Shown here: piece by piece, positions 1 through 32,000 of the stretch
Numbering within the stretch: the stretch's first letter is position 1
Layout: each line of letters opens with the position of its first letter
Made by a program: the position numbers and the translations under genes
Notes under the pieces: generated by a model
What the model was told of the DNA's origin: nothing
The model's database searches: none
Seen by the model: only the letters and a program-made list of their open reading frames with translations
NCBI GenBank assembly: GCA_022646745.1
Contig: CP060262.1
Location: 210,001-242,000, forward strand
Direction of reading: 5' to 3'
From: Planctomycetales bacterium
Lineage (GTDB): Bacteria; 4484-113; JAFGCY01
DNA length: 32,000 nucleotides

Positions 1-2365
1 CAGGCGTACCCCATGCCGATCCCTGGGGATCGCTGGCCCGTACATACCTCAGGTCGCTATCGTTTACATGGTAGTAACTGATGGCAGGGTTGCCGTCCAC
101 GACCGTGAGTGATGTCCAGGTGCCCACATTGCCGGCTGTGTCAACCGGAATCGGTGTACTCCAGGCTGTGCCCTGTATATTCGTGGCCCTCACATATTTG
201 AGGTCAAGGCTGCCGTAGTCGTGGTAGCTGATGGCCGGGTAACCGTCCACAACGGCCATTGAGGAGAAAATGCCGACATCGCCATCCGAATCGACTGCCT
301 GGGACAGGGATTCGACGATGGTTACCGTTGCCGGTACGGTATCCTGCGCGCCGGTGTTGTCAGTCACACGTACAACGGGATGGAATTCTCCGGTTGAGTC
401 ATAGGTGTGGGTTGCTGTGGCAGCCTCGCTGAAGCTGTCGTGGATCCCGTCGCTATTGAAGTCCCATTCATAGCTGACTATGCTGCCGTCGGGATCGCTG
501 CTGCCGGATGCATCAAGCGTGACCTTGAAACCGGCGAAGCCGGGGTCCGGGCCGGCGGCCAGGGCTGCCACTGGAGGCAGGTTGCCAACCACATTCACCG
601 TGATTTCGATGCTGGCTGTGGCGCGCGCACCGTCATTGTCCTCGACTCGGACCCTGACGAGAGGACTTCCGGCCTCAGTGAAGGTGTGCGAAATGATAGC
701 GGTATCGCTGAAAGTGTCATAGCCGCCATCGCCATCCCAGTCCCAGGCGTACTCAATGATGCTGCCATCACTGTCGCTGGAGCCGGAGGCATCAAAGCTG
801 ACAGCCAGCGGGGCATTGCCACTGTTCACATCGGCGGCGATATCAGCAGTCGGCGCCAGGTTCTCCGGGTCAGAGACCGGGCTGACCGTGATGCTGACAG
901 TATCCACGTCCCAGGCTCCCTGGTCGTCAACGACACGCAGCTTGGCGTTGTATGTGCCGGGAGTGGTGTAAGTGTTGCCGGCGGAGGTCACATGCACGAT
1001 GTCCGTGTCATCCCACACGTCATATGTGCCGTCGCCGTCAAAGTCCCAGCCACCGCCGACGATGCTGCCGTCGAAGTCCATACTGCCGGAGCCGTCGAAG
1101 CTGACTTCCAGCGGGGCACTGCCGGATGCCAGATCGGCGAGGGCCACCGCCACGGGGCGGCTGTTGCCACTGATCACCAGGCTGACTGATCCAAGCGCTA
1201 CCGCCGTGCCCTCCGTACCGGTGGCACGCACCCGCGGGCGGATGATCCCAAGCCGGGATGTGTCAACCTGGGCTGAGCCGGAGGTGTCAGCGGTGATGTC
1301 ATATGTTCCGTCGCCATCCACGTCGAAGTCGTAGGACTCCGCGCCAGAGGCTGAGAGAGAGATGCCCTCAGCAAGTGAGCCACTGGGCTTGTCTATGGAC
1401 AGCACCAGGGCAGGTGCATCGCCTGCCAGCGGGAGTGCTGAAATGATGTCACTGAGCGCCGACTCATTGCCGGAGATGTCGATTGCGGAGATCCTGATGT
1501 ATGCCTGTCCTGTGGCTGCCAGCTGATGCTGCGTCAGTCCTTCCAGGCTGTCCACATGGCTGACTCCGGCTGAGCTGCCACTGATGAAGTCTCTTGTGGA
1601 GTAGTAGATCCGGTAGCCTGCCAGGTCACCCGCGATCACCGGCTGCCAGTTCAGCAGCAGGACGCCATCAAGCGATGTTGCGGCCAGGCCCGTGGGTTGG
1701 TCAGGAGCGGTAGTGTCAGCGGGATCTTCCGTGTTGACACCGATGCCGACCACGTCAGCTGCGCTGCCACCGTGCACAAGCACACTGACGAACAGGCTGC
1801 CGAGGCTGGAAGTGTACGGCCCCTGCAGGGCGGTGGAGAGGCGTACATGATTGTCAGTGAAGGGGCCGTGCCACTGCCAGCGGTTGCTGCCATAGTCGGC
1901 GAGGCCAATGTAGTAGCCCTTGCCGGCCAGCAGGTTGGCATCCACGCTCACCACACCGGGATGTCCACCGGCGAGCGGGATGCGGTACATAGCCTGTGCA
2001 GTAGTGCCGGCTGCACTGGCAATCCGGCTGGCTTCACCGTTGTCGCCCACATCTCCGGTGGAGCTGAAACGCTCCACTCCGGGAATGAATTCGCTTTCAA
2101 GGTTGATGCCACTGGCGGAACGTTCGGCCGGGACAACCAGTCCATCGGCGTCGAGCTGCTCCCAGGGCTGCAAACGGTCCTCAGGCAGGCTGGCTGGCCA
2201 GCTGGACAGTCCAGCTTCGGGCTGCAGGTTTTGTTCCCCTGGACTGTCCACTTTGATGGATGTACGGCTGGCCCCGCAGGATGCCAGGGTAAGGAGCACT
2301 GCGACCAGCAGGAGCTGGGATAAAGCAGGCAGGACAAGGCGAAACTGAAGACAATGAGAGGACAT
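1..2365 (-). CDS. Large modular surface lipoprotein, partial (C-terminus lies beyond the left edge). Paralog of 4450..7524. Order: N-module, FN3, about four PKD repeats, beta-propeller-like repeats.
   Basis: The minus frame is open from ATG at 2365 (GGAGG 5 nt upstream) to the window edge; it is absent from the ORF track because it has no stop. Hand translation gives MSSHCLQFRLVLPALSQLLLVAVLLTLASCGAS (lipobox LASC). This is followed by ADYGSNRWQWHGPFTDNHVRLS and PKD signatures (WDFDGDG, WDWDGDG, YEWDFNSDG). The last residues in the window read HVNDSDLRYVRASDPQGSAWGTP (checked codon by codon). The plus-strand ORFs at 407..1189 and elsewhere here are antisense shadows. Confidence 0.8.
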   Translation of the reverse strand, partial: MSSHCLQFRLVLPALSQLLLVAVLLTLASCGASRTSIKVDSPGEQNLQPEAGLSSWPASLPEDRLQPWEQLDADGLVVPAERSASGINLESEFIPGVERFSSTGDVGDNGEASRIASAAGTTAQAMYRIPLAGGHPGVVSVDANLLAGKGYYIGLADYGSNRWQWHGPFTDNHVRLSTALQGPYTSSLGSLFVSVLVHGGSAADVVGIGVNTEDPADTTAPDQPTGLAATSLDGVLLLNWQPVIAGDLAGYRIYYSTRDFISGSSAGVSHVDSLEGLTQHQLAATGQAYIRISAIDISGNESALSDIISALPLAGDAPALVLSIDKPSGSLAEGISLSASGAESYDFDVDGDGTYDITADTSGSAQVDTSRLGIIRPRVRATGTEGTAVALGSVSLVISGNSRPVAVALADLASGSAPLEVSFDGSGSMDFDGSIVGGGWDFDGDGTYDVWDDTDIVHVTSAGNTYTTPGTYNAKLRVVDDQGAWDVDTVSITVSPVSDPENLAPTADIAADVNSGNAPLAVSFDASGSSDSDGSIIEYAWDWDGDGGYDTFSDTAIISHTFTEAGSPLVRVRVEDNDGARATASIEITVNVVGNLPPVAALAAGPDPGFAGFKVTLDASGSSDPDGSIVSYEWDFNSDGIHDSFSEAATATHTYDSTGEFHPVVRVTDNTGAQDTVPATVTIVESLSQAVDSDGDVGIFSSMAVVDGYPAISYHDYGSLDLKYVRATNIQGTAWSTPIPVDTAGNVGTWTSLTVVDGNPAISYYHVNDSDLRYVRASDPQGSAWGTP

Positions 2366-2480
2366 GGGGGCCTCCGGCGGATTCACGGTCAGAACAGGCC
2401 GGTTGCTTTGCACGGCCCTCATACAATTCTAGTTTGCGCCAAGCTGGAGAACAATGACCTGGCCGGAAAAACGGGTTACG

Positions 2481-4388
2481 CTAGAGCGAGATCTGTGAGC
2501 TGATCTCCATCACGCGGTCCTTCGGGATGTTGAAGAAGGCCGTCGGCCGCACCGCGTTCTGCGAGAGGATGGAGAACAGCCAGGCCCGCCAGCGGCCCAT
2601 GCCGTGCCCCCCCTCGGCCAGCACGATTTCGTTGCCAAGGAAGAATGTCGCACTGGTGATCGGAGGCGTGGGCGTGTCCTTTCGCGACAGCAGGTCCTGC
2701 ACATCCGGATCCTCCATGAAGCCGTAGTGTGCGACCAGACGCACGAAGCCATGACCGAGCTCCTCCACCTTGACACGCTGGGCATTTTCCACGTAGGGCT
2801 GCTCCTCTGTGACGATTGTCAGCAGCACAACCTGCTTATGCACCACGTGGTTGTGCAGGAAGTTGTGCACCAGCGCCGGCGGTGTGCCCTGCGAGTTGCT
2901 TGTCATGAACACCGCTGTGCCGGGTACCCGGCGGCTGTGGTCGTCCTTCATGCGCCTGTAGAACTCCTCCAGCGGGACGATGGTCTCCTTGATCTGCTCC
3001 CATAGCAGCATCCGGCCCTTCTTCCAGGTCGTCATCAGCAGGAACACGATCGCGGCGATCGTCAGCGGGAACCAGCCGCCCTGGGAGATCTTGACGACGT
3101 TGCCGCTGAAGAATGTCAGGTCCACGCTCAGCAGCAGGAGCGTCAGGCCACCGCTGGCCCAGCGGCTCCAGCCCCAGCGATGGCGGGCCACGAAGTAGGC
3201 AAGGATGGTTGTGATCACCATCGTGGTGGCAACCGCAATGCCGTAGGCCGCCGCCAGGTTGGCGGAGGAGCCGAAACCGAGCACGAGTCCGATCGTGGCC
3301 ACCATCAGGATCCAGTTGATGGTCGGCACGTAGATCTGGCCGATCTCCTTCTCCGAGGTGTGCAGGATCGGCATGCGCGGCCAGTAGCCGAGCATCGTGG
3401 CCTGGCGTGTGATCGAGAATGCGCCGGAGATCACGGCCTGTGAGGCGATCACCGTGGCGCAGGTTGCCAGCAACAGCAGTGGCAGCAGGGCCCAGGCCGG
3501 GGCCATGTTGTAGAACGGGTTCTCCACGGCCTCCGGGTTGGCAAGCAGCAGCGCCCCCTGGCCGAAGTAGTTGAGCAGCAGGGCCGGCAGCACCAGGAAG
3601 AACCAGGTCAGGCGGATCGGCTTGGCGCCGAAGTGCCCCATGTCGGCATACAGTGCCTCACCGCCGGTGACAACGAGGAACACGCTGCCCATCACGATGA
3701 AGCCGATGTGCTTGCTGCCCAGCAGGAATGCCAGGGCGTAGGTCGGGCTGACAGCGGCGAGGATCGCCGGGTGCTGGGCGATCTGCATGATGCCAAGCAG
3801 GGCCAGCACCGAGAACCAGACTAACGAGATCGGGCCGAAGACCGCGCCGACACCGGCAGTGCCACGCCGCTGGAAGGAGAACAGCAGGATCAGGATCACG
3901 ACGGTGATCGGAACTATGTAGTGCGACAGCGATGGGGCCGCGACCTGCAGTCCCTCCACTGCGCCGAGCACGGAGATCGCCGGGGTGATCATGCCGTCAC
4001 CGTAGAGCAGTGCGGCACCGAACAGGCCGAACATCATGATCAGGCGCTTGAGCTTCGGGCGGTGGTCCTCCTGCTGGGCGGCCAGCGCTGCCAGCGCGAG
4101 TTCGCCACCCTCACCACGGTTGTCAGCCCGCATCACATAGGCGAGGTACTTGAGCGTGATCACGATGTTCATGGACCAGAACACCAGTGACAGCACGCCA
4201 TATATGTTTGCCTGGTTTATCGGAACTGAGTGAGATCCATGGAAGCATTCGCGGATCGCGTACAGCGGGCTTGTGCCGATGTCCCCGAACACTACACCAA
4301 GCGAGGCAAGGCAGAGCGCGGCAAGGTACTTGCCTGTCGGCGTCTTGTCGTGAGCATGCCCTCCGTGGGCGGATTCCCTTTCTGACAT
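2481..4388 (-). CDS. kup: KUP/HAK/KT family potassium uptake transporter
   Basis: 635 aa polytopic membrane protein. The N-terminal LGVVFGDIGTSPLYAIRECF matches the Kup signature (GDIGTSPLY). It has a long cytoplasmic C-terminal domain. SD-like GAGGTGA lies upstream of the ATG. Confidence 0.95.
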   Translation of the reverse strand: MSERESAHGGHAHDKTPTGKYLAALCLASLGVVFGDIGTSPLYAIRECFHGSHSVPINQANIYGVLSLVFWSMNIVITLKYLAYVMRADNRGEGGELALAALAAQQEDHRPKLKRLIMMFGLFGAALLYGDGMITPAISVLGAVEGLQVAAPSLSHYIVPITVVILILLFSFQRRGTAGVGAVFGPISLVWFSVLALLGIMQIAQHPAILAAVSPTYALAFLLGSKHIGFIVMGSVFLVVTGGEALYADMGHFGAKPIRLTWFFLVLPALLLNYFGQGALLLANPEAVENPFYNMAPAWALLPLLLLATCATVIASQAVISGAFSITRQATMLGYWPRMPILHTSEKEIGQIYVPTINWILMVATIGLVLGFGSSANLAAAYGIAVATTMVITTILAYFVARHRWGWSRWASGGLTLLLLSVDLTFFSGNVVKISQGGWFPLTIAAIVFLLMTTWKKGRMLLWEQIKETIVPLEEFYRRMKDDHSRRVPGTAVFMTSNSQGTPPALVHNFLHNHVVHKQVVLLTIVTEEQPYVENAQRVKVEELGHGFVRLVAHYGFMEDPDVQDLLSRKDTPTPPITSATFFLGNEIVLAEGGHGMGRWRAWLFSILSQNAVRPTAFFNIPKDRVMEISSQISL

Positions 4389-4409
4389 GGGTCACCTCTT
4401 CGGGGGCGC

Positions 4410-4418
4410 AGTATAGCA
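4410..4418 (-). promoter_or_regulatory. Candidate extended -10 promoter for kup (TGCTATACT)
   Basis: On the minus strand, TGCTATACT lies 21 nt upstream of the kup ATG at 4388. The implied leader is short and carries GAGGTGA. No good -35 is present. Confidence 0.3.
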
Positions 4419-4449
4419 CCGGCCCGGGGAGATGGGTGCGGTCTGCCCG

Positions 4450-7400
4450 CTAGGTAGTCGGGCCGAAGCAGAACAGGATGCCATCCCTGTTTCCAGCGTA
4501 GAGCTTGCCGTCCCCGCCGATCGTTGCCCGGTTGTAGAAGTCAGTGCCGACGCCCGCAGACCAGCCAAGTGATCCGTTGGGGTTCACGGCAAACACTGTT
4601 CCCGATTCATCCAGGGTGTAGATCACTCCATTGTTTCCGATTGAAGGCGTGGCATACAGACCTGACAATGGATATGACCACTGGAATACACCGGAGGAGT
4701 TGAGCGCATCCATGCCGCCCATGTGGCATATGTAGACCGCACCATCAGCTGCAGTTGCGATGGAGCCCACCCCGGCAAACGGCACGATGTAGGACCATGC
4801 GAATACACCGGATTCGTCCACTGCCACAACGACGCCGGTAGTGCGGACCAGCACGTTTCCACTGCTGTCCAGTGTCACAGTACTGCTGATTGAGCCACCT
4901 GTCAGGAATTCCCAGATGAAACCACCGTTTGAATCCAGCTTGTAGATCTTGCCATCGTTGCTGCCGATGTATACATTGCCATCCTGGTCGATTGCCGGTG
5001 CGCCTTCAATGTTGCCGGCGGTTGTGTATGACCAGTTGAGTGTGCCATCGGGATTAAAGGAATAGAGCGTGTCATCGTAGCCACCGAAGTAGATCCTGCC
5101 ATCCTCTCCAACGGTGGCGGGCGCCGTGATCGGAGCACCGCTGTTGTAGAACCAGCGCAGCGTGCCATCGGGGTTGATCGCACGGAACTTGCCGTCATTG
5201 CTGCCGAAGTAGATCGCGCCGTCATGGCCGATCACAGGCGTGGAATTGATGTCGTCAGCGGTCTGGACAAACCACTGCTGCTGGCCGATGGAATTGAATG
5301 CGTACAGCCTGTTGTCCTTGTTGCCAATGTATATCGTGCCATCCGCTGCGATCACCGCTGCGGTCAGGTACCAGTCAGTGGCGTCACTGTTGGTCCAGGC
5401 AACACTGCCACTGGACGGGCCATCGACAGTGCACTGTGCGCTGTTGCGGGTGTCATAACCGAAGGAGAACCAGGGGCCGGGCTTGATCCAGGCTTCGGCC
5501 AGCACCGTATCCTGGGCACCGCTGTCATCCGTCACACGCAGTCTGGCTGTGTACTTGCCAACCTTGGCATAGGTGTGGACCAGGCTGGAGGAACCATAGC
5601 CGTCGTAGACACCGTCATTCTCGAAATCCCATTCGTAGTTGACGATGCTGCCGTCAGGATCGAGGCTGCCTGAACCGTCCAGGCTGACAGAGAATGGCTC
5701 ACCGGCCACTTCAGCGACAGTCAGGCCGGCTACCGGTGACAGGTTGCCGGGAACCGTGACAGTGATCTCCTCGGTGGTCGTGGCCCGTGCGCCGTCGTTG
5801 TCCTCCACCCGCAGTCGCATCGTGAATACGCCCGGCTCAGTGTAGGTATGGCTGGCATTCGTGGACTCACCGACCGCGTCGTACAGGCCGTCACCGTCCC
5901 AGTCCCAGGCGAATTCGACGATGCTGCCGTCAGGGTCCTGGCTGCCGAAGGCGGAGAAGCCGACCGTCAGTGGCAGGTCACCGCTGGACTGGTCCACCTG
6001 CAGCGTCGCGGTCGGCGGCTGGTTGCCCACCCCAGCTTCGGTGACGACGATCGCAACCGTGTCCACGTCCCATGCTCCCAGGTTGTCACTTACGCGCAGC
6101 TTGGCATTGAAAACTCCGGCAGTACCGTATTCATTCATCTTCAGCAGGCTGGCAGGCTGGGCATCACCCATCGAGTCGAAGATCCCGTCGCCGTCGAAAT
6201 CCCAGGCCGCGCCTGCAAGTGTGCCGTCGAAGTCCGTGCTCTGTGATCCGTCCAGGTTGACAGTCAGCGGAGCCACTCCGGTGGAGGGGCTGGCCAGCAG
6301 GCTGGCAACCGGACGGCTGTTGCCGCCGATCACGAGACTGACTGCTCCGAGTGAGAAAGCCACACCTTCACTGTCCCAGCCACGCACCCGCGGGCGGATG
6401 ATGCCGAGGCGTGTGCTGTCAACATTGGCCACGCCGCTGGTATTGCCGGCGATGTCAAAGCTGCCGTCACCATCGATGTCGAAGTCATAGCTGGCAGCAC
6501 CGCTGGCAGTCAGGCTGATGTCGTCAAGCAGCAGGCCGCTCGGCTTGCTCAGCTCCAGTCCCAGCAGCGGGGGGCTGCCGGCCTGCGGGACCGCGCTGGC
6601 GATTTCACTCAACGCTGATTCATTTCCTGACGTGTCCACGGCTGAAATTCTGAAGAAGCTTTCCTTGGAGGCGGGCATCTGCAGCTGGTTGAAGCCCTCT
6701 AGGCTGTCCAGCCTGCTGACGCCGGCGGCACTGCCACTCGTGAATGCGGATGCTGAAATGTAGATCCGGTAGCCGGCCAGGTCCGTAGCATCCACTGCAA
6801 CCCAGTCCAGAGAAACTCCGCCAGTCAATGCCTCCGCTGCCAGTCCCTGCGGAACAGGCGGAGCGGTTGTATCAAGTGAGTCATGTGGGTTGGAGCTGAG
6901 ACCGACCACGTCACATGAGGACTCCCCGCCCACAAGCACGCAGGCGAAGATGTTCCCGAAGGGACTGGCGAAGGGTCCGGAGCCTGCCAGAGACAGGCGC
7001 ACATGGTTGTCAGTGAAGGGGCCATGCCATTCCCAGCGGCCGCTGCCGTAATCAGCGATGCCAACAAAGTAGCCCTTGCCTGACAGCAGGTTAGCATCGA
7101 CAGCCAGCACACCCGGCCCTTCGCTGCCACTGGACAGCCGGTAGATCGCCCAGGCCACTGCACCGGATGGGGCAGCCAGCCGACTGGCCTCGCCGTTGTC
7201 AGCGCTGCCAGCGGAACCTGAGAAGCGCTCCACGCCGGGGGTGAAGTCGCTGAACAAGTTGATGCCACTTGAGCCGCGGGCAGGCGGAATCACATGCCCA
7301 TTCTCATCAAGTTGCTCCCAGGGTTGAACGCCGTCAAGCGGGAGCGTGGACGGCCATTCCGCGGCGGGGTCCTGCTTGCCTGCAGTCAGGGCGATATCAG

Positions 7401-7524
7401 CCTGTTGCTGTGGAACACTTGCGCTGCTGCCTCCACAGGAGGAGAACATGCTGCTGAATGCGAGAGCCAGCATCAGCATCACAGGGCGCAGGGGGCCGCC
7501 GGACAGGTGGCAATATGACCGCAT
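4450..7524 (-). CDS. Large modular surface lipoprotein: N-module, FN3, about four PKD repeats, C-terminal PQQ-like (BamB-type) beta-propeller
   Basis: The track ORF is 4450..7536. I prefer ATG 7524 (GGAG 6 nt upstream), giving MRSYCHLSGGPLRPVMLMLALAFSSMFSSCGG (lipobox SSC). Motifs: ADYGSGRWEWHGPFTDNHVRLS; FN3 (LDWVAV..GYRIY..SAVDTSGNES); PKD (WDFDGDG, WDWDGDG, YEWDFENDG). The C-terminus has DG.IY.G..D..LYA.N..G...W repeats typical of PQQ-like propellers. Confidence 0.85.
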   Translation of the reverse strand: MRSYCHLSGGPLRPVMLMLALAFSSMFSSCGGSSASVPQQQADIALTAGKQDPAAEWPSTLPLDGVQPWEQLDENGHVIPPARGSSGINLFSDFTPGVERFSGSAGSADNGEASRLAAPSGAVAWAIYRLSSGSEGPGVLAVDANLLSGKGYFVGIADYGSGRWEWHGPFTDNHVRLSLAGSGPFASPFGNIFACVLVGGESSCDVVGLSSNPHDSLDTTAPPVPQGLAAEALTGGVSLDWVAVDATDLAGYRIYISASAFTSGSAAGVSRLDSLEGFNQLQMPASKESFFRISAVDTSGNESALSEIASAVPQAGSPPLLGLELSKPSGLLLDDISLTASGAASYDFDIDGDGSFDIAGNTSGVANVDSTRLGIIRPRVRGWDSEGVAFSLGAVSLVIGGNSRPVASLLASPSTGVAPLTVNLDGSQSTDFDGTLAGAAWDFDGDGIFDSMGDAQPASLLKMNEYGTAGVFNAKLRVSDNLGAWDVDTVAIVVTEAGVGNQPPTATLQVDQSSGDLPLTVGFSAFGSQDPDGSIVEFAWDWDGDGLYDAVGESTNASHTYTEPGVFTMRLRVEDNDGARATTTEEITVTVPGNLSPVAGLTVAEVAGEPFSVSLDGSGSLDPDGSIVNYEWDFENDGVYDGYGSSSLVHTYAKVGKYTARLRVTDDSGAQDTVLAEAWIKPGPWFSFGYDTRNSAQCTVDGPSSGSVAWTNSDATDWYLTAAVIAADGTIYIGNKDNRLYAFNSIGQQQWFVQTADDINSTPVIGHDGAIYFGSNDGKFRAINPDGTLRWFYNSGAPITAPATVGEDGRIYFGGYDDTLYSFNPDGTLNWSYTTAGNIEGAPAIDQDGNVYIGSNDGKIYKLDSNGGFIWEFLTGGSISSTVTLDSSGNVLVRTTGVVVAVDESGVFAWSYIVPFAGVGSIATAADGAVYICHMGGMDALNSSGVFQWSYPLSGLYATPSIGNNGVIYTLDESGTVFAVNPNGSLGWSAGVGTDFYNRATIGGDGKLYAGNRDGILFCFGPTT

Positions 7525-7547
7525 GGCAGTCTCCATTGAGTGACTTC

Positions 7548-7569
7548 AAGAAAACCGGATTTATCCGGC
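7548..7569 (-). terminator. Candidate intrinsic terminator after the S9 peptidase gene
   Basis: The minus strand reads GCCGGA-TAAA-TCCGG followed by TTTTCTT. The stem is short (5-6 bp). It sits only about 12-24 nt upstream of the next gene start. Confidence 0.4.
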
Positions 7570-7638
7570 GACTGAATGTACTGGACTGAGAGCTCTGGCG
7601 TCAATAGGTCCGGCCCATCGCCCAATTGGCGTGTCGTA

Positions 7639-10254
7639 TCAGTCCCAGTGGTCCTCGCAGTAGTCGATGATGCCCTCGAAGACACGGATGTAGTTGAAGT
7701 TGGTCTGGATGCCGTGTGAGTCACGTGGGAAGAGCTTCAATTCCACGTTGATGCCCTCCTCATGTGACTTCTCAAGGTACTGTGCCACGGTCTGGAACAG
7801 CGTGTTGTTGTCCCTCATTCCATGCATGATCAGCAGGTCGCCGGTGATGTTCTCCAGGTACTCGCTCGCATTGCTGCGTTCGTAGGCATCCTCGCTGCCG
7901 GGCAGCTTGCCAACGCGGCTGGTGGAGTACCAGTAGTTGTAGTTGTCCCAGTCGATTGCCGGCGCCACGGCCACGCCGACGGGGAACTCACCGGGTGCCA
8001 TGCCCATCATCATCAGCGTCATGAAGCCGCCGTAGCTCCAGCCCCAGATCGCACTGCGCTCGCGGTCCGCGCCATAGTTGTCAACGAGGTGATCACGCAC
8101 CACGAGGATGTCGTCAACCTCGGGTGTACCGAGCCGGCCCTTGACGTCGATGCGCCAGTCCCGGCCATAGCCTTCGCTGCCGCGGAAGTCCGGCACGGCC
8201 ACGATCCAGCCCTTCTCCTGGGCCAACCAGGCGAAGTACATGTCGAACCACTGCGGCACATCCTTCACGCGCTGGGCATAGCCGGCGCCATGCGCATAAA
8301 CCAGCAAGGGGTAGCTGCAGCTGCAGTCGTAGTCATCCGGCAGGAAGAGCTTGGTTGACACCGTGCCCATTTCGCCACTGACCTCGAGCGCTGTCTTGGT
8401 CGGCAGGTCGACGATTTCATAATTCCAGCTGTCCACCCAGGCATCGAACTCCGGGCAGTCGCGGTCGATCAGCGTCCACATCGGCAGGATGCCATCCTCG
8501 CCGGACTCGAGCCGCCTTGCGGCAAGCAGCAGGTCGATCTCCGCCAGCTTCGACATCCGGCGCGGGGACTGCGCACTGACCATCAGCAGCTGCTGGCCTT
8601 CGTTGACAGCGCTGATGTCCGTCCAGGCATTGCCACCGGCGAGCATCAGGTCGTGCCCGGAAGCAAGATCGAACAGGGTCAGCTGCCGGCTGGCTGGTGT
8701 CGGCGCGGCCAGCTGCAGCACCATCATGTCATGCTTATCGAGGTACCGCCAGCTGGTGATCTCCTTGTCCATGTTGCTCAGCTTCTGCGCCATATGGCTG
8801 GTATGCACCGCCTCTTCCTCTGCTTCCTCCCCGCCTGAGTCTGCCCCTGCTTCTCCCTCTGTTTCTCCTTCTGATTCTGCTTCTGATTCTGTTGCTGCTT
8901 CTGATTCTGATTCTTCGTCGTCAGTTTCGGGGACGTACTCAGGGTCAGGCACCAGCGAGTACAGTGCGCACAGCCCGTCCTTCTCGCTGACCAGCCAGAG
9001 CGAACCGTCAGCCCGCCAGCCACAGCCGGTGCGGCTGCCGTTGATCCAGCCGCTGTCATCCTCGCTGTAAGCGAGTTCGATGTCCGCACCGTCACCCTCC
9101 TCGTGGGGTGTGAGCAGGTAGACCCGGTAGCCCATCACGTCCGTCGTCACGATGCTCAGCAGCAGGCGGTTGTCACCTTCCACCGGAGACCAGTCGATGC
9201 CGTAGATCCAGTAATGCGGCTCGTCCGGGATCTCCACGTCGAACTGCCAGGGGTTCTCCTCCGACATGTCACGCATGAAGAAGCTGACCTTCTCCGGCGT
9301 GTCCTGCGGACGGGCATAGCGGTTCGTGGTGTGGTAGGGGTTCTCCTCGAACAGCTCAGGGATCTCCGTCTGGCGCACGCTGCGGTAGTCCCGGCGCGAG
9401 AATGCCAGCCAGCGCCCATCGCGGCTCAGCGAATAGCCGTCAGTGTTGGCATATTCGCCCTGCCCGCCGTCCGTCAGCTGCACAAGCTCACCGGTGATGC
9501 TGTCCCAGCTGTAGATGTCAGCTGCACTGGTCAGCAGGAACCGGCTGGCTCCGCGCAAGCGCTGCACACCACTCCAGCCATTCTCATGCTTCATGCGCAG
9601 CACGGGCTCGGGGTCTGCGCTGTCCATGTCCATCGAGTAGATCCGTCCGCCGTAGCTCCAGAACAGCTCGTGGCTGTCCATGCGCCATTCGCAACCGCCG
9701 ATCCCGCCGAAGTTGTCGAAACTCTTCTGCAGTTCCTCCTCGAATTCCTCGCGGCGCTCATCCTCGTCGAACTCCTCGACTTCCTCTTCCTCAGTTGCGT
9801 CATCGCTTCCTGAGCCCGAATCAAGCTGTTCTTCGTCGTCATCTCCGCTTTCGGATTCCACAACATCTCCGTCATTGCCATCCCCGTCCTCTTCCTGAAG
9901 ATCCGCATCCTTTGCGGGATGCTTCTTTTCCCAGGCTTCACGGTCCTTCTTCAGGTCACGTTCAAATTCACGACGCCTGCGGGTTTCGTACTCGGTCCAG
10001 AGGTCGGTGTACTGCTTCTTTTCCTTGCTGTCACGGTCCAGCACCCAAAGGTTGCGGATGCTCTGGCCGGTCTCATCCCAGCCCATCGCCACGAAGCGGC
10101 CGTCATCCGAGACTGATACCGAGCCAGGGCTGGTGCCGAAGGGGAAGGGCCGGCGGTAGAGCTCATCAAGCGTGAACGGTGAACCGGCGGAGGCAATCGT
10201 GGAAGCCAGCAGCAGGCACAGGGCCGCCAGCGGGAGGATCCGGGAAGTACGCAT
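7639..10254 (-). CDS. S9 family serine peptidase (DPP-IV / prolyl oligopeptidase type): N-terminal beta-propeller plus alpha/beta hydrolase, with two poly-acidic inserts
   Basis: Catalytic motifs: GWSYGGFMT (Ser), IMHGMRDNNT (Asp), PRDSHGI (His). The track ORF starts at 10290. ATG 10254 instead gives a clean signal peptide, MRTSRILPLAALCLLLASTIASA. Acidic inserts map to about 9723-9918 and 8815-8935. Confidence 0.85.
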   Translation of the reverse strand: MRTSRILPLAALCLLLASTIASAGSPFTLDELYRRPFPFGTSPGSVSVSDDGRFVAMGWDETGQSIRNLWVLDRDSKEKKQYTDLWTEYETRRRREFERDLKKDREAWEKKHPAKDADLQEEDGDGNDGDVVESESGDDDEEQLDSGSGSDDATEEEEVEEFDEDERREEFEEELQKSFDNFGGIGGCEWRMDSHELFWSYGGRIYSMDMDSADPEPVLRMKHENGWSGVQRLRGASRFLLTSAADIYSWDSITGELVQLTDGGQGEYANTDGYSLSRDGRWLAFSRRDYRSVRQTEIPELFEENPYHTTNRYARPQDTPEKVSFFMRDMSEENPWQFDVEIPDEPHYWIYGIDWSPVEGDNRLLLSIVTTDVMGYRVYLLTPHEEGDGADIELAYSEDDSGWINGSRTGCGWRADGSLWLVSEKDGLCALYSLVPDPEYVPETDDEESESEAATESEAESEGETEGEAGADSGGEEAEEEAVHTSHMAQKLSNMDKEITSWRYLDKHDMMVLQLAAPTPASRQLTLFDLASGHDLMLAGGNAWTDISAVNEGQQLLMVSAQSPRRMSKLAEIDLLLAARRLESGEDGILPMWTLIDRDCPEFDAWVDSWNYEIVDLPTKTALEVSGEMGTVSTKLFLPDDYDCSCSYPLLVYAHGAGYAQRVKDVPQWFDMYFAWLAQEKGWIVAVPDFRGSEGYGRDWRIDVKGRLGTPEVDDILVVRDHLVDNYGADRERSAIWGWSYGGFMTLMMMGMAPGEFPVGVAVAPAIDWDNYNYWYSTSRVGKLPGSEDAYERSNASEYLENITGDLLIMHGMRDNNTLFQTVAQYLEKSHEEGINVELKLFPRDSHGIQTNFNYIRVFEGIIDYCEDHWD

Positions 10255-10400
10255 CCAAAGATGGTAGACGCGGATAGCGCGACAGGGCAAGCTGTCACAA
10301 ATGCGGCGAATCCGGCGTCAGTATCTGTAGCGGATGCCGCTGCGCTTCACTGCGGGTTGCGGCGGGTAGAATCAGCTTAACAACACTCTGGAGTGGAAGA

Positions 10401-10976
10401 ATGGATAGTGCAACAAAGCCGACGCCCACCATCGGGCAGATTTACCCCTGGCTGAACATGACCTTTGACTACACTGATGAGATCGCGGCGCTGATCCCGG
10501 ATGAACTGCTGGACTGGCGCTATGAGGACCCCAGCGGCAAGTGGACCTTCAGCCTCGCTGAGCAGGCGATGCACTGCGCCGACGCACGGATCATGTTTGC
10601 CCGCCAGATCAGCGGCAATGACAGCGAGGAAGGCTACTGGAGCCCTGGCCCCGGCGAGGACGGTGTCTGGCCCTTCAAGGAATACGGCAGCAAGCAGGCG
10701 ATCATGGACAGCCTGAAGGCCTCCCGCGCTGAGCTGGACGAAGTGATGAACCGCAGCGCCGATGACGTGCTTGCCATCCCGGATGGCACGAGAAAGGTCT
10801 ACGAGCAGGTGCTCAAGCAGATGCAGGAGAAGGGCATGGACACCAGCGGCCTTGAGACCCGTGGCCCGGCGAACATCATCCGCGTGCTGATGGCTGCCAG
10901 CGCCCATGAGGCGGGTCACCGCGGATCAATGCAGACGCTTTTGCGCATGAAGGGCATCAACGCCGGAAACGAATAG
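10401..10976 (+). CDS. DinB-superfamily (DinB_2-like) metal-dependent protein
   Basis: 191 aa. His-containing helices (AMHCADARIMF; SAHEAGHRGSMQTLLRMKG) fit the DinB four-helix-bundle His triad. SD GGAGTGG lies upstream. Confidence 0.65.
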   Translation: MDSATKPTPTIGQIYPWLNMTFDYTDEIAALIPDELLDWRYEDPSGKWTFSLAEQAMHCADARIMFARQISGNDSEEGYWSPGPGEDGVWPFKEYGSKQAIMDSLKASRAELDEVMNRSADDVLAIPDGTRKVYEQVLKQMQEKGMDTSGLETRGPANIIRVLMAASAHEAGHRGSMQTLLRMKGINAGNE

Positions 10977-10985
10977 AAGAATCAG

Positions 10986-11044
10986 GTTGGAGTTTGGCGT
11001 GGGGAGTTTGGATACACTCCGACCTCCAAACTCCAAACTCCGAC
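10986..11044. terminator. Long imperfect hairpin filling the gap between convergent genes; candidate bidirectional terminator
   Basis: The 27-nt arms (10986-11012 and 11018-11044) are complementary at 20 of 27 positions around the loop TACAC. The arms are built from GGAGTTTGG x2 and CCAAACTCC x2. There is no U-tract. Confidence 0.4.
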
Positions 11045-12088
11045 CTAGTCCACTCGAATTACAACCTTGCCGATGCCCGTGTTTGAGTCCATGAACTGAT
11101 GGGCCTTGCCGGCATCCGCCAGGCTGAACTCCGCAGCCTTGACCGCCTTGATCTTCCCATCAGCTACGAGCGCCACGAGCTGCTCCAGGTCCGGCCTGTT
11201 GCCAAGGTAGTAGCCCTTGAAGCGCAGCTGGCGCAGGTAGGAGAACTGCAGGTGGATGGTGGTCTCCACGCCAGTCAGGATGCCGCAGAAGGCCATCGTG
11301 CCGCCCTTGGCCAAGAGGCCCCAGTTGGTCTGGAAGGCCCCGGGGCCGACGTAGTCGAGGATCAGGTCAATTCCCGCCGGGGCGTTGCCACGCACGGCAT
11401 TGCCAATCGCTTCGTAGTCCATCTCGCTGCGGTTGTAGACGAAGTCAGCTCCCAGCTCCTTCATTGCCTCCAGCTTGTCCGCGGAACTGGCAACGGCATG
11501 CACCGTCGCACCCTTCAGCTTGGCAAGCTGGATCGCGATCGTGCCCAGGCCGCCGGCCCCGCCCCAGATGAAGAACTGCTGGCCGGGCTTGACGTCGCCG
11601 ACCTTCTCGCTGAGGCCGTGCATCGCCGTCAGGCCGGCCACGCCAAGCTGTACCGCATCGCCGAAGTCCACATTGTCAGGCAGGCGCACGAGGTTGCGCT
11701 GCGGCACTGCTACATACTCACAGTGCCCACCCTTGATCTGCATGCCGTAGAACTGCCATGGGTGTGAGAGGTTGTCCAGCCCCTTAGCCGACAGTTCGTC
11801 GCCGGGCTCCGTGCGGATCGGGAAGACGAGTACCCGGTCGCCCTCCTTCCAGCCCTGTACATCCGGACCGACGCCGGCAACCACGCCGGCGATGTCGCCA
11901 CCCTGGATATGCGGCAGCGGGATCGCGATCCCGGGGTAGCCCCTCAGGATCAGCTGGTCCACCTGGTTGAGGCCGGTGGCCATCACGCGCACCAGCACCT
12001 CGTCACCCGCAGGTGACGGCGTCGGGTAGTCGTCAACGAACTCCAGTGAGTCCACGCCACCATGTTTCGTCAGCAGTACAGCTTTCAT
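11045..12088 (-). CDS. Zinc-type alcohol dehydrogenase / NADPH:quinone oxidoreductase family (MDR superfamily)
   Basis: 347 aa. N-terminal GroES-like fold (MKAVLLTKHGG..LEFVD.P.P..GEVLVRV). Rossmann motif GGAGGLGTIAIQLAKLKGA. SD GGGAGAAGAG upstream. Confidence 0.85.
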   Translation of the reverse strand: MKAVLLTKHGGVDSLEFVDDYPTPSPAGDEVLVRVMATGLNQVDQLILRGYPGIAIPLPHIQGGDIAGVVAGVGPDVQGWKEGDRVLVFPIRTEPGDELSAKGLDNLSHPWQFYGMQIKGGHCEYVAVPQRNLVRLPDNVDFGDAVQLGVAGLTAMHGLSEKVGDVKPGQQFFIWGGAGGLGTIAIQLAKLKGATVHAVASSADKLEAMKELGADFVYNRSEMDYEAIGNAVRGNAPAGIDLILDYVGPGAFQTNWGLLAKGGTMAFCGILTGVETTIHLQFSYLRQLRFKGYYLGNRPDLEQLVALVADGKIKAVKAAEFSLADAGKAHQFMDSNTGIGKVVIRVD

Positions 12089-12101
12089 CTCTTCTCCCAG
12101 C

Positions 12102-12806
12102 TCACAGCGGAATCACCACGAAGATCAGGCAGTCCCAGATGGCATGGCTGATCAGCCCAGGCCAGACACTGCGATAGCGCCTGTACATCAGGCCCCAGAA
12201 CAGGCCGCACAGCGTCGCCGCAACCATCAGCATCAGGTTCAGGCTCCAGATGTGCACCAGCGCGTAGATCGCCGTTGTCAGCCAGAACGCGCGCCCTGCC
12301 CCGAATGACAGCCCGAGCCGCCGCTGCACGAAGCCACGCCAGAACACCTCTTCCGCGGGGCCGATCCATGTCAGCAGCAGCACGCCGATCAGCCAGTGCG
12401 GCGCCTGCGTTTTCGTGGAATATACATTGTCAATCTCGCGGCCCGCGAAGTCAAGCAGCCAGTGCACAAGGTGGTTGCCAGACCAGAATACTCCATACAG
12501 AATGATTGCTGAGACTATTCCGATTGGAACATACTTCCAGTCCCAGCGGTAGTTCTCCCTGTTGCCAGTTCCGCGGTCGAGGATGAGCGAGCCCAGTCCC
12601 AGTATGGCCGTGGAGGTGCTCATGGCGACCCAGAAGTTGACATGGGACTTGGTCCATGGGCTGAACATCACGAACCAGCAGATGGCTGCGATGCCAATCA
12701 GCACGAACACGGCAGGGGCCGGTTGCCTGCCCTGCACTGCGTTGCCATCCTCTATAATCTGATCCATTGCGGTAACGGGCGGCTGCCCGGCTGCAACAGG
12801 ATACAC
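12102..12806 (-). CDS. CPBP family intramembrane glutamic endopeptidase (CAAX protease / Abi-like)
   Basis: Multi-pass membrane protein with GPAEEVFWRGFV (the EExxxR motif) and LISHAIWD (the HxxxD/N motif). The start is uncertain: GTG 12806 or ATG 12767. It is probably co-transcribed with 11045..12088. Confidence 0.8.
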   Translation of the reverse strand: MYPVAAGQPPVTAMDQIIEDGNAVQGRQPAPAVFVLIGIAAICWFVMFSPWTKSHVNFWVAMSTSTAILGLGSLILDRGTGNRENYRWDWKYVPIGIVSAIILYGVFWSGNHLVHWLLDFAGREIDNVYSTKTQAPHWLIGVLLLTWIGPAEEVFWRGFVQRRLGLSFGAGRAFWLTTAIYALVHIWSLNLMLMVAATLCGLFWGLMYRRYRSVWPGLISHAIWDCLIFVVIPL

Positions 12807-12823
12807 CAGGCTGGGAGTTGACC

Positions 12824-13777
12824 ATGGACAGCACCGCTGTTGCCGAGAAGAAAGCTGACTGGGGATTGGCCGTACGCGCCTTCTCCTTCCCCGCGAGCAT
12901 CGTGCCCGTCGTGCTCGGCGGCGTGCTCGCGTGGTACGCCACAGGCAAGTTCAACTGGATCCTGTTCATCCTCTCGATCCTTGCCGGCGTGTTCTACCAC
13001 TGCGGCTGCAACCTGATCAACGACTACTACGACCACCGCAAGGGGGTCGACCGCGAAGGGGCCTACGGCGGCAGCGGAGTACTCGTCAGCGGGGCGATGG
13101 AGCCGGCGCAGGTGATGCGCGGCGCGATCACCTTCTTCGCACTCGGCTCGCTGATCGGCTTTTTCTTCCTGTACCACTTCCATACGAGCACTGAAACACC
13201 CTGGCCCTTTGGCTGGCCGCTCCTGGCCATCGGCGTGGCTGGCCTGATCGGCGCTGTGTGGTACACCTCCGGAGATGTCTCCGCGAAGTACAACGCACTT
13301 GGCATCCCGCTGGTGTTCCTGATGATGGGCACGCTGATGGTGGTTGGCGGCTGGTTCATCCAGACCGGCACGCTGGACTGGCTGCCGGTGATCATCAGCC
13401 TGCCGGTCGGCTTCATGGTGGCCGCGATCCTGCAGGCGAACGACATCCGTGACATTGATGACGACAGCAAGGCCGGGGTGAAGACCCTCTCCAACCTGAC
13501 GGGACCGCGGGCCGCCCGCCAGCAGTACTACTTCATGCTGTTCGCGCCCTACGTCTGCGTGGTGATCTTCGCCGCCTTCGGGCTGATCAGCTGGTTCGGC
13601 CTGCTGCCGCTCGTGACCCTGCCGCTGGCCCTGCCGCTGGCCAAGCTGTTTGCCAGCACACCTGAGACGGACAGCGAGAAGCTGAACCCGAGCATCGAGA
13701 ACACCGCCAAGCTGCACATGGCCTTTGGCATGCTGCTGACGATCGGGCTGGTGATCGGCAAGCTGACGGGGATGTAA
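12824..13777 (+). CDS. menA: UbiA-family prenyltransferase, MenA-like (1,4-dihydroxy-2-naphthoate polyprenyltransferase)
   Basis: NLINDYYDHRKGVD (NDxxDxxxGxD) and QANDIRDIDDD are the two Asp-rich UbiA/MenA motifs. About 8-9 TM helices. The track start is TTG 12818. ATG 12824 has GGGAG 6 nt upstream. Confidence 0.7.
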   Translation: MDSTAVAEKKADWGLAVRAFSFPASIVPVVLGGVLAWYATGKFNWILFILSILAGVFYHCGCNLINDYYDHRKGVDREGAYGGSGVLVSGAMEPAQVMRGAITFFALGSLIGFFFLYHFHTSTETPWPFGWPLLAIGVAGLIGAVWYTSGDVSAKYNALGIPLVFLMMGTLMVVGGWFIQTGTLDWLPVIISLPVGFMVAAILQANDIRDIDDDSKAGVKTLSNLTGPRAARQQYYFMLFAPYVCVVIFAAFGLISWFGLLPLVTLPLALPLAKLFASTPETDSEKLNPSIENTAKLHMAFGMLLTIGLVIGKLTGM

Positions 13778-13791
13778 TCACTGCTTAGTGG

Positions 13792-13869
13792 GTTAGTTCT
13801 TAGTTCTTATTAACTCAAATTGCACCATCTCAATCGGTTCGAACCAGGCACTAAGAACTAAAAACTAAC
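13792..13869. terminator. Inverted repeat between convergent genes; candidate bidirectional terminator or repeat element
   Basis: GTTAGTTCTTAGTTCTTA (13792-13809) pairs with TAAGAACTAAAAACTAAC (13852-13869), 18 bp with one mismatch. The roughly 42-nt loop contains the perfect palindrome GGTTCGAACC (13836-13845). The region is AT-rich relative to its flanks. Confidence 0.35.
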
Positions 13870-13871
13870 AA

Positions 13872-14666
13872 CTACTTCTTCCGTACGTTGCCAACGAGCC
13901 TGCGGTATAGCCAGTCATGGCCACCGACCCAGGCGAAGATGCGGTTGACAACGCCGGGAATCTGCACCACCCTGCCCCTGCCAAGCATTCGCAGCGAGAA
14001 ATCCACTACAGTGTCGCATTCCATCCACAGCCACCGCGGCGTGCGCGACTTGTCAAGATAGGCCGGTTTGCCGGCGTCGTGGAACCCAGTATGCGTCAGC
14101 CCCGGGCAGAGTGACTGCACCACCACGCCAGTCCCGTGCAGGTCGGCAGCCAGCGAACGGCTGAAGGCGTTAAGGAAAGCCTTCGTGGCGTAGTACATCA
14201 CGCTGCCACGGCCAGGCAGCCATGCCGCCACGCTGGCCACGTTGACAACCGCACCGCTTCCCTGCTCCAGCATCCGCCGCACAGCGACATGTGCGAGGCG
14301 CACCGCCGCCTCATTGTGGACCTTCTGCATCGCAATGAAGGCTTCCACCTCCCGCTCCTGGAACAGGCCGGGGTCGCCATAGCCTGCGTTGTTGACCAGG
14401 ATGCGCAGGCCGGGCCGGTCTGCAGCCTGCACAGCCCGGGCTATGCCCTCATCACTCGCCAGGTCAGCCTGCAGGGTCTCCACGCGACATTTGTGCTCAG
14501 CCTGTAGATCATCCGCGAGGGCCTGCAATCTGTCCGTATCCCGGCCGTGCAGGACCAGGCTATAGCCGAGAGCCGCCAGGCGTTTCGCGTATGCAGCACC
14601 GAAGCCGCTGCTGGCCCCGGTCACCATCGCCCAGGTCCCTTCGGATTCCTTGAGTGCAAAGGACAT
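13872..14666 (-). CDS. Short-chain dehydrogenase/reductase (classical SDR)
   Basis: TGASSGFG (TGxxxGxG), NNAG and YYATKAF (YxxxK). The track ORF extends to 14801 and would overlap the divergent kinase gene. ATG 14666 gives MSFALKESEGTWAMVTGASSG and has TATAAT 6 nt upstream. Confidence 0.85.
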   Translation of the reverse strand: MSFALKESEGTWAMVTGASSGFGAAYAKRLAALGYSLVLHGRDTDRLQALADDLQAEHKCRVETLQADLASDEGIARAVQAADRPGLRILVNNAGYGDPGLFQEREVEAFIAMQKVHNEAAVRLAHVAVRRMLEQGSGAVVNVASVAAWLPGRGSVMYYATKAFLNAFSRSLAADLHGTGVVVQSLCPGLTHTGFHDAGKPAYLDKSRTPRWLWMECDTVVDFSLRMLGRGRVVQIPGVVNRIFAWVGGHDWLYRRLVGNVRKK

Positions 14667-14672
14667 CGCAGG

Positions 14673-14678
14673 ATTATA
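14673..14678 (-). promoter_or_regulatory. Perfect -10 box TATAAT 6 nt upstream of the SDR ATG (leaderless candidate)
   Basis: The minus strand reads TATAAT-cctgcg-ATG (ATG at 14666). No SD is present. Confidence 0.4.
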
Positions 14679-14744
14679 GGCAGGGGGGCACGAATTCAAG
14701 AGAGCCCTGTGATTGTTGTATCCGAGGCGTATTTTGTCTAAACT

Positions 14745-14750
14745 TAATCT
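14745..14750 (+). promoter_or_regulatory. -10-like TAATCT 6 nt upstream of the histidine kinase ATG (leaderless candidate)
   Basis: TAATCT-ggtcaa-ATG (ATG at 14757). No SD is present. Confidence 0.3.
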
Positions 14751-14756
14751 GGTCAA

Positions 14757-16553
14757 ATGTCCCAGGCGAGTAACAGCAGCGGCATCAGGGACACCGAGCA
14801 ACTATCGGTGCAGCAGAAACTGGACCAACTGTTCCGTCTACTGCTCCTTGTTTCCTTACCGGCAGCGCTGGCTGCTGCAGCTCGCGCAATAGAATTCGGA
14901 TTCCATGCAGGAGCGATCCTGCAGCTGGCCTGCTATGTGTTCCTGGGTCTGGCCCTGCTGGCTGGCCCACGCTTGGGGTTTCGCCTTCGGATCAACATCT
15001 ACACCGGCCTGATGGTGGCCTTCGGCGGCCTTGGCCTGTACAACTACGGCCTGTTCGGCCAGGGCCTGATCACGCTCGTGCTGGCCTGCCTGCTGGCCGC
15101 GATGGTGAACCGGCGATTCTTTCGCAATGTGCTCGTGTCAAGCGGCATCGTCGCGATGATTGTCGGATTCCTGTTCGTCGGCAAGCTGCACATCCTCAAC
15201 TTCGAAACCAATACGCTCAATGCCAGCATTGCGGCCTGGCTGGGGGCGCTCGCCACCCTGGCGCTGACCTGGCTGGCATTGACAACCTGGTCCGAGCTGC
15301 GCAGCAGCGTTGATGAAAGCCGCCAGCGCATCAGCAGCCGGGAAGCGGACCTGGCGATGATCCTCGCAGCCGTCGAGGATGGCGTGATCGCCGTGGATTC
15401 GAGCATGCGCGTGCGTTACATCAACCCGGTGGCCTGCCGGCTGTGTGAATGCGAGCAGCCGGCCAGCATCGGGCAGCCGCTCAATGAGGTGCTCAACATC
15501 CACAGTGGCAACCAGATGCAGATCAGCGCGCATGAGATCTTCCGGGGCACCGAGGGAGAGGGCGACTTCTTCCTGATCAGCCGCAGCGGGATCAGCGTGC
15601 GCATCCGTCTCAGCGTCCGTGGCACAGGCGAAGAAAGTGCTGAAGGCATCCGCTACGTGCTGGCCTTCCGGGACCTGACAGAGGAGCACCGCCGCGAGCA
15701 GCAGCTCAGGCATGCCGAGAAGATGGAGACTCTCGGCAGGCTGACCAGCGGGCTTGTACATGACTTCAACAACCACATCAGCGTGATCCAGATGTCGCGC
15801 GAGATGATCGAGATGAAGCTCGAGCGGGATGTGCCGCTCAAGGATGAACTGAACTCGATTGACCTGGCCTGCCAGGGGGCGCACCAGCTGGCGATGCAGC
15901 TGCGCAGCTTCGTGCGCCAGGATGACAGCCCCGGTGTGCAGTCCCACAACCTGCATGACCTGGTGCAGCTCAGCCAGCCCCTGCTGCGCAAGGCGATCCC
16001 GAACAAGCTGCAGCTGGAGTACGGGCTGTGGGCGCAGGAAGACAGCGTGATGGTGGACCGCGGCCAGGTGCAGAATGCGCTGCTCAACCTCGTTGTCAAC
16101 GCAGCGGACGCGATCGGCGAGAACGGCACGATCATCATCTCCTCGCTCAACCGGAACATAGAGCAGGGTGAGTGCAGCAGCAGCCGCTTCGACATCCGCC
16201 CCGGGCTCTACATCAGGCTCAGTGTGTCTGACAACGGTTCGGGCATCCCGGAGGACATCCGCGCGCACATCTTCGAGCCCTTCTTCACCACGAAGGGCAG
16301 CGGCAAGGGCAGCGGACTGGGGCTGGCCAGCGTGGTGGACCTGATGGTGCTGAGCGATGGCCAGGTCTCGATGGAGACGCGCATGGGCCAGGGCACGACA
16401 TTCCACCTGGACTTCCCACTGTCTGCACTGCGCAGTGAATCAGCGGAAGCGGAGGAAGCAGCCGCTGACAATCCCCAGCCTGAGGCGGGAAGGCAGCGCG
16501 ATGACCGGCTGGAGGGTAATCCTGGCATCGGCCCGTTGCCACAGGGCAGCTAG
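14757..16553 (+). CDS. Membrane-bound PAS-domain sensor histidine kinase with no adjacent response regulator
   Basis: About 5-6 N-terminal TM helices and a PAS-like segment (ILAAVEDGVIAVDSSMRVRYINP). H-box LTSGLVHDFNNHISVI, N-box LLNLVVNAADA, G1 SDNGSGI, G2 GSGLGLA. Confidence 0.9.
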   Translation: MSQASNSSGIRDTEQLSVQQKLDQLFRLLLLVSLPAALAAAARAIEFGFHAGAILQLACYVFLGLALLAGPRLGFRLRINIYTGLMVAFGGLGLYNYGLFGQGLITLVLACLLAAMVNRRFFRNVLVSSGIVAMIVGFLFVGKLHILNFETNTLNASIAAWLGALATLALTWLALTTWSELRSSVDESRQRISSREADLAMILAAVEDGVIAVDSSMRVRYINPVACRLCECEQPASIGQPLNEVLNIHSGNQMQISAHEIFRGTEGEGDFFLISRSGISVRIRLSVRGTGEESAEGIRYVLAFRDLTEEHRREQQLRHAEKMETLGRLTSGLVHDFNNHISVIQMSREMIEMKLERDVPLKDELNSIDLACQGAHQLAMQLRSFVRQDDSPGVQSHNLHDLVQLSQPLLRKAIPNKLQLEYGLWAQEDSVMVDRGQVQNALLNLVVNAADAIGENGTIIISSLNRNIEQGECSSSRFDIRPGLYIRLSVSDNGSGIPEDIRAHIFEPFFTTKGSGKGSGLGLASVVDLMVLSDGQVSMETRMGQGTTFHLDFPLSALRSESAEAEEAAADNPQPEAGRQRDDRLEGNPGIGPLPQGS

Positions 16554-16852
16554 GCTGGCAGGCGTCCCAGCCAGCCGAACAGCAGCAGCCAGAAGCACAT
16601 GATCCAGATGCCGACGAGTTGCTTCCAGTGCGCCTGGGATGGGGTGTGCACCCGGAAATGCCTGAGGGCGAAGAACAGCAGCAGCAGGGCGAAGAAGCTG
16701 AACGGGAAGATCCCCATCTGCCAGACACTGAGCTCCTGCGGCTGGAGCTGTCCGTTGCCTACCGCCATGGCGATCGCGCGCGCAATTGCCAGGCTGTGGA
16801 TGAACAGCACTAGCAGGCCGATCCAGCTCAGGATCCACAGGATGCGGAACAT
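16550..16852 (-). CDS. Small hypothetical membrane protein (about 100 aa, 3 predicted TM helices)
   Basis: From ATG 16852: MFRILWILSWIGLLVLFIHSLAIARAIAM...FFALLLLFFAL...IWIMCFWLLLFGWL. The 64-codon N-terminal extension in the track ORF looks non-coding. I do not recognise a family. Confidence 0.5.
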   Translation of the reverse strand: MFRILWILSWIGLLVLFIHSLAIARAIAMAVGNGQLQPQELSVWQMGIFPFSFFALLLLFFALRHFRVHTPSQAHWKQLVGIWIMCFWLLLFGWLGRLPA

Positions 16853-16858
16853 CCCTGC

Positions 16859-16864
16859 ATTATA
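16859..16864 (-). promoter_or_regulatory. Perfect -10 box TATAAT 6 nt upstream of ATG 16852 (leaderless candidate)
   Basis: The minus strand reads TATAAT-gcaggg-ATG. Confidence 0.35.
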
Positions 16865-17364
16865 CGCCTGAAGGCATGATTGCGGGCCTCCCTGCCCGCG
16901 CTGCACTGCTTGGCAATCCAGGGTGCCGCCGGGACCGAGGAGACTGGCCCCGGCGGCCTGAGCCATGGGTTTGACCCAAGTGGGAGGCTGGCTCAGAAGT
17001 TCTTGGAGGTAAGTTGGCTGCTTGCTTGTGCTGGCCCTGCGCACACGACCGGCCGGCCCGTGTGCGGACCCTGTACTACGGTTGCCGCGGGAAAGTTACT
17101 GGCCGCGCGCAGCACCAGCGTTGTCAGTCTCCTGTTCTGCTCGTTGGACCTCCCGGTGCTTCCCCAGGCAAATACAGGAAGTTCCAAAGCCGAAGATCCC
17201 CCCGATCCCCGCAGGCGGTAAACGTGTCCCCATGGTCGGCCCGCGAATGATGCGAAAGGAGTCACCATGCATCCCGGTGCTTCAGACCATCGCACGGAGA
17301 TTATGTTTCACGAATCAGGGAAATGCGAAAGTGGTACCGTGAGCAGCAGGAGACCGGTTGGTTG

Positions 17365-17856
17365 TCAGAACCAGAGGCAGCCTCGGCGAGACTTGCCTTC
17401 CTTATTGGCATGCCTTTTCATAGCTCCTGTTTCCATAACCAGGTTCTTCAGGTGACTAAGTGACGGAGCGCTAGCATTCATCCATTCACGCATGTCAGCT
17501 TGACTGCCCCAGACTCCTTCCGCCATGATTTCCGATTCTTCACTATAGGAGTACAAGAGAAATCGCAGGGATTCACTGATTATCTCCGGATCTGGTTTGT
17601 AATCATTACTGGCAATTAATGCAGCGAGGTCCTTCGGCATATCCTCTGGCTCTGTCATCCCGGACAGGACCGCAACTGTGGTTGCCAATGCAACACTGAT
17701 CTCGCAGTCCGGAATTTCGAGATTTCTGTTCCTGAAATTCCTTTGCAAATCATTCAGAGTTTGCTTTATCCCAGCTTCGAGTCCTCGCTCCTCCAGCTCC
17801 GAAATCCAGTCCAATGCATCATCGGAGTCAAAAACACCATTATCCCAACGTCCCAT
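17365..17856 (-). CDS. DUF4259-like hypothetical protein
   Basis: The N-terminus MGRWDNGVFDSDDALDWISELEE resembles the MG.WG.G.FDND.A.D motif I associate with DUF4259. SD GGAGG lies 6 nt upstream. The gene is visibly AT-richer than its flanks. Confidence 0.55.
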   Translation of the reverse strand: MGRWDNGVFDSDDALDWISELEERGLEAGIKQTLNDLQRNFRNRNLEIPDCEISVALATTVAVLSGMTEPEDMPKDLAALIASNDYKPDPEIISESLRFLLYSYSEESEIMAEGVWGSQADMREWMNASAPSLSHLKNLVMETGAMKRHANKEGKSRRGCLWF

Positions 17857-17947
17857 TGCCGACCTCCAAGTGTATGGTTCCCCTGATTATTGCAGGGTAT
17901 AGAGTAAGGATGCGTCATCATCTGGCGCAAGCGGTCTGGAGGAGCTG

Positions 17948-20545
17948 ATGAGCGGTAAATATCTGCTGTTGTATGGCCTGCTGGCTGTGATTGTTATCTG
18001 CAGTGTCTCCTGCGTTGGCAGCGAGCCAGTGCAGAACGGCGCGCATTACGCATCCGCCTTTGCCGTCAACACTCTGCCAGACAGCATCTACGCAAACCAG
18101 GTACAGCCATTCAGCTTTTCCGTCAGTGAGCAGGATAAGCTGGCAGTGCTCAGCATCACAAACCTGCCTGAGGCTGGCCTCAAGGCTGCCTACCTGCAGA
18201 TCGAGTACGACGCCGGCAAGTGGACTCCTATGGACAGCACGACCCTACAGACCGGACCGGACGGTCGCCCCTGGCTCGGGCTTGTGATGCCGGATGGCGA
18301 TGGCGCACTGCAGGCCGGCATCGTTGCCAGCGGGCTTGAAGTGTATGGTGGACTGGAGCAATCAGTTGAACTGCTGCAGCTGACGTTTGCACGAGTAAGC
18401 GGCGACGCTCCCCTGCCGGACAGGATTGCCAGCGCAGCACCGGTCAATCCCGGTTCACAGAGCACACTTTCCGTAGACCAGGCAGCCGGCAAGCTCAACT
18501 GGGAATACCGCTGCAGTGGCGACTATGACCAGAACGGGCTTGTCAGCATCAGCGACCTGACCCCGCTCGGTGTGCATTTCGGCAAGGGCGGCCCCTTCAG
18601 TGACAACAGCATCGAAAGCGTGGTGGACGGCGATGGCAACGGGGAAATCAACCTCGGGGACATCACGCCGATCGGGCAGAACTTTGGCCGCGGCGTGGAA
18701 GGCTACAACATCTACCTCAGTGCGGTTGCATCCGATGCGCCGGCATCTGCTGCCGAAGCCAGCAAGATCGCAGCCGCCGGCAGCTACAACTTTGGCAGCG
18801 CTGTCGGCAGCTCAGCCACACAGCGCCTGCAGTTCTCACGCACGAGCGTGATCACCGCAGGCATGTTCTACTGGATCCGCCCGCTGCATGCAGGGGCGGA
18901 GGGCATTGCCAGCAATGTCGTGCAGGCCGGCGGTGCTTCCACCAATGCCCCACAGGCTGACCTGCTGGCCAATCCGGCCAGTGGCCAGGCGCCGCTGCTC
19001 GTCACGCTCGATGCAGCCGGCAGTACGGATCTGGATGGCGACATTGACCACTATGACTGGGACTTCGAGGACGATGGCATATTCGATGACAGCGGCATAG
19101 CGAGCTCTGTGCAGCACAGCTTCGCCACCGGCAACTGGACGGTGCGCGTGCGCGTGGTTGACAGCGGTGGCCTGAGCGACACCGCCACCGCCACAGTCAG
19201 TGCACTGGACAGCCTGCCGCAGCCACCGGTGGCAGCACTCAGCGCTGATCCCAGCACAGGAGTAGCGCCGCTGCTGGTCAGCCTGGATGCCTCCGCCAGC
19301 ACGGACCCGAATGCCGACATTGACCACTATGACTGGGACTTTGAAAGTGACGGCACCTACGACGTGACGACCGGCATCCCGCAGGTCAGCCGCACCTACG
19401 GCGGAGGCCCATGGACCACGACGGTGCGCGTCGTTGACAGCGGTGGCCTCAGTGATACGGCGAGCGTGACCCTGAGCTATACACAGGCCAACTGGAACAT
19501 CCGGGTGGCCGATGCCAACGCACCGGCGGGCGTTGACACCTCTTTGGTGTATGTCGGCGGCCGGCCGGTGATCGCCTATGACAAGTTCAGCTTCAGCCCG
19601 GTGTATGACAGGCTGTACGTGGTGCGCGGCACCGACACGCAGGGCTCGAGCTGGACGGCTCCGACGCGGCTTGACACCCAGCTTGAGCTGGTGCGTGCAT
19701 TCGACATGGATGTGGTAGACGGCCAGGCGGCGGTCTGTTACTACGACCAGGACAACGGCCGACTGCGCTACATCCGCAGCACGAGCCCTGATGCAAGCAC
19801 ATGGGGCTCTCCGTTGACACTTGAAACGGATGACAGTGCTTCCAGCACCTATGGCAAGGACTGCTCACTGGAAGTGATTGACGGCTTGCCGAACATCGCA
19901 TTCCGCGGGGACAACAGCCTGCGGATCTACATCAAGAAGGCCCAGAATGCCATCGGTACATCCTGGGGTGTGCGCGCCCTGGTCAGTTCCGGACTGACCG
20001 GCGTCGGCGGAATCACCCTGCATGATGCCGGCGGCAGCCCGGGGATCATCTGGACCTCGATCGTCCAGCAGAAGGTTGGCTATTTCCACGCCTCCAACCT
20101 GAGCGGCCAGTTCTTCAACAGTGACCTGTACAGTGGCAATCCGCAGCTGAGCCAGGACTTCGTCTTCCTGAATGGCAAGCCGCTGGCCGGCTTCGTGACC
20201 GGCACTCCCACTTTTGACGTGAGGGTCGCAGTCGCGGATGATGAAGATGGCAGCATGTGGCAGGCCTCCCAGGTACTGGGACAGGCCAGCCAGAACGGCT
20301 GCTCGATGGCTGTGGTGAATGGCATCCCGATGCTGGTGGCAACCAACTCCGGCAGCACTCTCCTCGAAATCTATCGTGCACTGGATCCACAGGGCAGCAG
20401 CTGGAGTGATGCAGAAGTAATTGATGGTGGTACGGGTGAGCTGCTTTCGGCACCCTGCCTGATCGAAATCAGCGGTGCCCCGGCGGTGAGTTACGCCTGG
20501 GGGGATGACCCGGATTATGAAGTCCGCTTCGCAATCTACTTCTGA
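17948..20545 (+). CDS. Large modular surface lipoprotein: cohesin-like N-domain (tentative), dockerin-like double EF-hand, two PKD repeats, C-terminal propeller-like repeats
   Basis: Lipobox VSC (LLAVIVICSVSCVG). Dockerin-like pair: DYDQNGLVSISDLTPLGVHFG and DGDGNGEINLGDITPIGQNFG. Two PKD units carry DIDHYDWDFE.DG and VRVVDSGGLSDTA. The C-terminal repeats (VVDGQAAVCYYDQDNGRLRYIRS..STWGSP) are like those at the C-terminus of 1..2365. SD GGAGGAG upstream. Confidence 0.85.
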   Translation: MSGKYLLLYGLLAVIVICSVSCVGSEPVQNGAHYASAFAVNTLPDSIYANQVQPFSFSVSEQDKLAVLSITNLPEAGLKAAYLQIEYDAGKWTPMDSTTLQTGPDGRPWLGLVMPDGDGALQAGIVASGLEVYGGLEQSVELLQLTFARVSGDAPLPDRIASAAPVNPGSQSTLSVDQAAGKLNWEYRCSGDYDQNGLVSISDLTPLGVHFGKGGPFSDNSIESVVDGDGNGEINLGDITPIGQNFGRGVEGYNIYLSAVASDAPASAAEASKIAAAGSYNFGSAVGSSATQRLQFSRTSVITAGMFYWIRPLHAGAEGIASNVVQAGGASTNAPQADLLANPASGQAPLLVTLDAAGSTDLDGDIDHYDWDFEDDGIFDDSGIASSVQHSFATGNWTVRVRVVDSGGLSDTATATVSALDSLPQPPVAALSADPSTGVAPLLVSLDASASTDPNADIDHYDWDFESDGTYDVTTGIPQVSRTYGGGPWTTTVRVVDSGGLSDTASVTLSYTQANWNIRVADANAPAGVDTSLVYVGGRPVIAYDKFSFSPVYDRLYVVRGTDTQGSSWTAPTRLDTQLELVRAFDMDVVDGQAAVCYYDQDNGRLRYIRSTSPDASTWGSPLTLETDDSASSTYGKDCSLEVIDGLPNIAFRGDNSLRIYIKKAQNAIGTSWGVRALVSSGLTGVGGITLHDAGGSPGIIWTSIVQQKVGYFHASNLSGQFFNSDLYSGNPQLSQDFVFLNGKPLAGFVTGTPTFDVRVAVADDEDGSMWQASQVLGQASQNGCSMAVVNGIPMLVATNSGSTLLEIYRALDPQGSSWSDAEVIDGGTGELLSAPCLIEISGAPAVSYAWGDDPDYEVRFAIYF
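18949..19476 (+). repeat. Tandem duplication of a PKD-domain coding unit (two copies of about 260 bp)
   Basis: The copies share the identical run gacattgaccactatgactgggactt. They also share the near-identical gtgcgcgt.gttgacagcggtggcct.ag.ga.ac.gc. Confidence 0.7.
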
Positions 20546-21507
20546 GGCGCACCCTCGACCGGAAGCTCGCTCATCGCCCCGTCAGAATCCAGCCTGAATC
20601 GGGCGATGCTCTCAATCTGTGTGCCACTGCTGCGCAGGCTGGTGTCTGAATTGACGATGACGACGATGTCGCAGTCTCCACCGCTGCGCTTCAGCCAGTA
20701 GGGACTGCCGGCATTGCCAATCCCGGCCAGCGTCTCCGAATCGCAGTATTCCATCCACAGCCGCTTGAGCTCAGAATTGCGGATCGCGCCCTGCAGCTCA
20801 TTGAAGCTTTCGAGCGTGCCGGACTCCAGCTTGTAGACCTCGAGGAAGGCCGGCCCGCCCTTGACCAGATCACCCCAGTGGACCGGCAAGCCCTTTTGCA
20901 TGTCCTCCAGCCGGATTGTGGAGCTGAGCTGGCTGACAGCCGGATCGGGGCTGGCAGGCTGGCCGTTGGCAGCATCGACAGACCTGTTGGGGTAGCTGCT
21001 GTTGAGCATGGTCTGCTGCGCCTGGGACGGGAACTCGTTACTGTTCCACCAGTCACCCTTGTCCCAGACAAGGGAATTCCGCACCCGCCAGCCGAAGAAG
21101 GAATGGCTGACAACCCGTGTGCCGATGAAGCCGGAATCCGACATGGCAACCAACAGGTACTGCCTGTCCCTGTCCAGTGGACCGGTTTCCAGTGTGAAGA
21201 AGTTATCCCAGTACTCAATCTTCGTGTACTGCGACTGGGCGATTTCCTTTGGTTTGAGCTGGCTCAGGTTGGTCGAGCCGCCGGACTTGCCGATGTCGTA
21301 TAGTCCGAGGCTGGCCACCGAATCGCTTGAGAACAGGCGCAGGCCGACCACGATGTTGCCTGCCTCCCTGACGCTGACACTTGTAATCGTCTTTGCGAGC
21401 GAGCAGGAACTTAGACAGATGACTGCCAAAGGAAGCAGAATTGCCAGGGCCACCCGGGGCACGCGATGTCCTCCCGCTGCATTTCGTAGCTGAATACATG
21501 ACAGCAC
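20536..21507 (-). CDS. Hypothetical lipoprotein
   Basis: GTG start. The signal peptide has lipobox LSSC (VALAILLPLAVICLSSCS). I recognise no domain. Its 3' end overlaps the convergent gene by 10 nt. Confidence 0.55.
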   Translation of the reverse strand: MLSCIQLRNAAGGHRVPRVALAILLPLAVICLSSCSLAKTITSVSVREAGNIVVGLRLFSSDSVASLGLYDIGKSGGSTNLSQLKPKEIAQSQYTKIEYWDNFFTLETGPLDRDRQYLLVAMSDSGFIGTRVVSHSFFGWRVRNSLVWDKGDWWNSNEFPSQAQQTMLNSSYPNRSVDAANGQPASPDPAVSQLSSTIRLEDMQKGLPVHWGDLVKGGPAFLEVYKLESGTLESFNELQGAIRNSELKRLWMEYCDSETLAGIGNAGSPYWLKRSGGDCDIVVIVNSDTSLRSSGTQIESIARFRLDSDGAMSELPVEGAPQK

Positions 21508-21537
21508 AAAGCGCCTTCGGGTTCAAGGGGGATTAAC

Positions 21538-21610
21538 CACGCCCGACAGGATTCGAACCTGTGACCCTCTGCTTAGAAGGCAGATGCTCTATCCCCTGAG
21601 CTACGGGCGC
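21538..21610 (-). tRNA. tRNA-Arg, anticodon UCU
   Basis: The reverse complement folds as a 73-nt cloverleaf: GCGCCCG TA GCTC AGGGGATA GAGC A TCTGC CTTCTAA GCAGA GGGTC ACAGG TTCGAAT CCTGT CGGGCGT G. All stems pair (G1-U72 is a wobble). GG is in the D-loop and the T-loop is TTCGAAT. CCA is not encoded. Confidence 0.9.
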
Positions 21611-21635
21611 GCAACGGTCGGGGAAACCGCTGAGG

Positions 21636-21644
21636 ATGATACCA
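21636..21644 (-). promoter_or_regulatory. Candidate extended -10 promoter for tRNA-Arg (TGGTATCAT)
   Basis: On the minus strand, TGGTATCAT ends 25 nt upstream of the mature tRNA 5' end. Confidence 0.3.
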
Positions 21645-21656
21645 GAGAGAGTGGAG

Positions 21657-21698
21657 GCCTGACGCGAGTCAGGCTCGGTGGTCTGACGCAAGTCAGGC
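21657..21698. repeat. Tandem pair of tetraloop hairpins (24-nt direct repeat)
   Basis: GCCTGAC-GCGA-GTCAGGC (21657-21674) and GTCTGAC-GCAA-GTCAGGC (21681-21698). The 24-nt units differ at 4 positions. Confidence 0.5.
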
Positions 21699-21856
21699 AC
21701 GGTCTTCAATGCTCAACACTCATTGCTACCAAAGGCGCAGCGTTGCAGGATTCAAACACCACGATGACACGAAGAATTGGATGGTCACATAGCTTTGCAT
21801 TGCGATTTGCCTTCCAGCTTCGTGGACTTTGTGCCAATAGTGGTTGACCCTCTTTA

Positions 21857-21919
21857 TCCGGCTTGCGCCGGGATACCGCGCCGAGCTGGCGCTCGACCTC
21901 CGCGCCTGGCTTGCGCCAG
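21857..21919 (-). repeat. Three GC-rich 5-bp tetraloop hairpins immediately after the SRPBCC stop codon (3' UTR structure or terminator candidates)
   Basis: In mRNA sense: CTGGC-GCAA-GCCAG (21919-21906), CGAGC-GCCA-GCTCG (21895-21882) and CCGGC-GCAA-GCCGG (21871-21858). No U-tract follows. Confidence 0.45.
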
Positions 21920-21924
21920 ACCTC

Positions 21925-22887
21925 CTACCTGATGTCCTCGCGCCCTGAAGTCACCTCACGCAGGTTCGTGACGTATTCCTGCCAGCCCTCGGAGTGGCCC
22001 TTGAACATCGAGTCCAGGCCTTCGCCGTACTGGAAGCCGCGGTGCTCCAGGCTGACAACGCAGCTGCCCTGCCCGGTCTCCCGGATGCGCCAGTGCACCA
22101 TCGTGCGTGCGGCCTCCCGCCAGTCCTGCTCGCTGCCCTGCGCCGGATCCCAGTCCGTCGGGAACCATTCCATGTCCAAAAGCATCGGCGCTTCGACGGC
22201 GGTGATCGCGCCACTGCGGATATGGGTGCTGCCATTGGCACGAATCCAGCGGAAGCTGTAGTTGCCGCCGCTACGGGCATCAAGCTCCGCCTGCTGCGGG
22301 AACCACTGCGTGATGCGATCAGCCTTCGTCAGCCAGGGCCAGAGCTCGGCAGCACTGAGCGGCACTTCCACCTGCAACAGGATCGCGCGGCTCGGTTCAC
22401 CGAGGTTCTCCTGTAAGTTGCCATTCAGGTCCAGGTAGACCGCCAGCTTCTCGATCGCGGATGCCCAGCCCTCGCTGTAATGTCTGCACATCTCCGCCTC
22501 GCCGAGGAACTCGTGCAGGATGCGGATCTCGGTCCCTTCACTGACAGTGCGGAAGCTGAGGCTGACCCGCGCCCCGCTGACGTACTCCTCGCCGTTGCGG
22601 ATGCTGTCCCAGCTCAGCACGAAGCGCTCGTGCTCCACGATGTCCTCATAGCGGCCATGCGCAAGGTAAGTGTTGCCATTTTCCGGCCGGCGCAGGCCCC
22701 AGCTGAATTCGCCGCCGATGCGCACATCGGCCGTGATCCCGGTGGATTCGAGGTCCGGGCCGGGCCACCACTTCGCAAATTTCTGCGGGTCGGTCCAGGC
22801 GTTCCAGACGCGCTCCAGGGGAAACCTGACAACCCTCACGACCTCAACTGCCGGCTTTGCCAGCACCACATCCAGATCCTTCCTCAC
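21925..22887 (-). CDS. Tandem SRPBCC (AHSA1 / Aha1-like START-fold) domain protein
   Basis: Two repeats of the pattern VVRFPLERVWNAWTDPQKFAKWW and LSAAELWPWLTKADRITQWF. The GTG start overlaps the arsR stop (GTGA), the usual ArsR-SRPBCC operon layout. Confidence 0.8.
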   Translation of the reverse strand: MRKDLDVVLAKPAVEVVRVVRFPLERVWNAWTDPQKFAKWWPGPDLESTGITADVRIGGEFSWGLRRPENGNTYLAHGRYEDIVEHERFVLSWDSIRNGEEYVSGARVSLSFRTVSEGTEIRILHEFLGEAEMCRHYSEGWASAIEKLAVYLDLNGNLQENLGEPSRAILLQVEVPLSAAELWPWLTKADRITQWFPQQAELDARSGGNYSFRWIRANGSTHIRSGAITAVEAPMLLDMEWFPTDWDPAQGSEQDWREAARTMVHWRIRETGQGSCVVSLEHRGFQYGEGLDSMFKGHSEGWQEYVTNLREVTSGREDIR

Positions 22888-23243
22888 TGCTTTCCTCCCT
22901 TGCCATCATGTTCCACTTCCTCAGACGCGAGGAAGTCCTCCAGCGAATCAATCCGCGCATTCCAGAAGCCGCGGTAGAAGGCGATCCATTCCATCGCCTC
23001 CCGGAGCGGCCCGGCCAGCAGGCGGCAGTGGTACTCGCGCCCCTGCTTGTCGCGGCTGACCAGCCCAGCCTCCTCCAGCACCCTGAGGTGCTTGGAAACC
23101 GCCGGCAGGCTCATGCTGTAGGGCCCTGCCAGCTCGCTGACCGTGGTGCTGCCATCCGCCAGCTGCCGCAGGATGCCGCGCCGGGTCGGATCGGACAGTG
23201 CGGCGAAGGTGCGGGACAGTTCCTGTTCAGAATACTTAACCAT
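22884..23243 (-). CDS. ArsR/SmtB family winged-helix transcriptional regulator
   Basis: LSDPTRRGILRQLADGSTTVSELAGPYSMSLPAVSKHLRVLEEAGLV is the canonical ArsR HTH. Confidence 0.9.
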   Translation of the reverse strand: MVKYSEQELSRTFAALSDPTRRGILRQLADGSTTVSELAGPYSMSLPAVSKHLRVLEEAGLVSRDKQGREYHCRLLAGPLREAMEWIAFYRGFWNARIDSLEDFLASEEVEHDGKGGKQ

Positions 23244-23255
23244 CAGGTTAAGTAT
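23232..23255. promoter_or_regulatory. Perfect 10-4-10 palindrome over the arsR start codon and -10 box; candidate ArsR operator
   Basis: ATACTTAACC-ATCA-GGTTAAGTAT, with all 10 arm positions complementary (checked base by base). It overlaps the minus-strand TATACT (23256-23251), which lies 7 nt upstream of ATG 23243. Confidence 0.55.
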
Positions 23256-23281
23256 ATCAGGATTTCCGCGAATGTCCAGCG

Positions 23282-24193
23282 CTAGCGATTCCTCGGTGTC
23301 CCTGGATTGTCAGCCGGCAGTTCAGTCTGTTCGGTGAATTCCAGCCAGATCCCGCCGCTCAATGCCGGATCGATCGCGAACTGGCTGACCGGACCTTCCG
23401 GTCCTGATTCTGAATGGAACTCACTAAGCTGCATGGCATCCAGGCAGCGCGACAGGTCCGCCACTTCAAGCTGCAGGCCAATCAGTCCATTTTTCCTTGC
23501 GGGAAAAAGAAGAATGGCGATGCCATCCATTTCCACAATGGTGGCTTTTCCAGCCAAGGTACTGGTCTCGCCGGCTTCTGTACCACCGAGCAGTTCCAGC
23601 AGCAGCAGGTCACGCGCCAGGTCATCTGTCTGCAACCATACTTCGGATATGCCCCTGGCCTCGTTCCGCTGCAGGCTGCCGGCCCGATCGACAAGCGGCC
23701 CGAGCAGATGCTGGATGAAGCGCAGCGGCTGGCGAACCTCATCGCGTGGGCGGGTCAACTCGATGCGTGTGCGGTGGTCGATGAACTCCAGCGGCTCCTC
23801 CACCGCTTCCAGTGCATAGCGGATATGCTCAAGCTCGGTGCCGGCCAGCGCAACATCAGCAGGCCCACCACCCTGTGCGCACATTTCGGCGTAGTGCATC
23901 GCCCGCCTGTCCAGCGCTGTTTCACAATAGAGCAAGGCAATCGAGCTGCCATCCCGCAGCCAGATCCGGCATTCCAGTACTCCCCCCGTGGTTGCCTTCC
24001 ATTCGCCCATCCGGAATCCGAACTGCCCCTCCCACAGCTCGCGCGCGGCATCCCTGTCCGCCACCGCGATCTCAACATGGTCCAGGCCGAGCTGGATCTC
24101 ACCCTCACTGGAGCGCAGGCCGGGACAGCAGTCTTCGGCATGTGCCACTGCAATCGTAAGAACAAGAAATATGGTCAGTGCGAACAAGCGCAT
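23282..24193 (-). CDS. Secreted two-domain VOC (glyoxalase/bleomycin-resistance/dioxygenase-like) family protein
   Basis: Signal peptide MRLFALTIFLVLTIAVAHA. LDHVEIAVADRDAARELWEGQFGF is a glyoxalase-like beta-alpha-beta-beta-beta opening. The family assignment is from motif recognition only. Confidence 0.6.
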   Translation of the reverse strand: MRLFALTIFLVLTIAVAHAEDCCPGLRSSEGEIQLGLDHVEIAVADRDAARELWEGQFGFRMGEWKATTGGVLECRIWLRDGSSIALLYCETALDRRAMHYAEMCAQGGGPADVALAGTELEHIRYALEAVEEPLEFIDHRTRIELTRPRDEVRQPLRFIQHLLGPLVDRAGSLQRNEARGISEVWLQTDDLARDLLLLELLGGTEAGETSTLAGKATIVEMDGIAILLFPARKNGLIGLQLEVADLSRCLDAMQLSEFHSESGPEGPVSQFAIDPALSGGIWLEFTEQTELPADNPGTPRNR

Positions 24194-24199
24194 GCAGGC

Positions 24200-24205
24200 A
24201 GTATA
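24200..24205 (-). promoter_or_regulatory. -10 box TATACT 6 nt upstream of ATG 24193 (leaderless candidate)
   Basis: The minus strand reads TATACT-gcctgc-ATG. Confidence 0.35.
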
Positions 24206-24352
24206 TGAAATCTCCGCCGATCCAAGAACATTCCGGTGATTCAGGCGTCTTATTGATAATTCGCAATCATTTAAATGCAGCGCTTAAACAGGCAAATGCT
24301 GGATGATTGCGGGTAGTATCAGGAGGTCTGCCGCAGGGCAGCCCGGACCAGG

Positions 24353-25243
24353 ATGGACACCATGAGAATTGCCGGCATGTTGATAATCGGATTGCTGTTC
24401 CTCGGCGGTGTGATGTATTCCGCTTCCGCCATGAACCGCATGTATGACGCCCAGGGCGGCGGCATTGCGTTTCGCAGTTCTCCCAAGTCAAGCGACGTGC
24501 TGACCATCGGTTACGACACACCACAGGACTTCAAGGCCGCACAGATGACAGAAATTCCCGTAAAGCCCCCGATTGACAGCCAGCTTCCACAGAACCTGGA
24601 AGTGGCCAGCTTCGCGCTTGGTTGATTCTGGGGTCCGGACTCCCGGTTCGGGAGCATCAAGGGTGTCTACCGCACGGTCGTCGGCTACAGCGGCGGCGAC
24701 AAGCTTAACCCGACCTACCACGACCTCGGCGACCACACCGAGTCCTTCGAGGTCTGGTACAACCCGGAAGAGCTGAGCTATGCGCAGCTGCTGGCCTATG
24801 TCTGGGACAGCCATGACCCCAGCTACAGCACCAGCTATGTGCAGTACCGCAATGTGATCTGGGTACACAATGAAGAGCAGCGCAGGGTCTCCGATACGCA
24901 AAAGGCTGCGATCGAAAAGGAAAGCGGCAAGCCGGTGGCAACGCTGATCCTCGACGCCAAGACCTTCTACCCCGCCGAGGACTACCACCAGAAGTACGCC
25001 CTGCGCCACAACCAGGCGCTGATGCAGCTGTTCGACCGCTGGTACCCCAAGGGCAGCGACTTCCGCGAGAGCTTCACTGCAATGCGCTTCAATGCCTACC
25101 TGCAGGGCCATGGCAGTGCGACGCTGCTGCTCAACGAACTGGATGGCTACGGCCTGCCGGATGAACTGAAGGACATGATGCGTGCCCAGGCGCCGAAGCT
25201 GAGCGAGGATGCCGGCATGCAGTGCGCCATCCCGGGAGCGTAG
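24353..25243 (+). CDS. msrA: Peptide methionine (S)-sulfoxide reductase MsrA with an in-frame TGA (candidate selenocysteine) at the catalytic position, an N-terminal signal peptide and a C-terminal extension
   Basis: 24353 and 24839 are in the same frame. Hand translation across the gap gives EVASFALG-TGA-FWGPDSRFGSIKGVYRTVVGYSGGDKLNPTYHDLGDHTESFEVWYNP...YPAEDYHQKY with no other stop. TGA is at 24623-24625. An alternative start is ATG 24362. Confidence 0.75.
24640..24654 (+). promoter_or_regulatory. Candidate bacterial SECIS apical hairpin
   Basis: CUCCC-GGUUC-GGGAG begins 15 nt after the UGA (5 bp, or 6 bp with a 3-nt loop). G and U lie in the apical loop. I could not draw a convincing extended lower stem by eye. 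Confidence 0.45.
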
Positions 25244-25279
25244 GAAGGCGGATTGCCTGAACAGCTGTGCTGCACGACT

Positions 25280-25285
25280 TATAAT
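25280..25285 (+). promoter_or_regulatory. Perfect -10 box TATAAT 6 nt upstream of GTG 25292 (leaderless candidate)
   Basis: TATAAT-ccggct-GTG. Starting at this GTG yields a clean lipoprotein signal peptide. Confidence 0.35.
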
Positions 25286-25291
25286 CCGGCT

Positions 25292-26902
25292 GTGCGCCTG
25301 ACCCCTACCGGTCTAATCCTGCTGGCTTTGGCAATGCTATGCCTTTGCAGCTGTCCGCAGCAGCAGCAGGCTGGCCAGACTGCCACGGACCAAGGCTCAT
25401 CTGCTGCAGATGGCAAGGACAAGGGTGCAGTGGCACTCGACATGCAGCGCCGTTCCCCCGAACTTGAGCTGCCTTTCGAACTCCCTGATGTGCCTGCGCC
25501 CGACCCGGCAACTGAGCTGGCAACGCTGGCCGTGCTTGGCAACTTCCGCGGATTCCAGAAACCCTGTTCCTGCACACCGGAGCAGGATGGCGGACTGGCC
25601 CGGATGGGCAGTGTGCTGCACCGGGTGGACGAGGAAGGCCTGGCGCTGTCCGCGCAGGCGGCAATCCCCGATGATGCAAACCTGCCGGAGTATGACGTTG
25701 CCATTCCCGGCGAGGCTATTCCCCAGCCCCTGTGGCTGGTCGACCTTGGCAATTTCTCCTGGACGCAGCTGCACTTTCCCGGCCTGCGCAGCCGCACGCA
25801 CCTGCAGATCCTCTCGGCGATTGGAGCACGGGCCGCGATTCCCGGTGCCAGTGAGCTGAGCCTTGGCCTCAGTGACGCCGTGGCGGCCTTTGCCGACAGC
25901 CCGCTGCCGCTGGTGAGTTGCAATCTGGTTGTGGATCAGTCGGACATTGAGATCCTGCCCAGCCTGCAACTCGCTGACAACTGGTACCTCGTCGGGGTGA
26001 GCAGTTCAGAGGACGGACAGGGGATGCATGCCAGAGCTGACTGGTGGCAGCTTGCTGACTCAGCCAGCTCGTTGACAAACACACTGGCGAGCCTGCCAGC
26101 GGACTGCCACATCATCGTGGCCGGGGCCAACCTCGATCCCGCGCTTGCCGAAACGGCGCTGGCTGACCCGCGGGTCAACTGCTGCATCGGCGTGCCCTTC
26201 AACCGGCACAGGCAGAATGCGGACGAGCCGCGCATGTACCGCGACCCGCTGCCCAAGGCCACGGTAATGGACATGTACAGCCTGGACGCCCCTGGCAATG
26301 ACGTGACTGACTGGACGATCCGGCTCGATGAGCAGTATCCGGATGACCCGCGTGTGATGGAGTTGATCAAGCACGAAGGCAAGCTCTCACGTGACAAGCT
26401 GCGCGAACAGCGCATGGCACGTGCGGCTGCTGCCGGCGGGACTGACAAGCCGGAATTCGGCATGTCAGACAAGTTCCTACCGCAGAAGGAACATGCTTTC
26501 AGCTACGAGGATGAGCGCAGTTACGTCGGCGGTGAAAGCTGCCTGCACTGCCACCGTGATGCGGCCGACAGCTGGCGCGGCACCAAACACGCCCAGGCTT
26601 TTCATTCGCTGGAAAGCGAGGGACAGGCGGATGTGCTGGACTGCCTGGCATGCCATACGACGGGACTGCTGCTCAGCGGCGGGTATGACCCGTTGGAGCC
26701 GGGTCCGGCAATGGCGGCGGTCGGTTGCGAAAGCTGCCACGGGCCAGGGTCGCACCATGTGCATGCGATGCAGGACCAGCTGGGCAAGCCCGAGGGATTA
26801 CTGATCGACAGGATGCCGGTGAATGGCTGTGTGCAATGCCATGACCCCTACAACAGCCCGAACTTCAGCTTCGACGAATACTGGGAGCGGATCCGTCACT
26901 GA
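25292..26902 (+). CDS. Tetraheme c-type cytochrome lipoprotein with a large N-terminal domain of uncertain function
   Basis: Four CXXCH motifs in the last 120 aa or so: CLHCH, CLACH, CESCH, CVQCH. Context: SCLHCHRDAADSWRGTKHAQAF (cytochrome c554-like multiheme style). Lipobox LCSC. The track start is TTG 25253; GTG 25292 is preferred. Confidence 0.8.
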   Translation: MRLTPTGLILLALAMLCLCSCPQQQQAGQTATDQGSSAADGKDKGAVALDMQRRSPELELPFELPDVPAPDPATELATLAVLGNFRGFQKPCSCTPEQDGGLARMGSVLHRVDEEGLALSAQAAIPDDANLPEYDVAIPGEAIPQPLWLVDLGNFSWTQLHFPGLRSRTHLQILSAIGARAAIPGASELSLGLSDAVAAFADSPLPLVSCNLVVDQSDIEILPSLQLADNWYLVGVSSSEDGQGMHARADWWQLADSASSLTNTLASLPADCHIIVAGANLDPALAETALADPRVNCCIGVPFNRHRQNADEPRMYRDPLPKATVMDMYSLDAPGNDVTDWTIRLDEQYPDDPRVMELIKHEGKLSRDKLREQRMARAAAAGGTDKPEFGMSDKFLPQKEHAFSYEDERSYVGGESCLHCHRDAADSWRGTKHAQAFHSLESEGQADVLDCLACHTTGLLLSGGYDPLEPGPAMAAVGCESCHGPGSHHVHAMQDQLGKPEGLLIDRMPVNGCVQCHDPYNSPNFSFDEYWERIRH

Positions 26903-27483
26903 AGGGTCTGCTCATCCATCTTCACGTCCGTGACAGACTGCTCATGCACCCAGCCCGTGGTGCTGAAGGTTGAATGCACCAAGAGCCAGCTGCCCTCCTG
27001 GCGGATCATGCCAAGCCGCGTGCCCTTTCCGATGGTCAACGGGCAGCGATTCAGGTTGACCGGCACCAGCGGGTCGCCTTCCGGCTTGTTGAGCAGCATG
27101 GTTGTTTCGCGTGCATAGCACCAGCCGAGGCTGTCTTCTCCGTCACCCGTGGTCCAGCCCCCCGGTACGTAGCCCTGGCTCGCCACCCGGCGCACATTCC
27201 GCGCATTGGCTGGCAGGCCGGAGCCTTGCTGTGATGACTGGGCAGGAGGCTGCACTGAAGGCAGCGGCCGGGCCTGGTTGCTGGTCTGTGGGCTGCGCCG
27301 CGGAGTCGGAATCGCGGGAGTGGCCTGCTGCGGAGCAGGAGTGGCCACCACAGGCACCGGCGCGGGGGGCGGTGCATTGCGGCTGCGCATCCAGTTGCTG
27401 AACAGCGGCCAGGCCGAGATGGCTGCGAACAGCAGGGCCACGAGGCCGGTCACCGCAAGCAGGTATCTGAAACTACTGGGCAT
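26896..27483 (-). CDS. Membrane-anchored protein with a Pro/Gln-rich linker and a C-terminal bacterial SH3-like domain
   Basis: N-terminal TM helix LLAVTGLVALLFAAISAW, then a PPPAPVPVVATPAPQQATPAIPTP linker. The C-terminal GTRLGMIRQEGSWLLVHSTFSTTGWVHEQSV looks SH3_3-like. The domain call is tentative. Confidence 0.55.
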   Translation of the reverse strand: MPSSFRYLLAVTGLVALLFAAISAWPLFSNWMRSRNAPPPAPVPVVATPAPQQATPAIPTPRRSPQTSNQARPLPSVQPPAQSSQQGSGLPANARNVRRVASQGYVPGGWTTGDGEDSLGWCYARETTMLLNKPEGDPLVPVNLNRCPLTIGKGTRLGMIRQEGSWLLVHSTFSTTGWVHEQSVTDVKMDEQTLQ

Positions 27484-27563
27484 GGCAAACCACTACACAT
27501 ATTAGACACCATGCGGGGCCTTTTGTTTCGTGGCCGATGGCCTATGTAATGGAGATTGCATTT

Positions 27564-27572
27564 TGGTATAGT
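27564..27572 (+). promoter_or_regulatory. Candidate extended -10 promoter (TGGTATAGT) for 27647..31210
   Basis: TGGTATAGT lies 74 nt upstream of the ATG. A weak -35 (ATGTAA) sits at 17-nt spacing. Confidence 0.35.
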
Positions 27573-27583
27573 CTTAACCAGTC

Positions 27584-27617
27584 CGTGTTCCCGCAGCACC
27601 GGGCCCTGCGGAACACG
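27584..27617 (+). promoter_or_regulatory. Inverted repeat in the predicted 5' leader of the large lipoprotein gene (operator or leader hairpin)
   Basis: CGTGTTCCCGCAG ... CTGCGGAACACG: 12 bp with one bulged C and a loop of about 9 nt. It starts about 12 nt after the -10 box. SD AGGAG follows at 27635-27639. Confidence 0.35.
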
Positions 27618-27646
27618 TGAAATCTGGCTGATATCAGGAGTTTTCG

Positions 27647-30600
27647 ATGCTTATGCGCTTGAGGGCCTGCCTTGCCGCACTCTTCATCCTGCTCGTGACT
27701 TCCATGCTTGCCGCCTGTGGCGGCGGTAGTGGATCCGCTGAACTTGACGGCACGAACCTGCCGCCCGCGGTCCAGCAGGAAGTTCCAAGCCTGCCCCAGA
27801 GCCAGCTTCCGGTATTTCCGGATGAGCTGGTGGAGCGTGAGCATCCCGCCGGTGTATCCGCCACGGAGAACGTACAGACGGGCAGCCAGGCATGGATGAT
27901 GCAGTCACCCGGTTCCTCCTTCAATGGGACGGCGCTGGAGCTGGACGGCAATGCCGGCCCGACTTCACTGTGGGGCATGTGGCGCTGGACCAACTTCCAG
28001 GGTGGCCTGCCGATCCGCGTGCTGCTGGACTTCGACATTGATGCGGGTGGCGAGTTCTACGTGCTGCTGAGCGACTATGGCACCGGCCGCTGGAAGCTGA
28101 TCGGCCCGCTGCCGGAGACCTTCGCAAATGACAGCCGCACTTCCTACCCGGTCGGCGACTTCGTCAGCCCCGGAGACAGTACCTATGTCGGCGTGCTGAC
28201 AACAGCTGGCACGAGCATGACGATCAACACGGTCACGCTGCTGGCTGATGACGACCTGACTCCACCGAATGCACCTGAGAACCTCGTAGCCAGCGATGAG
28301 CAGCCCGGTTCCGTGATGCTTGACTGGGACGACCTGACTGACCCGACGCTGGACGGATACAACGTCTACTACAGCCCAAACGGACCCTTCGAGCTTGGTG
28401 ATGTCGGTGTGCAGCAGATGAACCTGTTCCCCGTCAGCATCAGTGAGTACCTCGCGAACGGCCTGGTGCCGAACACGACATACAACTTCGGCGTGACCTC
28501 GGTGGACATGGTTGGCAACGAAAGCGGCCTGAGCAACATCGTGGAGGCCACCACCACCGATGACACCCCGCCGGGCATGCCGACCGGGCTGACCATCGAC
28601 AGCATCGGCAGCACGACCGTCAACCTGAGCTGGACCGCCCCGGCCGACCTGGACATCCAGGGTTACAACATCTACATCGGCAACACCCTCGACTTCGACC
28701 TGGCGGACGGCGAGAAGCAGGACGGAGCACTGTACCCCGGCACCAGCGGGGTACGCGACGGACTGACCCCGGACCAGGAGTACTTCGCCCGGGTGACTGC
28801 GGTTGATGTGTTCAACCAGGAGAGTGTGCCCAGCGGCAGCGTGAACTTCACCACCGTGACGGATGCCCCTCCGGTGCCGGACTTCATCGTCAGCCCTGGT
28901 TATGTCGAGGTGGGCGAGATCGCATTCTTCAACCCAAGCCCGACCTTTGACCCGGACACCGACTCATCCGAGCTGACCTTTGAGTGGGATTTTGACAACG
29001 ATGATGTGATTGACGAGAGTTCAACGGGCCCTGTGAACGTCAACTGGACCTTCAACACCGTTGGGCCGACCCCGGTCAGCCTGACCGTCAGTGATGCCCT
29101 GTCCTCCGTCGAGCTCAACGTGATGCTGATGGTGCACCGTTCCTACGAACGCTTCAACTTCGGCAACGGTGCCGGAAACGCCGGCAGCGTCCTCGGGCTG
29201 GCGACTTGCCCCGAGAACAGCCTGGTTGGCATTCCCTTTCGCGATGACAACAATGACATCAAGCTGCGTTACTACAACGGCAGTACCTGGAGCGTGATCA
29301 CGATGCCTGCTCAGGGCTTCACGGACTTCGCGGTCTCCCCGCAGGGCCCGGCCGCCCTTTACATCGATGTCACCGCCAATTCGGTGACGTGGAGCGTCCA
29401 GCGTTACAATGGGAGCTGGAACACGATCCGCTCCCAGACCATCTCAGGCCTGTCCGAACCATCCACGGCAACTTCCCAGCTTGCCATCGGTAACAACGGG
29501 CGGATCTCCGTCGGCGTCGTGTATTTCAACAAACCCGGATTCGGCGACCCGGTCTACCAGTACCACGTCTGGCATGAGAAAGCGGATTCCAGCCTGCTCG
29601 ACATCAATGTCTTCGGAGGCACACGCCCCTCGGCGCAGTTCACCGCAACCGACCTGACCCGCACGGATGACACGAGCTACCTGCTTGACAACGTCTCCGG
29701 GAGCGTCAATCTGAACCTAATCACAATCACTGACAGCGGCAGTACGACCAGCTCCGGAATCCAGACCATCAACGGCGTGCCCTCCCGGATGTACATCGAT
29801 ACCGACCCTGACAGTCCGAACCAGGTCTTCTGGGGCATGCTGAACAGCACCAACCGCATCTACTACGGTGACAACTATGGCACCGCCAATGGCGGAAGCC
29901 AGTTCGTCAATGCGGGCTCCGCTGCGGAGGAGCTGGCAGCCATCGGATTTGCCGGTGACAACGAGGCCGAGGTCTTCTGGCTGGATGAATACACCACCGG
30001 TGACCAGGAACTGCGTGGCTACACCACCATCGCGGATTCCGTCTTTTCGGTGGGGAGTGGAATCGGCTTTGCCGACAACGCATTCGGCGGATACCACGAC
30101 ACCGGCAGCGGCAGTGGTGTATGGATCGTGGTACGCGAAAGCCGCGATGGTCAGGTGGTGGCCCGCTACATCGAGAGTGAATCCGTTGCCGACAGCCTCG
30201 TCGTGCACAACCCGGTCAGCGCCAGCACGATCTTCACCAAGTCCGCCCCGGTCGTGTTCCCTGATGACAGCATCTCCAGCTCGCACCTGCAGGGCTACCC
30301 GACGGCGCTTGTGGGCAACATCGCGGCGGACCATGCCAGCTCCACCACGCAGTTCGTCGGCAGTGATGCCTATGTGCTGACCAACTTCTCCTGCCTGACT
30401 GGCAACCTGAATGAGTACATGCTCGGCGGCATCGACACAAACGGCGTGATGGTGCTGAACCTGCTGGTGAAGGGACTGACCGGTGCGACCCAGTCCCTCG
30501 TCGTGGAAGGCGTCGGCATGGCCACGATGGAATATAACCCGAACAGCTCGACGATCATGCTGCTCTATACCACCGGTGGCAGCACCACGCTGAACTACAG

Positions 30601-31210
30601 GACATACAACGCTGGCTCCTGGACTGCCCCGTCGGTGCTCATCGGCGCCGGGCCGGAGATCAAGCGGATGGACAGCGCCCTGCGTGCTGACGGGGACTTC
30701 GGCGTGATCGTTGCCAACGCCAGCGATAAGCTGCTGATGCTTGAGACGAGCTCCGGCTCCTGGCAGCCCTCAGTGGAGATCTATGACGGTGCGCTGACTG
30801 TCATCACCTCGTTCATCGGCATGGACTATGACTCCACCAACGAGGCAGCGGTGGTTGTCAACCGTGAACCCGGCGGGATCTGGCTGGGCACCATCCCGGA
30901 TGGCGGCAGTGTCAGCTGGGAGGAGGTCGATCCCCTGCTCAGCGCCAATGCCTACAGCCTCAACGTGGCGCATGACAGCTCTGACAACCCGGTGCTGGTC
31001 TACCTGCGCAGCAATACTTCCTTTGCAGATTCGGATCTGTACATCACGGAGAAGCTCGGCGGCAGCTGGGTGCCGGACCAGGCGCCTTCCGTCGTCAAGC
31101 TGCTGGGCATCCCGCTCGGCCTGACTCAGGACAGCGCTCGCAACATCATCATCGGTGGCGCAGACAAGGGTGCCACCCCCAAGGCGATCTGTGTCATCTA
31201 CTATGACTGA
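27647..31210 (+). CDS. Large modular surface lipoprotein: N-module, two FN3 domains, one PKD domain, long C-terminal propeller-like region
   Basis: Lipobox LAAC (LVTSMLAACGGGSG). N-module: LWGMWRWTNF..EFYVLLSDYGTGRWKLIGPL. FN3 x2: MLDWDD..GYNVYYS..VTSVDMVGNES and LSWTAP..GYNIYIG..VTAVDVFNQES. PKD: FEWDFDNDDVID. Confidence 0.85.
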   Translation: MLMRLRACLAALFILLVTSMLAACGGGSGSAELDGTNLPPAVQQEVPSLPQSQLPVFPDELVEREHPAGVSATENVQTGSQAWMMQSPGSSFNGTALELDGNAGPTSLWGMWRWTNFQGGLPIRVLLDFDIDAGGEFYVLLSDYGTGRWKLIGPLPETFANDSRTSYPVGDFVSPGDSTYVGVLTTAGTSMTINTVTLLADDDLTPPNAPENLVASDEQPGSVMLDWDDLTDPTLDGYNVYYSPNGPFELGDVGVQQMNLFPVSISEYLANGLVPNTTYNFGVTSVDMVGNESGLSNIVEATTTDDTPPGMPTGLTIDSIGSTTVNLSWTAPADLDIQGYNIYIGNTLDFDLADGEKQDGALYPGTSGVRDGLTPDQEYFARVTAVDVFNQESVPSGSVNFTTVTDAPPVPDFIVSPGYVEVGEIAFFNPSPTFDPDTDSSELTFEWDFDNDDVIDESSTGPVNVNWTFNTVGPTPVSLTVSDALSSVELNVMLMVHRSYERFNFGNGAGNAGSVLGLATCPENSLVGIPFRDDNNDIKLRYYNGSTWSVITMPAQGFTDFAVSPQGPAALYIDVTANSVTWSVQRYNGSWNTIRSQTISGLSEPSTATSQLAIGNNGRISVGVVYFNKPGFGDPVYQYHVWHEKADSSLLDINVFGGTRPSAQFTATDLTRTDDTSYLLDNVSGSVNLNLITITDSGSTTSSGIQTINGVPSRMYIDTDPDSPNQVFWGMLNSTNRIYYGDNYGTANGGSQFVNAGSAAEELAAIGFAGDNEAEVFWLDEYTTGDQELRGYTTIADSVFSVGSGIGFADNAFGGYHDTGSGSGVWIVVRESRDGQVVARYIESESVADSLVVHNPVSASTIFTKSAPVVFPDDSISSSHLQGYPTALVGNIAADHASSTTQFVGSDAYVLTNFSCLTGNLNEYMLGGIDTNGVMVLNLLVKGLTGATQSLVVEGVGMATMEYNPNSSTIMLLYTTGGSTTLNYRTYNAGSWTAPSVLIGAGPEIKRMDSALRADGDFGVIVANASDKLLMLETSSGSWQPSVEIYDGALTVITSFIGMDYDSTNEAAVVVNREPGGIWLGTIPDGGSVSWEEVDPLLSANAYSLNVAHDSSDNPVLVYLRSNTSFADSDLYITEKLGGSWVPDQAPSVVKLLGIPLGLTQDSARNIIIGGADKGATPKAICVIYYD

Positions 31211-31285
31211 ACCTAAACGGGCCTTTCGCCCGGCACCCAGGCAGGACTGCCGGATCCGGTAGGTCCACAGGGGACAGGAGTTCAA

Positions 31286-32000
31286 ATGGCTGAAACAAGA
31301 CTGACGGGCCGGCAGTTACTGGTCGTCCTGTTGCTGTCATTCGCATGTTCGTGCGGGGCCACCGGCAGCCTTCCCAGCAATCCGGACCAGTCAGCTCCCA
31401 TGCCCGGGGAAGGCCATGAGCTGCTGCCGGCAGGTCAGTTGCCACCGTTCCCGGACGGTTTCGTTGAACGTGAGTTTCCCGCAACCACGTCTGACTTCTT
31501 CAACACCCAGACCGGCAGGCAGGCCATCGCCCACGCGGATCCCGGAATCGTGTTTGACGGGGAATCGATGGTGATGGTGGCGGACAGCGGCGCTCCACTG
31601 CTCTATGGCATGTGGCGCTGGGGGCCGTTCAGCAACTTCTACCCGATCAAGGCGCTGCTTGATTTCGAGATCGCGGAGGGCAGCGAGTTCTACGTGCTGA
31701 GAGCGAACTATTCAACCAAGCGCTGGAACATCGTCGGGCCGCTGGACTCGGACTTCGCCAATGACGGCAGGCTGAATTATCCTGAGACTGGGTACATCAG
31801 CCCCCAGGGTTACTGCTACGTTGCGGTGCTGGTGGCCCCGGACACGGACATGACGGTGCACAGCGTGACCGTGCTATCAAATGACGACCTGACACCACCC
31901 ACGGTCCCGCAGAACCTGGTCGCCGACGAGATCACACCCGGAGCGGTATCGCTGAACTGGGACGACGTCACCGGTGACACCTCCCTGGATGGCTACAACA
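31286..32000 (+). CDS. Large modular surface lipoprotein, partial (runs off the right edge); tandem paralog of 27647..31210
   Basis: ATG 31286 with AGGAG upstream. Hand translation: MAETRLTGRQLLVVLLLSFACSCGATGS...LLYGMWRWGPFSNFYPIKALLDFEIAEGSEFYVLRANYSTKRWNIVGPL...DDLTPPTVPQNLVADEITPGAVSLNWDD. It is not in the ORF track because it has no stop. Confidence 0.8.
   Translation, partial: MAETRLTGRQLLVVLLLSFACSCGATGSLPSNPDQSAPMPGEGHELLPAGQLPPFPDGFVEREFPATTSDFFNTQTGRQAIAHADPGIVFDGESMVMVADSGAPLLYGMWRWGPFSNFYPIKALLDFEIAEGSEFYVLRANYSTKRWNIVGPLDSDFANDGRLNYPETGYISPQGYCYVAVLVAPDTDMTVHSVTVLSNDDLTPPTVPQNLVADEITPGAVSLNWDDVTGDTSLDGYN

Follow-up and report, generated by a model that had tools for sequence, protein, structure and literature searches.

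Two open reading frames (ORFs) of the window, by which is meant the whole stretch of 32,000 nucleotides analysed here, are very probably the two parts of one functional gene, which encodes a peptide methionine-(S)-sulfoxide reductase (MsrA) that contains selenocysteine (Sec) and is of the same two-domain type as the enzyme of Clostridium oremlandii. The gene is a mis-annotated member of an already known selenoprotein family and does not represent a new kind of thing. The ORFs 24353..24625 and 24839..25243 share one frame, in which the sole interruption before the TAG stop at 25241–25243 is a TGA at 24623–24625 (in the context EVASFALG-TGA-FWGPDSRFGS). Read through this codon, the full msrA coding sequence (24362..25243, on the + strand like every feature described below) specifies 293 amino acids from ATG 24362 in a single frame with one internal TGA, while an alternative start at ATG 24353 would give 296 amino acids. 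A reading of the letters made before this analysis (the sequence-only reading) had joined the split ORFs into one MsrA gene, and the single frame with its one TGA, together with a PMSR domain match that spans the TGA, bears this out. It had also given the gene a span of 24353–25243, of which the one frame stands and the 5′ end is better moved: ATG 24362 (MRIAG...) is the likelier start because orthologs begin at the equivalent of this second ATG (MRI... or MRV...). The motif AGGA at 24350–24353 lies 8 nt 5′ of ATG 24362.

As had been foreseen, gene callers split the gene. The NCBI call covers 195 aa and misses the catalytic residue, and other callers give two pieces of 87 and 134 aa. The fragment was found in at least three NCBI MAGs and on >15 other contigs; cluster membership gives UNM10023.1 and MCB1221424.1 as accessions. 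In a second assembly (L087) the 891-bp gene recurs without any difference, TGA included. An annotation correction is called for: the GenBank entry is a 195-aa fragment, whereas the real product would be a selenoenzyme of about 293 aa.

Assignment to MsrA relies on profiles, structures and motifs, with U replaced by C in the protein for profile matching. The PMSR catalytic domain (residues 85–222, 24605..25018) is matched by Pfam PF01625 at 6.7e-37 with 127.5 bits (cut-off 23.7), and TIGR00401 (msrA) is matched with 113.1 bits (cut-off 108.1), both above the curated threshold. The best matches in the PDB are 4lwj, 4u66 and 7c13 (about 1e-44, over residues 80–274). Both 4lwj and 4w8c, which are among the PDB matches, correspond to the natively Sec-containing enzyme of C. 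oremlandii, CoMsrA (PMC4333827, PMC4479559). When HMMER aligns the protein with the solved structure, the TGA column falls on the catalytic Cys16 (GCFWG) of CoMsrA, so that the UGA Sec codon (24623..24625, residue 91) takes the nucleophile position of G-U-FWG. This alignment and the PF01625 match agree with the earlier statement that the stop sits exactly on the catalytic Cys. The active-site residues of CoMsrA are Y47, E55, Q89, Y90, H137 and Y140 (PMC4333827), and the same alignment indicates that all six are kept, as Y122, E130, Q164, Y165, H212 and Y215. The further MsrA hallmarks that had been pointed out (VGYSGG, a His/Glu segment, here DLGDHTE, and AEDYHQKY) are likewise all present. 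By domain and motif, the protein classifies as an MsrA, and Met-S-sulfoxide reductase activity is predicted for it.

The TGA has been maintained in evolution. All four orthologs, which are 58–76% identical, keep it with coding sequence on both sides, and their frame, N-terminal segment and tail Cys are preserved as well. They have diverged at about half of the synonymous sites with the TGA retained, and pN/pS amounts to 0.52–0.65 upstream of the TGA and 0.37–0.50 downstream. Beyond these orthologs, two samples were surveyed, each limited to the 80 sequences that best matched a Sec-type query. Of the reference-genome loci that could be classified, 68 of 79 have TGA as the catalytic codon; for the metagenome loci the count is 73 of 78. 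Both frequencies are biased upward by this way of sampling. Among the matches listed, this makes 141 further homologous loci with TGA; among the same matches, 11 genome and 5 metagenome homologs have TGY at this column, giving a Sec/Cys pair. The recurrence of the TGA in the orthologs, in both samples and in the second assembly shows that the arrangement is no accident. The occurrence of TGA in the four orthologs and of TGY in some homologs answers to the search for TGA or Cys at this column that the sequence-only reading had suggested. Pattern scans of two collections with EDYHQKY yielded, among the matches listed, no sequence closer than 50% identity. The statement that Sec-containing MsrA is rare fails for the subfamily, given the counts above from the best 80 matches of each sample: within the CoMsrA type it is not rare, and it is common in uncultured anaerobes. 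Among the nearest homologs, TGA forms far outnumber Cys forms, across many phyla. Protein databases systematically hide these enzymes, showing only truncated fragments or sequences in which Trp wrongly stands for Sec.

A hairpin of the bacterial SECIS type occupies 24640..24654 (CUCCCG at 24640–24645, loop GUU at 24646–24648, CGGGAG at 24649–24654). It lies 15–29 nt after the UGA, where a SECIS-like element had been proposed, with a 6-bp stem, a loop that starts 19–20 nt after the UGA and an energy of −9.2 kcal/mol; the loop GUU (or G-GUU-C) fits the pattern N1-G-[G|U]-N-N2. Published constraints for bacterial SECIS elements comprise a loop of 3–9 nt with a G in its first two positions, a stem of 4–16 bp, a spacing of 16–37 nt and an energy of −7.5 kcal/mol or lower (PMC13188914), and the window hairpin satisfies all four. 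Comparative data point the same way. Across 73 TGA-type homologs, 89.5% of the hairpin cells are paired, 51 cells are compensatory and three pairs covary (C:G, A:U, U:A, G:C), with a score reached in 0 of 500 shuffles; in the 11 Cys-type homologs 28.8% of the cells are paired, and the structure is missing though similar peptides are encoded. A local hairpin of −7.5 kcal/mol or lower is found in 69 of 73 TGA genes versus 2 of 11 Cys genes, and in the metagenome set in 68 of 73 versus 0 of 5. The hairpin, in other words, covaries in TGA-type genes only and fits the SECIS consensus. Synonymous change is reduced at the same place (pS 0–0.29 over the 11 codons after the UGA versus about 0.5 elsewhere), and the nucleotide conservation of the hairpin is partly due to the conserved peptide D-S-R-F-G-S. 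The core found in the window is the commonest variant of the family (29/73), and about half of the homologs have a stem extended to 8 bp. Such a uniform, short SECIS with clear covariation is well suited to training or testing SECIS predictors.

Folding of single sequences is less telling here. The ensemble probability of the hairpin in the window sequence is 0.22–0.39, and folding of the post-UGA region gave z = 0.25 and 0.66, values that are uninformative in DNA of 61% GC. Rfam reported only a tRNA-Arg in the whole window at the gathering threshold, and no match on 24560–24760 at E = 10. RNAalifold, run on the 73 TGA sequences, proposed a weak alternative structure without covariation, which was set aside; the hairpin described above is preferred on the strength of the pair counts, the slide controls and the control with Cys-type genes.

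As to the decoding apparatus, neither selA, selB nor selD is found among the ORFs of the window or in the extended flank of L087, and no tRNA-Sec is found in the window or in any retrieved flank, the DNA covered in both searches being 32 kb plus about 10 kb of a 4.11-Mb genome. The organism presumably has the selABCD machinery, and the result implies that this lineage, labelled Planctomycetales, uses selenocysteine. A scan of other single in-frame TGAs across the window gave no convincing second selenoprotein, the result being swamped by spurious GC-rich frames.

Other explanations of the interrupted frame have to be weighed against this evidence. The gene could be a pseudogene, or its TGA an assembly or sequencing error for a TGC or TGT Cys codon, in keeping with a public annotation that treats it as fragments and with the lack of Sec machinery in the DNA examined (the window and about 10 kb of flank). 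Such an account is contradicted by the identity of the second assembly and the presence of the fragment on many contigs, by four orthologs that keep the TGA and the frame under purifying selection on both sides, with about half of their synonymous sites changed, and by the TGA of the 141 further homologs; its probability is negligible. Much the same is true of a reassigned TGA (code 4 or 25), which would make residue 91 a Trp or a Gly. The database entry of one homolog (P0008) does have W at the catalytic column, but under table 11 this W is an in-frame stop that the source misread. TGA also ends 6 of the 14 Pfam-supported genes of the window (17948..20545 and 25253..26902 among them), and none of the others contains it in frame, which upholds the earlier view that it has not been globally reassigned; furthermore, given the established mechanism of MsrA, an enzyme with Trp or Gly as nucleophile would be inactive (PMC4479559). 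There is next to no chance that reassignment explains the gene, and a sequencing error, a pseudogene and a reassigned codon are all taken here as excluded.

Two further accounts leave the code and the sequence as they are. In one, a near-cognate tRNA (Cys or Trp) would occasionally read the UGA at a low level, no Sec machinery being involved and the hairpin merely slowing termination, and the shortness of the hairpin (6 bp) would suit such a role. Its spacing, loop G-U and energy nevertheless match the consensus of SelB-type SECIS elements, and it accompanies the TGA in many phyla, including the cultured Desulforamulus and Desulfosarcina. Moreover, the nearest homolog to have been characterised has been proven to be a selenoprotein, with 20 times the activity of its Cys form (PMC4479559), and, Sec apart, there is no easy explanation for the upkeep of an inefficient stop one base away from TGY. 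Near-cognate read-through is on these grounds improbable. It is very improbable, too, that the locus yields two products as annotated, namely a membrane peptide of 87–90 aa ending at the TGA and a truncated downstream MsrA-like protein. This is exactly the split that gene callers give, but the PMSR domain and the structure alignment span the TGA, with the first strand and GxFWG on both sides of it, and a protein begun after the TGA would be devoid of the nucleophile. The downstream starts, in addition, vary by caller (195, 179 and 134 aa) and by ortholog. A single gene with UGA read as selenocysteine is the explanation retained in what follows.

Upstream of the catalytic domain, hydropathy and ortholog alignment delineate a hydrophobic N-terminal segment, IAGMLIIGLLFLGGVMYSASA, then NRMY (24368..24430), which would be a signal anchor or a signal peptide. 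Its mean Kyte–Doolittle hydropathy is 2.07 in the window protein and 2.37 in two orthologs (L001 and L004); the ortholog alignment is free of gaps over the segment, and NRMY is present in all four orthologs that reach it. Hydrophobic N-terminal segments are specific to the msrA frame, where 98 of 133 sequences have one; the other forward frames yield 1–2 of 133. Of the cleavable signal peptide that had been proposed, the hydrophobic segment is real and conserved, but the A-S-A/M site of the window protein is not conserved in L001 and L004 and cleavage is unsupported. The window protein has no lipobox; clear lipoboxes are present in many homologs. In the window clade, Arg residues lie on either side of the segment, so that the positive-inside rule favours neither topology. 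With this segment, the long form is probably lodged in the cytoplasmic membrane or moved across it, and analogy with the many lipobox-bearing homologs tips the balance somewhat in favour of an extracytoplasmic catalytic domain. The linker that follows (24431..24589) evolves fast (pN 0.43–0.57), and its frame is nonetheless intact in all orthologs; it contains the invariant pair Gln64-Met65 and ends in a conserved PPID.

A conserved internal ribosome-binding site and ATG were also observed in most CoMsrA-type Sec-MsrA genes. In the window, the candidate site (24533..24547) is formed by AAGG at 24533–24536 and the in-frame ATG at 24545–24547, which encodes Met65, 26 codons before Sec. This ATG is invariant in five orthologs, with a purine-rich motif 5′ of each. 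Family-wide, ATG is enriched at −30 to −34 and at −26, and Shine–Dalgarno-like motifs precede 73% of the internal ATGs versus 24% of background codons. The internal ATG may be used as a start.

At the other end of the protein, alignment to 4lwj (full-length E about 1e-44) points to a C-terminal helical domain of the CoMsrA type (25019..25192), the aligned part covering chain residues 145–199 of an enzyme with 209 residues in its native form. The profile PF20939 (MsrA_helical) gives a weak match (13.7 bits, cut-off 23.7). In CoMsrA, the helical domain is essential for activity (PMC4333827). It is followed by a C-terminal tail (25193..25240) with the sole Cys (Cys291, TGC at 25223–25225) in the motif C-[AM]-[IV]-P-G-A, a candidate resolving residue. 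The C-terminal extension of about 90 aa described in the sequence-only reading consequently needs dividing: about 20 residues, with Cys291, are indeed extra, but about 55–60 residues align with the CoMsrA helical domain. Cys291 is invariant in five orthologs, its neighbours varying, and a lone Cys 188–206 residues after Sec is shared by 23 of 73 Sec-type homologs in one sample and by 21 of 73 in the other (best 80 matches each). Since Cys291 is present and invariant, the window protein does not belong to the 1-Cys subtype.

In the mechanism proposed for this gene, the UGA at 24623–24625 would be decoded as selenocysteine during translation, with the hairpin at 24640–24654 recruiting to the ribosome a SelB that carries Sec-tRNA(Sec). 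Sec91 would then act as the nucleophile that attacks methionine sulfoxide, turning into a selenenic acid. For the next step, chances are about even that Cys291 resolves the selenenic acid to a Se–S bond, which a thiol-disulfide oxidoreductase then reduces. This would constitute a cycle of the 2-Cys type, as in mammalian MsrB1 and unlike that of the Cys-free C. oremlandii enzyme. There is precedent for the resolution of an oxidised catalytic Sec or Cys by a second Cys, followed by thioredoxin reduction (PMC6316033, PMC4479559). Regarding the reductant, no candidate gene adjoins the msrA of the window, and a census of neighbours found no recurrent CcdA/DsbD or thioredoxin partner; MsrB adjoins in 6 of about 68 loci.

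A broader and rather doubtful proposal combines two isoforms from each mRNA (one long and exported, the other cytoplasmic and begun at the internal start) with tail-Cys Se–S recycling and widespread repair of methionine sulfoxide in the envelope. The long isoform, with its signal peptide, lipobox or membrane anchor, would work outside the cytoplasm, whereas the conserved internal Shine–Dalgarno motif and ATG (in the window AAGG 24533–24536 and ATG 24545–24547) would give a short cytoplasmic isoform; in the tail-Cys subset, a Se–S bond between Sec91 and Cys291 would let a thiol-disulfide oxidoreductase recycle the exported form. Most family members combine export signals with a retained internal start, which, if confirmed, would point to selenium-dependent Met repair in the envelope of anaerobes. 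Were the whole proposal true, repair of methionine sulfoxide by an envelope selenoenzyme would be widespread in anaerobes, a notion of which no mention was found in the reviews consulted.

Among known systems, CoMsrA (Clostridium (Alkaliphilus) oremlandii OhILAs; PDB 4LWJ, 4LWM, 4W8C) is the nearest relative, with PMSR and helical domains to which the window protein can be aligned over residues 80–274, Sec at the GUFWG position and conservation of the active-site Y, E, Q, Y, H and Y (PMC4333827). Its crystal structures were obtained with the Cys version (PMC4333827). With 209 aa, CoMsrA begins 15 residues before Sec, without signal or anchor, while the window protein has about 75 extra N-terminal residues (hydrophobic segment and linker). 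CoMsrA, which counts as a 1-Cys enzyme and has no Cys at all, depends on glutaredoxin rather than thioredoxin for its regeneration (PMC4479559), whereas the window protein adds a tail of about 20 residues with the invariant Cys291. The N-terminal anchor or signal and the tail Cys291, both absent from CoMsrA, recur across the family. At the RNA level, the E. coli fdhF SECIS and the bSECISearch consensus (PMC13188914) likewise are stem-loops located inside the coding region, immediately 3′ of the UGA. The window element resembles the consensus in its apical loop (3–5 nt, G then U) and in a spacing and energy within limits, but differs from it and from fdhF in being very short, with no bulged U or long lower stem evident.

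The postulated role of Cys291 has parallels in mammalian MsrB1 (selenoprotein R) and in the 2-Cys and 3-Cys MsrAs of M. tuberculosis, E. coli and cattle, where a second Cys resolves the oxidised Sec or Cys. MsrB1 differs from the window protein in having another fold and a SECIS in the 3′-UTR. In the E. coli and bovine MsrAs, the resolving Cys lies in a flexible terminal region, as Cys291 lies in a C-terminal tail, but the tail of the subfamily (C-x-x-PGA; C-P-x-P in relatives) is not homologous to theirs. In Streptococcus, MsrAB2 with CcdA/Etrx forms an envelope methionine sulfoxide repair system. Neisseria PilB MsrA/B and E. coli MsrPQ would be comparable cases of extracytoplasmic Met repair, provided that the catalytic domain of the window protein is extracytoplasmic (PMC6316033). 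Compared with these envelope systems, the window protein has neither a fused thioredoxin domain nor a molybdoenzyme, and its nucleophile would be Sec, not Cys.

The gene at 24353–25243 (+ strand) was first read, from sequence alone, as an msrA with selenocysteine at the catalytic position and a SECIS-like hairpin downstream. That reading is supported: the gene encodes a selenocysteine MsrA, and its SECIS-type hairpin is bona fide. Translation, with the window read from 24200 to 25400, gives one frame of 296 codons, closed by a TAG at 25241–25243 and interrupted solely by a TGA at 24623–24625 (…EVASFALG-TGA-FWGPDSRFGS…), so that the two ORFs previously taken to share a frame do so. When the stop is read as Cys, the product matches Pfam PMSR over residues 85–222 (127.5 bits) and scores above the cut-off of NCBIfam TIGR00401 (msrA); its best PDB matches (4lwj, 4u66, 7c13 and others, E ~1e-44) cover residues 80–274. 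Alignment with solved structures places the catalytic Cys of GCFWG on the TGA column (residue 91), as had been proposed, and residues Y47, E55, Q89, Y90, H137 and Y140 of the active site of CoMsrA, the selenoprotein MsrA of Clostridium (Alkaliphilus) oremlandii, are all kept as Y122, E130, Q164, Y165, H212 and Y215. Since this alignment spans residues 80–274, most of what had been described as a 90-aa C-terminal extension is the known CoMsrA-type helical domain, while a tail of ~20 residues with a lone Cys is indeed additional; the match to PF20939 (‘Selenoprotein MsrA, helical domain’) is weak (13.7 bits, cut-off 23.7). MsrA is a listed and experimentally verified prokaryotic selenoprotein family with the motif GUFWG (PMC13188914), and the window gene belongs to this known, structurally characterised family. 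A partial, weak match links residues 76–180 (24578–24892) to NCBIfam NF041383, ‘VPGUxxT family thioredoxin-like (seleno)protein, type 2’ (32.5 bits, cut-off 275), which suggests that this model includes an MsrA-like region and, if so, hints that MsrA occurs in nature fused to thioredoxin-like selenoproteins.

Other explanations of the in-frame TGA are codon reassignment, a pseudogene or an assembly error. Reassignment is ruled out: TGA terminates 6 of the 14 Pfam-supported genes of the window and occurs in frame in msrA alone among them, so the genetic code is standard, in line with the earlier view that TGA has not been globally reassigned. As for decay or misassembly, public records do mis-annotate the gene as a fragment, as had been anticipated for gene callers, and each of the six nearest database proteins is truncated, P0001–P0005 starting shortly past the catalytic column. 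Yet three or more NCBI MAGs, among them one with a 4,112,261-bp contig, contain the annotated fragment, as do over 15 contigs from ENA or Logan, and in a second metagenome assembly of the locus (L087) the 891-bp gene is identical, TGA included. Furthermore, all four distinct orthologs (L001, L004, L005 and L006; 58–76% amino-acid identity) consist of an upstream in-frame ORF, then TGA at the identical column, then the remaining MsrA. Synonymous divergence among orthologs is ~0.5–0.8; the frame is nevertheless intact before and after the TGA, with pN/pS of 0.52–0.65 upstream and 0.37–0.50 downstream of it. Neither a pseudogene nor an assembly error can produce such a pattern, and both are ruled out. 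Among the database proteins, P0006 (833-bp ENA contig), with a C-terminal half identical to the window protein and an N-terminal half like another MsrA lineage, is probably a chimeric assembly. P0008 (FALGWFWG) displays Trp at the catalytic column because its source translated an in-frame stop (a stop under table 11) as Trp; the gene (L171 995–1711, GCA_013332755.1, JAAUYF010038963.1) is a further Sec-type gene that annotation has concealed.

The SECIS-type hairpin CUCCCG-GUU-CGGGAG is found where it had been placed, at 24640–24654 (+ strand), 15–29 nt after the UGA. The published model of bacterial SECIS elements calls for a loop of 3–9 nt with G among its first two nucleotides (typically N1-G-[G|U]-N-N2), a stem of 4–16 bp, a UGA–loop distance of 16–37 nt and an energy of ≤ −7.5 kcal/mol (PMC13188914); the window hairpin falls within all four of these limits (6-bp stem, loop G-GUU-C, spacing 19–20 nt, −9.2 kcal/mol). 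Single-sequence folding of the region is uninformative (z = 0.25 and 0.66; hairpin ensemble probability 0.22–0.39), and it is the comparative evidence that is decisive. In a gap-free alignment of 73 distinct TGA sequences, 89.5% of cells are paired across the six pairs tested (columns 27:41 to 32:36), and 51 cells in three pairs carry compensatory changes: pair 27:41 occurs as C:G, A:U, U:A and G:C, pair 28:40 as U:A and G:C, and pair 32:36 as G:C and A:U. None of 500 shuffles reached the observed covariation score, and every measure drops when the 3′ partner is shifted by at least one column. Genes with Cys at the catalytic column (n = 11), which encode similar peptides (PDSRFG, PDAQFG) with different codons, have 28.8% of cells paired in the same structure, no better than shuffles. 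The energy cut is passed by 69/73 TGA genes versus 2/11 Cys genes in the genome set and by 68/73 versus 0/5 in an independent metagenome sample, where the commonest hairpin core is the exact core of the window, CTCCCGGTTCGGGAG. Within the window clade, pS over the 11 codons that follow the UGA is only 0–0.29 versus ~0.5 elsewhere, and a compensatory G:C to A:U change is present in L001 and L005. Counting against the SECIS reading, RNAalifold prefers a different, non-covarying fold, and no Rfam family matches the hairpin. The local hairpins of ≤ −7.5 kcal/mol kept at the SECIS position by 2/11 Cys-type (TGT) genes, one being L085 from Halorubrum cibi (10013–10072, GCCCAGUUCGGUGC), could be relics of Sec-to-Cys conversion or due to chance.

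The genome set was obtained by scanning one genome per GTDB species and retaining the best 80 homologous loci, 79 of them classifiable. The catalytic column is TGA in 68/79 and TGY in 11/79, proportions biased toward TGA because each sample consists of the 80 loci that best match a Sec-type query. With TGA forms thus dominant among its nearest relatives in a known family, the window gene is not the rarity it was first taken for. Homologs occur in Planctomycetota, Chloroflexota, Desulfobacterota, Bacillota, Acidobacteriota, Nitrospirota, Actinomycetota and Synergistota, cultured carriers including Desulforamulus aeronauticus and Desulfosarcina alkanivorans; the closest clade of the window gene is absent among the matches listed by both collection scans. 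None of selA, selB, selC and selD lies in the window or within ~10 kb past its right end, a stretch of ~42 kb in a 4.11-Mb genome, and a tRNA-Arg(TCT) at 21537–21611 (− strand) is the sole RNA gene found in the window. A gene of the multihaem cytochrome c554 family (25253–26902, +) begins ~10–50 nt past the end of msrA on the same strand; its product has a hydrophobic, Cys-containing N-terminus, and the gene is syntenic with msrA in L001 and L087, not in L005. Farther downstream (27647–31210; L087 8561–12127) are two adjacent paralogous genes for fn3/PKD-domain proteins of ~1187 aa each, and large PKD and beta-propeller proteins are also encoded at 4450–7536 and 17948–20545.

CoMsrA (209 aa) begins 15 residues before Sec, is Cys-free and is recycled by glutaredoxin (PMC4479559); compared with it, the window protein adds ~75 N-terminal residues. 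The added stretch opens with MR and a hydrophobic segment of ~20 residues (together 24362–24430) and continues through a conserved NRMY and a fast-evolving linker to a PPID motif that is conserved as well. Strongly hydrophobic N-terminal segments are encoded by 52/73 Sec-type genes (16 of the 52 with a strict lipobox) and 1/11 Cys-type genes in the genome set, and by 47/66 Sec-type metagenome genes with a complete 5′ end. They are frame-specific (98/133 in the msrA frame versus 1–2/133 in the other forward frames), and a start codon with Lys or Arg precedes the segment in 86/98. The cleavable-looking signal peptide noticed earlier thus recurs family-wide as a hydrophobic segment, but its A-S-A cleavage site is not conserved in the window clade, where the flanking charges are also ambiguous; the segment is therefore taken to be either a signal peptide or a signal anchor. 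An N-terminal export signal (lipobox, cleavable-type signal peptide or single TM anchor) is encoded by most Sec-type genes of the subfamily, and by analogy with the lipoprotein homologs the catalytic domain of the window MsrA probably lies outside the cytoplasm. Accessible selenoproteome reviews make no mention of an exported Sec-MsrA.

Within the otherwise variable linker, Gln64-Met65 is invariant among orthologs, and in the window the Met codon (ATG, 24545–24547) follows an SD-like AAGG (24533–24536, + strand) with 8-nt spacing, at the same relative position in L001, L004 and L005. Among 133 Sec-type genes with a long upstream open frame, an in-frame ATG is enriched 30–34 codons before Sec (77/133, ~58%, versus ~3% background per position), the enrichment being at −26 codons in the window clade. 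An SD-like motif stands before 73% of the enriched ATGs, compared with 24% of the remaining codons of that range, and the purine maximum lies 9–12 nt upstream of these ATGs. The conserved ATG, with its SD-like purine run 5–16 nt upstream, lies downstream of the export signal; it is kept in 68/98 genes with hydrophobic N-termini, and signal-less family members begin at its position. Met65 could be conserved for another reason, but these patterns suggest a retained internal start in Sec-type msrA genes and possibly both an exported and a cytoplasmic isoform. A conserved internal start in the Sec-MsrA family is not discussed in accessible reviews, nor is a tail Cys. Together with the membrane anchor or signal, these are family-level features that merit follow-up.

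Among the nearest neighbours of msrA in ~68 genomes, MsrB occurs in six, and neither thioredoxin nor CcdA nor DsbD recurs as a partner. Cys291 (25223–25225, + strand) is invariant in 5/5 orthologs while its neighbours vary. A lone Cys 188–206 residues past Sec, often in C-P-x-P or G-C-P-L-P, is found in 23/73 and 21/73 Sec-type genes (e.g. L011, L029, L038, L048, L061, L074, L095, L102 and L105). From the general MsrA mechanism and MsrB1 (PMC4479559, PMC6316033), Cys291 might act as a resolving residue forming a Se–S bond. In contrast to Cys-free CoMsrA, the window protein carries its sole Cys in a short C-terminal tail of ~20 residues, and this tail Cys, present in ~30% of Sec-type genes, sets a Sec + Cys subtype apart from CoMsrA.
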